Positions 1-64,000 of a stretch of DNA of 64,000 bases are shown piece after piece. The notes beneath the pieces were generated by a model. It was given only the letters and a program-made list of their open reading frames with translations, made no database searches and was not told the DNA's origin. The position numbers were made by a program, and so were the translations under genes. Location of the stretch: assembly GCF_943908415.1 (NCBI RefSeq), contig NZ_CALTSY010000004.1, positions 10,144 through 74,143 of the forward strand, in the 5' to 3' direction. The number at the start of each line of letters is the position of its first letter. Positions within the stretch are counted from its first letter, which is position 1. The stretch is from an uncultured Anaerococcus sp. GTDB lineage: Bacteria; Bacillota; Clostridia; Tissierellales; Peptoniphilaceae.

Positions 1-45
1 GCATAGAATAATTACCTACTGGTGCTAGTATCTCTATTTGGCTCA

Positions 46-537
46 TCAAATTTTGCCTTTCAGTTGTGTATTTTCTGATTTTAGAGTAGCTGCTTCCTTT
101 TGAAGCCTTTTTGTTTCATCTCTTAGTTTTTCTATAAGCTTATCATTTTCTTCATTTACTTTAATCTGTTTTTTTAAATCACTTTTCTCTTCTTCTAGTG
201 ATAATTTTTGATTAGTTAATTGATCAATTTTTTCAAGTAATTTTTCATTTTCAGATAGGCTTTTATTATAATTTTCTAAGACAGAAGGATAGTTTTCCAC
301 TGCTTCAGAAGAGCTTTCCTTAAGTCTTTTGTATCTGTTACCTACATTGAAGAGATCATTGGCTATATTTAAGCTTGTTAAAACTAATTGTTTATCATAG
401 CTTAAATTATCAGACTTAGCCTCATTTATTTTCTTTCCGACATATGAAGCTATTTCTTTTATTTGTTCTTCACTTTCATCAGTTACAAGGGTATAACTCA
501 TACCATTTATCTCTACTTGAACTTTTTTTTCTGTCAC
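46..537 (-). CDS. zapA: cell division protein ZapA-like with extended coiled-coil C-terminus
   Basis: The N-terminal ~90 aa match the ZapA fold pattern (VxIxGxxYxL...QL...ALNIA..L). It lies immediately downstream of pheT, as in Firmicutes. The C-terminal half is Lys/Glu-rich coiled coil. Confidence 0.55.
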   Translation of the reverse strand: MTEKKVQVEINGMSYTLVTDESEEQIKEIASYVGKKINEAKSDNLSYDKQLVLTSLNIANDLFNVGNRYKRLKESSSEAVENYPSVLENYNKSLSENEKLLEKIDQLTNQKLSLEEEKSDLKKQIKVNEENDKLIEKLRDETKRLQKEAATLKSENTQLKGKI

Positions 538-545
538 TTTTGCTC

Positions 546-2933
546 CTAACTGCGTAATACAATATTCGCATCGCTTAGATCATTTATGATTTTATCTTCT
601 ATATCTTTTATATCCTTTTCTTTTAGAGTTCTATCATTGTCTCTATATTCGACTTTATATGAGATAGATTTCTTATTATTATCAATCTGATCTCCTGTGT
701 AAATATCAAATAGCTCGATATTTTTTACCAAGTCTTTGCCATTATTAATGATTGTATCTTCTATAAACTTAGATTCAACATCACGATCTGTTACAAATGA
801 ATAATCACGTGTTATCGCTGGGTATTTTGGAATAGGGGAATACTTTTTATTTTTAATTCTCTGATTTCTTATCTTAGAAAGATTAATTTCTAAGATTAAA
901 CATCCCTTTTTAATATCATATTCATCACGAACTTCGTAGGAGATCTCACCCATAGTTCCTATGTTTATATCTCCATAGTATATGTCTGCACATCTACCAG
1001 CATGGAAAATAGGATTATTCTCATCAGCCTTATAATCAAAACCAACAAATCCAACTCTTTGCATTACTACGGCAAATATATCTTTAAGGTCATAAAAGTT
1101 ATATGAACCATATAGACCCATAGTTAGGCTATCATTTTCATTTGGTAATTCTTCACTAATTTTCTCAAAAGTTTTACCTAACTCAAATAATTTTAAATCC
1201 TTGGCACCACGATTGATATTTTTTGAAATAACGTCAAGCATGTTGCTTATTTGTGTGGTTCTCATGATTGAGAAGTCCTCACCTAGGGCATTTTCTAAGC
1301 TTATATAATTTCTTAAGCTTGAGTTTTGATCAAGGCCCATTCTGTCAAATTCTCTTGGAGATATAAATGAGTATGTTGTTATTTCAGAGAATTTTTGGCC
1401 CATAAGCTCTTTTCTAAGATTATCTCTTAAAAGTCTTGCATCACTTCTAATACCTCTTTGAAGAGTAGATTTAAGAGGCTTAGACTCAATATTTCCCATT
1501 CCATAAAGTCTTACAACTTCTTCTATAAGGTCAGCTTCTATATCTATATCCATTCTAAAGAAGGGCACTTTGGCAATAAGGGTATCACTATCCTTATCTT
1601 CTACTTCAAATTCTAGAAGCTCTAAATTCGTGGTAGCCTCTTCTTTGCTAAAATCAACCCCTGTCAAAGAATTAAGTCTAGAAATTCTAAGTTCTACAAA
1701 TTTATCTTCTGTAGTGTTTTCCCCTTGATCGATCATTCCAGATACTACTTCACCAATCCCTAAATCAGAAATAAGTTTCATAGCACGTCTGGAAGCAAAG
1801 TCTGCCATTTGGATTGGAAGGCCTTTTTCAAATCTTGTAGAAGCTTCACTTCTTAAACCTAGTTTTTTAGATGTCTCTCTTATTACTGCCCTATCAAAAT
1901 TAGCTGCTTCTAAAAGTATGTTTGTAGTTTCACTAGTTACTTCACTATCAAAACCACCCATAATTCCAGCAAGTCCTATGACCTCTTTTCCATCGGCTAT
2001 AACTAACATTGAAGAATCAAGTTCTCTATCTTCTCCATCAATTGTTTTAAGTATTTCGCCATCTTTAGCTTCTCTTACTATTATTTTTTTGTCATTTAAC
2101 TTATCTAGATCATAGGCATGAAGTGGCTGTCCTATTTCAAGCATTACAAAGTTAGTGATATCTACTATATTATTTATAGGACGCATGCCTGCTAGTATAA
2201 GATAGTTTTGGAGCCATTGAGGAGATTTGCCTACCTTGATATTTTTTGCGATTCTTGCTGTAAACCTCTTACAATTATTGCTTTGAATACTAACTCCATT
2301 TGTATGGTCATTAATATTTTTATTACTAGTAGGATAATCTATGTCTGGAAGATTTATCTTTTCTCCAAAACTTGCGGCACTCTCTCTAGCCATGCCTATT
2401 ATTGAAAGACAATCCGCTCTATTTGGGGTTATTTCATATTCTATAACTGGAGTGTTTGATTTTAGAACATCACTTGCTGGAGTTCCCGGTTTATACTCTT
2501 CATTTAAGATGATAACTCCATCTTTAAATTCTTTTGGTATTACATTATCAGAATATCCAAGTTCTGCATAGGAGGTAAGCATTCCTTCTGAATTAATTCC
2601 AAAAAATTCATGATCTCCTATATATTCTCCATTATCTAAAGTAGTTCCACTTTTTATTACAAACAGATAATCACCTTCATTGGTGTTTGGGGCAGCTGTT
2701 ATAATTGTAGCTGGCTTATCTTCTCCTATATCTATTGTTAAGACTTTAAGTCTATCTGCATCTGGGTGTTTTTCTTGTTTTAAGACATGGCCGACTACTA
2801 CAGATTCTAGATTGCTAGTAATTATATTTACTTCTTCTACGTGAGATCCTGTTTCTGAAAGTCTATCAGTTATTGTCTTGAGGTCTTTATCTATATTTAC
2901 ATAATCTTTTTGCCAAATTAAAGGTACTAACAT
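546..2933 (-). CDS. pheT: phenylalanine--tRNA ligase beta subunit
   Basis: 795 aa. It has the tRNA-binding N-domain, B3/B4 and the class II-like core, and sits directly downstream of pheS. Confidence 0.95.
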   Translation of the reverse strand: MLVPLIWQKDYVNIDKDLKTITDRLSETGSHVEEVNIITSNLESVVVGHVLKQEKHPDADRLKVLTIDIGEDKPATIITAAPNTNEGDYLFVIKSGTTLDNGEYIGDHEFFGINSEGMLTSYAELGYSDNVIPKEFKDGVIILNEEYKPGTPASDVLKSNTPVIEYEITPNRADCLSIIGMARESAASFGEKINLPDIDYPTSNKNINDHTNGVSIQSNNCKRFTARIAKNIKVGKSPQWLQNYLILAGMRPINNIVDITNFVMLEIGQPLHAYDLDKLNDKKIIVREAKDGEILKTIDGEDRELDSSMLVIADGKEVIGLAGIMGGFDSEVTSETTNILLEAANFDRAVIRETSKKLGLRSEASTRFEKGLPIQMADFASRRAMKLISDLGIGEVVSGMIDQGENTTEDKFVELRISRLNSLTGVDFSKEEATTNLELLEFEVEDKDSDTLIAKVPFFRMDIDIEADLIEEVVRLYGMGNIESKPLKSTLQRGIRSDARLLRDNLRKELMGQKFSEITTYSFISPREFDRMGLDQNSSLRNYISLENALGEDFSIMRTTQISNMLDVISKNINRGAKDLKLFELGKTFEKISEELPNENDSLTMGLYGSYNFYDLKDIFAVVMQRVGFVGFDYKADENNPIFHAGRCADIYYGDINIGTMGEISYEVRDEYDIKKGCLILEINLSKIRNQRIKNKKYSPIPKYPAITRDYSFVTDRDVESKFIEDTIINNGKDLVKNIELFDIYTGDQIDNNKKSISYKVEYRDNDRTLKEKDIKDIEDKIINDLSDANIVLRS

Positions 2934-2941
2934 CTTATCTC

Positions 2942-3964
2942 CTAAAATTGTTCCAAGAATCTTTTATCATTATCATAAAGTAGTCTGATATCATCTAGGC
3001 CATATTTTACCATGGCTATCCTGTCTACTCCTAGTCCAAAGGCAAATCCTGTGTATTTTTCACTATCTATGCCGCAAGCTTCTAATACATTTGGATGAAC
3101 CATACCTCCACCTAAAAGTTCCATGGACCAGCCAGTATTACCACATGCTGGACAGCCCTCTCCACGACAAACAGGGCAAGTTGCATCTACTTCTAAAGAT
3201 GGCTCAGTGAATGGAAAGTGGTGTGGCCTATATCTTAAATTAATATCATCTCCAAACATTTCTTTTATAAATGTCTCAAGAGTTGCCTTTAAATTCGCCA
3301 TAGAAACTCCCTCATCTACTACTAGACATTCTAATTGGTGAAACATTGGAGAGTGAGTTGCATCTACTTCATCATTTCTAAATACTCTACCGGCAGAAAC
3401 CATTTTTATAGGAAGCTTACCCTCTCTCATAACTCTAATCTGCATAGAAGAAGTATGAGGTCTTAGGATTGTATCATCTGTTATATAGAAAGTATCTGAT
3501 TTAGATCTAGCTGGATGGTCAGCTGGAGAATTTAGATCATCAAATACATTTTTGACAGTATCTATTTCTGGTCCTTCAACAACGTCAAAGCCCATATTTT
3601 GGAAGATAGCTTCAAGCTCTTCTAGAGTCTCGTTTATAAGAGCTAGGTGTCCACTTTCATATTTATCAAAGTGAGCTGTAACATCTATTTTTTCTTCTTT
3701 TATCTTTGCTTGTAAAATCTCTTTGTTTAGTTCTTCATTTTTATCAGATAGAACTTTTTCGATTTTTTTGCTAGTTTCGTTTATAAGCTTACCAGCCATA
3801 GGCTTTTCTTCGTTTGGTAATTTTGAGATATTTTTCTTAAGATCTGTAATTTTACCTTTTTTACCAAGATAAGTAATTCTAATTTTTTCTAAATCTTCAA
3901 GGCTACTAGCAACATTTATTTCATGTTCTGCCTTAGCCAGGATTTCTTTTAAGTTTTCTTCCAT
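2942..3964 (-). CDS. pheS: phenylalanine--tRNA ligase alpha subunit
   Basis: 340 aa with class II aaRS motifs, a C-terminal GLGVDRIAM and a PheS-type zinc knuckle CPVCRGEGCPAC. Confidence 0.95.
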   Translation of the reverse strand: MEENLKEILAKAEHEINVASSLEDLEKIRITYLGKKGKITDLKKNISKLPNEEKPMAGKLINETSKKIEKVLSDKNEELNKEILQAKIKEEKIDVTAHFDKYESGHLALINETLEELEAIFQNMGFDVVEGPEIDTVKNVFDDLNSPADHPARSKSDTFYITDDTILRPHTSSMQIRVMREGKLPIKMVSAGRVFRNDEVDATHSPMFHQLECLVVDEGVSMANLKATLETFIKEMFGDDINLRYRPHHFPFTEPSLEVDATCPVCRGEGCPACGNTGWSMELLGGGMVHPNVLEACGIDSEKYTGFAFGLGVDRIAMVKYGLDDIRLLYDNDKRFLEQF

Positions 3965-3967
3965 TTA

Positions 3968-4190
3968 CCTCTCCTAAATTTGTATAAAAAAATTCCGTCC
4001 TTATGAAAGGACAGAATCTATAAAGTCTGCGGTACCACCTTAATTGGTTATATAACCCACTTGAAAGCTTTAACGCAGCTTATACGTATCAACTACTTAT
4101 TTCATATCAAGCTTCATCGGTGAATATTAAGCTTAAAGTGAAAGGCTCTCATCATCCCTTTCTTGCTGTTATATTAAAGCTACTTTTGCC
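3968..4190 (-). promoter_or_regulatory. T-box riboswitch leader (Phe) with intrinsic terminator, upstream of pheST
   Basis: On the minus strand, AATTAAGGTGGTACCGCAG (plus 4027-4045) matches the T-box consensus AAUUAGGGUGGUACCGCG. A hairpin GTCCTTTCATAAGGAC followed by a U-run (plus 3985-4017) lies immediately upstream of the pheS RBS. Confidence 0.7.
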
Positions 4191-4193
4191 GAA

Positions 4194-4916
4194 TCATAAG
4201 CTAAGTTTATTCATTAAAATGCTAGCTGCTATGGCAGCATTTAGTGATTCAATCTCTCCTTGCATAGGAATTTTTACAAAACTATCAGTAATATTTCGTA
4301 CTTCTTCTGATAAGCCATTTGCTTCATTGCCTATAGCAAGAATTAAATCTTCAATTATTTCATATTTATTTATATCATACCCGCCCATGTCAGCAGCTAC
4401 AATTTTATAAGATTTTTTTAGTATAGAAATTTCATCTATGCTAGTTTCTTTTATATTTAATCTAAAAATGGAGCCCATAGAGGCTCTTAAAGTTTTTTCA
4501 TTATATATATCAACGGTTCCAGCTGTTATAATTATATCTTTAAATCCAAAGGCTTCTGCACTTCTTATTATAGTGCCCATATTGCCTGGGTCATTTAAGT
4601 GATCTAAAAGTAAGACTCTTGAGCTTCTGATATCTTTTGCTTCTTTCTTTTTAACGACAGCCCCAAATCCATCAGGATTTTTAAAAGAGCTTAGTTTATT
4701 AAAAAGAGTTTCTGATAAGACTATTTTATCAATATCTGTCTTATAAGAAACATTATTTTCAGATAAAAAAATAAAATCAACATCAGCAGAAGAGATGGCC
4801 TCTTCTACTAATTTCTTTGATTCTACTATAAAGGAATTTTCTATATCCCTATATTTTTTATTTTTTAATTTTGATATATATTTATATTTCTGATTAGAAG
4901 TTGATTCTATAACCAT
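4194..4916 (-). CDS. TrmH/SpoU family RNA 2'-O-methyltransferase
   Basis: 240 aa with SpoU methylase motifs (GNEANGLS, SLNAAIAASI). It sits between rplT and pheS, as in Bacilli. Confidence 0.8.
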   Translation of the reverse strand: MVIESTSNQKYKYISKLKNKKYRDIENSFIVESKKLVEEAISSADVDFIFLSENNVSYKTDIDKIVLSETLFNKLSSFKNPDGFGAVVKKKEAKDIRSSRVLLLDHLNDPGNMGTIIRSAEAFGFKDIIITAGTVDIYNEKTLRASMGSIFRLNIKETSIDEISILKKSYKIVAADMGGYDINKYEIIEDLILAIGNEANGLSEEVRNITDSFVKIPMQGEIESLNAAIAASILMNKLSL

Positions 4917-5269
4917 TAAGCATTTTGATTAGCAAGTTCTACTAATTTGCTAAATTCAGCTGGGTTTTCTACAGCAATTTCAGCAAGCATCTTTCTATTG
5001 ATATTGATGTCGGCTTTTTTAAGATTGCCCATTAATTGTGAGTATGTTGTACCATTTTGTCTTGCTGCAGCATTGATTCTAGCAATCCATAATTTTCTGA
5101 AATCTCTTTTTCTTTGTTTACGTCCAATGTAAGCATAGTTTAATGATTTCATTACAGCTTGGTTAGCTGTTCTGTATAGGAGGCTCTTTGAACCGTAGTA
5201 TCCTTTAGCTTGTCTTAATACTTTTTTATGTTTTTTCTTTGCGTTTTTAGCTCTTTTTACTCTTGCCAT
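4916..5269 (-). CDS. rplT: 50S ribosomal protein L20
   Basis: 117 aa with typical L20 sequence ([16 protein letters not shown]...). Confidence 0.95.
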
Positions 5270-5287
5270 TTCTCTTCCCCTCCTAAA

Positions 5288-5485
5288 TTACATTCCTAAT
5301 AATGTTTTTACGTTTCTTTCGTCAGCTTTAGAAATAGTTGTTCCTTTTCTAAGTCTTCTTTTTCTAGCCGGTGATTTTTTTGCTGTTAAGTGTCCCTTAT
5401 AAGCTTTTCTTCTCATTACTTTTCCACTACCTGTAACTTTGAATCTTTTAGCAGCAGCTCTTTTTGTTTTATTTTTATTTGCCAT
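5288..5485 (-). CDS. rpmI: 50S ribosomal protein L35
   Basis: 65 aa, basic; sits between infC and rplT. Confidence 0.9.
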   Translation of the reverse strand: MANKNKTKRAAAKRFKVTGSGKVMRRKAYKGHLTAKKSPARKRRLRKGTTISKADERNVKTLLGM

Positions 5486-5486
5486 T

Positions 5487-6005
5487 TTATTCTCCTTTTT
5501 CAGTAGCTGGTTCTAAGAACATTACTAATGATCTACCTTCCATCTTAGGTTTCTTATCAACTATAGCAGAATCACCTAGCATAGCTTTGAATTTATCCAT
5601 CAATTCATAGCCTGGTTCTTTACGACCTAGCTCACGTCCTCTAAATCTTATAGAAACTTTTACTTTATCCCCGTTATTTAAGAATTTGATAGCTTGATTT
5701 GCTTTGGTTTGTAAATCATTATCTTCGATGTTCAAAGAAAATCTTGTTTCTTTTAGTTGAGCATTCTTTTGCTTTTTCTTATTTTCTTTATCTTTCTTCT
5801 CTTGATCGTATTTGAACTTACCGTAATCCATAATTCTAGTAACAGGTGGTTTTGCATTTGGACTCATCAAAACTAAGTCTAAATTTGCTTTATCAGCACG
5901 TTCTTGTGCATCTCTTAGAGTTGTTACACCTACTTGGTTACCATTTTCATCAATTAATCTTACCTTGTCAGCTCGAATTTCGTTATTTATTCTTAAATCT
6001 TTTAT
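5487..6005 (-). CDS. infC: translation initiation factor IF-3 (non-AUG, probable AUA start)
   Basis: The IF3 N- and C-domains are recognisable (IRADKVRLID..., PPVTRIMDYGKFKY). GGAGG sits 7 nt upstream of an ATA codon at 6005. The in-frame ATG at 6032 has no SD, and the 6047 start in the ORF track is a GTG inside a hairpin. Confidence 0.8.
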   Translation of the reverse strand: MKDLRINNEIRADKVRLIDENGNQVGVTTLRDAQERADKANLDLVLMSPNAKPPVTRIMDYGKFKYDQEKKDKENKKKQKNAQLKETRFSLNIEDNDLQTKANQAIKFLNNGDKVKVSIRFRGRELGRKEPGYELMDKFKAMLGDSAIVDKKPKMEGRSLVMFLEPATEKGE

Positions 6006-6032
6006 AGTTATACCTCCAATGTATAATTGCAT

Positions 6033-6060
6033 AAAAAAAGCGGGCACAAAGCACCCGTTT
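6033..6060 (-). terminator. hairpin plus U-run in the infC leader (possible L20-dependent attenuator or DegV terminator)
   Basis: The minus-strand RNA reads GGGUGCUUUGUGCCCGCUUUUUUU, a stem with two G·U pairs then U7, ending ~25 nt upstream of the infC start. Confidence 0.4.
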
Positions 6061-6195
6061 AAATTTTTAAAATTCTAATCTAAAAATTATTAACCTACAA
6101 ATCTAAATATCAGCAGGTGAGTATTGGGTACTTCTTTGTTGTCTATGCTATATATAATACTACTAATTTTATCTTGTGTCAAATACTGTTATTAA

Positions 6196-7053
6196 TTAAT
6201 CTACAATCAAATATGCTACTGCGTATATCTTTGGTCCAACATGGACTGCTACAACCGGTCCTGCTGGTGATTCAAATGTTCCCAAAGCATTTTCTTCTAA
6301 GTCAGATAATCTGTCTTTGGCTTCATCTAAAATACTATAATCATCAGCATATAAGTAAGCTATATAATATTCTTTAGCTCCATCAAGTTCTTCTCTTATC
6401 TTTTTTTCCACAGCAGGGTATGAGTTTTTTCTACTAGATTTTAATTTATATAGATTGAATTCTCCCTTTCCATTTATAGACATAAAGGGTTTTAATTTTA
6501 GCTTAGTAGATACCTTACTAGCCGCTTTACCTAATCTACCACCAGCCTTTAAATACTTTAAACTATCTATCCAACCGATAGCATTGGAATTGCCAACCAC
6601 GTGATTTACTCTTTCAATTATTTCATTAAAATTCAGACCTTTATTTAATAAATCATTGGCATACATCACCAAAAGGCCTTGATTAATAGTGACTGTTCTA
6701 CTATCTATAAATCCTATATCTAGCTCATTATTATCAGCAAGTTTTGCATTTGCTATAGTGGAGGATAGATTGGACCCCATGCCTATAAATATGACCTTAT
6801 CATATCCATCCTCTCTTATATTATTAAACATTTCACTAAAGTCTTTAGGACTTGGCGATGCAGATTTAACTGTAAAGTCTTCATCTTTTTCATCTAGCTT
6901 AAACATGTCATATGAGCTAATATCTATACTATCCTTATAATACTTTCCATCTATAATCACATATAGGCTAATAACGTAAATATTATTTTCTTTAACATAA
7001 TCATCTGGTAAATTAGCTACGGTATCAGTCATCAATGCAATTTTTTCTATCAT
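6196..7053 (-). CDS. DegV family fatty-acid-binding protein
   Basis: 285 aa with the DegV/EDD fold pattern (IALMTDT...). Confidence 0.85.
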   Translation of the reverse strand: MIEKIALMTDTVANLPDDYVKENNIYVISLYVIIDGKYYKDSIDISSYDMFKLDEKDEDFTVKSASPSPKDFSEMFNNIREDGYDKVIFIGMGSNLSSTIANAKLADNNELDIGFIDSRTVTINQGLLVMYANDLLNKGLNFNEIIERVNHVVGNSNAIGWIDSLKYLKAGGRLGKAASKVSTKLKLKPFMSINGKGEFNLYKLKSSRKNSYPAVEKKIREELDGAKEYYIAYLYADDYSILDEAKDRLSDLEENALGTFESPAGPVVAVHVGPKIYAVAYLIVD

Positions 7054-7066
7054 AGTTACTCCATTA

Positions 7067-7921
7067 TCAATCTAATTTAAATATACCAAAGCCATATAGT
7101 CCAGGCCCTGTATTTGCTCCAAGAGTTGGAGATATTTGTATCTTAAAATATTGGCGAGCATTTGAGATTCTATCAGATAATTTATCCTCAAGTTTCTCTA
7201 TGCCTTCTTCATAACCACCATGAGCTATGAAAATATAATAGTCTTTTACATTAGATAGTTCTTTTTCAGCTATCTTCTTAAGTTCGTTTAAAACTTTTCT
7301 TTCTCCTCTGGCTACCTTTAAAATCTTAAAGGCTCCTTCTAGTGGATTTACAGTTATAATAGGTTTTACAGATAAGGCATCCCCTATTTTTCCAAAACTA
7401 CGAGGAACCCTACCCCCTTCTACTATATATTTGAATGAATCCAGAGTAAAAAACACTTTTGAATCATTTTTCTTTTGTTCTAGTTTTTCTATAATTTCAT
7501 TAAAGCTCAATCCATCCTCTATTAACTTACTGGCATAGACTGCAAATAGACCTTCTGCCATTGTTAAATTGGATGAATCAAAAACATAGGTTTCTAAATC
7601 ATCTAGCTTTGTCATATTCATCAAATTATAAGTGCTTGAAAATTTAGATCCAAGAGTAATAACTATAACCTTATCATATCCATCTGCTTTAATTTCTTCA
7701 TACTTTCTTATAGCATCCCCAGGAGATGCAGTACTTGTTTTTGGAAGACTATTATTTTTCCTAATCCAATCATAAAATTGATCAGAGCTTATCTCTTCTC
7801 TATCTTTAAAATATTCATTATCCAAATTCACATATAGGGATAAAAAATATATATTAAGTTTCTTCAATAAGTCCGCATCTATATCAGATGCTGAATCTAC
7901 AAGGATTGCAATTTTTTCCAT
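7067..7921 (-). CDS. DegV family protein (tandem paralog)
   Basis: 284 aa; ~30% identity by eye to the adjacent DegV. Confidence 0.85.
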   Translation of the reverse strand: MEKIAILVDSASDIDADLLKKLNIYFLSLYVNLDNEYFKDREEISSDQFYDWIRKNNSLPKTSTASPGDAIRKYEEIKADGYDKVIVITLGSKFSSTYNLMNMTKLDDLETYVFDSSNLTMAEGLFAVYASKLIEDGLSFNEIIEKLEQKKNDSKVFFTLDSFKYIVEGGRVPRSFGKIGDALSVKPIITVNPLEGAFKILKVARGERKVLNELKKIAEKELSNVKDYYIFIAHGGYEEGIEKLEDKLSDRISNARQYFKIQISPTLGANTGPGLYGFGIFKLD

Positions 7922-7984
7922 TAAATCTCCTACTTACTTTCTGCTTTTAATAAAGCCAACTTATAAATAATATTTATACTTCAA

Positions 7985-8761
7985 TTAGTCATTAATATCT
8001 ATGGTCATCTTTTGATTTTGCTCATAAATAGCTCTTACTTCTGTGTGTGGATATTTATGTTCATTTTTAAATTTAATTGAGATATCTTCATTAGATCCAA
8101 AATGCATAGGGAAAAATACTTGAGGCTTAACTTCTTTTATAAATATATCAGCTCCCTTATAGTAGTTTTCTTCAAGTCTATTGTCTACTGGGAAAAAGGC
8201 TATATCTATATTCTCTTTCTTAATTTTATCAATTTCCATCATAAAGTCACTATATTCTTTTTGCATAGTGGATTCATCGTTACTTTTCCAAGCCCAGTAA
8301 TTTAAATCTCCTGCATGGAATATGCTTATTCCATCTATATATAACAATATAGATATACCCTGATCTGTCGAACCAAAAGTTTTAATTTTAAGTATAGAAC
8401 CATTTTTAAGTTTCATTTTGTATACTTGATTTTCCCTAAAGAAATGTACATTTGGTGAAGAGTAAAGTCTCTTAAGCTGATCCATTGAAAGCTTATTATC
8501 TCTTATATAAATTATATTTTCATTCTTAGCTAGTTCCCCTATATCAGAACTTAATATATAAGTCTTATTCTCCATATCAGGAAATTTTAATATCTCAGAA
8601 GTATAATGGTCATCATGACCATGACTTGCTATAAATATCACTTCTTTATCTTCTGGGATGTTTAGCATTCCCTTGTAATAGTCAAATATTATAAATAAAT
8701 CTTTTGTCTCTACTGTATAACAACTATGGTATACGTAGCTAATAGTAATTTTATCTTGCAT
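7985..8761 (-). CDS. MBL-fold metallo-hydrolase
   Basis: HGHDDH motif (ASHGHDDH) and beta-lactamase fold spacing. Confidence 0.75.
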   Translation of the reverse strand: MQDKITISYVYHSCYTVETKDLFIIFDYYKGMLNIPEDKEVIFIASHGHDDHYTSEILKFPDMENKTYILSSDIGELAKNENIIYIRDNKLSMDQLKRLYSSPNVHFFRENQVYKMKLKNGSILKIKTFGSTDQGISILLYIDGISIFHAGDLNYWAWKSNDESTMQKEYSDFMMEIDKIKKENIDIAFFPVDNRLEENYYKGADIFIKEVKPQVFFPMHFGSNEDISIKFKNEHKYPHTEVRAIYEQNQKMTIDIND

Positions 8762-8839
8762 ATATACTCCACTTCTCTTTTTCTATATACCCAATAATCA
8801 ACTTAAATGAAGTATAATAATTTGATGGGAAGTGATAAT

Positions 8840-9319
8840 ATGAAAAAAGAAATAAAAACAAATGCCATGAGAACCCTAGATAAACTAAATATTGAATATG
8901 AACATATTGACTCTGGTTATAATGGAAAATTTATATCCTCTGTTGACTTATCAAAGAAAACTCATCAAGATATAGATTTAATTTATAAGACTCTAGCTAC
9001 TATTTCAAATGAAAAAGATATATATATTTTTGTAATACCTGGTGCAGCAAGTATTGATTTTAAGAAAGCTGCTAGATCCATTGGTGTTAAAAAACTAGAA
9101 ATGTTGCCACTTAAAGATCTAAAACCTAATGTCGGCTATGAAAGAGGGGCTACTACTTCTCTAGCTATGAAAAAAGATTATCCAGTTATAATAGATGAAA
9201 GTGCTTCTTCTATGGACTTTATAAAGGTTTCAGCTGGCAAAGTTGGCCATAGTATAAAGATAAATCCTAATGATTTAGCAAGGGCCAATGGTGGCCAATT
9301 TTTTGATGTGATCCAATGA
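8840..9319 (+). CDS. ybaK: Cys-tRNA(Pro)/Cys-tRNA(Cys) deacylase YbaK
   Basis: YbaK/ProX fold motifs (MRTLDKLNIEYE..., FVIPGAASIDFKKAARSIGVKKLEMLPLKDL). The start was chosen at MKKEIKT, which has an RBS. Confidence 0.75.
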   Translation: MKKEIKTNAMRTLDKLNIEYEHIDSGYNGKFISSVDLSKKTHQDIDLIYKTLATISNEKDIYIFVIPGAASIDFKKAARSIGVKKLEMLPLKDLKPNVGYERGATTSLAMKKDYPVIIDESASSMDFIKVSAGKVGHSIKINPNDLARANGGQFFDVIQ

Positions 9320-9927
9320 ATATAAGTGTAGAAAAGTCTGCTAACAAGACTAATTTAATCTTTCCAAATGATAGTAAAAATAAAAGATTGAAGCTTATGG
9401 TAATCTTTTCTCCGATTTTTATAGCTTGCTTCGATAATGGAACTTATGAGCTTGAATTTTTAAAAAAGACCATAGATAAATCAAAATTCTCTTATGGACT
9501 ATATCCTGAATTTTTTAACGATTTTGATATTATAAGATATAGAAAATCTTATGAAGGCTATGAAATTGTAGAAGACATTTTTCTAAATAAAGATAATAAA
9601 ATAGTATTTACTATAAATCCTATGGATGATTTATATATAAAAGCATTAGTCAGCCTCATTGATAAACTAATAATAGATGATAAGTCCAATAACTACTTTA
9701 TAGATTATTTTGATAAGATGAGAGATGATATAGTAATAAATGGTAGAAGGTCTATCATAGCAAATGGTATTAAAGGATTCTACCTTTCTAAGTATGTATT
9801 AGTCTGGATGATAGATTTATGCAATTATATAAAAAATAATAATCCTGATATCTACCCGGATGTATTGCCCATATATGAACTTTCAAGCAATCTAAAAACT
9901 ATAAGAACAAAAAAATCTCCTAGCTAA
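9316..9927 (+). CDS. hypothetical protein (translationally coupled to ybaK)
   Basis: 203 aa with an ATGA start/stop overlap with ybaK. No recognisable family. Confidence 0.5.
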   Translation: MNISVEKSANKTNLIFPNDSKNKRLKLMVIFSPIFIACFDNGTYELEFLKKTIDKSKFSYGLYPEFFNDFDIIRYRKSYEGYEIVEDIFLNKDNKIVFTINPMDDLYIKALVSLIDKLIIDDKSNNYFIDYFDKMRDDIVINGRRSIIANGIKGFYLSKYVLVWMIDLCNYIKNNNPDIYPDVLPIYELSSNLKTIRTKKSPS

Positions 9928-9952
9928 GCTAAGAGATTTTTTAACTTATATT

Positions 9953-11650
9953 TTATGCTTTTTTGATTTCTTCTATTAGAGCTGGTACTACTTCGTGGAA
10001 GTCTCCTACTATACCGTAATCACAGTTTTTAAAGAATGGTGCACTTTCATTATTATTGATTGCAACTATTGTTTTAACATCAGTAATTCCTTGTAAGTGC
10101 TGTACTGCTCCTGATATTCCTACACCAATGTATAAGTCACCTTTGAATTTTTGTCCTGATAGTCCAATATATCTATCTAATGGTACATAGCGTTTTACCT
10201 CAGCTATTGGACGAGAGCTTCCTACTGATGCTCCTGTTTCTTTAGCTAATTCCATAATAACTTCTTTGTTTTGTTCTTCGCCTATACCCATACCAAAGGC
10301 AACTACCCTATCTGAGTCTTCGAAAGCATAGTCTGGGTTAACATCTTTTTTATCAAAAGTATATCCATCTGCCTTTAATGCTTCAACTAATTTTTTAGCT
10401 GATTCTTTTGGATCACCTTTAAATATTTCTTTCTTTCTATCTCCAACTATTGATTTTTTAGGTTTTCTTTGTATCTTGCCTGTTCCTTCACTACTAGACT
10501 TTTCTGGTCTTGGAAGTATATGGCTTGCAATTACAACTCTCATTATTTGGTTTGTACCTTCATAGATTTGTGTAATCTTAGAATCTCTGTAGTGTCTTTC
10601 TACATCTACACCTTTAATAAAGCCTGAACCACCATATAATTGTAGGGCATCTGAAGTAACCTTATCAGCTAAATCTGATGCATAAAGTTTTGCCATTGCC
10701 GCATCTTTACCATAGCCTTTTTCGTGGTTTTCTTTCTTATCTGCTGCATCATATACTAAAAGTCTAGCTGCCTTTATTTGTGTAGCCATATCAGCTAACA
10801 TAAATTGAGTATTTTGGAATTGAGCAATAGATCTACCAAATTGTTCACGTTGGATAGTGTAATCTTTAGCTGATTCATAAGCTCCTTGAGCTATACCTAA
10901 AGCTTGAGCAGCTATACCGATTCTACCACCATCTAAGATCATCATAGCTTCTTTGAATCCTTTGCCAAGTTCACCTAATAAATTTTCTTTAGGAACTTTA
11001 ACATTATCAAAATGAAGCTCTGCTGTAACTGAAGATCTTATACCTAGCTTGTCATATGGTTCTGAGAATGTAAATCCTTCAAAGTCCTTATCAACTATAA
11101 ACTGAGATATGCCGTGATTACCCTTGCCTGGTTCAGTAATTGCTGTTACAAGATAAGTTTGAGCATAAGGGGCATTGGTAATATAAATCTTTTTACCATT
11201 TAGTAGATAGTAATCTCCCTTATCAACAGCTGTAGTTTCTGTGCCAGCTGAATCTGATCCTGCATTATCTTCTGTAAGACCAAATCCACCTAAAGATCTA
11301 CCATCTAATAGTGGTCTTAGATATTTCTCTTTTTGTTCATCTGTACCCCACTCATTAATACCCCATGTACCTAAGGATGTATGAGCAGATACTATTACAC
11401 CAACACCACCATCAACTCTAGAAAGTTCTTCTACAGCTACAGCATAGTGTTTTTGACTAAGTCCAGCACCACCCCATTCTTCAGGAAAAGGAATGCCTAA
11501 AAGACCAAGCTCTCCCATTTCCTTTACTATATCTACAGGAAATTCCTTAGTTTGGTCTAATTGAAATGCTATTGGTTTTACTTTCTTTTCTGCAAAATCT
11601 CTAACATATTGTCTAAATTCTTCTATATCTTTTGGTAAATTATAAGCCAT
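9953..11650 (-). CDS. acyl-CoA dehydrogenase fused to a C-terminal EtfA-like FAD-binding domain
   Basis: Residues 1-~380 are ACAD (compare bcd). Residues ~420-565 align closely with the C-terminal domain II of the EtfA at 16815-17819 (SVGSSRP...IGISGAIQHL...DYGIVGD..EVVPAL). Confidence 0.8.
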   Translation of the reverse strand: MAYNLPKDIEEFRQYVRDFAEKKVKPIAFQLDQTKEFPVDIVKEMGELGLLGIPFPEEWGGAGLSQKHYAVAVEELSRVDGGVGVIVSAHTSLGTWGINEWGTDEQKEKYLRPLLDGRSLGGFGLTEDNAGSDSAGTETTAVDKGDYYLLNGKKIYITNAPYAQTYLVTAITEPGKGNHGISQFIVDKDFEGFTFSEPYDKLGIRSSVTAELHFDNVKVPKENLLGELGKGFKEAMMILDGGRIGIAAQALGIAQGAYESAKDYTIQREQFGRSIAQFQNTQFMLADMATQIKAARLLVYDAADKKENHEKGYGKDAAMAKLYASDLADKVTSDALQLYGGSGFIKGVDVERHYRDSKITQIYEGTNQIMRVVIASHILPRPEKSSSEGTGKIQRKPKKSIVGDRKKEIFKGDPKESAKKLVEALKADGYTFDKKDVNPDYAFEDSDRVVAFGMGIGEEQNKEVIMELAKETGASVGSSRPIAEVKRYVPLDRYIGLSGQKFKGDLYIGVGISGAVQHLQGITDVKTIVAINNNESAPFFKNCDYGIVGDFHEVVPALIEEIKKA

Positions 11651-11830
11651 TTTAACTCCTTAAACATAAATTTATAATAAATAATACAAACTGTAAAATT
11701 GTTTGCCTAATATTATTATACCCACTTTTTTGCAAACTATCTAAATTATGTAAAGAAATTTATAAAGGTATAGTATTATATGTATTTTCAAGACTAATAA
11801 TGAATTTTTAAAATTAAATAGAGAGGTAAT

Positions 11831-12265
11831 ATGATATTTAGTGATTTTTTAAATATAGAATTTTTGGAGTTTGATGATGATCATGCTAAGGCAAGGATGC
11901 CTCTAAAAAAGGAACTAGCAAATAATATACATAGCTTACATGGTGGAATAACTGCTAGTATTATAGACAGCGTAAGTGGTTATTTAGCTAGCAGTAGAAA
12001 AATAATGACTCCAACTAATAATATGAGTATCTACTACTTTAATCCTATTATTGTTGAGGAAGGAAAGTTTGTATATGCTGAAGCTAAGGTTATGAAAAGA
12101 GGTAAAAAAATAATAGTAGTTGACTGTGAAATATATGATGATGATTACACATTAGCTGCAAAGGCAACTACTTCATTTAGTGCAGTGAAAAGAAAATTAC
12201 CCCAAGAGATTTTAGATGAGGTACGTGAATATACTACTCCTAAAAAACAGAATGAAGCAAAGTAA
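11831..12265 (+). CDS. PaaI/hotdog-fold thioesterase
   Basis: 144 aa with HGG motif (SLHGGITASIIDS). Confidence 0.7.
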   Translation: MIFSDFLNIEFLEFDDDHAKARMPLKKELANNIHSLHGGITASIIDSVSGYLASSRKIMTPTNNMSIYYFNPIIVEEGKFVYAEAKVMKRGKKIIVVDCEIYDDDYTLAAKATTSFSAVKRKLPQEILDEVREYTTPKKQNEAK

Positions 12266-12267
12266 AA

Positions 12268-12296
12268 GGGATGCACAACTGCACCCCTTTTATATT
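12268..12296. terminator. bidirectional intrinsic terminator between convergent genes
   Basis: GGGATGCACAACTGCACCCC hairpin flanked by A-run and T-run. Confidence 0.5.
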
Positions 12297-12306
12297 TTCA
12301 AAATAT

Positions 12307-13647
12307 CTATTTATTAGAATTTCTCCAAATTCCTAATTTATCTGCTTCTTTTATAAGTTCATCCCTATTATCTGGGTGGGCAAGGCTAATTAAAGCGTCT
12401 GTTGCTTGCCAGGTTGATAATCCCTTAAAGTTCTTAATACCTTGTTCTGTAGCTATATAGTGTGTGTTACTTCTAACAGCTGTAGCTTGAGTACCTGGCT
12501 TAAATGTTGGAACTATATTTGATATTCTATTGCCTTCTTTATCAACTCTTGAGGATTTAAGTGCTACTATTGAGCGTCCACCCTTAGATCTATAAGCACC
12601 AAGGATAAAGTCTAGAGCTCCACCAGCACCAGAAATATGTCTAGTACCTACTGTTTCTGAAGAAATTTGTCCCCATAGATCAACTTGCATAGCTGTATTT
12701 ATTGATACAAAATTATCCAAAGATGCGATAATATCTACATCATTTGCATATCCTACTGGTACAGCCATCAACTCTTCGTTGTGGTCTATATAATCATAAA
12801 GCTCTTGACTACCTGCAGCAAAGGCATAAGCTTGACGACCTATATCTCTGTTCTTTTTCATACCTGTAATGCGTCCAGCCTTAGCCATCTCAACGAAAGC
12901 ATCTACGTACATTTCTGAATGAACTCCTAAATCCTTAAGGTCTGACTTAGCAATTTCAGATCCTATAGCATTTGGAAGACCACCTATGCCTATTTGTAAG
13001 CAATCTCCATCTCTTAGTAAGCCTACTACATGCTCAGCAACTTTAAGGTCTTCTTCGCCAAACTTAGCTTTTCCAAGAGTTAGCATATCGTAATTAGCTT
13101 CATAAATGTAGTCTACATCTTTTATATTGATATAGTTTAGATATCCACCTAAAGCTACCGGTACATTTTCATTTACTTCTAAGATTACCTTATCTGCATT
13201 TTTAAATGTTTCCCAAGCGTGACTTGCAGATAAACCAAAGTTGAAGTTACCATTTTTATCCATTGGTGATACTTGCATAAGTGCTATGCTAGCTTTATCT
13301 GCATTTTCATTTATATATCTACCTATTTCACTATATTTAACTGGTATAAAATATGCACTATGATCGCGTCTATTTACAAGTGCTCTTTCAGTTCCTGATG
13401 AGTGCCATGAATGGTAAATAAAGTGCTCTCCTGTTGTGTCTGCATCACCTATAGCTAATTGATAAGGGATTACTCCTCCTCTAATTTTTACATCATGAAA
13501 GTCATTTACTCTTTTAGCTAAAGCTTCATCAAAGGCTTTTGGAGTTAATGCACACCAGCCTAGATCTATCCAATCTCCATCTTTAACTAAGTTAACAGCT
13601 TTATCTACAGTTATAAGCTTTTGCTCATATTCTTTTTTAAAATCCAT
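12307..13647 (-). CDS. butyryl-CoA:acetate CoA-transferase (acetyl-CoA hydrolase/transferase family)
   Basis: 446 aa. Resembles the Cat1/But/4-hydroxybutyrate CoA-transferase family, and sits in a butyrate context. Confidence 0.8.
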   Translation of the reverse strand: MDFKKEYEQKLITVDKAVNLVKDGDWIDLGWCALTPKAFDEALAKRVNDFHDVKIRGGVIPYQLAIGDADTTGEHFIYHSWHSSGTERALVNRRDHSAYFIPVKYSEIGRYINENADKASIALMQVSPMDKNGNFNFGLSASHAWETFKNADKVILEVNENVPVALGGYLNYINIKDVDYIYEANYDMLTLGKAKFGEEDLKVAEHVVGLLRDGDCLQIGIGGLPNAIGSEIAKSDLKDLGVHSEMYVDAFVEMAKAGRITGMKKNRDIGRQAYAFAAGSQELYDYIDHNEELMAVPVGYANDVDIIASLDNFVSINTAMQVDLWGQISSETVGTRHISGAGGALDFILGAYRSKGGRSIVALKSSRVDKEGNRISNIVPTFKPGTQATAVRSNTHYIATEQGIKNFKGLSTWQATDALISLAHPDNRDELIKEADKLGIWRNSNK

Positions 13648-13785
13648 ATAAACCTCTCAAAATTTTAAAATCGTTTTCTTTTATAAATTTATTATAACAT
13701 TGTTGATAATAAATATCTACAATAAATAAAAACTTAACATATTTTTATACTAAGCCTTATACTTAAAGTATAAAAATAATCTCCC

Positions 13786-13822
13786 AAATTTTTTATTCGG
13801 GAGATTATTCGTTATTTTAGTG
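13786..13822 (-). terminator. intrinsic terminator after thl
   Basis: 11-bp stem AATAATCTCCC/GGGAGATTATT followed by a T-run on the minus strand. Confidence 0.55.
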
Positions 13823-13831
13823 ATATCCTAA

Positions 13832-15016
13832 TTATCTTTCAACGATAATAGCAGTACCCATTCCACCACCTATACATAATGTTGCAAGACCTCTTTTTGA
13901 GTCTCTTTTTTGCATTTCATAAAGTAAGGTTGTAAAAATTCTAGCTCCTGATGCTCCAATTGGGTGACCAAGTGCAATAGCACCACCGTTTACGTTTACA
14001 ATATCAGTATTTAAACTTAATTCTTTGATAACTGATAATGCTTGAGCTGCAAATGCTTCGTTAGCTTCGATAAGATCTAAGTCTTCTAATTTTAGATCAC
14101 CTTTTTCTAAAGCTTTTCTAACTGTTGGGATTGGGCCTGTACCCATGATTGCTGGGTCTACACCTTCTGTTGCATATGAAACTATAGTTGCTAGTGGAGT
14201 AACACCTAATTCTTTAGCTTTTTCTTCACTCATTACAACTAAAGCAGCAGAACCATCGTTTAGACCAGATGCATTTGCTGCAGTTACAGAACCACCATCT
14301 CTTTTGAATGCTGGTTTAAGGCCAGAAATACCTTCAGCTGTAACACCTTCTCTGATGTGTTCATCTGTATCTACAACTGTAACATTGCCTTTTCTATCTT
14401 TAATTTCTACAGGAACTATTTCATCTTTGAATCTACCTTCTGCACGTGCTTTTTCAGCTCTATTTTGACTTTCTGCAGCAAGTTGATCTTGTTCTTCACG
14501 AGTAAGACCGTATTTTTCTACTATGTTTTCAGCTGTCATACCCATGTGGTAGTCATTGAAAGCATCCCAAAGTCCGTCTTTGATCATCTCATCGACAACT
14601 TTTTTGTCTCCCATTCTAGCTCCCCATCTCTCATCATCTAATAGATATGGAGCATTAGACATAGATTCTGTACCACCAGCTACGATTATATCAGCATCTC
14701 CTGCTTTAATCATTTGAGCTGCTACTGATACTGATCTTAAGCCTGATCCACAAACAATATTAACTGTCATAGCTGGTTTTTCTTTAGGGATTCCAGCATC
14801 TATAGAAATTTGTCTAGCTACGTTTTGGCCTTGTCCTGCTTGAAGTACACAACCAAATACTGTTTCATCAACATCTTCTGGTTTAATTCCTGCTCTATTG
14901 ATAGCTTCTTTTACTGCAGTTACACCTAAATCTTTTGCAGATACTGATTTTAAAGCTCCGCCATAAGAACCTACTGGTGTTCTTGCTGCACTTGCTATTA
15001 CTACTTTTCTAGTCAT
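13832..15016 (-). CDS. thlA: acetyl-CoA C-acetyltransferase (thiolase)
   Basis: 394 aa with thiolase active-site motifs ([22 protein letters not shown]). Confidence 0.9.
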
Positions 15017-15062
15017 TTATTATCCTTCCTTTAATCTTTTATAATTAATTGTCTAATCTATC

Positions 15063-15905
15063 TTATTTGCTGTAGTCGTAGAAGCCTTTACCAGATTTTC
15101 TACCTAATTCACCAGCTGCAACTTTTTGTCTAAGAAGCACTGGAGCAGCATATTTATCATTACCAAAGGTATCTTTAAAGTAATCCATAACACTGAGTAT
15201 TATGTCTAGTCCAATAAGATCTGCTAATTCTAAAGGTCCCATTGGGTGGTTTGCACCAAGTTTCATTGCTGTATCAATATCTTCTGGTTTTGCAAGTCCT
15301 TCTTGAAGTACATAGATACCTTCAGAAACCATTGGGATAAGAATTCTGTTTACTACAAATCCTGGAGCTTCTTTTACTTCTACTGGTGTTTTACCAATTT
15401 CTTCAGTAATTGATTTTACTTTTTCTACAGTTTCATCGCTTGTTGTAATACCTTTTATAAGTTCTACAAGTTTCATGATTGCTGCTGGGTTAAAGAAGTG
15501 CATACCTATAACTTTATCAGGTCTATTTGTAGCTGCTGCTATTTCTGTAATAGAGATTGATGAAGTGTTTGAAGCAAGTATTGTATCTTCTTTACAAAGT
15601 TCATCTAATTCTTTGAATATAGATTTTTTGATTTCTGGATTTTCACTTGCAGCTTCAACTATTAAATCACAGTCTTTAAGTTCATTTACATCTGTAGTGA
15701 ATGTAAGTCTTCCTAGATATTCATTCTTTTGATCTTCTGTGATTCTTTCTTTTGCTACAGATTTTTCAAAAGATTTTGTTATTATAGATTTACCTTTATC
15801 AACAAATTCATCTTTGATATCTCTAACTACAACATCGTATTTCTTGCTTGCAACTTCAGCAATGCCAGCACCCATTGTACCTGCACCAATTACACCTATT
15901 TTCAT
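15063..15905 (-). CDS. hbd: 3-hydroxybutyryl-CoA dehydrogenase
   Basis: 280 aa with N-terminal GAGTMG Rossmann fold, a 3HCDH family member. Confidence 0.9.
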   Translation of the reverse strand: MKIGVIGAGTMGAGIAEVASKKYDVVVRDIKDEFVDKGKSIITKSFEKSVAKERITEDQKNEYLGRLTFTTDVNELKDCDLIVEAASENPEIKKSIFKELDELCKEDTILASNTSSISITEIAAATNRPDKVIGMHFFNPAAIMKLVELIKGITTSDETVEKVKSITEEIGKTPVEVKEAPGFVVNRILIPMVSEGIYVLQEGLAKPEDIDTAMKLGANHPMGPLELADLIGLDIILSVMDYFKDTFGNDKYAAPVLLRQKVAAGELGRKSGKGFYDYSK

Positions 15906-15916
15906 CTTATCTCTCC

Positions 15917-16696
15917 TTATTTGTTTTGAAATTCAGCTTTTTCTTTGTTGATAAAAGCTTGTGTTCCGGTTTTCATATCTTCAGTTGAGAAAATTAATCC
16001 AAAGTTGTTTTCCTCAATATATAAAGCTGTGTCTATATCAGCTTGAGCACCCTCATTTATAGCTGATTTAGAAAGTCTTACACCTATAGGAGCTTTGCTT
16101 GCGATTTGATTTGCCAATTCATTTACTCTATTATCAAGTTCTTCTGGCTCAACAACATCTTGTACAAGTCCTATTTCATAAGCCTTGTCTGCCTTTATAT
16201 TTTCAGCTGAGTAAATTAAATACTTAGCCCATCCTTGTCCTACAAGTCTTTGTAATCTTTGAGTTCCACCAAATCCCGGGATTAGACCAAGACCTACTTC
16301 AGGTTGACCAAATAATGCTTTAGAACTTGCAATTCTAATATCACAGCTCATAGCTAGTTCACATCCACCACCTAAAGCGAAACCGTTTACCTCTGCTATA
16401 ACTGGGATTGGTAAGCTTTCAATTTTTCTAAATACATCTATACCAGTTTTTGAAAAGTCCACTGCTCCTAAGGTATCAAGTTTTGACATTTCTTTTATAT
16501 CAGCTCCTGCTATGAAAGATCTGCCACCACCAGTTATTATAAGTACTCTTAAGTCTTTATTTTCAATTACCTCATCAAGTACCTTATCTAACTCACCTAA
16601 AACTTCAGAATTTAATGCGTTAAGTGCATCAGGTCTATCCATGGTTATTTTAGCAATATATCCATCAGTATCATACTTAATAGTATTATAGGTCAT
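15917..16696 (-). CDS. crt: short-chain enoyl-CoA hydratase (crotonase)
   Basis: 259 aa in the crotonase fold (GGGCELAM). Confidence 0.85.
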   Translation of the reverse strand: MTYNTIKYDTDGYIAKITMDRPDALNALNSEVLGELDKVLDEVIENKDLRVLIITGGGRSFIAGADIKEMSKLDTLGAVDFSKTGIDVFRKIESLPIPVIAEVNGFALGGGCELAMSCDIRIASSKALFGQPEVGLGLIPGFGGTQRLQRLVGQGWAKYLIYSAENIKADKAYEIGLVQDVVEPEELDNRVNELANQIASKAPIGVRLSKSAINEGAQADIDTALYIEENNFGLIFSTEDMKTGTQAFINKEKAEFQNK

Positions 16697-16814
16697 AAAT
16701 TCCTCCTAACATCACTCTTAAGATGATTGGTATAAGCTAGCATTTTGCTTATTTGATTTGAAATAATGCATAACTTATTAGCTTATACCTATATCTTAAT
16801 TACTTTTGAAACTT

Positions 16815-17819
16815 TTATTTACCTTTTTTTTCTCTAATTTTTTCAGTTAATGCTGGAACAACTTCAAATAAATCGCCTACTATACCATAGTCTGCTACAG
16901 TGAAGATTGGTGCATCTGGATCTTTATTTATAGCTATTATAGTATCACTAGCTCCTATACCAGCCAAGTGTTGGATAGCTCCAGAAATTCCTATTGCAAT
17001 GTAAACTTTAGGTCCTACAGTTGTACCTGATTGTCCAACTTGGTGAGAGTGTGAAATCCATCCTTCATCTACTAATGGACGAGATGATCCTACTGAACCT
17101 TCAAGTGCATCTGCTAGGTCTTCAATTAACTTAAAGTTAGCTGAATCTCCAAGTCCACGTCCACCTGATACGATGTATTCAGCAGCTGTTAAGTCTACAT
17201 CATCTCCCTCATCGCGAGGTATGAAGTCAAGTATTTTTGTTCTAACTTCTCCAGTGTATTCGATTTCTTCTGAGATTTCTTCTATATTCTCTTTTTGATT
17301 TTCTTCTGGCTTAGTAAATACACCAGGTCTTACAGTACCCATTTGTGGTCTGTTATCTGGAGATAAGATTTGAGCCATTAAGTTTCCACCAAATGCTGGT
17401 CTTGTCCACTTAACATCACCTGTTTCAAAGTCTACATCTAATTCTGTACAGTCTGCTGTAAGTCCTGTACCAAGTCTTGATGAAACTCTAGGTCCTAAGT
17501 CTCTACCATTTTGTGTTGCACCAATTAAGATAACATTAGGGCTATGTTTTTCAACAAGTTTACAAATAGCATTTGTATAAACATCAGTGTTGTATTCTTT
17601 GTAAGTTTCACCTTCTACAGAAATCACCTTATCAACACCATATTTTTTAACTTCTTCGCGAGCTTTTTCAACGTTTTCGCCAACAAGTACTGCTACTAGG
17701 TCTTCTTTTAACATATCAGCCATTTTTCTACCTGGATTCATTAGTTCCAAGCCGACATTTAATGCTGAACCATCTTCTTTTGTTTCAACAAATACCCAAA
17801 GATTTTTATTTTCTGACAT
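16815..17819 (-). CDS. etfA: electron transfer flavoprotein alpha subunit
   Basis: 334 aa with the EtfA FAD domain. Confidence 0.9.
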   Translation of the reverse strand: MSENKNLWVFVETKEDGSALNVGLELMNPGRKMADMLKEDLVAVLVGENVEKAREEVKKYGVDKVISVEGETYKEYNTDVYTNAICKLVEKHSPNVILIGATQNGRDLGPRVSSRLGTGLTADCTELDVDFETGDVKWTRPAFGGNLMAQILSPDNRPQMGTVRPGVFTKPEENQKENIEEISEEIEYTGEVRTKILDFIPRDEGDDVDLTAAEYIVSGGRGLGDSANFKLIEDLADALEGSVGSSRPLVDEGWISHSHQVGQSGTTVGPKVYIAIGISGAIQHLAGIGASDTIIAINKDPDAPIFTVADYGIVGDLFEVVPALTEKIREKKGK

Positions 17820-17828
17820 GATTCCTCC

Positions 17829-18638
17829 TTAAATTAGCTTCTCATCAGCCAAAGCTGCAATTAACTTATCTACAGCTTCTTCAGGCTCCATATTTTCATA
17901 TATTTCCCCAGCTTTTTGGATATCTGGTGCATATGATTTAGCTACTCTTGTAGGAGAACCTTTTAAGCCTATTTTTGACTCGTCAATTGTGTCAGCCATA
18001 TCTTCAAAAGTCACTTGCTCAATTTCAGCTTTTTTAGCTTTTAATTTATCTTTTATTTTAGGATATCTTAATTCGATATCTTTATATTTTGTAAATGTTA
18101 CAAGTGCTGGCACTACTGATTGTATGTTTCTTGCTCCACCTTCTGCTTCTTGTAAAACTTTTATTCCTTCATCATTTAATTCAACTGTGTATCCACGTGT
18201 TACTTGTGGTAAACCTAATAGTTCAGCAACTTCTGGTCCTACTTGAGCAGTATCACCATCTATAGCTTGCATACCACAGAAGACTAAATCTGGTTCGCCT
18301 TCTTCTTTTGCAACTGTCTTAATAGCATTTGATAGGATGTAGCTTGTAGCAAGTGTATCAGATCCACCGAATTTTCTATCTGTTACTAAATAAGCTTTAT
18401 CAGCTCCAACAGCTAAACAATCTCTTAACATAGATTCTGCTTGATTTGGTCCCATTGATATAACAATTATTTTAGTATCAGGGTCATTATCTTTAATTCT
18501 TAAAGCTTGCTCTAAAGCAAATGCGTCATAAGTATTTAATATACTTGGAACACCTTTTCTAACTAAAGTATTTGTTACAGGATCAATCTTAATTTCATTT
18601 GTATCCGGTACTTGCTTTGCACATACAAAAATGTTCAT
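17829..18638 (-). CDS. etfB: electron transfer flavoprotein beta subunit
   Basis: 269 aa of EtfB. Confidence 0.9.
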   Translation of the reverse strand: MNIFVCAKQVPDTNEIKIDPVTNTLVRKGVPSILNTYDAFALEQALRIKDNDPDTKIIVISMGPNQAESMLRDCLAVGADKAYLVTDRKFGGSDTLATSYILSNAIKTVAKEEGEPDLVFCGMQAIDGDTAQVGPEVAELLGLPQVTRGYTVELNDEGIKVLQEAEGGARNIQSVVPALVTFTKYKDIELRYPKIKDKLKAKKAEIEQVTFEDMADTIDESKIGLKGSPTRVAKSYAPDIQKAGEIYENMEPEEAVDKLIAALADEKLI

Positions 18639-18668
18639 TTTTTCTCCTTTTCTTAAACCTATTTACAA

Positions 18669-19805
18669 TTATCTTAATAAACTACCAGAAACTACCATAA
18701 GCATTACTTCTGATGTTCCTTCATAGATTTGTGTTATCTTAGCGTCTCTCATCATTCTTTCAACTTCATATTCTGCTGAATATCCATATCCACCGTGAAG
18801 TTGTACAGCTTCTGTTGTAACATCCATTGCTACTTTTGCTGCTTTATATTTTGCGGTTGCTGCTGCTACAGTGTAGTTTTCACCGTTATCTTTTTGTGTA
18901 GCTGCATAATATACTAAGTTTCTAACAGCTTCTATTTCTATTGCCATTTCAGCTAGTTTAAATTGTGTATTTTGGAAGTTTGCAATTGGTCTACCAAATT
19001 GTTGTCTTTCTTTAACATATTTAATTGTTCTTTCTAAAGCTCCTTCAGCAATACCTAGTGCTTGAGCTGCAACACCGATTCTACCACCATCAAGTGTTTG
19101 CATTGCTATCTTAAATCCTTTACCTTCTTCTAGAAGTAAGTTTTCTTTTGGAACCTTACAATCTTTAAAGATAAGCTCTCTTGTTGAAGAACCTTTGATT
19201 CCCATTTTATCTTCTATAGCACCAGTTTCAAATCCTTCAAAGTCTTTTTCAACTATAAATGCTGAAATACCTTTAGTTCCTTGTGATTTATCTGTCATAG
19301 CCATAACTATATAAGTATCTGCATAACCTGCATTTGTTATAAATACTTTTGAACCATTAAGTACGTAGTGATCTCCGTCTAAAACAGCTACAGTTTTTTG
19401 TCCTGCTGCATCTGTACCAGCATCTGGTTCTGTAAGTGCGAATGCTCCTATTGCTTCACCACTTGCTAAAGGAGTTAAGTATTTTTGTTTTTGTTCTTCT
19501 GTACCGAACTTGTTGATACAATCTGCACATAAAGAAGTATGAGCTGATATAATTACTCCAGTTGTTCCACAAGCTTTAGATAATTCTTCAACCGCTAAGA
19601 TATATGTAAGTGTATCTAGACCTATACCACCATATTCTTCAGCAAAAGGAATACCAAAAAATCCAAGTTCTTGCATCTTCTTAACGTTTTCTTCTGGGAA
19701 TTTATGTTCCTTATCTACCTCAATTGCCATTGGTGCAACTTCTTTTTGTGTGAAGTCTCTAAACATTTCCCTCATCTCGATTTGTTCATCAGTTAGTTTA
19801 TACAT
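18669..19805 (-). CDS. bcd: butyryl-CoA dehydrogenase
   Basis: ACAD family. The start was chosen at MYKLTDEQ, which has an AAAGGAGA RBS; the ORF-track start at 19835 lacks one. Confidence 0.9.
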   Translation of the reverse strand: MYKLTDEQIEMREMFRDFTQKEVAPMAIEVDKEHKFPEENVKKMQELGFFGIPFAEEYGGIGLDTLTYILAVEELSKACGTTGVIISAHTSLCADCINKFGTEEQKQKYLTPLASGEAIGAFALTEPDAGTDAAGQKTVAVLDGDHYVLNGSKVFITNAGYADTYIVMAMTDKSQGTKGISAFIVEKDFEGFETGAIEDKMGIKGSSTRELIFKDCKVPKENLLLEEGKGFKIAMQTLDGGRIGVAAQALGIAEGALERTIKYVKERQQFGRPIANFQNTQFKLAEMAIEIEAVRNLVYYAATQKDNGENYTVAAATAKYKAAKVAMDVTTEAVQLHGGYGYSAEYEVERMMRDAKITQIYEGTSEVMLMVVSGSLLR

Positions 19806-19881
19806 ATTATCTCCTTTAATCATTTTCGTTAACATTTATTATATACCCAATTGCTTAGGCTATAATCTATCAACCACTTTC

Positions 19882-19899
19882 TTGTTACAAATATAACAA
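19882..19899. promoter_or_regulatory. Rex-like operator (TTGTTACAAATATAACAA) overlapping the bcd promoter
   Basis: 18-bp inverted repeat matching the clostridial Rex consensus TTGTTAAnnnnTTAACAA at 6/7 positions in each half-site. It overlaps the -10 region ~50-65 nt upstream of bcd, with TTGACA 16 nt upstream. Confidence 0.5.
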
Positions 19900-20161
19900 T
19901 AAAATTGTCTTTTGTCAAGTTTATTTGATTATTTTATTTTACAAAATGACTTTCAAGTTAAGATGTTAACACAGATAACAAATACGTTAATTATTTGTTT
20001 TATATGCAATATCTTTTTTATTTTAGAAAATGTTTGCCTTTTTTATAGGTTATTAGTTTATCATAATAAAAAATATAAAATATTATAGACATAGTAGTTT
20101 TTTATTTTATTATAAGCGAATTTCTTTTTGGATTAGTCCAATTATATTTTAAGATAAAATT

Positions 20162-20190
20162 TTTACAAACTATTTTGTTTATGCTATAAT
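20162..20190 (+). promoter_or_regulatory. sigma-A-type promoter for the FAD dehydrogenase/lactate module
   Basis: TTTACA, 17-nt spacer, TATAAT, ~55 nt upstream of the ATG at 20244. Confidence 0.45.
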
Positions 20191-20243
20191 GAAAACGAAA
20201 TCACGAAGGATTTCATAAATTTGTTTAAAATCTAGGAGGAATT

Positions 20244-21665
20244 ATGACAGATTACAACAAAATTAATGACGACATTATTTTACAAATAGAAGATAGTGTT
20301 TCCGGCAATGTTTACGTCGGAGAAGAAATTAATGAAGATTTTTTCCATGATGAAATGCCTATATATGGTTCAGGTATTCCTGATGCTTTAGTAGATGTAA
20401 AATCAACAGAAGAAGTTGCTGCAGTAGTTAAAATCTGTAACGAAAATAAAATTCCTGTATTAGCAAGAGGTGCTGGATCAGGCTTAACTGGTGCCGGTGT
20501 TGCTATGAGTCAAGGTGTCATGATTAATATGCAACCTATGAATCAAATACTTGAATATGATGAAGATAATATGGTTGTTCGCGTTCAACCAGGTGTATTC
20601 CTTAACGACTTGGCAGAAGATTGCCTATCAAAAGGTTACCTATATCCACCAGATCCAGGTGAAAAATTTGCAACTCTAGGTGGAAACGTATCAACAAATG
20701 CAGGTGGTATGCGTGCTGTTAAATACGGAACTACTAGAAACTATGTAAGAAGTATGGAAGTTGTACTACCAACAGGCGAAATCACAAACTTTGGAGCAGT
20801 TGTAAGTAAGTCTTCAACAGGTTATGACTTAAAAGACTTAATGATCGGAAGTGAAGGAACACTAGGTATAATCACAGAATTAACTCTAAAAATTGTACCA
20901 GCTCCAAAAGCAACAATTTCATTAATAGTACCTTTTGAAAACTTAGATGACTGTATTTCTACAGTTCCAAAATTATTCAAAAACAATTTAAATCCACAAG
21001 CTATAGAATTTATGGAAAGAAAAATCGTCCTAGCTTCAGAGAAGTACATAGGTAGAGAAACTTTCCCTAAAAACTTAGATGGAGTAGATGCTAATGCTTA
21101 CCTACTTATCACATTTGATGGCGACAATGAAGACGAATTATATGATGTTCTTGAAAGAGCAGCAGAAATATTAGTTGAAAACGGAGCTATCGATTGTCTA
21201 GTAGCTGATACACCAAATGCTATAAAAGATGCATGGGCTGCAAGAAGCTCCTTCCTAGAAGCTATAGAAACTCAATACGAATTATTAGACGAATGTGACG
21301 TAGTAGTTCCAATAACAAAAATAGCTGAATATGTAAACTTCGTAAATGCAGAAGCTGAAAAATACATGTTTGATGTTCAAAGCTTTGGTCACGCTGGTGA
21401 TGGTAACCTTCATATTTATACTCTTTCAAATGAAGTAGATAAACATGATGAGTTTGTTGCTGAAGTTGATAAATTCATGGATGTAATTTATCAAAAAGCA
21501 TATGATCTAGGTGGTAAAATCTCTGGTGAACACGGAATAGGCTATGGTAAATTAAAATACTTAAAAGGATTTGAAGGGGATATAAATACTGACCTTATGA
21601 AAGGAATCAAAAAAGTATTCGATCCAAACCTAATACTTAACCCAAATAAAGTTATTGGTCTATAG
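20244..21665 (+). CDS. FAD-binding oxidoreductase, GlcD/D-lactate dehydrogenase family
   Basis: 473 aa with an FAD_binding_4 domain and a FAD-oxidase C-terminal domain. Confidence 0.8.
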   Translation: MTDYNKINDDIILQIEDSVSGNVYVGEEINEDFFHDEMPIYGSGIPDALVDVKSTEEVAAVVKICNENKIPVLARGAGSGLTGAGVAMSQGVMINMQPMNQILEYDEDNMVVRVQPGVFLNDLAEDCLSKGYLYPPDPGEKFATLGGNVSTNAGGMRAVKYGTTRNYVRSMEVVLPTGEITNFGAVVSKSSTGYDLKDLMIGSEGTLGIITELTLKIVPAPKATISLIVPFENLDDCISTVPKLFKNNLNPQAIEFMERKIVLASEKYIGRETFPKNLDGVDANAYLLITFDGDNEDELYDVLERAAEILVENGAIDCLVADTPNAIKDAWAARSSFLEAIETQYELLDECDVVVPITKIAEYVNFVNAEAEKYMFDVQSFGHAGDGNLHIYTLSNEVDKHDEFVAEVDKFMDVIYQKAYDLGGKISGEHGIGYGKLKYLKGFEGDINTDLMKGIKKVFDPNLILNPNKVIGL

Positions 21666-21683
21666 AAATAAAAGGAATATATT

Positions 21684-22031
21684 ATGAATTATTTAAAAGA
21701 ATTCGTAATCCTTTGTGCGTGTTTACTATTAGGCTCTTTAACAAGAAAATTAATTGACTTCCCTATTCCTGAAGCTGTGTATGGTATGATTTACCTATTC
21801 ATTGCTTTAAGGTTTAACATACTCAAGCCAGAAGAAATTGAAAAAACTTCAAATGGTATATTAGCAAACTTAGCCTTCCTATTTGTACCAGTTGGAGTTG
21901 GTATAATGGCAAATTATGAAGTAATAGAAGGTAGAATATTAAAATTATTAGTAATAGTTTTAATAGGAACTGCGGTAACCATGGGAGTAACAGGTGTTAT
22001 TGTCCAAGGTCTTCAAAGGAGAAAACAATGA
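21684..22031 (+). CDS. lrgA: CidA/LrgA family membrane protein
   Basis: 115 aa, four predicted TM helices, paired with LrgB. Confidence 0.75.
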   Translation: MNYLKEFVILCACLLLGSLTRKLIDFPIPEAVYGMIYLFIALRFNILKPEEIEKTSNGILANLAFLFVPVGVGIMANYEVIEGRILKLLVIVLIGTAVTMGVTGVIVQGLQRRKQ

Positions 22032-22729
22032 ATTTGATATTTGATAGTACCTACTTTGGTATAATCCTATCTTTTCTAGCCTTTGAAGTTGGAAAACGGA
22101 TAAATAGTAAAGTAAAAAATCCTGTTGCGAATCCCCTATTAATCGCTATACTTTTAGTAATAGCTTTTCTAAAAGTAACTGGTATACCTTATGAGCACTA
22201 TAAATTAGGAGGAGACTTTATAGCCTTCTTCATAGCTCCAGCAACAGTTGCAATGGTTTTAGACTTATATATAAATCTAGATTCTTTGAAAAAAAATATA
22301 ATCCCAATACTAGTGGGTGTTGTTGTTGGATCTATAGTTGCTATGCTCTTAGCTATATTTGTATCTAAGGGACTTGGACTTAAAGAAGATTTAGTCGTTT
22401 CTTTGGTACCACAGTCTATAACTACAGCTATAGCAATATCACTAACAGAAGAATATAACGGTATAGTTGCCCTAACTGCTATAATAGTTGTCTTAAGAGG
22501 GGTTATAGGTGCTGCTATTGCACCAGTAATACTAAAAGTATTTAAAATTACTGATCCTGTTGCACAAGGAGTAGCTATTGGTACATCTGCCCACGCTGTT
22601 GGAACTAGCGAAGCTAGAAAGATGGGACAAATCCAAGGGGCGATGTCTGGATTATCAATTGCCATAGCTGGTATTGTAACAGTTGTACTAATGCCATTAG
22701 CAATGTTAATTGTAAATTCAGTATTCTAA
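22028..22729 (+). CDS. lrgB: CidB/LrgB family membrane protein
   Basis: 233 aa polytopic membrane protein with a 4-bp overlap with lrgA. Confidence 0.75.
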   Translation: MNLIFDSTYFGIILSFLAFEVGKRINSKVKNPVANPLLIAILLVIAFLKVTGIPYEHYKLGGDFIAFFIAPATVAMVLDLYINLDSLKKNIIPILVGVVVGSIVAMLLAIFVSKGLGLKEDLVVSLVPQSITTAIAISLTEEYNGIVALTAIIVVLRGVIGAAIAPVILKVFKITDPVAQGVAIGTSAHAVGTSEARKMGQIQGAMSGLSIAIAGIVTVVLMPLAMLIVNSVF

Positions 22730-22859
22730 TAAATACAAAAAGCCATAAATTAAAATTTTATGGCTTTTTTGATATAAAATTATACTATAGTAAAACGCTA
22801 TGCAAAGGTTTTTATAGAAAATATGTCACCAAAATAATAAATTTAAGAAAGAGGATTTT

Positions 22860-24134
22860 ATGAAAATTAAACTACCATACGGAAAAACCTACCAAGAAGT
22901 AGAAGTTGCTGATAACAGAGTAAAAGCAATACTCGAATCAAGCCTTGAAGAATATCAGCCAGAAGATGACCAGCTAACAATAGTTAAAAAATCAATGGAA
23001 AATCCAATAGGAACTCCCAAATTAAAAGAATTAGCTGTCGGAAAAGATAAAGTAGTAATTCTTATCTCAGACCACACTAGACCAGTGCCTAGCAAATACA
23101 TACTTCCTTTGATGTTAGAAGAAATAAGAGAGGGAAATCCTAATGCTGATATTACCCTTCTAGTTGCTACAGGATGCCATCGTGAAACTACTAAAGAAGA
23201 GTTAATAGGCAAGATTGGTGAAGATATATATAATAACGAAAAAATATATATACATGATTGTGATGATGAATCAATGCTCGTTAAATTAGATCAAAAGCTA
23301 CCTTCTGGTGGTGACATAGTAGTTAATAAATTAGCTGCAGAAGCTGATTTATTAGTAGCAGAAGGATTTATTGAGCCTCACTTCTTTGCCGGTTATTCAG
23401 GTGGTAGAAAAAGCGTATTTCCAGGATGCTGTAGCCGTAAAGCAGTAATGTATAACCATAATGCTGAGTTTATCGATAGTGAGTATTCTAGAACTGGAAA
23501 TCTTGAAAACAACCCAATACACAAAGATATGATAGCTGCTGCTAGGGCTCTAGATTTAGTTTATATTGTAAACGTAGTAATCAATTCTGATAAAGAAGTT
23601 ATCCACTCAGTAGCTGGGGATTTAGAGCAAGCTCACGAATCTGGAACAGAATGGCTAAAAGAAAGAGCCGGTGTAGAAAAACAACTTGCAGATATAGCAA
23701 TCACTTCTAATGGAGGGTATCCTCTAGACCAAAATATCTATCAAGCTGTAAAATCAATGACAGCTGCAGAAGCAGCAGTTAAAGAAGGCGGTGTTATAAT
23801 AGTAAGCGCAGAATCTAGCGATGGAACAGGTGGAGATGCTTTCTATAACGCCTTCGTAGATGAACCTGATACCCAAAAATTATATCAGTCTTTCTTAGAT
23901 ACTCCTAAAATAAAGACAATCCCTGACCAATGGGAATCACAAATCCTATGTAGGGTTTTACTAAAAACTAAGGCAGTAATATATATATCTGATGTAGAAG
24001 ATGAAATTGTAGAAACTTTCCATATGATTCCAGCAAAATCATTAGATGAAGCTATGAAGAAAGCTGATGAGCTTATGGGTAGCGATAGTAGTATAACAGT
24101 AATACCTAACGGAATATCTGTTTTTGTAAAGTAA
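22860..24134 (+). CDS. larA: nickel-dependent lactate racemase
   Basis: 424 aa in the LarA/DUF2088 family. The lar maturation genes are adjacent. Confidence 0.85.
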   Translation: MKIKLPYGKTYQEVEVADNRVKAILESSLEEYQPEDDQLTIVKKSMENPIGTPKLKELAVGKDKVVILISDHTRPVPSKYILPLMLEEIREGNPNADITLLVATGCHRETTKEELIGKIGEDIYNNEKIYIHDCDDESMLVKLDQKLPSGGDIVVNKLAAEADLLVAEGFIEPHFFAGYSGGRKSVFPGCCSRKAVMYNHNAEFIDSEYSRTGNLENNPIHKDMIAAARALDLVYIVNVVINSDKEVIHSVAGDLEQAHESGTEWLKERAGVEKQLADIAITSNGGYPLDQNIYQAVKSMTAAEAAVKEGGVIIVSAESSDGTGGDAFYNAFVDEPDTQKLYQSFLDTPKIKTIPDQWESQILCRVLLKTKAVIYISDVEDEIVETFHMIPAKSLDEAMKKADELMGSDSSITVIPNGISVFVK

Positions 24135-24147
24135 AATATTAAAATAG

Positions 24148-24195
24148 TAAAAATAGCTAGCAATAATTATATGATTATTTGCTAGCTATTTTTAT
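24148..24195. terminator. bidirectional terminator (long near-perfect palindrome) between larA and larC
   Basis: AAAATAGCTAGCAATAAT...ATTATTTGCTAGCTATTTT, a ~18-bp stem. Confidence 0.5.
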
Positions 24196-24196
24196 T

Positions 24197-24577
24197 CTAA
24201 TTATTTGATATATTTCTTTGATCGTATAATTTTTTTAGAAAATCAAAGGCGACTTTTAGGCCGATATCCTTATTGTTTGCAAGTTCTTTTGCCGATTCAT
24301 ATTCTGGATAAATATAATTTGTATCATTATGTCTTACAATCTTATATCTATAATCCTTATTTTCATATCTTATAGTTTCTATCTTGCGATCTAATATATC
24401 CCTTTCTATAGGAATTTTTCTGATACCTATACTAGTAGAATGTTTAAATATCAAATCTTCAATTTTCTTTTCATTTTCTAAATCGCAAATAACTGATAGC
24501 TTGAATGCTGGTCTATTTTTTTTCATAAAGATAGGAGTATAAAATACATCAAGGGCATAATTCATAACTTCATCCAT
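24197..24577 (-). CDS. larC: LarC C-terminal segment (larC2-like)
   Basis: 126 aa from the first ATG. The reading frame is open upstream to 24643 (…KKTLEILETNIDDSTGELLGFL-MDEV…) and matches the LarC C-terminal domain. Confidence 0.75.
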   Translation of the reverse strand: MDEVMNYALDVFYTPIFMKKNRPAFKLSVICDLENEKKIEDLIFKHSTSIGIRKIPIERDILDRKIETIRYENKDYRYKIVRHNDTNYIYPEYESAKELANNKDIGLKVAFDFLKKLYDQRNISNN

Positions 24578-24630
24578 TAAAAATCCTAAAAGCTCTCCTG
24601 TGCTATCATCAATGTTAGTTTCTAAAATTT

Positions 24631-25464
24631 CTAGTGTTTTTTTTTACTAGTTTCAATTTCCATTACCCTTAGTATATTAGTGTACTTATCAAAGTCTCTA
24701 TTACCTGCTCCAAGACCTACATTGTTTATCTTAAAGCTATCTATCTTATGTCCCTTATCAAAGTATCTTACTATAGCTGCGCCAGTTGGTGTAACATGCT
24801 CACCAGCTTCATCCAATAGTTTTATGTTGATATCAGAGCCTGCTAGTATGTTAATTACAGCAGGAACTGGTATTGGCATCTGCCCATGGGCACAATTTTG
24901 ATAACCATAACCTTCATTAAGATCAGAAAAATAAATATTTTCTACATCTAAGTCATCTATAAGCACAGATGTGCCTATAATATCAATTATAGAATCAATG
25001 GCCCCCACCTCATGAAAATGAACTTCTGATTTATCAATGCCGTGAGCCTTAGCTTCAGCATCTGCAATTATATCAAATATTCCTAGGGCATTATCCTTAG
25101 CCCTCTGAGATATATCAGCCTTATCTATTAATTCAGTAACTTCCTTTAAATGTCTATGGACATGACTATCATGATGATGTGAGTGTGTATGTCCTTTAGA
25201 ACTTCCCTTTTCATGATGGTGATAATGCTTACCTTCTTGCTCATGAGAATGATCATGTTCATGTTTTTCACTATCTAAAATTACATCAAAATTATAGGCG
25301 TCTATGCCATTTTTATTTTTTCTATTAAAAACTAATTCATATCCATCAATGCCTAAAGAATCAATGGCCTTAACCAATTTTTCTTTGCTAGCTCCTAAAT
25401 CGAGTAAGGCTGCAATTGTCATATCTCCTGCTATTCCCGAGTTCATTTCAAAATATAAGTCCAT
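24631..25464 (-). CDS. larC: nickel insertion protein LarC, N-terminal segment (larC1-like) with a His-rich Ni-binding stretch
   Basis: 277 aa LarC N-domain with a His-rich region (HEHDHSHEQEGKHYHHHEKGSSKGHTHSHHHDSHVHRH). It ends …ETSKKKH* immediately after an A9 run. Confidence 0.8.
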   Translation of the reverse strand: MDLYFEMNSGIAGDMTIAALLDLGASKEKLVKAIDSLGIDGYELVFNRKNKNGIDAYNFDVILDSEKHEHDHSHEQEGKHYHHHEKGSSKGHTHSHHHDSHVHRHLKEVTELIDKADISQRAKDNALGIFDIIADAEAKAHGIDKSEVHFHEVGAIDSIIDIIGTSVLIDDLDVENIYFSDLNEGYGYQNCAHGQMPIPVPAVINILAGSDINIKLLDEAGEHVTPTGAAIVRYFDKGHKIDSFKINNVGLGAGNRDFDKYTNILRVMEIETSKKKH

Positions 25465-26211
25465 CTATTTCTCCTCTATAAGTTTATTAATCTGACAAGC
25501 ATTATAGGCTGCACTGTAGCCATTATCTATATTTACAACATTTACTCCTTCAGCACAAGTATTTAACATAGTCAGTAAGGCTGATAGGCCGTTAAAGCTA
25601 GCTCCATATCCAACAGATGTTGGCACAGCAATAATTGGTTTATTTACCAAACCACCTATTACCGTTGGCAAAGCACCTTCCATACCTGCAATAGCTATTA
25701 TTACATTGGCTTTTGAGATTTCATCTATCTTTGATGTAAGCCTATGCAATCCAGACACTCCTACATCATAAAATTTACTAACATTTGCCCCAAAAAATTC
25801 TGCTGTTATCCTAGCTTCTTCTGCCACTTTTAGATCTGCAGTACCTCCAGTACAAATAGCAATGTTTCCTATTTTTTTCTCTTGTCCATAAACAAGAGAA
25901 ATAATCCTAGATGTCTTATCATAGTTAGCTTCTGGAACTAGCTCTCTTACTTTTTCAAACTGATTAAGACTTGCTCTAGTTCCTATAACAGATTCCTTGC
26001 GTTCACTAAAAGTTTTGAAGATTTCGGCTAGGGCAAAGTCTTCTTTGCCCTCACAAAATATTGTCTCTCCAAATCCTCTACGTTCTTTTCTTTGAAAGTC
26101 CAGCTTTGCAAAATCTAAATCTTTATAATTAAAGTCCTTTAGATAAGCTATGCCGTCATTTATAGATATTTCTTCATTTTTAATTTTTTCTAAAAATTCT
26201 TTATTATTCAT
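25465..26211 (-). CDS. larB: nickel-pincer cofactor biosynthesis protein LarB (PurE-like carboxylase/hydrolase)
   Basis: 248 aa. Its C-terminal half is PurE-like (AIAGMEGALPTVIGGL...PTSVGYG). Confidence 0.8.
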   Translation of the reverse strand: MNNKEFLEKIKNEEISINDGIAYLKDFNYKDLDFAKLDFQRKERRGFGETIFCEGKEDFALAEIFKTFSERKESVIGTRASLNQFEKVRELVPEANYDKTSRIISLVYGQEKKIGNIAICTGGTADLKVAEEARITAEFFGANVSKFYDVGVSGLHRLTSKIDEISKANVIIAIAGMEGALPTVIGGLVNKPIIAVPTSVGYGASFNGLSALLTMLNTCAEGVNVVNIDNGYSAAYNACQINKLIEEK

Positions 26212-26212
26212 C

Positions 26213-27073
26213 TTATAACCAAGGATTCACTTCTTTTTTTATATCATCATATAAAACTTCATCCATAGAACCTGACCTATATCCTTCTAGATCGATATTT
26301 ACATACTTAAATCCTAAATCTTTAAATTTTTTGACTATATCCTCTGAATGTTTGAAAAGCTCATCTAGTTTTTCTTTTTTAACTTCAATTCTTGTATTAT
26401 CTCCATAAACCCTTACTCTATTATCAGTAAACCCTAAACTCTCTAAGTAGTTTTCAGCTTCTTCTATCATATCTAGTTTATCAAGATCAATTCTAGTATT
26501 GTAAGGGAATCTAGTAGCCATGCATGGTTTAGAAGGCTTCTTATGGGTTTCTACACCAAGTTCTTTTGAATATAGACGAACTTCTTTTTTGCTTAATCCA
26601 GCCTCATATAAAGGAGATCTAGTGCCTAGATCCTTTAAAGCTTTAATACCAGGCCTGAATACCTTATAGTCGTCCATATTAGTTCCATCAACTACATATC
26701 CATATCCTAGTTCATCTTTTAAATTAAAGCAATTTTCAAATAGTCCAGATTTGCAGTAATAACATCTATACTCTACATTATTTAGTAATTTTTCGTTATC
26801 CATAATGCTGTTATTGGAAACATATAAATCTACATCCATTTCCGAAGCCAAGCGCTTACATTCTTCTAGCTCATCCTTAGGAGAAAATTCTGTCACAAAA
26901 GTTATAGCAACTAGGTCATCCCTATTTTCTCTAAGATCCGCTGCAAGCTTTAATATCAGAGTACTATCTACTCCACCAGAAAAGGCCAATACCATCTTAT
27001 CTTCTAGCATTTCCTTTATTATTTTATTTAATTTTTCTTTCTTTTGATCACTTATACTATCTATTTCTGTCAT
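26213..27073 (-). CDS. larE: ATP-dependent sacrificial sulfur transferase LarE
   Basis: 286 aa with PP-loop SGGVDST. Sits in the lar context. Confidence 0.8.
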   Translation of the reverse strand: MTEIDSISDQKKEKLNKIIKEMLEDKMVLAFSGGVDSTLILKLAADLRENRDDLVAITFVTEFSPKDELEECKRLASEMDVDLYVSNNSIMDNEKLLNNVEYRCYYCKSGLFENCFNLKDELGYGYVVDGTNMDDYKVFRPGIKALKDLGTRSPLYEAGLSKKEVRLYSKELGVETHKKPSKPCMATRFPYNTRIDLDKLDMIEEAENYLESLGFTDNRVRVYGDNTRIEVKKEKLDELFKHSEDIVKKFKDLGFKYVNIDLEGYRSGSMDEVLYDDIKKEVNPWL

Positions 27074-27302
27074 ATGAAACTCCTAACAAATTCACATATA
27101 AAAAGTCAACTTAATTTCTTTAAACACTATAATTTTAACATAGTTTTACAAAAAATCACAACCAAAACTATTCTAAAAAATAAAAATTACAATAAAAATT
27201 TTTTTCTCTTCTTATTTATATGTATCATAAATAAAATTACTTAAACAAAAAAATCTGAGCATACAGGTCATATGCTCAGACTTTAACATTTGTTATCAAA
27301 AA

Positions 27303-27959
27303 TTATTCCATTACACCAACATTATCTGCCACTTTAAAATCAGCTTCAGTACATTCTTTGATATCTTCAACTTTATAACCTTCAGCTAACTCCATCAATA
27401 CGAGACCTTCTTCTGTAACTTTGAAGTAACAACGTTCTGTTATTATATCAGTGACACAATTGGCACCAGTTAATGGCAGGGTACACTTCTTTAATATCTT
27501 AGGATTACCACCTTTATCACAATGATCAGTAGCAACTATTATCCTCTTTACTCCAGAGCATAAATCCATTGCGCCGCCCATACCAGGAACCAATTTGCCA
27601 GGAATTTTCCAATTGGCTATATTTCCTTCTTGATCAACTTCTAATGTTCCAAGTACAGCTGCATCAACATGGCCACCTCTAATTAAACTGAATGAGCGCA
27701 ATACAGGGAATGCTGCTCCACCTTTTACTAAGGTTATTGGGCCTCCTCCAGCATCAAATAAATCAATATCCGCATCTTTTATTAGAGGAGTTTTGCCAGC
27801 ACCTGACGCACCAATCTCTTGCTCTAACCAGATATCCACACCTTCTGGTAAATAGTTAACACACTGACTAGGTATCCCTATTCCTAAATTAACAAAGTCT
27901 CCATCTTCAAAAAACTTTGCACAACGTGCTGCTATTAATTCTCTTCCTTTATAATCCAT
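27303..27959 (-). CDS. 3-oxoacid/acetate CoA-transferase subunit B
   Basis: 218 aa, AtoA/ScoB-like (…NLGIGIPS…). Confidence 0.8.
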   Translation of the reverse strand: MDYKGRELIAARCAKFFEDGDFVNLGIGIPSQCVNYLPEGVDIWLEQEIGASGAGKTPLIKDADIDLFDAGGGPITLVKGGAAFPVLRSFSLIRGGHVDAAVLGTLEVDQEGNIANWKIPGKLVPGMGGAMDLCSGVKRIIVATDHCDKGGNPKILKKCTLPLTGANCVTDIITERCYFKVTEEGLVLMELAEGYKVEDIKECTEADFKVADNVGVME

Positions 27960-27960
27960 A

Positions 27961-28683
27961 TTACTTACCTCCGCTTTCTTTTTCAGAGATTCTTTTCCAA
28001 GCTAAAGGTATTTCTCTTTCTTTCTCTTTTACATAAACCAGACCAGTTACAGGCGCAATAACATCTATCTCATCATATCCTAACTCACCTATTTCAACTA
28101 GTTCATCTACTTCAAATATTGGAAATTTTGCTGCCAAAGCCATTTCATCATTTCCTACTAAAGAGTCTCCTTTAAATTTAATATTGCCTGCTTTATCTGC
28201 AACACCAGCCTTGATTATAGCTACATCAGCTTTTAAAGGTTTTTCAATGATATAATCTTTACCGTCTATGTTTAATTTCTCTTTTCCTTCTTCTACTTCA
28301 GTACCGACACCGGTAGGAGTAATAACACCACCTAATCCAGCACCACCGGCATGAATTCTTTCTATCCAGTTGCCTTGAGGACAATATTCTACTTCAAGTT
28401 TTCCTTCAATCATTTTTTTTGTAGCTACAGGATTTAAACCTGTATGAGAAGTTACAACTTTCTTTACCCTATCATCAACTATTAACTTTCCAACCCCTTC
28501 TTTAGGATTACCACTGGCTATAGCTATCACAGTTATATCTTTAACATCGGTTTTCAGCATCGCATCAATTATCTCATCTGCACCCTGCTGTCCATGTACA
28601 TCTGAGAACATAATAGTCTGTCCGCTCTTAATATGATCCAGAACTTGATCCATAGTCCCAACTTTATTCTTCACTTTATTCAC
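27961..28683 (-). CDS. 3-oxoacid/acetate CoA-transferase subunit A
   Basis: 240 aa, AtoD/ScoA-like. Confidence 0.8.
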   Translation of the reverse strand: MNKVKNKVGTMDQVLDHIKSGQTIMFSDVHGQQGADEIIDAMLKTDVKDITVIAIASGNPKEGVGKLIVDDRVKKVVTSHTGLNPVATKKMIEGKLEVEYCPQGNWIERIHAGGAGLGGVITPTGVGTEVEEGKEKLNIDGKDYIIEKPLKADVAIIKAGVADKAGNIKFKGDSLVGNDEMALAAKFPIFEVDELVEIGELGYDEIDVIAPVTGLVYVKEKEREIPLAWKRISEKESGGK

Positions 28684-28691
28684 CTACCTTT

Positions 28692-29480
28692 TTATTCACC
28701 TTTAAAATCAGGAGATCTTTTTTCTATAAAAGCTTTTACACCTTCTACAAAGTCATCTGTATGAGCAGAAGATACTTGAGTATCAGCTTCTACCTTTCCA
28801 AAGTCTGAATAATTTTTAAACATTGATTCATACATTTGTTTCTTTAAATTAGCATATGCTACACTAGGACCTTTAGAAAGTTTTTTGGCAAGTTCGTCTG
28901 TAACTTCTTCTAGTTCTTCAACTTTACATACCTTATTAATCATGCCCATATTGTAGCCTTCCTCAGCTGACATAGGCTTGCCTGTAATCAAGTACTCCAT
29001 AGCTTTATGCCATCCTATATCTCTTGGGAGCAAGTATGTGCCACCTGTATCAGGTACCAATCCTAAATTTATAAATGCTTGTATAAATTTAACGTTATCT
29101 GCACAAATTACTAAGTCACATGATAAAGCTATATTACATCCTGCACCTGCAACAGCACCTGAACAAGAAGCTATAATTGGTTTTGGGAACGTACGCATTT
29201 TATTTGATAGTTCATGGACCTTCTTTACTAGATCAAAATCTCCGACACTTCCTTCGTTTTCGATCTTATCATAGAAATATTGAATGTCACCACCAGCTGA
29301 AAAACACTTTTCTAAGCCTTGTATTATTACAACTTTAATATCATTATTATCACATGAATTTAATGCGTCATCCAATTCTTTATACATTTCTTCATCGATT
29401 GCATTCAAATTTTGTTTATAATTCATCTGTATCTTTGCAATGTTATCTTTTTTCTCAAGTATAATTTTTTTATAGTCCAT
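28692..29480 (-). CDS. enoyl-CoA hydratase/isomerase family protein
   Basis: 262 aa in the crotonase fold. Confidence 0.8.
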   Translation of the reverse strand: MDYKKIILEKKDNIAKIQMNYKQNLNAIDEEMYKELDDALNSCDNNDIKVVIIQGLEKCFSAGGDIQYFYDKIENEGSVGDFDLVKKVHELSNKMRTFPKPIIASCSGAVAGAGCNIALSCDLVICADNVKFIQAFINLGLVPDTGGTYLLPRDIGWHKAMEYLITGKPMSAEEGYNMGMINKVCKVEELEEVTDELAKKLSKGPSVAYANLKKQMYESMFKNYSDFGKVEADTQVSSAHTDDFVEGVKAFIEKRSPDFKGE

Positions 29481-29514
29481 AGCCTCTCCTTCCTGTCTTA
29501 TTTATATCTATTTA

Positions 29515-30657
29515 TTACTTAGCTCTATTTATTACTTGACCAGAAATTATTACACGTTGAATTTCGTTAGTACCTTCAAATATTTGTAAAATTTTGGCAT
29601 CTCTTAGTAATTTTTCCACTGGATATTCACGGCTATAACCGTAACCACCTAAAATTTGTATAGCTTCTGAGGCATTTTTAAAGGCAACATCTCCTGCATA
29701 GCATTTAGCAATTGCAGCTTCTTTAGTATAAGGCAATCCTTCTTCTGCTAATTGTAAAGAGTGTACGACCATTTGTCTTGCAGTCTCTGCACCTATTTCC
29801 ATATCAGCTAATTTAAAACCTATTGCCTGTAATTTAGCTATAGGCTTACCAAAAGCTTTTCTTTCAAGAGAGTATTTAGCTGCTTCATCTATACTTCTTT
29901 GAGCTAAACCTACAGCTGTTGCCCCTACAAGAGGTCTAGCTAAATCAAGAGTTTGCATTGCATATATGAATCCCTTGCCCTCTTCTCCTAGTAAGTTTTC
30001 AGCTGGTACTCTAACATCATCAAAATTTATAGTAGCTGTATCTGAAGATCTAATTCCCATTTTATCTTCTTCTTTTCCTACAGAGAAGCCTTCTCTATCT
30101 TTTTCAACTATAAAAGCAGATATGCCTTTTAATCCTTTTTCCTTATCAGTAACTGCAAAAACAACAAATTCATCTGCATATGTACTGTTTGTAATGTAAG
30201 ATTTTGATCCATTAATAATGTATTCATCACCATCTTTTACTGCAATAGTTTTTGTAGCTCCAGCATCTGATCCTGCATCAGCTTCTGTTAAAGCAAAAGC
30301 ACCAAAACCACCATTTACTATGGTTTCTGAATATCTTTGTTTTTGTTCTTCAGTACCGTGCATAAGAACAGGTTTTAGACTAAGGGTATTGGCCATCAAG
30401 GTTGTAGCAAAGCCCAAATCGTATTTACCAAATTCTTCATATACAGCTGCAACTGTTATGTAGTCCATACCACTTCCACCATATTCTTCTGGTATTTCTA
30501 AGGTATGAAATCCTATCTCCATGGCTTTTTCTAGAACTTCTTTAGGAAAAGTACCTTCTCTATCCCATTCAGCTGCACAAGGTAGGATTTCCTTTTCACA
30601 AAAATCATGTGCTAATTGTACTAATTCTTTTCCTTCATCTTTCAATAAATATCCCAT
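29515..30657 (-). CDS. acyl-CoA dehydrogenase
   Basis: 380 aa ACAD. Confidence 0.85.
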   Translation of the reverse strand: MGYLLKDEGKELVQLAHDFCEKEILPCAAEWDREGTFPKEVLEKAMEIGFHTLEIPEEYGGSGMDYITVAAVYEEFGKYDLGFATTLMANTLSLKPVLMHGTEEQKQRYSETIVNGGFGAFALTEADAGSDAGATKTIAVKDGDEYIINGSKSYITNSTYADEFVVFAVTDKEKGLKGISAFIVEKDREGFSVGKEEDKMGIRSSDTATINFDDVRVPAENLLGEEGKGFIYAMQTLDLARPLVGATAVGLAQRSIDEAAKYSLERKAFGKPIAKLQAIGFKLADMEIGAETARQMVVHSLQLAEEGLPYTKEAAIAKCYAGDVAFKNASEAIQILGGYGYSREYPVEKLLRDAKILQIFEGTNEIQRVIISGQVINRAK

Positions 30658-30969
30658 AATATTGCCCCCTTTTAAAATAATTTAATAATTTTAGGAATTC
30701 GTTTTCATAATCTTTATACCTTAAATTAAAAAAATGTCAATATATAATATTATAAATTATCATCTATATATATAATAATTATAAGTTTATAGGTGCTTAT
30801 CTCATTGTTCATCTTTTACTATTCTTATATTTATAAATATCTTTTATATTAGAATTTATAAAGAATAATGCTGTGAATAGATAGATAAAATAAATGTTTA
30901 AATTAAAAATAAAAAAATTTATATAGCAGATTAGATATATATATTTAAAGCTGGTTCAAATAAAAAACA

Positions 30970-30998
30970 GGCACAAGTATATGTGCCTGACAATTATA
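30970..30998 (-). terminator. intrinsic terminator after the superoxide reductase gene
   Basis: CAGGCACA-n6-TGTGCCTG hairpin followed by a T-run on the minus strand. Confidence 0.55.
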
Positions 30999-31003
30999 AC
31001 ATA

Positions 31004-31363
31004 TTAGTCTAGTTCTTTAGAATTTTCCCATAGACCGTGGATATTACAATAGCTTAGTGCGTAGAATGTACCTTTTTTATCTGTTTTTAGTACGCCTGTT
31101 GCACTTGGTTCTGCTAATAAATCTTCTTCTCCGTGAGCATTAAATTCATAAGATGCAATTTCTACTGGGAATTTAGCACCTTCTGCTTGGAAGAATAATT
31201 TTATCCAAGCTATATGATGTTCTAATGTATTTGGATGTTCGATTTCGCTTCCTACTGCTGTAGTAACTTTGATTTTACCATCTAATTTTTCGAATTCTAT
31301 TTCTGGTACGTGTTTTTCACTTGACCAATCGCCAGTTTGAACAGTTTCTGTTAATTTTGTCAT
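31004..31363 (-). CDS. superoxide reductase (neelaredoxin/desulfoferrodoxin class, centre II only)
   Basis: 119 aa with the C-terminal CNxHGxW motif (YCNIHGLWE) and conserved His ligands. Confidence 0.75.
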   Translation of the reverse strand: MTKLTETVQTGDWSSEKHVPEIEFEKLDGKIKVTTAVGSEIEHPNTLEHHIAWIKLFFQAEGAKFPVEIASYEFNAHGEEDLLAEPSATGVLKTDKKGTFYALSYCNIHGLWENSKELD

Positions 31364-31441
31364 AATTACCTCCGTAATCCTATATATTAAATATGTACAA
31401 TTTTCTATCTATATATATTATAACAGTATTTAGAGAGGAAA

Positions 31442-32740
31442 TCAATTGCAATTATCTAATTTATCTATATCCTGGTTAAATTGCTCGCCAGTTTCCATGT
31501 TTCTAATGCTTACTTCATTTTTAGAAACTTCTTCTTCACCGATTATAACTACATATTTGGCATCTATTTTATCAGCATAGTTTATTTTCTTTTTAAATTT
31601 TCCTTTTTCTAGATATATATCTGCTTTTTTGCCTTGTTTTTTTAATCTATTTAAAACATCTATTCCATAAAAATTAAATTCTTCATCCATTGGTAAAACT
31701 AAAAATTCAACTGTATCTACTTTTTTATCCTCTATAAGTCCCAGTTCTTGAAGTTGGTAAAATAGCCTTGTAAGTCCTATAGACATACCGACACCTGGTA
31801 ATTTTTGTTTGGTAAAATTACTTGCTAGATTATCATATCTACCACCAGAACAAACTGATCCTATAGACTCATATCCGTTTATAAATGTTTCATATACTGT
31901 AGATGTATAGTAATCTAAACCACGTGTTATACTTAAATCAATTTTAATATTTCTATCATCTACTCCAAATTTAAGCATATATTCGTAAACAGTTTTTAGC
32001 TCTTCTAGTCCTTCTTTATATAGTTCATCATCTGATAAACCAACTAACTTTTCTATAGTTTCTTTATTAGATAAGTTAGATCCAATAAATTCTATAGTCT
32101 TCTTAGCTTTTTCTTCACCAATAATTTCATTTAAAATACTATTAGCTTTTTCTATACCAATCTTATCTTTTTTATCTATAGTTCTTAAAACTTCTGTGCT
32201 ATCTTCTATTTCTAAAGATTTAAAGAAACCATTCAAAAGCTTTCTATTGTTAATATGGAAAGTTACGTTTGGAAAATCAATCCTTTTAAAAGCTTCATAC
32301 ATTACACAAGCTAGCAAGGCATCATTATAGATTGAAAGATTATTATTGCCTATTATATCTATATCAGCTTGATAAAATTCCTTATATCTACCCTTCTGAT
32401 TGCGTTCACCACGGTAAACTTTACCAATTTGATAGCGTTTGAATGGGAAATTTAGTTCAGAAAAATGTTCTGATACATAACGAGCTAAGGGTACTGTAAG
32501 GTCAAATCTTAGGCTCATGTCTTTAGAGTCACTGGCAATTTCAAAAATTTGTTTTTCTGTCTCTCCGCCACCCTTAGCAAAAAGTATTTCATTTTTTTCT
32601 ATAACTGGAGTATCGATGGATGAAAATCCATAGTCTTTAAAAGTTTTTTCAATTGTATTTTTTATTTCATCTAAAACTTTTTGTTCATCTGGAAGTAGCT
32701 CCATGATCCCAGCAATAGTTGATGGTTTTATAATGTCCAT
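31442..32740 (-). CDS. hisS: histidine--tRNA ligase
   Basis: 432 aa class II core plus a C-terminal anticodon-binding domain. No T-box was seen upstream. Confidence 0.8.
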   Translation of the reverse strand: MDIIKPSTIAGIMELLPDEQKVLDEIKNTIEKTFKDYGFSSIDTPVIEKNEILFAKGGGETEKQIFEIASDSKDMSLRFDLTVPLARYVSEHFSELNFPFKRYQIGKVYRGERNQKGRYKEFYQADIDIIGNNNLSIYNDALLACVMYEAFKRIDFPNVTFHINNRKLLNGFFKSLEIEDSTEVLRTIDKKDKIGIEKANSILNEIIGEEKAKKTIEFIGSNLSNKETIEKLVGLSDDELYKEGLEELKTVYEYMLKFGVDDRNIKIDLSITRGLDYYTSTVYETFINGYESIGSVCSGGRYDNLASNFTKQKLPGVGMSIGLTRLFYQLQELGLIEDKKVDTVEFLVLPMDEEFNFYGIDVLNRLKKQGKKADIYLEKGKFKKKINYADKIDAKYVVIIGEEEVSKNEVSIRNMETGEQFNQDIDKLDNCN

Positions 32741-32983
32741 TATTCTCTCCTAAGCTTTTTAGTATATTATAACATATAATATAATACGCTATTTACTTAA
32801 TACTAGCTATTTAATTTAATATACTAAAACTATCTTCCTTATCCCTACTATTTAATTATAAGTAAAAATTTTCATATAAAAAAGGTGAAGAAATATATAA
32901 AATTCTAAGATTTTACTAGAATTATTGTATAACTTTCACCTTTTTCTTATTTACTTATAATTATTTACATAACTAACAAATAC

Positions 32984-34075
32984 TTATCTTTTTAAAGAGG
33001 ATTTTGGAGCTAAGTTAAATATTCCCTTAGTCTTTTCTATATCCTTTATTCTCTGTTCTGCTAATCTATTTGCAGCTATATTTGTAGCTATATCTTCTTT
33101 TTTAGAGATTTCAAATACCTTTGATATTTGTTCAGCAATTTTGTCAATTTTTCTATTGGCTCTTTCTCTATTAAAACCACCATATAACTCATCATGACAG
33201 TGGATAACTCCTCCAGCATTTACTATAAAGTCTGGAGCATATAATATTCCTTTATCTTTTAAAACCTTACCATGGCGTTCTTCTTTTAATTGATTGTTTG
33301 CAGAGCCACAGATAATATCAAATTTCATCTTAGGAATAGTCTCATCATTGATAGTCGCACCTAGTGCACATGGAGCATATATATCTCCTTGCCAATCCCA
33401 CATTTTATCTGCTTCTACTATTTCAATTCCACATTTTTTTGCTTCTTCTATAGATTTTTCGTTTATATCACAGCCATAAACTTTAGCATCTTCTTCTTGG
33501 CAATATTTAGCAACATTTAAACCTACATTTCCTAATCCCTGTACTAAGATTTTCTTATCTTTTAACGAGTCCTCTCCATATTTTTCTTTGGCACTTGCCT
33601 TTATAGACATATAGACTCCACGAGCTGTAGATGGGGATGGATTTCCAGATGTACCCGGCTTCATAGAAGTACCTAGAACATAGTCTGTTTCTTGATATAT
33701 GTGGTCCATATCATCTTCAGTAGTTCCTACATCTTCAGCGGTTATGTATCTACCACCCATAGCATTAATATATCTAGCTAAAGACCTAAGCATAGCTTCT
33801 GTTTTTGGATGCTCATCGTCGATCATCACTACTGTTTTTGCTCCACCTGACCAAATCCCACAGGCTGAATTTTTATATGTCATACCGCGAGCGAGCCTTA
33901 AAGCATCTTCTATGGCATCTTCTTCACTATCATAATGCCATATTCTACATCCACCTATAGCAGGTCCTAAAACTGTATTATGGATGCATGTAACTGCGCG
34001 CAAACCTGTTTCAGAATCATTCATAAAAATAAGTTGTTCGTAATCATTTTCGTTCATTTTTTCAAATATGTTCAT
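32984..34075 (-). CDS. Glu/Leu/Phe/Val dehydrogenase family (leucine dehydrogenase-like)
   Basis: Leucine-dehydrogenase-like motifs. The start was chosen at MNIFEKM, which has an AAGGAG RBS; the ORF-track start at 34162 overlaps the upstream gene. Confidence 0.8.
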   Translation of the reverse strand: MNIFEKMNENDYEQLIFMNDSETGLRAVTCIHNTVLGPAIGGCRIWHYDSEEDAIEDALRLARGMTYKNSACGIWSGGAKTVVMIDDEHPKTEAMLRSLARYINAMGGRYITAEDVGTTEDDMDHIYQETDYVLGTSMKPGTSGNPSPSTARGVYMSIKASAKEKYGEDSLKDKKILVQGLGNVGLNVAKYCQEEDAKVYGCDINEKSIEEAKKCGIEIVEADKMWDWQGDIYAPCALGATINDETIPKMKFDIICGSANNQLKEERHGKVLKDKGILYAPDFIVNAGGVIHCHDELYGGFNRERANRKIDKIAEQISKVFEISKKEDIATNIAANRLAEQRIKDIEKTKGIFNLAPKSSLKR

Positions 34076-34088
34076 AAGTATCTCCTTA

Positions 34089-35213
34089 TTAAAATTTAGA
34101 ATAAGATTGGTCTGCCCACCATTGTTCTTGGTGTAATTTGCTATGTTCATCAAATTGATCAAAGTGATATTTTTCCCACTTTACTAATTCAGAGTATAAT
34201 TCTTTGGATGCCCTATCATCAACCATTTTGCTAGCTTTTTTGTAAAATTCTAACTCATTATATTCAATATATAAGGAATTTTTTAAGGCTGATATGATTA
34301 GTTCGTCATCTAGATTTTTATCAATTTTTTCTTTAAATAAGGCTATATTTTTATAAGAATCATAGTCATTATCTAGGCTAGAATTAGGATTTTCTAATTT
34401 TTCTAATAAAGCCTTAATATACATAACATGTTCTTCTTCTTGCTTAGCTACAGATTCAAATATAGCTTTATAACTTCCACTTAATTTAGAGTTTAAAAAA
34501 TTATAATAATCGATAGCGTTTTGTTCAAATTCCAGGGCATATTTTGCAGTTTCTAATGGATTTTGAAAAATATTCTCATCGTATTCAAATGTGATTTCAG
34601 AGCTTATATCACCATCGTATGCAAAGGCTTGTGGAGTTTTTCTATAACTTTCATCTTTTTCCTTGCCTTCTTTATTTTTTATAAGCTCTCTTCCTGTATT
34701 TAAGGCTTCTTTATTTATAGGAATCAATTCTTTTTTCTTATCTCCAAATACCTTGGAAAAGGCTTCAATTATAGAATCTAACTTGACTAGATTAGTAACT
34801 TCTAGAAATGAACCAAGCATTACCATATTGGCCATTTTTATATTGCCAAGCTCTCTTGCCTTAGAACTAACGGGAACTTCATATATATTAATCTCATCAT
34901 TGTCAAAGCCTTCAGTATCTACTAGTGATGAATTTATAAATAGATTACCTCCTGGCTTAACTATGCTACTAAATTTATCAAATGACGGCTGGTTCATAAC
35001 TATAAGATCTGTTGCTATATCAATATTAGGAGCTCCTATAGGAGTATCTGATATTACTACCGAACAGTTAGCAGCACCTCCTCTCATCTCTGGACCATAA
35101 GATGGCATCCACGAAACTTCTAAGTCCTCAACCATACCTGCATAGGCTATCATTTGACCCATAGCAAGCACACCTTGACCACCAAATCCGGCACATAAAA
35201 TACGTCTTTGCAT
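34089..35213 (-). CDS. 2-oxoacid:ferredoxin oxidoreductase gamma subunit fused to a C-terminal ferritin/rubrerythrin-like diiron domain
   Basis: The N-terminal ~180 aa are OFOR gamma (CAGFGGQGV…). The C-terminal ~190 aa carry two E…EXXH pairs (EFEQ…EEEHV, EYNELE…EKYHF) typical of a four-helix-bundle diiron site. Confidence 0.7.
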   Translation of the reverse strand: MQRRILCAGFGGQGVLAMGQMIAYAGMVEDLEVSWMPSYGPEMRGGAANCSVVISDTPIGAPNIDIATDLIVMNQPSFDKFSSIVKPGGNLFINSSLVDTEGFDNDEINIYEVPVSSKARELGNIKMANMVMLGSFLEVTNLVKLDSIIEAFSKVFGDKKKELIPINKEALNTGRELIKNKEGKEKDESYRKTPQAFAYDGDISSEITFEYDENIFQNPLETAKYALEFEQNAIDYYNFLNSKLSGSYKAIFESVAKQEEEHVMYIKALLEKLENPNSSLDNDYDSYKNIALFKEKIDKNLDDELIISALKNSLYIEYNELEFYKKASKMVDDRASKELYSELVKWEKYHFDQFDEHSKLHQEQWWADQSYSKF

Positions 35214-35214
35214 A

Positions 35215-35964
35215 TTATTCCTCCTTGATTCTTCCTAATGGATAATAAGGTATCATATTATCATCAACCCATTTCATGGCTTCCACTGGTGTCATTCCCC
35301 AGTTTGTAGAACAAGTAGAAAGAACCTCTACTATACCAAATCCCTTGCCTTGGATTTGATATTCAAAGCATTTTTTAATGGAAGCTTTTGCTTTTCTGAT
35401 ATTAGCTGGAGAATTTACCGCTACTCTTTCCACAAATTTAGCGCCATCCAAAGTAGCTAGCATTTCTGAAACTCTTATTGGTTTACCAGACCATTTTTCA
35501 TCACGTCCTTTAGGAGAGGTAGTTGTAACTTGACCTATCAATGAAGTAGGCGCCATTTGTCCACCTGTCATGCCATAGATGGCATTGTTTACAAATATTA
35601 CTGATATATTTTCTCCCCTATGTGCTGCATGGACTATTTCATTAGTACCAATAGATGCTAGGTCTCCATCCCCTTGATAGGTAAATACAAAAGTTTCCGG
35701 AGATACTCTTTTGATACCTGTTGCTAAGGCTGGAGCCCTACCGTGATCTGCTAGAGTCATATCAACATTCCAATAAGCTGTAGAAGGAGCTGCACATCCA
35801 ACTGGTGCTACTCCAACTGTGCTATCTGCTACTCCAAGCTCAACCAAGGACTCAGCTATAAGTTTATGTATAACACCATGGGTGCAGCCTGGACAAAAAT
35901 GAGTGGATACATCTGTCAAAGCAGCAGATTTTTCATAGACTACCTTTTCCTTTATATCAGTCAT
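35215..35964 (-). CDS. 2-oxoacid:ferredoxin oxidoreductase beta subunit (TPP-binding)
   Basis: TPP-binding GDG motif. The start MTDIKEK is preceded by a GGAGGG RBS and overlaps the alpha stop (ATGACTGA). Confidence 0.85.
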   Translation of the reverse strand: MTDIKEKVVYEKSAALTDVSTHFCPGCTHGVIHKLIAESLVELGVADSTVGVAPVGCAAPSTAYWNVDMTLADHGRAPALATGIKRVSPETFVFTYQGDGDLASIGTNEIVHAAHRGENISVIFVNNAIYGMTGGQMAPTSLIGQVTTTSPKGRDEKWSGKPIRVSEMLATLDGAKFVERVAVNSPANIRKAKASIKKCFEYQIQGKGFGIVEVLSTCSTNWGMTPVEAMKWVDDNMIPYYPLGRIKEE

Positions 35965-37024
35965 ATCTTCCCTCCAAAATCTCTCTAGCTTCTTGAGCAA
36001 TTTCTTCAGCTGTCGGAATCATTCCACCTAATCTATTGTAAAAGTGTACTTTTTGCCTTCCTTCAACAGCAATCTTTACATCCTCTAACATTTGGCCATT
36101 ATTCATTTCAACTACCAAAATATTTTTGCAATTTATCTTCTTATAAGAGTCAAATGGGAATGGCCACACAGATATAGGTCTTATAATCCCAACTTTATAT
36201 CCTTCGTCCCTTAAGATCTGAATAGCAGTTTTTACTATTCTAGCTGAAGAACCATAAGAAGTTAGTATAAGATCACAATCTTTTACTCCATCCTCTTCAA
36301 CTATTACTTCCTCTTCCATAATTTTTAGGTACTTTTCATATCTTTTTCTATCATTAATTTCAAGTTGTGGTGTTGATAGCTCTAAAGATGTTATTACATT
36401 TCTATAGCCTCGTTCTCCACTTCTACCATCTGTAGCCCAGTCTTTAGGGCATCTATTTAATACTTCTTCATTAGCTTCAGGAAATTCTACTGGTTCCATC
36501 ATCTGTCCAAGCATACCGTCAGCCATAATAAAAGCTGGCATCCTCCACTCATCCGCTTTATCAAAGGCTAATATAGTGTAATCTACTAGCTCTTGTACAT
36601 TGCTTGGCGCATAAGCTAAGACTCTGTAATCACCATTGCCTCCACCGCGAGTTGTTTGAAAATAGTCCGTTTGTGATGGTTGAATAGATCCAAGCCCTGG
36701 ACCACCTCTCATCATATTCACAATTACCATTGGTAAATCAGAACCAGCTGCTGAAGAAATGCCCTCTTGCATAAGTGAAATACCTGGCCCAGAAGAAGAT
36801 GTCATTGTTCTATGTCCTGCTGCAGCTGCTCCATAAAGCATATATATCGATGCAATTTCGCTTTCCGCCTGTAAAAACACTCCTCCTACTTCTGGTAACT
36901 TTCTAGAAAAGTATTCTGGAACTTCTGATTGAGGCGTAATAGGATATCCAAAATAGCTTCTACAACCTGCTCTAATAGCAGCTTCTGCAAGAGCTTCATT
37001 GCCTTTCATTAAAACCTTTGTCAT
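35957..37024 (-). CDS. 2-oxoacid:ferredoxin oxidoreductase alpha subunit
   Basis: 355 aa PorA/VorA-like. Confidence 0.85.
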   Translation of the reverse strand: MTKVLMKGNEALAEAAIRAGCRSYFGYPITPQSEVPEYFSRKLPEVGGVFLQAESEIASIYMLYGAAAAGHRTMTSSSGPGISLMQEGISSAAGSDLPMVIVNMMRGGPGLGSIQPSQTDYFQTTRGGGNGDYRVLAYAPSNVQELVDYTILAFDKADEWRMPAFIMADGMLGQMMEPVEFPEANEEVLNRCPKDWATDGRSGERGYRNVITSLELSTPQLEINDRKRYEKYLKIMEEEVIVEEDGVKDCDLILTSYGSSARIVKTAIQILRDEGYKVGIIRPISVWPFPFDSYKKINCKNILVVEMNNGQMLEDVKIAVEGRQKVHFYNRLGGMIPTAEEIAQEAREILEGRYD

Positions 37025-37032
37025 AATTCCTC

Positions 37033-37266
37033 CTAGGATAATTTATAAACTGAAATAACAGAGTCAGGACAAGTTATTGCACAATTGCCACAAGCAATAC
37101 ACTCATCAGGCCTAACTGCCGAAGAGGGTGAGTAGCCCTTAGCATTTATGGTATTCATATCAAGTTCTAAGACGTTTTTAGGACATACACTTACGCAAAG
37201 TCCACATCCTTTACACAAGTCTTGGTTTATAACTACTTTTCCTATTCTTTTTTTAGTATCTGCCAT
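37033..37266 (-). CDS. 2-oxoacid:ferredoxin oxidoreductase delta subunit (2x[4Fe-4S] ferredoxin)
   Basis: 77 aa with two CxxCxxCxxxCP motifs. Confidence 0.85.
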   Translation of the reverse strand: MADTKKRIGKVVINQDLCKGCGLCVSVCPKNVLELDMNTINAKGYSPSSAVRPDECIACGNCAITCPDSVISVYKLS

Positions 37267-37275
37267 AATTCCTCC

Positions 37276-37968
37276 CTAGCTCATCCAATCTTCTCTTAAG
37301 TATAAGTTTATTGGAAATAATTTATTTTTTATATCAATTGAGATCTTAGGATTATTTTTTAAACTTTTAGCTATGTCTTTTTGACATACGTCATATCTAA
37401 ACTCAATATTAAGTTTTTCAGATACTTCATTGACTATAGCATGGCCCTTTAATACGTCTGATTCACTAGTGCTTTTTAGCATGTGACTTGTATTAATTAG
37501 CACATTTGTTTTAACACCAGCCATAGCTTCTATTTCTTTCATATATGCTATAATATCATCCACGTTTGATGTTTCAGGTCTATTGGTGTTTATAACAAAA
37601 ATATTCTCAGTGTTTTTTAAATATTGTTTGTAAGTCCTAAGTATCAGCGCACCTTTAGGGTCTCCTCCTAAATCTAAAATAGCTTGATAAGACTTATCTT
37701 GTATAGGTTTTAGAATGCTTGGATCTAGGGCCGGTACATCTAATACATCTTGATGCCCTCTAGAAGATGAATAAACTTCTATAGAATTTTCTTCTAATAA
37801 TGCTGTCTTTTCTCTAACTCTAAAATACATATTTATAATGTCCAGGTCGCATATAGCTACTTTTTCAAAGTATTTACTTAGATATAGACCATAATTTATA
37901 GAAAATTCGCTCTTACCAGATCCAAAGTGCCCATAAACTATATGTATTCTCTTTTCTATTTTATCCAC
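37276..37968 (-). CDS. P-loop kinase-like NTPase of unknown function
   Basis: Walker A GHFGSGKS at residues 13-20 with a following DLD. 230 aa, first gene of the VOR operon. Confidence 0.5.
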   Translation of the reverse strand: MDKIEKRIHIVYGHFGSGKSEFSINYGLYLSKYFEKVAICDLDIINMYFRVREKTALLEENSIEVYSSSRGHQDVLDVPALDPSILKPIQDKSYQAILDLGGDPKGALILRTYKQYLKNTENIFVINTNRPETSNVDDIIAYMKEIEAMAGVKTNVLINTSHMLKSTSESDVLKGHAIVNEVSEKLNIEFRYDVCQKDIAKSLKNNPKISIDIKNKLFPINLYLREDWMS

Positions 37969-38437
37969 CCCCTATTAAATAAATAATGCAAGTTATTTCA
38001 ATTAGTATCTTTAGCTAATATCAACAACTTATCTTATAAATAGTATACAAGATTTAGAAGATAAATGCAATCGTTTTCTTTTAAAATATTTCTGTATATC
38101 CGTTTATAATAATATAATATTAGATGAATTTCGGTTAATTATTTTAAAATTTAATTAAAAATTAAACTGATAAAAACTGAACAATTATAGATATTAGCTA
38201 TCATTTCTTATTTAAAAAAACTTTATTATTATATTTTTCGGATTTTTAAATTATGCTGCTATAGTTAATAATTATACAATGTTTAACAACATTAAGAAAA
38301 CGATTTTATAAAATGAATAAATAATCTTTTTTTATTTGTAGACATATCTTTAAGAAATTACAAAAAAATATTTCTTATATTAAAATTCAATAAAAAAACG
38401 AGCTATACAATTTTACTTGCATTACTCGTTTTCATAA

Positions 38438-39751
38438 TTACAATCCTAGATTAGCATTTAACATTTTGCCCCTGTCATTAGTTTCCCTTCTAGAAAGTAA
38501 TATTCCTAAGATAAAAGTTAGTATAAAAGGCACAAGCCATGGGAAACCTGAATTATAAAAAGGTAGCCATGATATAATTTTATTTAGCGAGCTAAGATTA
38601 GATATATCAAAAACCCTAACATAGTCTATTATTGTTTGAATGATAGCTACTATAGTAACAACTGTAAAAGTTACTTTTCTATACTTATACTCAATTTCTT
38701 TATCCATTAAGTTATATACTATCATAGTTAAAAACACAGGATAGGCAAAATTTAGCATAGGAAAAGTAAAGTTTACTATTCCATCAACTCCAACTAAAGA
38801 TAATATAAGAGAAATCCCAGTGATAATAATAAGCATTTTTTTGTATGAAATTTTATCATTAAAGATCTCTACAAAAATCTCAGATATAGAGCTAGTAAGA
38901 CCTACAGCAGTCGTAAGACAAGCTAATGCTATAATAGAAGATAATATGTACTTACCTACAGGGCCTAATATAGAATGGGTTATGCTTATCAGTAAATCAA
39001 CCCTTTCTGTTTTATCTTGATATACTATAGAGCTGGTAGCCCCTAAATATGTTAAAGAAATATATACTAGCAAGAGTCCACAAGAAGCAACGGCTATAAC
39101 CTGAAAAGTTTTCTTTAATAAATTATCTTCATATCCTTTATCAATCAAAGACTTGATTACTATAGGAGAAAATACCATTGCAGCTAGGGCATCCATAGTA
39201 TTGTATCCTTCTGTAATAGATTTTGAAAAAACTTCTGCCTGACTATTAGAAGTAACTAATTTTTCTCCTATAGGATGTACTATGCCAGCTATTATCATTA
39301 CAGCTAATACTATTAATAAGGCTGGCGTAAGATATTTTCCTATTACATCAATTATCTTGCTATTAGTAAAATTTAGCAAAAATGTTATACCAAAAAATAA
39401 TATTATAAATAATATGTAAGATATATTAATTCCAGATGCTATGACTACCTCAGCACTAGTTGCACCAGTTCTAGGTATAGCCCCTAAGGGGCCTATGACC
39501 AAAATTACTAATAAAGTAATTATATATCCAAGCCTAGGACCACTTACCTGGGTGAACTTTTTTACATTCCCATCTTTTTTTGCCATAGCTATTACACCAA
39601 GTGATGCTAAGCCAACTCCTGTCAGCAAGAATCCTATACTAGAAATCAACCAACTTGCTCCAAAAGTCTTACCTAAAAATGGAGGAAAGATTAAATTCCC
39701 AGCTCCAAAAAATAAAGAAAATAAGGCAAAACCTACAATAATAACATCCAT
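38438..39751 (-). CDS. brnQ: branched-chain amino acid transport system II carrier (LIVCS family)
   Basis: 437 aa with 12 TMs; the N-terminus matches the BrnQ signature (GFALFSLFFGAGNLIFPP). Confidence 0.85.
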   Translation of the reverse strand: MDVIIVGFALFSLFFGAGNLIFPPFLGKTFGASWLISSIGFLLTGVGLASLGVIAMAKKDGNVKKFTQVSGPRLGYIITLLVILVIGPLGAIPRTGATSAEVVIASGINISYILFIILFFGITFLLNFTNSKIIDVIGKYLTPALLIVLAVMIIAGIVHPIGEKLVTSNSQAEVFSKSITEGYNTMDALAAMVFSPIVIKSLIDKGYEDNLLKKTFQVIAVASCGLLLVYISLTYLGATSSIVYQDKTERVDLLISITHSILGPVGKYILSSIIALACLTTAVGLTSSISEIFVEIFNDKISYKKMLIIITGISLILSLVGVDGIVNFTFPMLNFAYPVFLTMIVYNLMDKEIEYKYRKVTFTVVTIVAIIQTIIDYVRVFDISNLSSLNKIISWLPFYNSGFPWLVPFILTFILGILLSRRETNDRGKMLNANLGL

Positions 39752-39805
39752 AATAATCTCCTTGTAACAAATATTTAATAATTATACTTTAGTTTTTATA
39801 ATTAT

Positions 39806-40486
39806 CTATTCATTACAACATAAAATTGAGCCAGTATCTAGTAAATCACATGAAGGGTACATGATCTTTATATTAGATTTAAGAGCCTCATCCCTTATTA
39901 GCTCATAGTTTTGAAGTTTTTCTATATTTCCATTAAATAAAAGAGTGTTTTCAAAAAATCCACAGCATCCACCTAAGAAACCTTTAGAAAAGCCATCCAG
40001 AGGAATACTCTCCTCCTCTAATAGAACTACTTCTATTTTTTCTTTTAAAGCCTTATAGATGCCATAATCACTAGTTAAAATCTTATCTTTCATAGGGATA
40101 ATAGAGCATCTAGTGTAGCCCTGCTTAACAAACAAATGCTTGTAATTATTCTCATTCATAAAAAGTTCGATATTTTTTTCTGTTACATCATTATGTATAT
40201 AATAATTGGAAGTCTTATAAACATTATATATAGAATCCTTGGGATAAGATGGGCTTACCACTTCACCATCAATGATATTAGATATTTTAATGTATCTTTT
40301 GTAGTAATCCACAAGATTTTTATCTATAACCATGGATTTATCATCTAGGGGGAAAATAGAAAGATCTGGATGGTCAGCTATTCTAGGATCCAAATTAGGG
40401 TTGGGAATAGTTTCAATCCAAGAATAATTATTTTTATCTAAAAAATCTTTAAAGTCTAAAGAAGACTTGTAGCTTATAATCAGCAT
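39806..40486 (-). CDS. hypothetical Cys-rich protein
   Basis: 226 aa with no recognisable family. Cys pairs occur at GGCCGFF and ILCCNE. Confidence 0.45.
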   Translation of the reverse strand: MLIISYKSSLDFKDFLDKNNYSWIETIPNPNLDPRIADHPDLSIFPLDDKSMVIDKNLVDYYKRYIKISNIIDGEVVSPSYPKDSIYNVYKTSNYYIHNDVTEKNIELFMNENNYKHLFVKQGYTRCSIIPMKDKILTSDYGIYKALKEKIEVVLLEEESIPLDGFSKGFLGGCCGFFENTLLFNGNIEKLQNYELIRDEALKSNIKIMYPSCDLLDTGSILCCNE

Positions 40487-40528
40487 AAAAACTCCTAATA
40501 AAAAAAGCTCTCATAAAGAGAGCATGTT

Positions 40529-40602
40529 TGGAGGCGCCACCCAGATTTGAACTGGGGATAAAGGTGTTGCAGACCTCTGCCTTACCACTTGGCTATGGCG
40601 CC
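40529..40602 (-). tRNA. tRNA-Cys (GCA)
   Basis: 74-nt cloverleaf with anticodon loop CUGCAAC and an encoded CCA. The ORF-track translation QSVEQRT…VGGSIPP is the classic tRNA artefact. Confidence 0.9.
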
Positions 40603-40608
40603 AATATA

Positions 40609-40715
40609 AGCCTGTCCGGCTAATAGAGGACCCTCCATGGAATGGTCGTGTGTAACACGAAAGCCTGTTCGGCTAATGGAGTACCCACCACGGAATGGTT
40701 GTGCAAAGCACTATT
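40609..40715 (+). repeat. two tandem copies of a ~50-bp REP/BIME-like structured repeat (orientation A); a partial third copy lies at 40922-40946
   Basis: Core AAGCCYGYYCGGCTAATRGAGKACCCWCCAYGGAATGG followed by a variable short hairpin (CGTGTgtaACACG / GTGCaaaGCAC). Confidence 0.7.
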
Positions 40716-40974
40716 ACCCAGCCAGTAATGATTAAAAGCTATGTAATAATCGTATATAGTACAGTTAGTATAGACTATCATGAAATTATGTGCTTAGCAC
40801 GAAAATCCGTCTTTTGACGGCGAACACGAAATCAATGGATATTTGGCTTTCATGAATAGTCGTAATCTTATCTAGAGTATAACTCTAAACTTTAAAATAC
40901 TGTATTATGGCCTCAGGCAATAAAAAGCCCGCCCGGCTAATGGATTTAATAACCACTAACTGGCCAGGTAATTG

Positions 40975-41049
40975 TGGAGCGGATGACGAGATTCGAACTC
41001 GCGACCCTCGCCTTGGCAAGGCGATGCTCTACCACTGAGCCACATCCGC
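40975..41049 (-). tRNA. tRNA-Gly (GCC)
   Basis: 75 nt with anticodon loop UUGCCAA, a T-arm GGTTCGAATC and a CCA end. Confidence 0.9.
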
Positions 41050-41296
41050 ATATCATTTCAATACTTTTATAGTATACTACTTAATTTATTTTTTTGCAAA
41101 TATTTTTTATTAATTATGCGTTTATGATATAAATCAAATAGATATATCTTATATTAAACTAGACTTTTGTTATTTGTCCAAATACATTTTGCCGTATTGG
41201 CTGAGCTGTTTTTCCGTTCTACACGAGACTTGCCGGGTTGATATTATATTAGTCAGCTAGGATTGTTGATTCCTAACTCCTTATCATGATAGATCC

Positions 41297-41482
41297 TCTA
41301 ATAGCTGGACGGGCTTGTTGCTTCGCAACACCATTCCATGGAGGGTCCTTAGCTAGCCGGACGGGCTTGCTTTTTGCTTCGCACGACCACTCCGTGGCGG
41401 GTCCTCCTCTAGCCGGACAGGCTTGTTTTTTGCTTCGCAACACCATTCCATGGAGGGTCCTCCTCTAGCCGGACGGGCTTGA
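41297..41482 (-). repeat. three and a half tandem copies of the same repeat family (orientation B, the reverse complement of 40609-40715)
   Basis: Units at 41319, 41369 and 41427: TGCTTCGCAACACCATTCCATGGAGGGTCCTCCTCTAGCCGGACGGGCTTG. Copies abut with no spacers. Confidence 0.7.
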
Positions 41483-41485
41483 TTT

Positions 41486-41561
<76 letters not shown>

Positions 41562-41583
41562 GTATTTTTTTATTACTTCCCAT

Positions 41584-41612
41584 ATTCTAAACCTAAATTT
41601 AAATTTTGTCAA
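41584..41612 (-). promoter_or_regulatory. sigma-A promoter for the tRNA-Phe/Gly/Cys cluster
   Basis: Minus strand: TTGACA, 17-nt spacer, TAGAAT, ~20 nt upstream of the tRNA-Phe 5' end. Confidence 0.5.
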
Positions 41613-41713
41613 ATCATCTTTAATTTCAAACTATAATATTTAATTAATATATTTATATTAAAATATGTTAAAATTATAAGTGATTAAATGATTTGATATT
41701 TTAAAGGAGTTAT

Positions 41714-42343
41714 ATGTTTGAATTTCATAATTTAAAATTCGAGGACATCATTTCTATTGATTCTCTAACTATTAATAGAAATGAGGTTACTTGTATTGTT
41801 GGGCCTAGTGGGTCTGGTAAGTCTACCTTGCTTAGATTGATTAATAAGATGATATCTCCTACTTCTGGATATATTAGTCTTGATGGTAAGGATATAGCTG
41901 ATATGGATTCTATTTCTTATAGAAGGAAGGTCCCTATGCTTTCTCAAAATCCTATTACCTTTCCTGGAACTATAAGAGATAATCTGCTTATAGGTAGAAA
42001 GTTTCAAGAAAAAAGTAAGCTTTCTGATAAGGAATTAATGGATTCTTTAGCAAAAGTTAAACTAAATATGGATTTAGATGAAGATATTAGTAATCTATCT
42101 GGAGGAGAAAAACAAAGGATATCTATCGCTCGACTTATGCTTTTAGATTCAGAGATTTACCTATTAGATGAACCTTCCTCTGCCCTAGATAATATTACAG
42201 AAGATTTTGTTATTGAGACTATGGTGGATATGGCTAGGACTGAGAATAAAACTATAATATACATAACACATTCTAATAGCATGGCTAATAAATACTCTGA
42301 TAGACTCATAAAAATAGTTGATGGGAGGGTTGCTAATGTCTGA
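41714..42343 (+). CDS. ABC transporter ATP-binding protein (FetA-like)
   Basis: Walker A GPSGSGKST, signature LSGGEKQR and Walker B LLDEPSSALD. Confidence 0.8.
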   Translation: MFEFHNLKFEDIISIDSLTINRNEVTCIVGPSGSGKSTLLRLINKMISPTSGYISLDGKDIADMDSISYRRKVPMLSQNPITFPGTIRDNLLIGRKFQEKSKLSDKELMDSLAKVKLNMDLDEDISNLSGGEKQRISIARLMLLDSEIYLLDEPSSALDNITEDFVIETMVDMARTENKTIIYITHSNSMANKYSDRLIKIVDGRVANV

Positions 42344-43118
42344 CTCGGTAATAAACCTAAGTAATAAGCAGCTTATGCTTACTTACATTTTCTCAATAAT
42401 AGCAATGGTTCTTACTAGCTTAAATGGTATTAATCGTAATAAAGAGATTATAGTTGCTACAATAAGGATGACTATCCAACTATTTATAGCAGGCTATGTA
42501 TTAGTCTACATATTTGATAGTGATTCTCTAATATTTTCTTTATTGATGATTCTAGTTATGGAATTTTTTGCCATATTTAATGTTGTTTCATCTAAAAAGG
42601 GCAAGATTAATAAGGGCTTGATTGGATCTATTGCTATTTCCCAGCTTATAGGAACAATATTTACAATAGCATTTTTCTTAATAATAGTAGTTAGGCCTGA
42701 TCCTATATATAATCCTCAGTATCTTATACCACTTGGAGGAATGATTATTGGAAACTCTATGACAGGTATAAACCTAACCCTAAATCAAATGCAAACTGCT
42801 ATAGAAGATAAAAGAGTTAATATCGAGGGATCGCTTATGCTTGGAGCTACTCCTCGTATGGCTATGGATAAGATTATACAAGATGCCTTTGATACAGCGA
42901 TAACCCCAACCTTAAATAGTATAAAAAATATGGGAATCATATCCTTACCGGGCATGATGACAGGTCAAATACTAGGTGGTGTTTCACCACTTATAGCTAT
43001 AAGATATCAAATAGCTATAATGACTGCTGTAATGAGCTCTGTAACTATATGTGTGTTCATATTTTTACGCTTAGGTTATAAAAAATTCTTCAACGAAGAA
43101 GATCAATTAATATATTAA
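42336..43118 (+). CDS. ABC transporter permease, UPF0014/FetB-like
   Basis: Polytopic membrane protein. The start ATG at 42336 overlaps the fetA stop (ATGTCTGA) and follows a GGGAGGG RBS. Confidence 0.65.
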   Translation: MSDSVINLSNKQLMLTYIFSIIAMVLTSLNGINRNKEIIVATIRMTIQLFIAGYVLVYIFDSDSLIFSLLMILVMEFFAIFNVVSSKKGKINKGLIGSIAISQLIGTIFTIAFFLIIVVRPDPIYNPQYLIPLGGMIIGNSMTGINLTLNQMQTAIEDKRVNIEGSLMLGATPRMAMDKIIQDAFDTAITPTLNSIKNMGIISLPGMMTGQILGGVSPLIAIRYQIAIMTAVMSSVTICVFIFLRLGYKKFFNEEDQLIY

Positions 43119-43312
43119 TAATACGGAATGTAAGCTGTATATTACAGTAAAAATTCCCTTTTATTTTGTATTAAACTATCTTTGCTGTAATATTTAATAT
43201 ATTATAAGCTAGGCTTCAGTATGTTATATAATTACACTTTTATACTTTCTTTTTTAAACTATGTTACAATAAGCTTAATAAACAATAAAGGAGCTGTTGC
43301 AAATCAATAGAT

Positions 43313-43445
43313 ATTTATCGTTCCATCATTGGGGTGCTCTCTAAGAAAGTTTGAGATTTAGCCCGCCGGCTCATGGAGGCATTTAGCCCGTCGGCACACT
43401 GAGACACTTTCTTAGAGGGTGCCCGAATGATTTTGGAACGATTTA
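43313..43445. repeat. ~130-bp imperfect palindrome containing two AGCCCGYCGGC motifs
   Basis: The arms ATCGTTCCATCATTGGGGTGCTCTCTAAGAAAGT and ACTTTCTTAGAGGGTGCCCGAATGATTTTGGAACGAT flank TTAGCCCGCCGGCTCATGGAGGCATTTAGCCCGTCGGCAC. Confidence 0.55.
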
Positions 43446-43493
43446 TCTATTTTGCAACAGCCCCTATATAGCAAAATGAAAGGTAATAAATTT

Positions 43494-43985
43494 ATGAAAC
43501 AAAATAAAAAATACTGCTTATTAATTATTACTGTTGTTATTATTGGACTTAGTTTTCATATAAAGAATAAAATTGATGAAAGCTATGTCAGATTACCAGA
43601 ATCTTATGACATTAATAACATAACTATTATTACTGTTGTTAATGATAGAGGAGTTAAAAAATATAGCATTTATAAAGAAAAAGATATAAATAATTTTTTG
43701 AATATATTACAAAATTCAAAGAGAATAGCCAAAGATAGCACTTCCAATTTTCCTAATAAAAATAAATTTACTATAATAGCTTTTAAAATGTCAGATGGAG
43801 GATCTATCATAAATTCAATTTATGAAGAAAATGGCCATCTTTATTTTGAACAGCCTTATTATGGCGTTTTTGAATTAACATCTGAATATAAAAATTTAAA
43901 AACATTGATAAATAAAACTGTAGAAAAAGATAGTAAAGAAGATATGTCAATAGATATTGATCATATCTTAAAGGATGATTTTTAG
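43494..43985 (+). CDS. hypothetical membrane-anchored or secreted protein
   Basis: N-terminal hydrophobic segment KKYCLLIITVVIIGLSF. No family recognised. Confidence 0.45.
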   Translation: MKQNKKYCLLIITVVIIGLSFHIKNKIDESYVRLPESYDINNITIITVVNDRGVKKYSIYKEKDINNFLNILQNSKRIAKDSTSNFPNKNKFTIIAFKMSDGGSIINSIYEENGHLYFEQPYYGVFELTSEYKNLKTLINKTVEKDSKEDMSIDIDHILKDDF

Positions 43986-44069
43986 CTAAGATAAGCAAAA
44001 CAAGATAATCCCCAAAAATCTATAATTAGATTTTTGGGGATTGGTTAATTTAAAATTCAATTGTCCAGT

Positions 44070-44606
44070 TTAATACATTTTTGTAAATACTTCACCTGAC
44101 CATCCTTCTTGGTCTGGGATTCTTATTTTTTTACTTTCTGTAACTACAACACTAAGTGCCTTTCCTTCGTTGATACCTCTTAAAGAAAGCTTGAAGTTCT
44201 CTCCATCACCCTCCCATGTTCCTTCTAAGACTTCATCATCATACTGAACATAATAGGCATTACCATTTTCGCTTAGTCTTAATATTGGTCCACGATCACT
44301 TTGATAGTCATTAGCTACACCATCAGTCTTAACCCTATAATCATCTAAGTTAAAGGATAGATCATAATCATAAGATTCTTGATTGTAATCATTATATATA
44401 GTATCCATTAATTGTTCCATAAAGTAAAAACCAGTATAAACTATCTCTTGATTTTCGCCAGGATTTATTTGAGCTCTATGGCGCAAAGTCTTGGTATTAA
44501 TATTTACATCTTCATATAAATTATCATCTGTAGAGTTTAATACATCATCAAATTTTACAAATGTATAGTAAGAAAAATAATAATTATAATCCTTCTCAGA
44601 GCACAT
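44070..44606 (-). CDS. hypothetical protein (Tyr/Asp-rich)
   Basis: 178 aa with no family. An intrinsic terminator lies immediately upstream of its ATG. Confidence 0.4.
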   Translation of the reverse strand: MCSEKDYNYYFSYYTFVKFDDVLNSTDDNLYEDVNINTKTLRHRAQINPGENQEIVYTGFYFMEQLMDTIYNDYNQESYDYDLSFNLDDYRVKTDGVANDYQSDRGPILRLSENGNAYYVQYDDEVLEGTWEGDGENFKLSLRGINEGKALSVVVTESKKIRIPDQEGWSGEVFTKMY

Positions 44607-44610
44607 AAAA

Positions 44611-44650
44611 AGAGGCTAGAGCATATGCCATGCCTCTTGTTTGATTTATA
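44611..44650 (-). terminator. intrinsic terminator after the ABC exporter gene pair
   Basis: AAGAGGC-n15-GCCTCTT followed by a T5 run on the minus strand. Confidence 0.5.
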
Positions 44651-44691
44651 TAACTAAAGCTTTATTAGTCTTAAAGCAGATATTTATAACT

Positions 44692-46581
44692 CTAATTAAG
44701 TTCTAAGGCTCCTGTGTATAGCTGATAGTAGGTTCCATGTTTTTGCATGAGTTGTTCATGATTACCACGTTCTATAATTTCCCCTGCTTCCATAACCATA
44801 ATGACATCAGCATTTTGTATAGTGGATAGCCTATGAGCTATAACAATGGAGGTTGAACCATCCATTAGTTTATCCATCGCCTTTGTTACCTTAATTTCTG
44901 TTGTAGTATCTATTGAGCTAGTTGCTTCATCCAAGATTAACATAGGAGGACTTGCAATGGCCGCTCTTGATATTGATATAAGCTGATTTTGTCCATCAGA
45001 AAGTGATGTTCCTTCCCCACGGATTTCTGTATCATATCCTTCTGGAAGTCTATGAATAAAGGAATCAGCACCTGAAAGTTTAGCAGCTTCTCTTACTTCA
45101 TTCTCACTTGCGCTTAGCTTTCCATATTTTATATTATCTTCTACACTTTCTGTAAATAAGTTTACATCTTGTAAGACCATACCAAAGGCTTTTCTTAAAT
45201 GATCTTTTTTGATATCCCTAGTGTCTATACCATCGATTTTAATAGAACCTGAATCTATCTCATAAAATCTTGTTATTACATTAGTAATGGTGGTTTTACC
45301 AGCTCCTGTAGATCCTACAAGGGCTATTTTTTCTCCAGGATTTGCATAAAAACTTACGTTTTTAAGAATCTTATCCTTACCATCATAGGAAAAGTCTACA
45401 TCTTCAAAGTCTATCCTACCTTCTAATTGTTTGTAAACGTCCTTACCATCTTCATTCCACTTCCAAGAATAGCATCTTTCTCCTGTACATGCTATTGCAT
45501 TACCATTTTCATCTATCCTAGCATTTACAAGTTCTATATATCCACTATCCTGCTCTATCGGCATATCAATTATTTCAAATATACGGCTTGCACCCGCCAT
45601 AGCTGAAAATAGTGCATTTGCTTGTTGGGAAATATTTGATATTGGGCCTTGTAATTGTCTGGCATTGGTCAAGAATGTAGCTAAGATACCTACTGTAATA
45701 TTGCCTTTTATTGTTAAAAATACTCCTATAACTGCTAAAATTGCATACATGATATTTATAGAATTAACCAAAAACGGCATCATACGTCCTGCATTTACTA
45801 GTGCTTCTGCCATGGTAGATCTAAGCTGTTCACTTTTTTCTTCAAATTCTTCTATTACATCATTTTCTTTGTTAAATACCTTGATTACCTTTTGACCTGA
45901 TAGCATTTCTTCATCAAATCCATGAAGTATTGATACATTTTTTTGAGATTGTTTAAAGAGTTTACCAGTCTTTGATACTATATTTTTAAGTATAAGACCC
46001 ATGACAAAAAGACCTAGAATCATTATCAAGGTAAGTTGCCATGACAAACTAAACATCACAACTATAGTACCTATAAGCATGAGCAATGATCTAACAAGGG
46101 TTGGTAGGGTTGATGATAGGGATTGTGATAGGGTGTCTGTATCATTAGTAAACCTACTCATTATTTGTCCATGTTGGTTGCTATCAAAAAAGTTTATAGG
46201 CATCTTTTGAATTTTTACAAAAAGATCATGCCTTATGTTTCTAATAGATCTTTCACCAACTCTAATCATAAGCCTTGTATAGATAAATGTGGTTACTGTA
46301 GATAAGAGATATATCAATCCCATCTTAATGACTGCGACCTTTAATCCATCTATATCAGATTTTAATATATAATTATCTATTATAGGTCTAAGCATGGATA
46401 AGCCCCATACTTGGGATAAGGCAGAAATAATTACACAGGTAAGGACTACTACTAACTGCCATTTTTGCTTAAAAAGATAGGAAAATAGTTCTTTTAGTGC
46501 ATGCGCATCAAAGTTTCGACTTTGCTTTTTATCTGAAATTTTTATATCTTCAGTTTTTACATCATCTATTTTATCAGTCAT
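44692..46581 (-). CDS. ABC exporter, fused permease/ATPase (heterodimer partner B)
   Basis: Six-TM domain plus an NBD with Walker A GSTGAGKTT and signature LSDGQNQ. The start at MTDKIDD overlaps the partner's stop (ATGACTGA) after a GGAGGGG RBS. Confidence 0.8.
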   Translation of the reverse strand: MTDKIDDVKTEDIKISDKKQSRNFDAHALKELFSYLFKQKWQLVVVLTCVIISALSQVWGLSMLRPIIDNYILKSDIDGLKVAVIKMGLIYLLSTVTTFIYTRLMIRVGERSIRNIRHDLFVKIQKMPINFFDSNQHGQIMSRFTNDTDTLSQSLSSTLPTLVRSLLMLIGTIVVMFSLSWQLTLIMILGLFVMGLILKNIVSKTGKLFKQSQKNVSILHGFDEEMLSGQKVIKVFNKENDVIEEFEEKSEQLRSTMAEALVNAGRMMPFLVNSINIMYAILAVIGVFLTIKGNITVGILATFLTNARQLQGPISNISQQANALFSAMAGASRIFEIIDMPIEQDSGYIELVNARIDENGNAIACTGERCYSWKWNEDGKDVYKQLEGRIDFEDVDFSYDGKDKILKNVSFYANPGEKIALVGSTGAGKTTITNVITRFYEIDSGSIKIDGIDTRDIKKDHLRKAFGMVLQDVNLFTESVEDNIKYGKLSASENEVREAAKLSGADSFIHRLPEGYDTEIRGEGTSLSDGQNQLISISRAAIASPPMLILDEATSSIDTTTEIKVTKAMDKLMDGSTSIVIAHRLSTIQNADVIMVMEAGEIIERGNHEQLMQKHGTYYQLYTGALELN

Positions 46582-48334
46582 CTTCCCCTCCTTTTTCTTG
46601 TATATCGTAAGTAGTTCTATATATTTCATTTCTTTGATAGAGTTCTTCAGATGTACCTATATCCACAATCTTGCCATCATCTAGGATTACGATTCTATCT
46701 GCATATTCAAATGATGATAATCTTTGGGATATAATTATTTGCGTCATATCACTATCAAGCTTATTAAATCCATCTAATAATTTAGCTTCTGTCTTAGTAT
46801 CTACAGCACTTGTGGAGTTGTCTAATATTAATATCTTTGGTCTTTTTAAAAGAGATCTTGCTATTGTTAGTCTTTGCTTTTGACCACCTGATACTCCTGA
46901 TCCTCCTTGGCCTAAAGTAGAGTCATAAGCATCACTTCTTTCACTTACAAACTCATCCGCTTGAGCGATTTTTGCCATAGCTATAACCTCATCATAGCTT
47001 GCATCCTTATCACCCCATCTTAGATTATCAATGATTGTTCCACTGAATAAGGTGTTTTTTTGTAAAACTATAGATACATCATCCCTTAGTGTTTCTAGGT
47101 CGTATTCTTTTATATCATGACCCCCAACTTTTAAGCTTCCTTCTGATATATCATAAAGTCTTGGTATAAGTTGAACTAAGGTAGACTTTGATGAACCAGT
47201 AGGTCCTAGGATACCTATTACTTCTCCTGACTTTATGTGTAGATCTATATTTGATAATTGGTAAGCATCACTATCCTTATCGTATTTAAAACTTACATTA
47301 TCAAAATCAATTGATCCATCTTCTAATTCTAAGCCCTCTATTTTATCATCATTAGTCATAGAAATTTCACGAGTTAAAACTTCCTTAACCCTTGTAACAG
47401 ATGGTGATGATGCCATAAGCATGGTAATAACCATAGAAAGACCTATAAGGCTTCCTAAAAGCATCATAGCATACATATTAAAGCTTACAAGATCACCTAC
47501 ACCCATGCGTCCTTCTATAATCTCAATTCCCCCAAACCAGGCAATAGCAATAAAGGCTATATATAAGATTGTATTAGCTGTAGGAAATACATAGCTTACA
47601 GTTCCTTGGGAGCTATCAGATAATTTAAACATCTGTTCATTAGCTATTCCAAATTTTTCTATCTCATATTTTTTTCTTACGAAAGCCTTAACAACTCTCA
47701 TATTATTTAAGTTTTCTTCAATAACTAAGTTTAATTTATCGTATTGCTTACGAGTTTGTCTAAACTTTGGTATGGCACTTGATGTAATAGATAGAAGTAT
47801 TATTACCAAAACTGGCATCAATACCAAAAATATAATAGAAAGCTTTGTACTAGTTCTAAAAGCTAGAATAAATGCAACTATAGCCATAACTATAGTCTTT
47901 ATTACAAATCTAGTTGTCATGAAGGTAGATTGTGCTAGTGATTGCATGTCACTAGTTAACCTTGTAAGTAAGGATGGTACTCCAAAATATTCAAAATCTT
48001 CAAAGGAATATTCCTCAATCCTTCTAAACTGCATTTTTCTTACATTGTCTGTAAGTCCAGTTGATGTAAGACCTGCATTCTTAGATGCATTAATACCTGT
48101 AAACATTGATAATAGCGAAAGCACTATAATTAGTCCGCCGTATTTTAAAGCTTGGCTCGTATCTTTTTGATATATAACATCATTTAGGATAATTCCCATG
48201 ACAGCAGGTATCAAAAGCTCAAATATGGTTTCTAATACTGTCATTATCATAGATATTATTCTATTTTTTCTATACTGATTTAAGTATTGCTTTAAATATG
48301 AGAATGCTTTATTAAATTCTCTTAAACTTTCCAT
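46574..48334 (-). CDS. ABC exporter, fused permease/ATPase (heterodimer partner A)
   Basis: TMD plus NBD with Walker A GPTGSSKST and signature VSGGQKQR. Confidence 0.85.
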   Translation of the reverse strand: MESLREFNKAFSYLKQYLNQYRKNRIISMIMTVLETIFELLIPAVMGIILNDVIYQKDTSQALKYGGLIIVLSLLSMFTGINASKNAGLTSTGLTDNVRKMQFRRIEEYSFEDFEYFGVPSLLTRLTSDMQSLAQSTFMTTRFVIKTIVMAIVAFILAFRTSTKLSIIFLVLMPVLVIILLSITSSAIPKFRQTRKQYDKLNLVIEENLNNMRVVKAFVRKKYEIEKFGIANEQMFKLSDSSQGTVSYVFPTANTILYIAFIAIAWFGGIEIIEGRMGVGDLVSFNMYAMMLLGSLIGLSMVITMLMASSPSVTRVKEVLTREISMTNDDKIEGLELEDGSIDFDNVSFKYDKDSDAYQLSNIDLHIKSGEVIGILGPTGSSKSTLVQLIPRLYDISEGSLKVGGHDIKEYDLETLRDDVSIVLQKNTLFSGTIIDNLRWGDKDASYDEVIAMAKIAQADEFVSERSDAYDSTLGQGGSGVSGGQKQRLTIARSLLKRPKILILDNSTSAVDTKTEAKLLDGFNKLDSDMTQIIISQRLSSFEYADRIVILDDGKIVDIGTSEELYQRNEIYRTTYDIQEKGGEDD

Positions 48335-48774
48335 AATTCCTCCTTTTCCATATTCTTTTCTAAAGCTTCTATAAAATCTGTAAGATCAGCTTCAATTTGT
48401 TTTATCTTAGCTTCTCCTAGATCATCATATATTTCTCTATCAGATCTAGAGAGATGGTCAATAATTTTATTTATTTCCTGCTCCCCCTTGGAAGTTAGCA
48501 ATATGATTTTTGCTCTTTTATCATTCTCGTCCTTGTCCATAGTAAGTAAGTCTCTTTTTTTAAGGCTCATTACTATACTATTGATAGTTTGCTTAGGTGC
48601 ATTTAATTTATCTACCAAATCTTTTTGAGTTATATTTTTATTTTCATTTAGTGTAAATAATATTATGGTCTCTAAATTATTTAGCCCAAACTGACCAACG
48701 CGTTCTTTACTTAAGCCATTTAATTTCTTTAAAAGACTAAAAATATTAAATACTTCACATGATTTATCATCCAC
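48322..48774 (-). CDS. MarR family transcriptional regulator
   Basis: 150 aa winged HTH. Sits upstream of the ABC pair and overlaps it by 13 nt. Confidence 0.8.
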   Translation of the reverse strand: MDDKSCEVFNIFSLLKKLNGLSKERVGQFGLNNLETIILFTLNENKNITQKDLVDKLNAPKQTINSIVMSLKKRDLLTMDKDENDKRAKIILLTSKGEQEINKIIDHLSRSDREIYDDLGEAKIKQIEADLTDFIEALEKNMEKEELWKV

Positions 48775-48884
48775 AGTAATGCTCCTTTTAATTTTATGGC
48801 TATATTAATATAGTCTATAAACGGACTTTGTCAAGTTTAAAAATCACTTTAAAGTTGTATAATATAAGGGCCAAAGGAGTAATA

Positions 48885-49790
48885 ATGCTTGAATATTTAG
48901 AAAAACAAAATGTCGATGAGAAGCTAATAAAACAGCTTTGTGAATACAGAGAAAAAAACGGATTATCTGATAATCCTAGAATAGTAGAACCGGAATTTAA
49001 ATACTATGGGAAAGAGGTCTTAGAACAAGCTATATCAGCTATACTTGCTGGTAAAAATATACTGCTTACAGGAGCTAAGGCTACTGGTAAAAATGTTCTA
49101 TCATCCAACCTTTCCTATCTATTTGCTAGACCATCTTGGAATGTATCTTTCCATATAAATACTGATTTTAACTCCCTAATAGGAGCTGACACCTTTAAGG
49201 ATGGGGAAGTAGTCTTTAGAAAAGGACCTATATATGAAGCAGCTACTAATGGTGGTTTTGCAGTTTTAGATGAGATAAATATGGCAAAAAATGAAGCTAT
49301 ATCAGTTTTACACGCCACCCTTGATCATAGGAGAATTATAGACTTAGCAGGCTATGAAAAAATCAACCTAGATCCAAACACAAGATTTATAGCTACTATG
49401 AACTATGGCTATGTAGGTACACGTGAAGTAAACGAAGCCCTTGCATCAAGATTTATGATTATAAATATGCCAAATATTACTAGAGAAAATCTTGATAAAC
49501 TTTTAGATGATACTTTCCCAAATCTTAAGGAAAAATACAGGAAGGCATTTATAGATATGTTTATCTCCCTACAACTAAAAAGTGAGAATAACGAAATATC
49601 AACCAAGTCTGTAGACTTACGTGGACTAATTTCTGCAATTGATACTATGCAAGTTGGTCTTAGTCCATTTGAGGCTATAATGATGGGTATAGCAAATAAG
49701 TCATTTGATGAGTTTGAACGTCAAATAGTTATAGATACTATAAAGACAAAAGTACCTACTACTATAGAAGAGAGTATATTTGATGACTGA
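48885..49790 (+). CDS. MoxR-like AAA+ ATPase (CbbQ/NorQ/CobS-like) with a degenerate Walker A
   Basis: GAKATGKN replaces GxxxxGKT/S; Walker B FAVLDEIN; sensor ATMNY; Arg finger ASRF. The start was chosen at MLEYLEK, which has an AAGGAG RBS. Confidence 0.7.
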   Translation: MLEYLEKQNVDEKLIKQLCEYREKNGLSDNPRIVEPEFKYYGKEVLEQAISAILAGKNILLTGAKATGKNVLSSNLSYLFARPSWNVSFHINTDFNSLIGADTFKDGEVVFRKGPIYEAATNGGFAVLDEINMAKNEAISVLHATLDHRRIIDLAGYEKINLDPNTRFIATMNYGYVGTREVNEALASRFMIINMPNITRENLDKLLDDTFPNLKEKYRKAFIDMFISLQLKSENNEISTKSVDLRGLISAIDTMQVGLSPFEAIMMGIANKSFDEFERQIVIDTIKTKVPTTIEESIFDD

Positions 49791-51507
49791 TTCTCTAGAT
49801 AAGATTCGTGAATATAATATTATCTGGGATTTTGCTAATAATTATAAGTTTACGCCTAAAAAATCTTATCCTATGGATGAGATTTATAAAAATGTTATAA
49901 CAGGCTTTATATTTAAGACCTTTAATATTAAAATGCTTGATTCATTTTTTGCTTATCTTAAAGATAAAAATCCTTTTTTTGAAGATTTTAAGTATATCAC
50001 GAATTTACTAATAGAAGATATATCCTATAAGCAATTAGCAAAAGATAATCTAGTTGTAGCTGATCTTAGAAAAAACTATGCTAGAAAAAAAATAAAAAAA
50101 TACAATTATAGAGATCCTGATAATCTTAAGGAGCAGGTGGAAAAAGCCTATTACGGAAAGATTTTAGGCAAGCCCATAATGGAGGGCCCTGTATTTAAGT
50201 CAATCTATAACGCAATATTTGCTATAAATACAACCGATACAAATGTTTTAATTGATGAATTGAACAAAGTTTTTAAGACTTATTTTAGATTTGATAGGCT
50301 AGAAACAGATGAAGAACTCTTTGAAGAGATGGTAAAAGAAAATAAGCCTAAAGAGTTTAAGAACCAAGACGATATGCCTAGTGAATATACCGATGAAAGT
50401 ATAGATGAACAGTTTGGCATAGGTTCGGCTGAATTTACTGGATCAAATATTTACTTTGAAGATAAAAAAGAAGATTTAAATAAAAATCTTATCTTTCTAA
50501 ATTCTACAAAGGATGATTATCATTCTTCTAACGAATTTATAGAAGATTTTTTTGGCAAAGCAATTATGCCTTTAGAAAAAGTAGAAAATTTAGAAAAAAA
50601 TTTAGCAACGGGCATACACGATCATAAAAAACTTTACTTTACTAAGGGAGAATACAGCAATAAGCCTAATGCTAAATTCTATAAGAAAAATCGAAATGAA
50701 CAATTTGAAATAAATAAAAATTATATAGAGAATAATTTTGCCATTAACCATAGAAATATAAGTGAACTAAGCCTAGCTATTAAAAACTCTCTTGCAAACT
50801 ATGAAGACTATGCTGATACCACTAAAAACTATGGAGTTATAGATTCTAGCAAGGTTTGGAGGGCACCTATAATTCATGATTATGATGTATTTACCAAAGA
50901 AGAAACAGATGAAATCAATAAATTTAAAGTGGATCTCATATTAGATGCATCCGCAAGCCAAATTGGTAGACAGCATATAGTAGCTAACCAAGCTTATATA
51001 ATAGCAAAGGCTATGGATGAGGTGAATATTCCTATTAGGATTATGGGATTTTCTACCTTAAGAGACCACACAGTCTTTACTCTTTATAGGGATTATAAGG
51101 AAAAAAATAAAAATCTTGAGCTGTATAATTTTTTTGCCTCAGGATCAAATAGAGATGGCTTTGCCTTTAAGACCATCCATGAACTTATAGATACTGAGGA
51201 GAATACTAGACATATAGCTATAGTATTATCTGATGGTAAGCCAAATGATGAACGTCCAAATATTAATACTACCAAATTACAAAATAAAGACCAATACATA
51301 GGTCAAATCGCTATAGACGATACAGCCTTTGAGATAAGGAATTTAAAAAACGATAATATTTCCGTTCTGGGTGTCTTCACAGGTGAAGATGAAGATGTAG
51401 AAAATGCCAAATTAATATATAATAAGGACTTTGTGAGAATTACAAATTTAGAAAACTTCTCAAAAATAGTTTCAATTTTTATGAAAAATCAAATACTTAT
51501 GCAATAA
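49783..51507 (+). CDS. VWA domain protein (CbbO/NorD/CobT-like partner of the MoxR ATPase)
   Basis: C-terminal VWA with MIDAS DASAS, ...LSDGKPND. The N-terminal ~370 aa are K/N/E/D-rich and low-complexity. The ATG overlaps the AAA stop (ATGACTGA). Confidence 0.7.
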   Translation: MTDSLDKIREYNIIWDFANNYKFTPKKSYPMDEIYKNVITGFIFKTFNIKMLDSFFAYLKDKNPFFEDFKYITNLLIEDISYKQLAKDNLVVADLRKNYARKKIKKYNYRDPDNLKEQVEKAYYGKILGKPIMEGPVFKSIYNAIFAINTTDTNVLIDELNKVFKTYFRFDRLETDEELFEEMVKENKPKEFKNQDDMPSEYTDESIDEQFGIGSAEFTGSNIYFEDKKEDLNKNLIFLNSTKDDYHSSNEFIEDFFGKAIMPLEKVENLEKNLATGIHDHKKLYFTKGEYSNKPNAKFYKKNRNEQFEINKNYIENNFAINHRNISELSLAIKNSLANYEDYADTTKNYGVIDSSKVWRAPIIHDYDVFTKEETDEINKFKVDLILDASASQIGRQHIVANQAYIIAKAMDEVNIPIRIMGFSTLRDHTVFTLYRDYKEKNKNLELYNFFASGSNRDGFAFKTIHELIDTEENTRHIAIVLSDGKPNDERPNINTTKLQNKDQYIGQIAIDDTAFEIRNLKNDNISVLGVFTGEDEDVENAKLIYNKDFVRITNLENFSKIVSIFMKNQILMQ

Positions 51508-51613
51508 AGACTGTTTGAAATAATAAAACAAAAAATATCCTTAGATTAATAATTTAGTTTGTAGGCAAAATATCTACAATAATAAAATCTAATCTAAGGA
51601 TAATGAATGTTCA

Positions 51614-53272
51614 TTATTCAACAGTCTCTTTTTCTTCTACTTTTCTATTTTGTTTTTCTCTATTTATTTGATCTATAGTTTTAACATTGATATTTCCAGC
51701 ATTTAAATGCTTTTGAGCTTTTCTTTTCTTTAATATCTTATGATAAAATTGATTTACAAGTTCCATCACTTCTGGAATTCTAGCAACAAGAATCAAGAAT
51801 CCATAAACTATAGCCGCTATTAAAATTGATATTAAAATCGCAAGTACATGAGGCATTTTATCAGCTGTAAGCTTATACATACCACTTGCTACAAGCCCCA
51901 TAATAGCTGTAACTATAGATATCTTAATAATAGATAATAAAGATGTCTTAAAACTAAATGACCCAAAATTATCTCTAAACTTATAAATCATCAAAGCTGA
52001 TCCTACAATTGTAGAAACCACTGTAGCCATAGCCAAACCATTTATCCCAAAAAATCTAATTAATATTATATTAAATAATACATTGAATACTTGTTGAATC
52101 ACAACTATGATTACTGGAGTTTTTGAGTCTCCAACAGCATAGAATCCACGATCTATAACATCTGATATAGATTGGAAGATAACAAATGGTGAATAGGAAA
52201 CAAGTAAGCTTGCAACAGCTACAGTGTCTTCTGGAGTAAATGCATTTCTTTGAAATACAAGTTCTATTATTGGATTGGCTAAGACAGCCATACCTATTGT
52301 AGCTGGAACAACTAATAAAAGTGTAGTTACTACAGAAGAGCTTATTGATTTTTTCATAGCATTTATCTTACCAGACTGACCTAATTCAGCTATTTTTGGG
52401 AAAAGTGCTGTAGTTACTGAAACAGTTATTACTCCCGTAATCAAAGTAAGCATAGTCTTAGCATAAAAGAGCTTGGCTATAGATGCCTTACCAAAAAATG
52501 CAGATGCCATTGAATTATCAACTATAATTGAAATCTCTCCTGCTGCTGAAGATACGACTACTGGTATAGCTATGACCATCAATTGTCTTACATATTTGTT
52601 TGAAAAATCTATTACTCTTTCATGCTTATATCCCTTATCGCGGGTAGCCTTTGGAAAAAGTATATATTGAATAATATTACCTAACAAGGCTCCTATTATA
52701 AGTAGATAAGCATTTCCAGTCTTTCCTGTAAGTACTGTAAATATTATAATGATAATGTTCATTATAATTCCAGTTATAGCAGGATTAAAAAAGTCTCCTT
52801 TAATATTTAAGTATCCACGAAAAACAGCTGAATACAAGTAAGCATATACTGCAAACATCATTATTCTAGTATAATTTGCTGCTAAGTTTAAAGACTCTCC
52901 ATCCAAGTCTGGAGAAAGAATTTTAGAAAATGGTTTTGCAAAAATCAGCCCTATTACTACAGCAACTGTTGCAAAAACCATAAGTATGTTGAAGATATTG
53001 GATGTAAACTTTTCAGCTGATTCCAAACCTTCTTCGTTTTTTGCCCTATTATATATCGGTATGAATCCAGAAATAATACCTACTGCAAAAAAGTTAGCTA
53101 CTACTACTGGAAGGGTATTTGCTGTGGTGTATATAGATTTTAAATCACCAGCCCCAATATATGATGCCATAACAGCTTCTCTAATAAATCCAAAGACTTT
53201 TGAGATAATTGTTATAAACATGAGCATTAATGTCGTTTGACCCATAATAACCTCTCTTATTGATATCGTCAT
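51614..53272 (-). CDS. murJ: lipid II flippase MurJ
   Basis: MOP-superfamily 14-TM protein. The N-terminus KVFGFIREAVMASYIGAGDLKS matches the MurJ signature. The start is uncertain among three in-frame Met codons. Confidence 0.75.
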   Translation of the reverse strand: MTISIREVIMGQTTLMLMFITIISKVFGFIREAVMASYIGAGDLKSIYTTANTLPVVVANFFAVGIISGFIPIYNRAKNEEGLESAEKFTSNIFNILMVFATVAVVIGLIFAKPFSKILSPDLDGESLNLAANYTRIMMFAVYAYLYSAVFRGYLNIKGDFFNPAITGIIMNIIIIIFTVLTGKTGNAYLLIIGALLGNIIQYILFPKATRDKGYKHERVIDFSNKYVRQLMVIAIPVVVSSAAGEISIIVDNSMASAFFGKASIAKLFYAKTMLTLITGVITVSVTTALFPKIAELGQSGKINAMKKSISSSVVTTLLLVVPATIGMAVLANPIIELVFQRNAFTPEDTVAVASLLVSYSPFVIFQSISDVIDRGFYAVGDSKTPVIIVVIQQVFNVLFNIILIRFFGINGLAMATVVSTIVGSALMIYKFRDNFGSFSFKTSLLSIIKISIVTAIMGLVASGMYKLTADKMPHVLAILISILIAAIVYGFLILVARIPEVMELVNQFYHKILKKRKAQKHLNAGNINVKTIDQINREKQNRKVEEKETVE

Positions 53273-53353
53273 TATATTATATCTATAAATTTTATTAAAT
53301 ACAAGCCTATTTATTTTCAAAAAAAGAAGCCCTTAAGGCTCCTTTATAATTTA

Positions 53354-54886
53354 TTATTCGTTGATTTTTAATTTTTCATCATCTGGCTTATCTTGGTCTG
53401 GGATATTTGTGTTTTCAGCAGGTGATTTGAATATTGATTCTTTGGCAAATGCCTTTACAGCCTTACCTGTTTTATTATCTGCCACTACTGTACCAGGGCC
53501 ACCTACACAGCCTCCATCGCATGCCATACCTTCTATAAGCTTACCATCCATTTTGCCAAGTTTTGCAAGCTGAGCAAGTTTTACACAGTTAGCAAGGCCT
53601 TCTGCATTTTCTACATCAACATTTACACCTTCTTGTATCTCTTGTGCACGTTTTACTACAGCTTGAGCAACTCCACCACTTACAGCGTATCCTCTTCCAG
53701 TTTCTGATGCATCCATCATCTTATCTTCTACTTCAATTTCAGATGGCTCAATTCCTTTAGCAAGGAACATTCCTAGTAATTCTTCATAAGTGATTACGAA
53801 GTCTATTACTTCTGCAACCTCAGGTTCAAGAGCTTCTAGTTTCTTAGAAATACATGGTCCTATAAAGGTAACTTCACTATTAGGATCTTTTTTCTTAAGC
53901 TGAAGTCCTGTGTAAATCATAGGTGTTGATGATTCTGAGATATAATCATTGATTTCTGGGAATTGATTTCTAACCATCATCTTCCATGAGAAACAACAGC
54001 TTGTTCCCATAAATGGAATTTTGCCTGTTGGGACTTCTTCTAAGTACTCATGAGCTTCATTCATTGTTGTAAGATCTGCACCAAGGCCTACTTCTATGAC
54101 CTCATCAAATCCCAATTGTTTTATAGCTTCTCTAATTTGTTCAGCTGATACATTTGGTCCAAATTGTCCTACAAATGATGGAGCAAGTATAGCATATGTA
54201 TGCTTTTCAGATTGGATAGCCTTAATCAATTGATAAATTTCTGATTTATCTGAGATAGCTCCAAATGGGCAAGTACTTATACATCTACCGCAAGCTACGC
54301 ATTTTTCAGGATCTATTTGGGCCCTACCTAGCTCATCAGAATGAATAGCCTTAACACCACAGCTAGCTGCACATGGACGTTTTTGATGGTTTATAGCACT
54401 ATATGGACATGCGTCTACACACTTACCACACTTAATGCACTTTTCTTGATCTATGATAGCACCCTTTGCTGTATAGGTAACTGCATTTTTTGGACAAACA
54501 TTTACACATGGATGGCCAATACATGCCTTACATTGGTCTGTAACTGTTACTTTGTTTTCAGGGCAAGCTTCGCAAGCTATCTTTATTACACTAACTAAAG
54601 GCGGATTATATATCCTCTTATTTACATCCATTTGATCAAGACCTTCAGTAACAGCATCTGTCTTATCAGCAGTTCTTGCATCAAGACCTATACCCATCCT
54701 AAGTCTCTCACCCATTACCGCTCTTTCACGGAATATATTTTCTCTATATCTCGCTTCCTCTCCAGGAACTATATCATAAACCTCTAAAGCTATATCTGTA
54801 ATAGGTCTATTTTCATAAGCGATCTTTGCTATATGCTCGAAGGCCAGCCTTCGTATATTTAATATGTCTATGTATGTATCTTTCAT
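53354..54886 (-). CDS. [FeFe]-hydrogenase family protein (monomeric, multiple N-terminal Fe-S domains)
   Basis: H-cluster motifs L1 TSCCFSW, L2 GPCISKKLE and L3 [14 protein letters not shown], plus four or more CxxCxxCxxxCP ferredoxin motifs. Confidence 0.75.
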
Positions 54887-55176
54887 TATATGTCCTCATC
54901 TTCTGGAGTAGATTCGTTGAATATATGTTCCATTATAACTTCTGGCTTGGCTTTTTTATAATATGTATCGTCTATTTTTGCCAACGGAGCAGATTTTTCT
55001 GAATCATCTACTTCATTCATTATATTCGCATATTCTACTTCTATTTCCGGTACATCTCCTAGGTTTTCTAGTTGATAAGCAATTTCTAAGTCTTTCTTAA
55101 CTATTTGAGCTGAGTCATATAAAAACTCATTACCTGCAGCTGTGCATCTTGCACAAGAACAAATTGTAACTTTCAT
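54886..55176 (-). CDS. small Cys-containing protein co-transcribed with the hydrogenase
   Basis: 96 aa with N-terminal ICSCARCT and an acidic C-terminus. Its stop overlaps the hydrogenase start. Confidence 0.4.
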
Positions 55177-55252
55177 ATAATCCTCCTATGGTTTATACTA
55201 AGATTGTATCAAATAAATAGATTATAAGCAATGATAAATCTTTATCATTGTT

Positions 55253-56893
55253 CTATAGAGCCTTATCATTTACATTAATTGGTATTTCTATAATGAATTT
55301 GCTCCCACAAGCAAGCTTAGACTCTAGCCTTATAGAATATCCTAAATAATTTATAATATGTTTAACTATAGCTAGCCCAAGTCCTGTAGATTTTTGATTT
55401 CTCTTTCTGGATTTATCTACAACATAAAATCTCTCAAAAATTCTATCACTATCTGCCTTAGAGATACCTATGCCAGTATCTGATATTACTAGATAATAAT
55501 TATCTTTACTTATATTAAAATCAATACTTATTGATCCGCCTACTTTGTTATACTTAATTGCATTTTCGTAAATATTTGTAATCAAATCATAAAATAGAGA
55601 TTTGCTAGTTTTAATCTTATATGATTTGATATTATTACTAACATCTATCTTTTTGGAATCTGTAATTCTTTGAAAATTTTCTATTATAGACTCTACCACT
55701 TCGTAAATATCAACATATATAAAGTCTTTTTCAAATTCTTTCTCATCAATTTTAGAAATTTTTATTATATCATCTATCATTTCTAAAAGTCTATTACCTT
55801 CTTTATAGATGATATTTGCAAACTTTTTTATATCATTTTCTTTGGCAATTCCTGTTGCAATTAGCTCAGCATATCCATTTATAGAAGTCAAAGGACTCTT
55901 TAGCTCATGGGTTACATTTGCAGAAAATTCTCTGCGCATTTGTTCAGATTTTTTTTCTTCAGTATTATCTATAATAATCATAGCGCAGCTTTTTTTTCTA
56001 TTATCAGCTAAGGGCTCTATGATTATTCTTAAGTCATATCCATTAAGTTTTAAATCAAGTCTTTTGCTTCTCTTTAACATAAAAGACTCTCTTAAAGCTA
56101 AGCTATACTCCCTAGCATCTATAATATCTATTATGTTTGTACTACCTGGTGAATCCAGATAGTTTTTCGCTGATTCATTCATGAGTCTGGCATTACCCTT
56201 ACTATCAAATAATATAAATCCTTCTTTCATATTAGAAGTTATAGATCTTATATCAGATAATCTAGATTTTAATAAATTAGCTCTTTGCCTATAATAAGTT
56301 ATCTCTTTTTCATACTTATCAAATATAGGTATTAATTCATCATAAGCCAGATTTCTTTTTACACTATCTAAACTATTATCCTTTAGATAAGATATATATT
56401 TATTAACTTCAGTTCTAGTAATTCTTTCAATAATAGCTTTACTTATAAGAGTTAACAGTAGAAATAAAGAAAGAAGCCACCAATTTATAAGACTAATATA
56501 GGCCCTAATAGCTATAGTATTATCAGCTTTTATCAGATATGTTTTTTCTACTTTTAATAAATTTTTATAAGATGATAGAATAAAAAAATCATTACTATCA
56601 TATACTATATCTTTCAAACTACTGCTATTAATGCTTTTTGGATTATATAAAACTTTTCCAGTATCATCTAAAAAAATAAGGGAAAAAGCTGGGTTTTCAT
56701 TCTCGATTTTTTCTAAAAGATTTATAGACTCTTCATTATCTTCATGATATAAAAGCAAGCCCAAAGTATTTTTTGCTAAATCACTTTGAGCTTGCTTTTT
56801 AATCATATATGAAAATGAATTAGCTATTAGAAAAGTTATAGCTAATAAAATATATGCCATTCTTTTCATATGAAGACTTACTAAATTTTTCAT
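55253..56893 (-). CDS. phoR: sensor histidine kinase (PhoR-like)
   Basis: Two TMs, a HisKA H-box HELKSPLTSINGY and a HATPase_c domain. Sits in the pst/phoU context. Confidence 0.8.
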   Translation of the reverse strand: MKNLVSLHMKRMAYILLAITFLIANSFSYMIKKQAQSDLAKNTLGLLLYHEDNEESINLLEKIENENPAFSLIFLDDTGKVLYNPKSINSSSLKDIVYDSNDFFILSSYKNLLKVEKTYLIKADNTIAIRAYISLINWWLLSLFLLLTLISKAIIERITRTEVNKYISYLKDNSLDSVKRNLAYDELIPIFDKYEKEITYYRQRANLLKSRLSDIRSITSNMKEGFILFDSKGNARLMNESAKNYLDSPGSTNIIDIIDAREYSLALRESFMLKRSKRLDLKLNGYDLRIIIEPLADNRKKSCAMIIIDNTEEKKSEQMRREFSANVTHELKSPLTSINGYAELIATGIAKENDIKKFANIIYKEGNRLLEMIDDIIKISKIDEKEFEKDFIYVDIYEVVESIIENFQRITDSKKIDVSNNIKSYKIKTSKSLFYDLITNIYENAIKYNKVGGSISIDFNISKDNYYLVISDTGIGISKADSDRIFERFYVVDKSRKRNQKSTGLGLAIVKHIINYLGYSIRLESKLACGSKFIIEIPINVNDKAL

Positions 56894-57549
56894 ATTTCAC
56901 CAAATTTATATCCTAAGTTCCTTACAGTTTTTATATACTTACCTGCTCCTAAAAGCTTATTTCTAAGTGAAGCTATATGTACATCTACTGTACGTGTTTC
57001 ACCTTCATAGTCATAACCCCAAATTTTAACGAGAAAATCTTCTCTAGTTATTACATTAGAAATATTATTCATAAATAACAAAAGCATTTCAAATTCTTTA
57101 TAGGTCAAATCAATAGCTTTTCCGTCAACTTTAACAGTTCTTTTTTTAGTATTAATTGTAATATTATCATAATTAATATGGTCACTATCTATTTTACTAG
57201 AACGCCTTAAAACTGCTTTTACCCTAGAAATTAGTTCGAGAATTGAAAATGGCTTAGTTATATAATCATCTGCTCCCAGTTCTAAACCAAGTACCTTATC
57301 ATACTCTTCGCTTCTTGCTGTAAGTAAAATAGTAGGTATATCCGAAAACTCTCTAATTTCTTTAAGGATTTCAAGACCATCTTTTTCTGGAAGCATTATA
57401 TCTAAAATAAGCAACTGCCCGCCCTTTTGTTTAATGAGCTCTACAATATTTAATCCATCTTCAAAAGTTTCTACTTCATAAGCTTTTTCAGTTAAAGCAT
57501 AAGTAACTAGATTTCTAATAGACTTATCATCTTCAACTACATAAATCAT
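56890..57549 (-). CDS. phoP: OmpR/PhoB-family response regulator
   Basis: Receiver domain plus winged HTH. The start MIYVVEDD follows the phoU stop immediately, with a GAGG RBS. Confidence 0.8.
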   Translation of the reverse strand: MIYVVEDDKSIRNLVTYALTEKAYEVETFEDGLNIVELIKQKGGQLLILDIMLPEKDGLEILKEIREFSDIPTILLTARSEEYDKVLGLELGADDYITKPFSILELISRVKAVLRRSSKIDSDHINYDNITINTKKRTVKVDGKAIDLTYKEFEMLLLFMNNISNVITREDFLVKIWGYDYEGETRTVDVHIASLRNKLLGAGKYIKTVRNLGYKFGEI

Positions 57550-57550
57550 A

Positions 57551-58168
57551 TTATAACCTCGTTGCCAAATCTCCAACTCTTGCTAATCTATCTCCAAGTC
57601 TTTCAAAATACTTATATAACAAAACTTTTTCAGATAGTTCCATAGCACCGATTTCGTTTTTCTTATTTTGATCTGCTAAATATGTTATGGCTTCTTCAAA
57701 TAGTTTATTATTTAATTCATCATCCTCTATGGCCTTTAAAGCTAGGTCATTATCATTATTTACAAAGCTTGAGATACTTTCCTTGGCCATCTGTTTTTGA
57801 TTATTTATAAATCTTTTTATGAACTCGCCTTCCTTATCTGATAGTTGATATTCAATCATTATCATAGACGATTGGGCTAAATGATTTGATATTCTCTTAT
57901 AGGTACTAGCTAATTTTATACTCATTTGTAGGAATCTTAAATCTCTAGCTACTGGTTGTTGTAAGGCTAATATCTCAAAGCAAAACTTTTCTACATAGGC
58001 AGCTTGTCTTCTAACATCATCATTTAGTTCTATTATATCTTCTAGGTTTTCTTTATCTTTATTTTCTAAAAACAAATCTATCTTATCATAACATAGGATA
58101 ACAAGTTGCATTAACTCATTACTCATTTTTCCCACTGATTTTAGATCTTGTCTATACCTGGTCCTCAT
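57551..58168 (-). CDS. phoU: phosphate signalling complex protein PhoU
   Basis: 205 aa with two PhoU repeats. Confidence 0.85.
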   Translation of the reverse strand: MRTRYRQDLKSVGKMSNELMQLVILCYDKIDLFLENKDKENLEDIIELNDDVRRQAAYVEKFCFEILALQQPVARDLRFLQMSIKLASTYKRISNHLAQSSMIMIEYQLSDKEGEFIKRFINNQKQMAKESISSFVNNDNDLALKAIEDDELNNKLFEEAITYLADQNKKNEIGAMELSEKVLLYKYFERLGDRLARVGDLATRL

Positions 58169-58170
58169 CC

Positions 58171-59052
58171 TTAACCGAACCTTCCTGTAATGTAATCTTC
58201 TGTTCTCTTATCCTTAGGGTCTTCAAAGATTACTTTTGTATCATCCATTTCTATAACTTCTCCAGTAAGGAAGAATGCTGTTTGATCTGAAATACGAGCA
58301 GCTTGTTGCATATTATGGGTTACGATTACTATCGTATATTGCTCTTTTAAATCTTCCATAAGTTCTTCTATAGAAGATGTTGAGATAGGGTCAAGAGCTG
58401 ATGTAGGCTCATCCATTAGGATTATATCTGGCTTAACAGATAAGGTCCTAGCTATACAAATTCTTTGCTGTTGGCCACCAGAAAAAGATAGGGCATTCTT
58501 ATCAAGCTTATCCTTTACTTCATCCCAGATAGCAGCCTGTTTTAAGGAAGTTTCTACAATTTCATCTAGCTTATCCTTATCTTTAATGCCACCTATTTTT
58601 GGTCCATATGTTAGATTATCGTAAACAGACTTTGAAAATGGATTGGGAGTTTGAAATACCATTCCTACCCTACGACGTAAATTAACAACATCTATATCAT
58701 CTTTATATATATCTCTACCATTAATCTCAATAAGTCCATCAATTTTACATGAGTCTATAAGGTCATTCATCCTATTAAAACATTTTAATGTGGTTGACTT
58801 ACCACAACCAGATGGTCCTATAAAGGCTGTAACTTGTCCCTTTTTTATATCCATATTTATGCCTTTAAGGGCTTGAAAATCTCCATAATATAAGTCAAGC
58901 TCTTTTACAAGAATAGCTGTTTCTAAATCAGAAAATCTATTCCTATCCTCTAAAGTATGAACAGCTTTATTGCTAGCTCTATCCTCATAAGAGATACTAT
59001 AATCTCTTGTATGTGACTTTTTATTATTAGTCTCAAATGTTCTTTTGTCCAT
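58171..59052 (-). CDS. pstB: phosphate ABC transporter ATP-binding protein
   Basis: Walker [10 protein letters not shown]. PstB-like. Confidence 0.9.
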
Positions 59053-59062
59053 TTATTACTCC

Positions 59063-59875
59063 TTAATTTACTAATCGTTTTGTAATCCTAGATGATATCC
59101 AGTTGATTATAATTACAAAAACTAGTAGTAGGACTGCTGTTGCATAAGCTTCATTGACATGAAAGCCCTCTGATGAAAGCATATACATGTGTACAGCAAG
59201 TGTTCTCACCGAGTTTGATATGCCCTTTGGCATAGCTGGCTGTGTACCCATTGTATAAATTAAAGCTGCTGACTCTCCTACTATCCTACCCGTTGCAAGA
59301 AAAATTCCACCTAGTATCCCATCCATTGCCTCTGGTATTACTATCTTAAAAATTGTTTGAATTTTTGTAGCACCAAGAGCTAATGAAGCGTGAGCTTGGA
59401 GTGGATTAACCGTGAGTATGGCTTCTTCGGTAGTCCTTATTATTGTAGGTAAGATCATTATAGCTACAGTTAAGCATCCTGCTATCAATGAATACCCCAT
59501 TCCAAGTCCATAATCTGCTTTGCTAACAAAAAATAAGTATCCAAATAAACCATAAACAATAGATGGAATTGATGATAGTATTTCTGTAGCAAATCTAACT
59601 ATTTTGATAAATGTTTTATTTTTAGCATAATTAGATAGATAAATAGCAGTAAAGATTCCTATGGGCAAAGTTATAAGTAGAGTCAACAATATTGTAAATA
59701 ATGTTGATATTAAAGCTGGCATTATAGATACATTAGTCGAATTGTAATTCCACTCAAAAAGTGAGGGACTGATATTTGGTATTCCTTTTATTAATATATA
59801 AGCAATTATTACACCACTAGCTGCATAAGCTAGAAATGTAAAAAGCATCACAAAAAATTTATATGGTTTTGTCAT
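59063..59875 (-). CDS. pstA: phosphate ABC transporter permease PstA
   Basis: 270 aa with an EAA-like loop. Confidence 0.85.
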   Translation of the reverse strand: MTKPYKFFVMLFTFLAYAASGVIIAYILIKGIPNISPSLFEWNYNSTNVSIMPALISTLFTILLTLLITLPIGIFTAIYLSNYAKNKTFIKIVRFATEILSSIPSIVYGLFGYLFFVSKADYGLGMGYSLIAGCLTVAIMILPTIIRTTEEAILTVNPLQAHASLALGATKIQTIFKIVIPEAMDGILGGIFLATGRIVGESAALIYTMGTQPAMPKGISNSVRTLAVHMYMLSSEGFHVNEAYATAVLLLVFVIIINWISSRITKRLVN

Positions 59876-59892
59876 TTTTACTCCTTAGCTTA

Positions 59893-60753
59893 TTAGTAGT
59901 TATTCTGGCTTTTATTTCTTATGATATTAAAGATTATATTAATCAATAATATGAAAAAGAATAATACCATACCAGTTGCAATTAAAGATTGCCTATGCAT
60001 ACCTGATGCATATCCCATCTCAAGAACAATATTAGTTGTAAGAGTACGTGCACCTTGTAATAGAGAATGAGGTGTCCTAGCTTGATTACCTACAACTAGG
60101 TAAACTGCCATAGTTTCACCTATTGCACGTCCTATAGCAAGAATTATAGAAGAAAATATTCCACTTTTGGCATATGGAAGCATAACCTTATGGATAGTTT
60201 CTTCCTTGGTAGCACCTAAAGCTAAGGATCCCGTATAGAAATTTTTAGGCACTTGACGTAAGGAGTTTTCTGAAATATTTACCATAGTAGGCAAAATCAT
60301 TATGCTAAGTAGTATAGATGCTGTAAGCATATTGTATTGTCTTGTATGAAAAATTTTTCCAATAAGTGGTGCCAATATAATCATAGCAAAAAAACCATAA
60401 ACTACTGAAGGGATAGCTGCCATCAAATTTATAAGAGATTTGAGGAAACCATAACTTTTATCAGCATAATAGGCCATAAATATTGAAACTGCTATCCCAA
60501 ATGGTAGAGCAATCAAGGTAGATACTAAAGTAACTATAATTGATCCAATAATCATTGGAAATATACCAAAACTTGCTGGACTTGCAGTAGGAGCCCATTT
60601 AGTCCCCTTTATAAAGGGCACAAGCCCGTATTTACTTATAAAATCTATCCCTGATCTAAATATAAAGAATATAATTAATAATATAAGTACTACGGACATT
60701 GCTGCTGATATAAGGAATAAAATTTCTCCAAACTTTTCCTTAGTATTTTTCAT
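59893..60753 (-). CDS. pstC: phosphate ABC transporter permease PstC
   Basis: 286 aa. Confidence 0.85.
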   Translation of the reverse strand: MKNTKEKFGEILFLISAAMSVVLILLIIFFIFRSGIDFISKYGLVPFIKGTKWAPTASPASFGIFPMIIGSIIVTLVSTLIALPFGIAVSIFMAYYADKSYGFLKSLINLMAAIPSVVYGFFAMIILAPLIGKIFHTRQYNMLTASILLSIMILPTMVNISENSLRQVPKNFYTGSLALGATKEETIHKVMLPYAKSGIFSSIILAIGRAIGETMAVYLVVGNQARTPHSLLQGARTLTTNIVLEMGYASGMHRQSLIATGMVLFFFILLINIIFNIIRNKSQNNY

Positions 60754-60755
60754 TT

Positions 60756-61682
60756 TTAATCAAGCTCTCCAGTATTTATAATTTCTCCAGAAAAAATTTG
60801 CCTTAATTCTTCTACAGTTAAGTCATCAATCTTGCTATCATTATTTACTACTACTGCTATTCCATCTGTCGCTATAACTTCAGATTTAAGCTCTTTACTT
60901 TCTTGATCATCAAGTTCTCTTGATGACATAGCTATAGATGCTGCATTATCTCTAACAGCTTGTATACCTGCTGTTGAACCATTAGATTGAACTTCAATTT
61001 TAACTTCTGGATTTATAGATTTATAGGACTCAGCAAGCTTTTCAATTAAAGGTGTAACTGATGTTGAGCCAGCAACTGTGATGCTTCCTTTTAATCCATC
61101 TTTTTCTTCATAATCTTTTGTATCTTTTAAGGCCACATAGCCTTCTTCCTTAACAACATCCTGAGCCTTTGTAGATAAACAATAATCTAAGAAGTCCTTA
61201 GATAAGTCATCAAGCTCATCTTCTTTATAGGCAAGATTAAATGGTCTAGAGATTTTGTAATCACCAGATTCAATATTTGCCTCGGTTGCCTCTACTCCAT
61301 CAACTTTGATAGCCTTTACTGTATCATTTAATGATCCTAGAGATATATAACCAATAGCATTAGGATCAGATGATACTGTAGTCATTACTCCATTTGTAGA
61401 ATTTTGTACTTCTGCTTCAACTGTTGTCTTATCCTCTTTACTACCATCATCATTTTTTTCTTCAAGACCAACTAACTCTGTAAAGGCTCCTCTGGTACCA
61501 GATCCTTCTTCTCTTGAAACTACAACAAAATCATAGTCGTTAGCTTCAGAACTTTTATCAGCTTCACTAGATGACGTTTCAGTCGTTTCTGTCTTATTAT
61601 CAGTATTATCATTATTACATGCAGTCAATACTAGTCCTAGTGAAAGTGCTACTGCTATAATTCTTGAATTTTTAAATCTCAT
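60756..61682 (-). CDS. pstS: phosphate-binding lipoprotein PstS
   Basis: Lipobox LTAC, a Ser/Thr/Glu-rich linker and a PBP fold. Confidence 0.85.
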   Translation of the reverse strand: MRFKNSRIIAVALSLGLVLTACNNDNTDNKTETTETSSSEADKSSEANDYDFVVVSREEGSGTRGAFTELVGLEEKNDDGSKEDKTTVEAEVQNSTNGVMTTVSSDPNAIGYISLGSLNDTVKAIKVDGVEATEANIESGDYKISRPFNLAYKEDELDDLSKDFLDYCLSTKAQDVVKEEGYVALKDTKDYEEKDGLKGSITVAGSTSVTPLIEKLAESYKSINPEVKIEVQSNGSTAGIQAVRDNAASIAMSSRELDDQESKELKSEVIATDGIAVVVNNDSKIDDLTVEELRQIFSGEIINTGELD

Positions 61683-61830
61683 GCAAAATCTCCTTATAGT
61701 TTTATATATTTACTTACTTAAGTATCTTACACTCCCTTTATTTAAAACATTTAAAGCTTATGTAAAGTTTATGTAAAATGTTCTTTTAATATACTAACTA
61801 TATAATTCCCTGTGTTTCTAGGATTAGGAG

Positions 61831-63195
61831 TTATTCTTTTATTTGCTTATCTTCTTCTTTTTCTGGTATAAACAAATTCATAAAAAATGCAAATACAGTT
61901 GTAAGCACTACAGGTGATGATCCAATAGCTACTTCTAAAGCTTCTGGCATAAATTTAATGCCTGCATTATTGGCTTCTGTAACTACTTGAGTAAATCCAA
62001 AACCTATTGCTATAGCAACCCCTACTATATATGTATTTCTCATAGAAAGAGGTTGGCTAGTTATCATCCTTATACCATTCATAGTTATAGCTGCAAATAC
62101 AGATAAGGTCGCACCACCTATTACTGGGAAAGGAATAGTTAATAGTAATGATGAAAACTTAGGAACAAGGCCTGCAATTAAAATCATAAGAGATGCTGTA
62201 GTAAATACTTTTTTATTAACTACCTTATTTATAGAAACAATTCCAGCGTTTTGAGAAAAAGTTGCTGTTGGAAGTGTTCCAATAAAAGCACCTAATATAT
62301 TAGCAATTGAAAATCCAATTATACCCCCACGAAGTTCATCACTAGTAGCTGGCCTATCCATACCACCAATAGTAGCTGAGTTCATATCACCTATACCCTC
62401 TATACAGGTAACTATAAATATTATTATAAAGGCCGCTATAGCTGATGGTTCAAATTTGATACCAAAATGCATAGGCTTAATTACAGAAAACCAGTTTGCA
62501 TCTGAAACAGGAGATAAATCTACATAACCCATAAAAAATGCAAGAATATATCCCACAATCATGGATAATAATACTGAGGCAAGTGATACCATGCCCTTAC
62601 CAAAATGAGTAAAGATTATATTTGCTAGCAAGGTAACTCCAGCTATAAGCCAGTATTGCCATCCACCCCAGCCAGGCATGCTTAAATCTCCTCCTCCACC
62701 CATGTAATTGATAGCAACAGGGTATAAGGACAAACCAATTGATAAAACCACCGTACCGGCAACCAATGGTGGAAAGTAAGGCAAAACATATTTTAAAGCA
62801 TAGCCAAATACAAGTGATACAACAGCTGCAATTAGTTGAGAACCTAGAACTACAGCAACAATACCTCTAGGACCTAAAGACTCAAACTGTCCAGCAAGGG
62901 CAATCATAGTTGGGACATAGGCAAAACTAACTCCATAGATCATAGGAAGCTTGTTTCCTATAAGTCTCATAGGACCAAAAAGAATAAGCAATGTAGTAAG
63001 AGCTGACCCTATTAAAGACATCTGTACTAGAAGTATAGAATCAGCGGGATCAAGTCCTGCAGCACCAGCAAAAATCAAAGTAGGTGCTATGCAACCTGCA
63101 ATCATCGCTATTAAGTGTTCAAAAGCAAGGGGTAAGGCCTGCTTTAAGCTAACTTCCCCATCAACAGTGAATAAATTAGAATAATTTTTTTCCAT
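61831..63195 (-). CDS. NCS2 family nucleobase (xanthine/uracil) permease
   Basis: 454 aa polytopic permease with NCS2-like motifs. Confidence 0.75.
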   Translation of the reverse strand: MEKNYSNLFTVDGEVSLKQALPLAFEHLIAMIAGCIAPTLIFAGAAGLDPADSILLVQMSLIGSALTTLLILFGPMRLIGNKLPMIYGVSFAYVPTMIALAGQFESLGPRGIVAVVLGSQLIAAVVSLVFGYALKYVLPYFPPLVAGTVVLSIGLSLYPVAINYMGGGGDLSMPGWGGWQYWLIAGVTLLANIIFTHFGKGMVSLASVLLSMIVGYILAFFMGYVDLSPVSDANWFSVIKPMHFGIKFEPSAIAAFIIIFIVTCIEGIGDMNSATIGGMDRPATSDELRGGIIGFSIANILGAFIGTLPTATFSQNAGIVSINKVVNKKVFTTASLMILIAGLVPKFSSLLLTIPFPVIGGATLSVFAAITMNGIRMITSQPLSMRNTYIVGVAIAIGFGFTQVVTEANNAGIKFMPEALEVAIGSSPVVLTTVFAFFMNLFIPEKEEDKQIKE

Positions 63196-63373
63196 ATTCT
63201 TCTCCTTAATAAAACATCAATTATTTAATATGTAGTAGCAATTTAACAATTAAGCCTCCTTTAATCAAATTATAATTATTATTTCGCTTAAATACAAGCT
63301 TTTTAAGCAATTTTTATATTTTTTGATATATTTATAAATTAAACTAAATGTTAATTACTAGCAAACCTTATCC

Positions 63374-63401
63374 TTGACATAAAAGCTTAAAAACTTATAA
63401 T
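63374..63401 (+). promoter_or_regulatory. sigma-A promoter for asnA
   Basis: TTGACA, 16-nt spacer, TATAAT, ~33 nt upstream of the ATG at 63434. Confidence 0.5.
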
Positions 63402-63433
63402 TTATAAGACAATCTACTAAAAAAGAGGCTTAA

Positions 63434-64000
63434 ATGTATAATATAAAAACACCAGAAGGATATAAATCTAGTTCTGATTTATATACCACACAATTATTAA
63501 TAAAAGAAATAAAAGATTACTTTCAAATCAATCTTGCTAATAACCTAAACTTAAAAAGAGTTAGCGCACCTTTGTTTGTATCCCTAGAATCAGGTCTAAA
63601 TGATAACCTAAACGGACATGAAGGACCTGTAACATTTGATGTACCTAACGCAGATGGACAAGATTTAGAAATAGTACACTCCCTTGCTAAATGGAAGAGA
63701 TATGCTCTTAAAAGCTATGAATTTAAAATGCATGAAGGTCTATATACAGATATGAATGCAATAAGACGTTGCGAAGTGCCTGATAATACTCACTCATTTT
63801 ATGTTGACCAATGGGACTGGGAACTTATTATTGAAGAAGAAGATAGAAATGTCGCTTACTTAAAAAAAGTTGTAGAGGTTATTTATAGGACTTTAAAATC
63901 CTTAGATGAGTACCTATGTACTCTCATGCCAGAAAGACGAAAGCTATTAAAAGATCAAATCACCTTTATAACAAGTCAAGAACTTTTAGATAAATACCCT
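63434..64000 (+). CDS. asnA: aspartate--ammonia ligase (asparagine synthetase A), 3'-truncated by the window edge
   Basis: Strong AsnA similarity (VHSLAKWKR…YVDQWDWE…SQELL). Confidence 0.85.
   Translation, partial: MYNIKTPEGYKSSSDLYTTQLLIKEIKDYFQINLANNLNLKRVSAPLFVSLESGLNDNLNGHEGPVTFDVPNADGQDLEIVHSLAKWKRYALKSYEFKMHEGLYTDMNAIRRCEVPDNTHSFYVDQWDWELIIEEEDRNVAYLKKVVEVIYRTLKSLDEYLCTLMPERRKLLKDQITFITSQELLDKYP

What the first reader, a model, noticed from the sequence alone, without database searches (positions are those of the whole stretch)
40603..41482. Previously unrecognised ~50-55-bp structured repeat family (REP/BIME-like) in inverted blocks around a tRNA-Phe/Gly/Cys cluster
Two and a half copies in one orientation lie between tRNA-Gly and tRNA-Cys (40609-40715, partial at 40922-40946). 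Three and a half abutting copies in the opposite orientation lie between tRNA-Phe and tRNA-Gly (41297-41482). The conserved core is CAAGCCCGTCCGGCTAGAGGAGGACCCTCCATGGAATGG, containing the palindromes GGAGGnnCCTCC and CCATGG. It is followed by a short hairpin whose sequence differs between copies while keeping complementarity (TTGCttcGCAA, CGTGTgtaACACG, GTGCaaaGCAC). That is covariation, which argues for selection on RNA or DNA structure. The copies have no spacers, so this is not CRISPR. The two false ORFs in the track (41286-41468 and 41409-41612) are created by these repeats and the tRNA.
Basis: seen in the sequence. Interest (0 to 1): 0.55.

Follow-up and report, generated by a model that had tools for sequence, protein, structure and literature searches.

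The report
Pseudoknotted repeat family flanking tRNA genes
A non-coding repeat of about 55 bases, present seven times around three tRNA genes here and scattered through Anaerococcus genomes, folds into a small pseudoknot plus two hairpins that compensating mutations keep intact; it appears to be an undescribed, genus-specific cousin of the REP/BOX-type bacterial repeats, not a gene, a CRISPR array or a chance duplication.

Summary
There are seven copies (five full, two partial) of a 52-56-nt unit. Three and a half lie head-to-tail directly after tRNA-Phe on the minus strand. Two and a half lie on the plus strand between tRNA-Cys and tRNA-Gly.

The unit is a family, not a local duplication. About 40 distinct copies were recovered from other Anaerococcus genomes and human-associated metagenomes. 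It matches no Rfam 15 family, plasmid, phage, viral contig or paper searched.

- an H-type pseudoknot (AGCC/GGCU plus loop GUCC pairing with GGAC 6-8 nt downstream; eight compensated stem-2 variants);
- a CCAY-GGA-RUGG hairpin (only U-A or C-G seen);
- a variable GNA-triloop hairpin.

The GGAGG/CCTCC palindrome is not supported.

Placement is polar. The AAGCC "head" lies 0-7 nt from a tRNA 3' end or an ORF stop codon in sense orientation. In antisense orientation it lies next to a tRNA or FMN-riboswitch 5' end. The tail is never adjacent. Arrays end in a 5'-partial unit.

Related species show the locus empty, filled, expanded or decayed.

Best reading: a new modular, structure-dependent interspersed repeat of the REP/BOX class, but not a REP/BIME member. 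What mobilises it is unknown, and an RNA-level role is possible.

The parts
41486..41561 (-). tRNA-Phe (GAA), CCA encoded. Repeat array A-D begins 4 nt after its 3' end.
   Evidence: ARAGORN; Rfam tRNA, 71.1 bits
41584..41612 (-). Promoter-like site TTGACA-17-TAGAAT upstream of tRNA-Phe. It would co-transcribe units A-D as a 3' trailer (inferred).
   Evidence: 11 of 12 matches. No terminator-like site lies between tRNA-Phe and the array.
41427..41482 (-). Unit A, full. Pseudoknot: S1 AGCC 41479-41476 with GGCT 41470-41467; S2 GTCC 41474-41471 with GGAC 41460-41457. H4 is CCAT-GGA-ATGG at 41453-41443. H5 is TTGC-GAA-GCAA at 41440-41430.
41371..41426 (-). Unit B, full. H4 is the compensated variant CCAC-GGA-GTGG. 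H5 is partly eroded.
41317..41370 (-). Unit C, full (52-nt spacing to D)
41290..41316 (-). Unit D, a 5'-partial 'head' only (AAGCCCGTCCAGCTATTAGAGGAT), decaying. It is orthologous to the partial unit in the closest relative, L168.
40606..40660 (+). Unit E, full. Its head lies 6 nt from the 5' end of tRNA-Cys, antisense to the tRNAs. An orthologous copy is conserved in at least five other Anaerococcus lineages.
40659..40715 (+). Unit F, full but more diverged: S2 GTTC/GTAC has one mismatch, and H4 CCAC..ATGG has a C.A mismatch.
40925..40944 (+). Unit G, a 5'-partial head (AAGCCCGCCCGGCTAATGGA)
40975..41049 (-). tRNA-Gly (GCC), with its own promoter-like site TTGCAA-17-TATACT at 41099-41071. The two oppositely oriented repeat blocks flank it, tails inward.
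40529..40602 (-). tRNA-Cys (GCA), followed by a strong terminator-like hairpin at 40523-40507

Best explanation
The units belong to a modular, non-coding interspersed repeat family specific to Anaerococcus. It is of the same general kind as REP, BOX and similar bacterial elements.

Each full unit (consensus ACAAGCCCGTCCGGCTAATGGAGGACCCTCCATGGAATGGTCTTGCGAAGCAAGA) folds on one strand into three parts:
1. A compact H-type pseudoknot: stem 1 AGCC/GGCU; a 1-nt loop; stem 2 GUCC pairing with GGAC after a 6-8-nt purine-ending loop.
2. A 4-5-bp hairpin, CCAY-GGA-RUGG.
3. A terminal hairpin of free sequence, usually with a GNA or AAA triloop closed by C-G.

The fold, not the sequence, is what is conserved (shown).

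Copies are laid down with a fixed polarity. The AAGCC head lies a few nucleotides beyond the end of a tRNA gene, a riboswitch or an ORF. The tail points away (shown).

Arrays then grow or shrink by tandem duplication, probably by unequal exchange between the head of a full unit and the 5'-partial head that closes most arrays (inferred).

In this window the family expanded an ancestrally compact tRNA-Phe/Gly/Cys operon from a few nucleotides of spacer to 424 and 372 nt (shown by comparison with relatives).

Units A-D are most likely transcribed as a 3' trailer of pre-tRNA-Phe. E-F are most likely transcribed as the reverse complement in the leader of tRNA-Cys. There they can act only as generic stable structures that are removed during processing (inferred).

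The agent that copies the units is not identified. The A-rich junctions, head-first polarity and 3'-truncated last unit fit strand extension by template switching onto another copy better than cut-and-paste transposition. This last point is speculative.
For: The unit is a family, not a local event.
- nhmmer finds 63 copies in 335 kb of Anaerococcus-like sequence, and 40 have distinct cores.
- Named sources are A. martiniensis, A. provencensis, Anaerococcus sp. DFU013_CI05 and a Peptoniphilaceae isolate. Further copies come from 34 AT-rich metagenome contigs.
- The window itself is an unnamed skin Anaerococcus.

The fold is supported by covariation.
- Across 39 distinct cores, 98.7% of cells are paired, five pairs change on both sides, and 0 of 500 shuffles reach the observed score. 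Sliding the partners drops pairing to 28-38%.
- RNAalifold independently chooses GTCC/GGAC and the CCAY/RTGG hairpin.
- A strict pseudoknot descriptor gives 62 hits, against 0-3 in 20 shuffles. Stem-2 variants GTCC, CTCC, GCCC, CCCC, GCAC, GTGC, GTCT and GGCC are all compensated, as are stem-1 variants AGCC, CGCC and GGCC.
- A test anchored on stem 1 only: 31 of 34 GTCC loops have GGAC downstream. Among other loops, 13 carry their own complement and 4 carry an uncompensated GGAC; chance is about 1.6%.
- The metagenome search pattern allowed all four Y/R combinations in the hairpin. Only T/A (21) and C/G (13) occurred.
- In the terminal hairpin, 5 of 6 pairs change on both sides, and 0 of 500 shuffles match.

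Placement is polar.
- Head to tRNA 3' end: 4-6 nt (Phe twice, Glu, Tyr, Phe, Leu).
- Head to ORF stop: 0-6 nt (groEL in two lineages, a pilin-like gene, an SH3 gene, a DUF1538 gene).
- Head to tRNA 5' end, antisense: 5-7 nt (Cys in five lineages, Asp).
- The head abuts the first base of an FMN riboswitch, antisense.
- The distance on the tail side is never below 52 nt.

The orthologous locus shows turnover.
- A. hydrogenalis and A. vaginalis have Phe-8 nt-Gly-4 nt-Cys with no repeat.
- L169 and L171 have no repeat.
- L168 has 1.5 units after Phe, against 3.5 here.
- L170 has three antisense units before Cys.
- L172 and L173 hold decayed remnants.

The same genomes carry several other GC-rich repeat families.
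Against: - No mobilising gene, terminal inverted repeats or target-site duplication was found.
- Ten assemblies of the same species show no copy-number polymorphism, so movement is slow.
- The copy next to tRNA-Cys is far better conserved across lineages than the surrounding spacer. Its terminal hairpin shows compensated changes between orthologues: TCGTGC..GCACGA, TTGTGC..GCACAA and TCGTGT..ACACGA. That could mean a host function in place rather than mere persistence, or it could reflect gene conversion between copies.
- Single units do not fold more stably than shuffled sequence in nested-structure prediction (z from -0.3 to +0.65).
Confidence: 0.55

Rival explanations
1. The units are host-selected RNA modules. 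They act as structured 'punctuation' at the ends of tRNAs, riboswitch leaders and highly expressed mRNAs. They would block exonucleases and/or direct endonucleolytic cuts in the A-rich linkers (RNase Y/J type), so defining and protecting RNA ends.
For: - Units lie in transcribed positions. They sit between the groEL stop and its terminator, after tRNA CCA ends with no intervening terminator, and between a promoter and an FMN riboswitch.
- They follow highly expressed genes.
- The orthologous copy is conserved above its flanks, with compensated hairpin changes.
- The three single mismatches in antisense-placed copies (F, L136, L154) would be G.U pairs on the transcribed strand.
- From general knowledge: E. 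coli REPs close to stop codons stabilise upstream mRNA.
Against: - Copies are transcribed in either orientation, yet the loop lengths (1 nt and 6-8 nt) allow the pseudoknot only on the unit strand (inference from pseudoknot geometry).
- G.U pairs are almost absent (3 of 468 cells, none), which is unusual for a selected RNA.
- Related species lack the units at the same tRNA locus, or let them decay.
- The wobble asymmetry rests on about six events and is not significant.
Confidence: 0.25
2. It is a true REP/RAYT-type or IS200/IS605-derived miniature element. It would be moved as single-stranded DNA by a Y1 (HUH) transposase encoded elsewhere in the genome.
For: - The head is always attached beside the target, as with the left end of IS200/IS605 elements.
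- There are no terminal inverted repeats and no target duplication.
- GNA triloops closed by C-G are the classic very stable DNA mini-hairpin (general knowledge).
- The near absence of G.T pairs is consistent with folding as DNA.
Against: - No conserved 4-5-nt target precedes the head. The flanks vary: AAATC, AAAC, AAGC, ATAT, TAAAC.
- There is no GTAG.
- No Y1 transposase was found in size-compatible window ORFs, nor by tblastn with a recalled IS200 TnpA across 449 kb. Both tests are weak.
- Head-to-tail arrays that end in 5'-partial units are not typical of REP/BIME.
Confidence: 0.1
3. Each unit is a catalytic or toxin-neutralising RNA. It could be a new small self-cleaving ribozyme acting at the unit boundary, or a ToxI-like pseudoknot antitoxin array.
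For: - The unit is a compact pseudoknot of about 45 nt with many invariant unpaired bases.
- Arrays are tandem with A-rich linkers.
- Units start exactly at RNA ends.
- From general knowledge: HDV-like and hatchet ribozymes cleave at their own 5' edge, and ToxI is a tandem pseudoknot repeat.
Against: - No match to any Rfam ribozyme or ToxI model even at E<=10.
- The topology does not fit the HDV, pistol or twister folds (manual comparison).
- No toxin-sized ORF lies next to the arrays.
- Many copies are single, antisense or decayed.
Confidence: 0.05
4. It is a purely local tandem duplication, a chance similarity, an assembly artefact or a small protein-coding repeat.
For: Within the 64-kb window, all copies lie in one intergenic region.
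Against: - Dozens of copies occur at unrelated loci in several species.
- Independent assemblies are identical.
- The period is not a multiple of 3, and the ORFs contain CGG codons that this genome otherwise avoids.
Confidence: 0.02

Closest known systems
REP / BIME elements of Enterobacteria and Pseudomonas (RAYT-associated)
   Same: Both are short, GC-rich, structured extragenic repeats. Both often lie just past stop codons, occur singly or in clusters, are co-transcribed with flanking genes and encode nothing.
   Different: The unit is not a single imperfect palindrome and lacks the 5' GTAG. Clusters are head-to-tail arrays rather than alternating inverted pairs with linker motifs. No RAYT was found. 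The core is a pseudoknot, and placement is strictly head-first.
BOX elements of Streptococcus pneumoniae (boxA-boxB(n)-boxC)
   Same: Both occur in Firmicutes, are modular, and have one module repeated in tandem a variable number of times. Both are intergenic, have a predicted stable structure and have no known transposase.
   Different: There is no sequence similarity. Module sizes and order differ: pseudoknot, hairpin, hairpin, ending in a partial head. BOX is not known to abut tRNA or ORF ends with a fixed polarity (from memory).
Type III antitoxin arrays (ToxI and relatives)
   Same: Both are spacer-less tandem arrays of short units that each fold as a pseudoknot and are joined by A-rich linkers.
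   Different: ToxI arrays sit immediately upstream of a ToxN-family toxin gene and occur at one locus per system. Here there is no toxin gene, and the units are dispersed at many loci and in both orientations.
Bacterial MITEs (Correia, RUP, bcr1)
   Same: Both are small non-autonomous repeats in intergenic regions, and some are transcribed and structured.
   Different: MITEs have terminal inverted repeats and target-site duplications. This unit has neither.
Small H-type pseudoknots (luteoviral frameshift signals, preQ1-I aptamer)
   Same: The geometry is the same: 4-5-bp stems, a 1-2-nt first loop and a 6-8-nt purine-rich last loop (from memory).
   Different: Those are single-copy cis-regulators at defined positions in an mRNA. 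This one is a multi-copy repeat at gene ends with no associated coding signal.

Membership tests
REP | Unit is one 20-40-nt imperfect palindrome | tested here: not met
   The unit is 52-56 nt, with a pseudoknot plus two separate hairpins. The one long palindrome (ATGGAG..CTCCAT) is not conserved.
REP | Conserved 5' GTAG-type tetranucleotide beside the hairpin | tested here: not met
   The unit starts (A/N)(C/A)AAGCC, and no GTAG occurs in any of the 40 distinct cores.
REP | A RAYT (Y1 transposase) gene in the genome, often flanked by REPs | tested here: inconclusive
   None among ten size-compatible window ORFs. No tblastn hit with a recalled IS200 TnpA in 449 kb. The whole genome was not available.
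REP | Extragenic, with many copies per genome | tested here: inconclusive
   All copies seen are extragenic, and single metagenome samples yield several loci.
BIME | Alternating inverted REP pairs separated by defined linker motifs | tested here: not met
   Copies within an array are direct, head-to-tail, with 0-6-nt A-rich joints. The two blocks of opposite orientation lie about 570 bp apart with a tRNA gene between them.
BOX (pneumococcal) | boxA, boxB and boxC sequence modules | not tested
   No BOX reference sequence was available in the tools. No Rfam or literature match to the unit was found. The resemblance is architectural only.
MITE | Terminal inverted repeats and target-site duplication | tested here: not met
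   The unit ends (AAGCC... and ...GCAAGA) are not inverted repeats. The flanks show only variable A-runs.
CRISPR | Repeats separated by unique spacers of similar length | tested here: not met
   The units abut one another (spacing 52-56 nt, equal to the unit length).
Type III toxin-antitoxin (ToxIN-like) | Repeat array immediately upstream of a ToxN/AbiQ-family endoribonuclease gene | tested here: not met
   Downstream of array A-D on the minus strand lie only spacer and tRNA-Gly. No non-overlapping ORF of 50 aa or more is present.
Any Rfam 15 family (including ribozymes, STAXI, TwoAYGGAY, ToxI) | Covariance-model match | tested here: not met
   No hit over the repeats at gathering score or at E<=10 in the window. 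None in 36 other repeat-bearing loci.

The most novel reading that the evidence does not exclude
The units are not transposed. They would instead be written head-first onto a free or stalled 3' end by template switching, at the edge of heavily transcribed, structured genes (tRNA, riboswitch, groEL). The enzyme could be a DNA polymerase or a reverse transcriptase, and the template would be another copy.

Each round would re-anneal through the A-run, so arrays would grow like telomeric repeats and end in a 3'-truncated unit.

Alternatively, or in addition, the pseudoknot may be a new functional RNA: a processing or exonuclease-blocking module, or a small ribozyme that cuts at its own 5' edge.
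Probability: 0.15. Interest if true: 0.8.

Novelty: new variant of a known kind. Interest (0 to 1): 0.5.

Why it matters
Short structured repeats are common in bacteria, but for most of them neither the selected structure nor the mode of spread is known.

This family offers an unusually clean case:
- a small pseudoknot backed by eight compensated stem variants;
- a strict head-first placement within 0-7 nt of tRNA, riboswitch and ORF ends;
- a series of related species showing the same tRNA locus empty, filled, expanded and decayed.

That makes two questions directly testable in a culturable human-associated genus. How do transposase-less repeats propagate? Do they shape tRNA and mRNA end processing?

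There is also a practical point. The units create false ORFs with strong Shine-Dalgarno/ATG signals, and they break metagenome assemblies at tRNA loci.

Tried and rejected
**Searches that found nothing or misfired**
- Genome-wide 15-mer scan. It still yielded the Anaerococcus loci.
- Rfam at gathering score and at E<=10: nothing over the repeats.
- blastn against plasmids and phages, two IMG/VR scans (only GC-rich chance hits) and five literature searches: nothing.

**Structures considered and rejected**
- Single-unit MFE folding: no excess stability. Nested folding cannot see the pseudoknot.
- The GGAGG/CCTCC palindrome as the functional helix: rejected.
- HDV-like, pistol, twister and hatchet topologies, compared by hand: no fit.

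**Functional ideas considered**
- A CsrA-type GGA-loop sponge, and the Shine-Dalgarno + ATG as a real start. ATG alternates with ACG through the covarying pair, so the start codon is not conserved.
- Terminator function: only a 4-bp stem plus a T-run on the reverse strand, placed illogically before tRNA-Cys and before the FMN riboswitch.

**Tests that were inconclusive**
- G.U versus C.A strand asymmetry, to decide which strand folds: too few events.
- Search for a Y1 transposase: negative, but weak.

**Matches set aside**
- L122 and L156 are chance matches in GC-rich coding DNA.

Full report
**What is in the window**

Three tRNA genes lie on the minus strand: Phe 41486-41561, Gly 40975-41049 and Cys 40529-40602 (Rfam tRNA).

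Directly after the CCA of tRNA-Phe come three full copies and one 5'-partial copy of a 52-56-nt unit, head to tail on the minus strand (41482 down to about 41290). Two full copies lie on the plus strand next to tRNA-Cys (40606-40715). A 5'-partial copy lies at 40925-40944.

The head 15-mer matches 7 times against 0.2 expected, and the central 18-mer 5 times against 0.02 expected. TRF reports a period of 56, 3.1 copies and 84% identity.

Ten independent metagenome contigs of the same species carry the identical 1,227-bp intergenic region, apart from one 1-nt indel. It is therefore not an assembly artefact, and it is stable within the species.

**It is a family**

A capped genome scan and blastn/nhmmer follow-up found the unit in A. 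martiniensis, A. provencensis, Anaerococcus sp. DFU013_CI05, an Anaerococcus MAG and a Peptoniphilaceae isolate.

A more specific metagenome scan gave 34 AT-rich contigs, plus two GC-rich chance hits. In all there were 63 nhmmer hits and 40 distinct cores.

Homologues of the neighbouring DUF6873 protein are all named Anaerococcus. The best named ones are only 66-73% identical, so the window comes from an unnamed skin Anaerococcus.

Nothing similar exists in Rfam 15, in PLSDB plasmids or INPHARED phages, in IMG/VR or in the searchable literature.

**The selected structure**

On 39 distinct cores, four helices were tested.

- *Stem 1 and stem 2.* Stem 1 is AGCC/GGCT. Stem 2 is GTCC, in the loop of stem 1, pairing with GGAC 6-8 nt downstream. 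Together they form an H-type pseudoknot.
- *The three-helix model.* Stem 1, stem 2 and the hairpin CCAY-GGA-RTGG give 98.7% paired cells and five pairs with changes on both sides. None of 500 shuffles reaches the observed values, and sliding the partners drops pairing to about 30%. RNAalifold, which cannot draw pseudoknots, independently picks GTCC/GGAC and the CCAY/RTGG hairpin.
- *Descriptor search.* A strict pseudoknot descriptor finds 62 sites, against 0-3 in shuffles. It reveals sub-families with the same architecture but other sequences. Stem-2 variants are GTCC, CTCC, GCCC, CCCC, GCAC, GTGC, GTCT and GGCC. Stem-1 variants are AGCC, CGCC and GGCC. All are compensated.
- *Non-circular check.* That search required pairing, so it was repeated anchored on stem 1 alone. 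Thirty-one of 34 GTCC loops have GGAC downstream. Of loops with another sequence, 13 carry their own complement and 4 an uncompensated GGAC, two of which are G.T wobbles. Chance is about 1.6%.
- *The hairpin pair.* The metagenome pattern allowed all four Y/R combinations. Only T/A (21) and C/G (13) occurred.
- *The terminal hairpin.* Five of six pairs change on both sides. Its loops are mostly GAA, GCA, GTA or AAA, closed by C-G.

Nested MFE prediction of single units shows no excess stability. That is expected if the key helix is a pseudoknot.

The loop lengths (1 nt, then 6-8 nt ending in purines) match what small H-type pseudoknots need. They would not work on the complementary strand. This is an inference from established pseudoknot geometry, recalled from memory.

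**Where copies sit**

The placement is strikingly polar.

- *After tRNA 3' ends, sense.* The AAGCC head lies 4-6 nt after the 3' end of tRNA-Phe (window, L168), and of Glu, Tyr and Phe in A. provencensis, and of Leu (L135).
- *After stop codons, sense.* It lies 0-6 nt after the stop of groEL in two lineages, and of a pilin-like gene, an SH3-domain gene and a DUF1538 gene.
- *Before RNA 5' ends, antisense.* It lies 5-7 nt from the 5' end of tRNA-Cys (window plus four other lineages) and of tRNA-Asp. It abuts the first base of an FMN riboswitch.
- *Tail side.* No copy has its tail within 50 nt of a gene end.
- *Joints and array ends.* Joints are A-rich and 0-6 nt long. Most arrays, and many single units, are followed by a 5'-partial head.
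- *Orientation relative to transcription.* This is mixed. Units are sense in the groEL 3' UTR and in tRNA trailers. They are reverse-complement in the tRNA-Cys leader and in the leader between a good promoter and the FMN riboswitch.

**History of this locus**

A. hydrogenalis and A. vaginalis have a compact Phe-8 nt-Gly-4 nt-Cys operon with no repeat. Two other lineages have longer AT-rich spacers without repeats.

The closest relative (86% protein identity) has 1.5 units after Phe, where the window has 3.5. The terminal partial unit is orthologous in the two.

Anaerococcus sp. Marseille-Q5996 has three antisense units before Cys. A. cruorum and another lineage retain only decayed remnants.

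The copy next to tRNA-Cys is much better conserved than the rest of the spacer. Its terminal hairpin differs between orthologues by compensated changes. That suggests either selection in place or conversion from other copies.

G.U pairs are almost absent (3 of 468 cells, none). The few single mismatches are too few to say which strand is selected.

**Interpretation**

The best-supported reading is a new, genus-specific, modular interspersed repeat whose single-stranded fold is what is maintained. It is the same kind of thing as REP or BOX elements. It is not a member of REP/BIME:
- the unit is not a single palindrome;
- there is no GTAG;
- there are no inverted pairs;
- no RAYT was seen in 449 kb (a weak test).

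It is not a MITE (no terminal inverted repeats or target duplication). It is not CRISPR (no spacers). It is not a type III antitoxin array (no toxin gene).

In this window it has inflated the tRNA spacers. It is probably transcribed with the tRNAs and trimmed away.

What copies it is unknown. The head-first polarity, A-run joints and 3'-truncated terminal units suggest extension of a 3' end by template switching onto another copy, but this is speculation.

The main rival is that the units are host-selected RNA end-structures that act as exonuclease blocks or processing signals. The conserved orthologous copy and the preference for highly expressed genes speak for this. The two orientations, the lack of G.U pairs and the loss or decay in relatives speak against it.

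**The small ORFs**

The ORFs drawn over the repeats are false. The period is not a multiple of three. One ORF runs through tRNA-Phe. Each contains CGG codons, which are absent from 8,976 codons of long ORFs in this window and are reported as extremely rare, and possibly reassigned, in Anaerococcus (PMC8629427).

Noticed in passing
L009, L025, L029, L094, L098, L116 (Pedobacter); L001, L008, L022, L023, L042, L051 (Marinilabiliales); L033, L112: The same 15-mer AAGCCYGTCCGGCTA is multi-copy in several AT-rich Bacteroidota genomes. There it is followed after only 0-3 nt by GGAC and is flanked by A-runs. In Pedobacter it sits inside a larger repeat of about 230 nt. It may be convergence (a terminator-like hairpin on the other strand), or it may be a distant relative of the pseudoknot module.
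   Followed up: partly
L056 3479-3545; L027 2218-2290; L130 2641; L136 1447; L135 1160: A second sub-family has the same architecture but a different sequence. It consists of the pseudoknot ACGCC-T-GCCC-GGCGT-CTTGAGA-GGGC, then the hairpin CGTGCC..GGCACG, then AATTACCGCAGGAGCGAAGCGACGAGGACC. It also lies directly after tRNA-Phe in A. provencensis.
   Followed up: partly
L143 whole locus; L086 3900-4700: Anaerococcus intergenic DNA carries several other GC-rich repeat families, for example GTCATTTCGACCGGAG...GGAGAAATC and GGATCTCTCCACTTCGCTTCGCTACGGTCGAGATGACA. L143 also has a terminal redundancy (1-300 = 10512-10811), which suggests a circular molecule or a collapsed repeat.
   Followed up: no
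L056 3940-4290: Two tandem repeats of about 150 nt each end in a duplicate of the 3' end of tRNA-Met (GTCCAGGTTTCGAGTCCCTGGAGGCCCACCA). They look like attachment-site scars of integrative elements. A three-unit array of the repeat follows immediately.
   Followed up: no
window 40529-41612 compared with L174 and L175: The ancestrally compact Phe-Gly-Cys operon (spacers of 8 and 4 nt) has been split in this lineage. tRNA-Gly now has its own promoter-like site (TTGCAA-17-TATACT, 41099-41071).
   Followed up: partly
window, all long ORFs: CGG is absent from 8,976 codons of 18 long ORFs, and AGA dominates arginine coding. This fits the published prediction that Anaerococcus has an extremely rare, possibly Trp-reassigned, CGG codon (PMC8629427).
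   Followed up: partly
L150 6190-6469 and 7868-7933: A group II intron (Rfam D1-D4 and domain V/VI models) lies in the same contig as a groEL-linked repeat copy. A reverse transcriptase is therefore available in at least some of these genomes.
   Followed up: no
window 41446-41461 and equivalent positions in other units: Each ATG-type unit carries a near-perfect Shine-Dalgarno sequence (GGAGGA) 6 nt before an ATG. This is why gene callers open ORFs there. The ATG alternates with ACG through the covarying hairpin pair, so it is not a conserved start.
   Followed up: yes
L159, L161, L163, L164: Several metagenome contigs of this species end inside tRNA-Phe or tRNA-Gly, so assemblies tend to break at this locus.
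   Followed up: no
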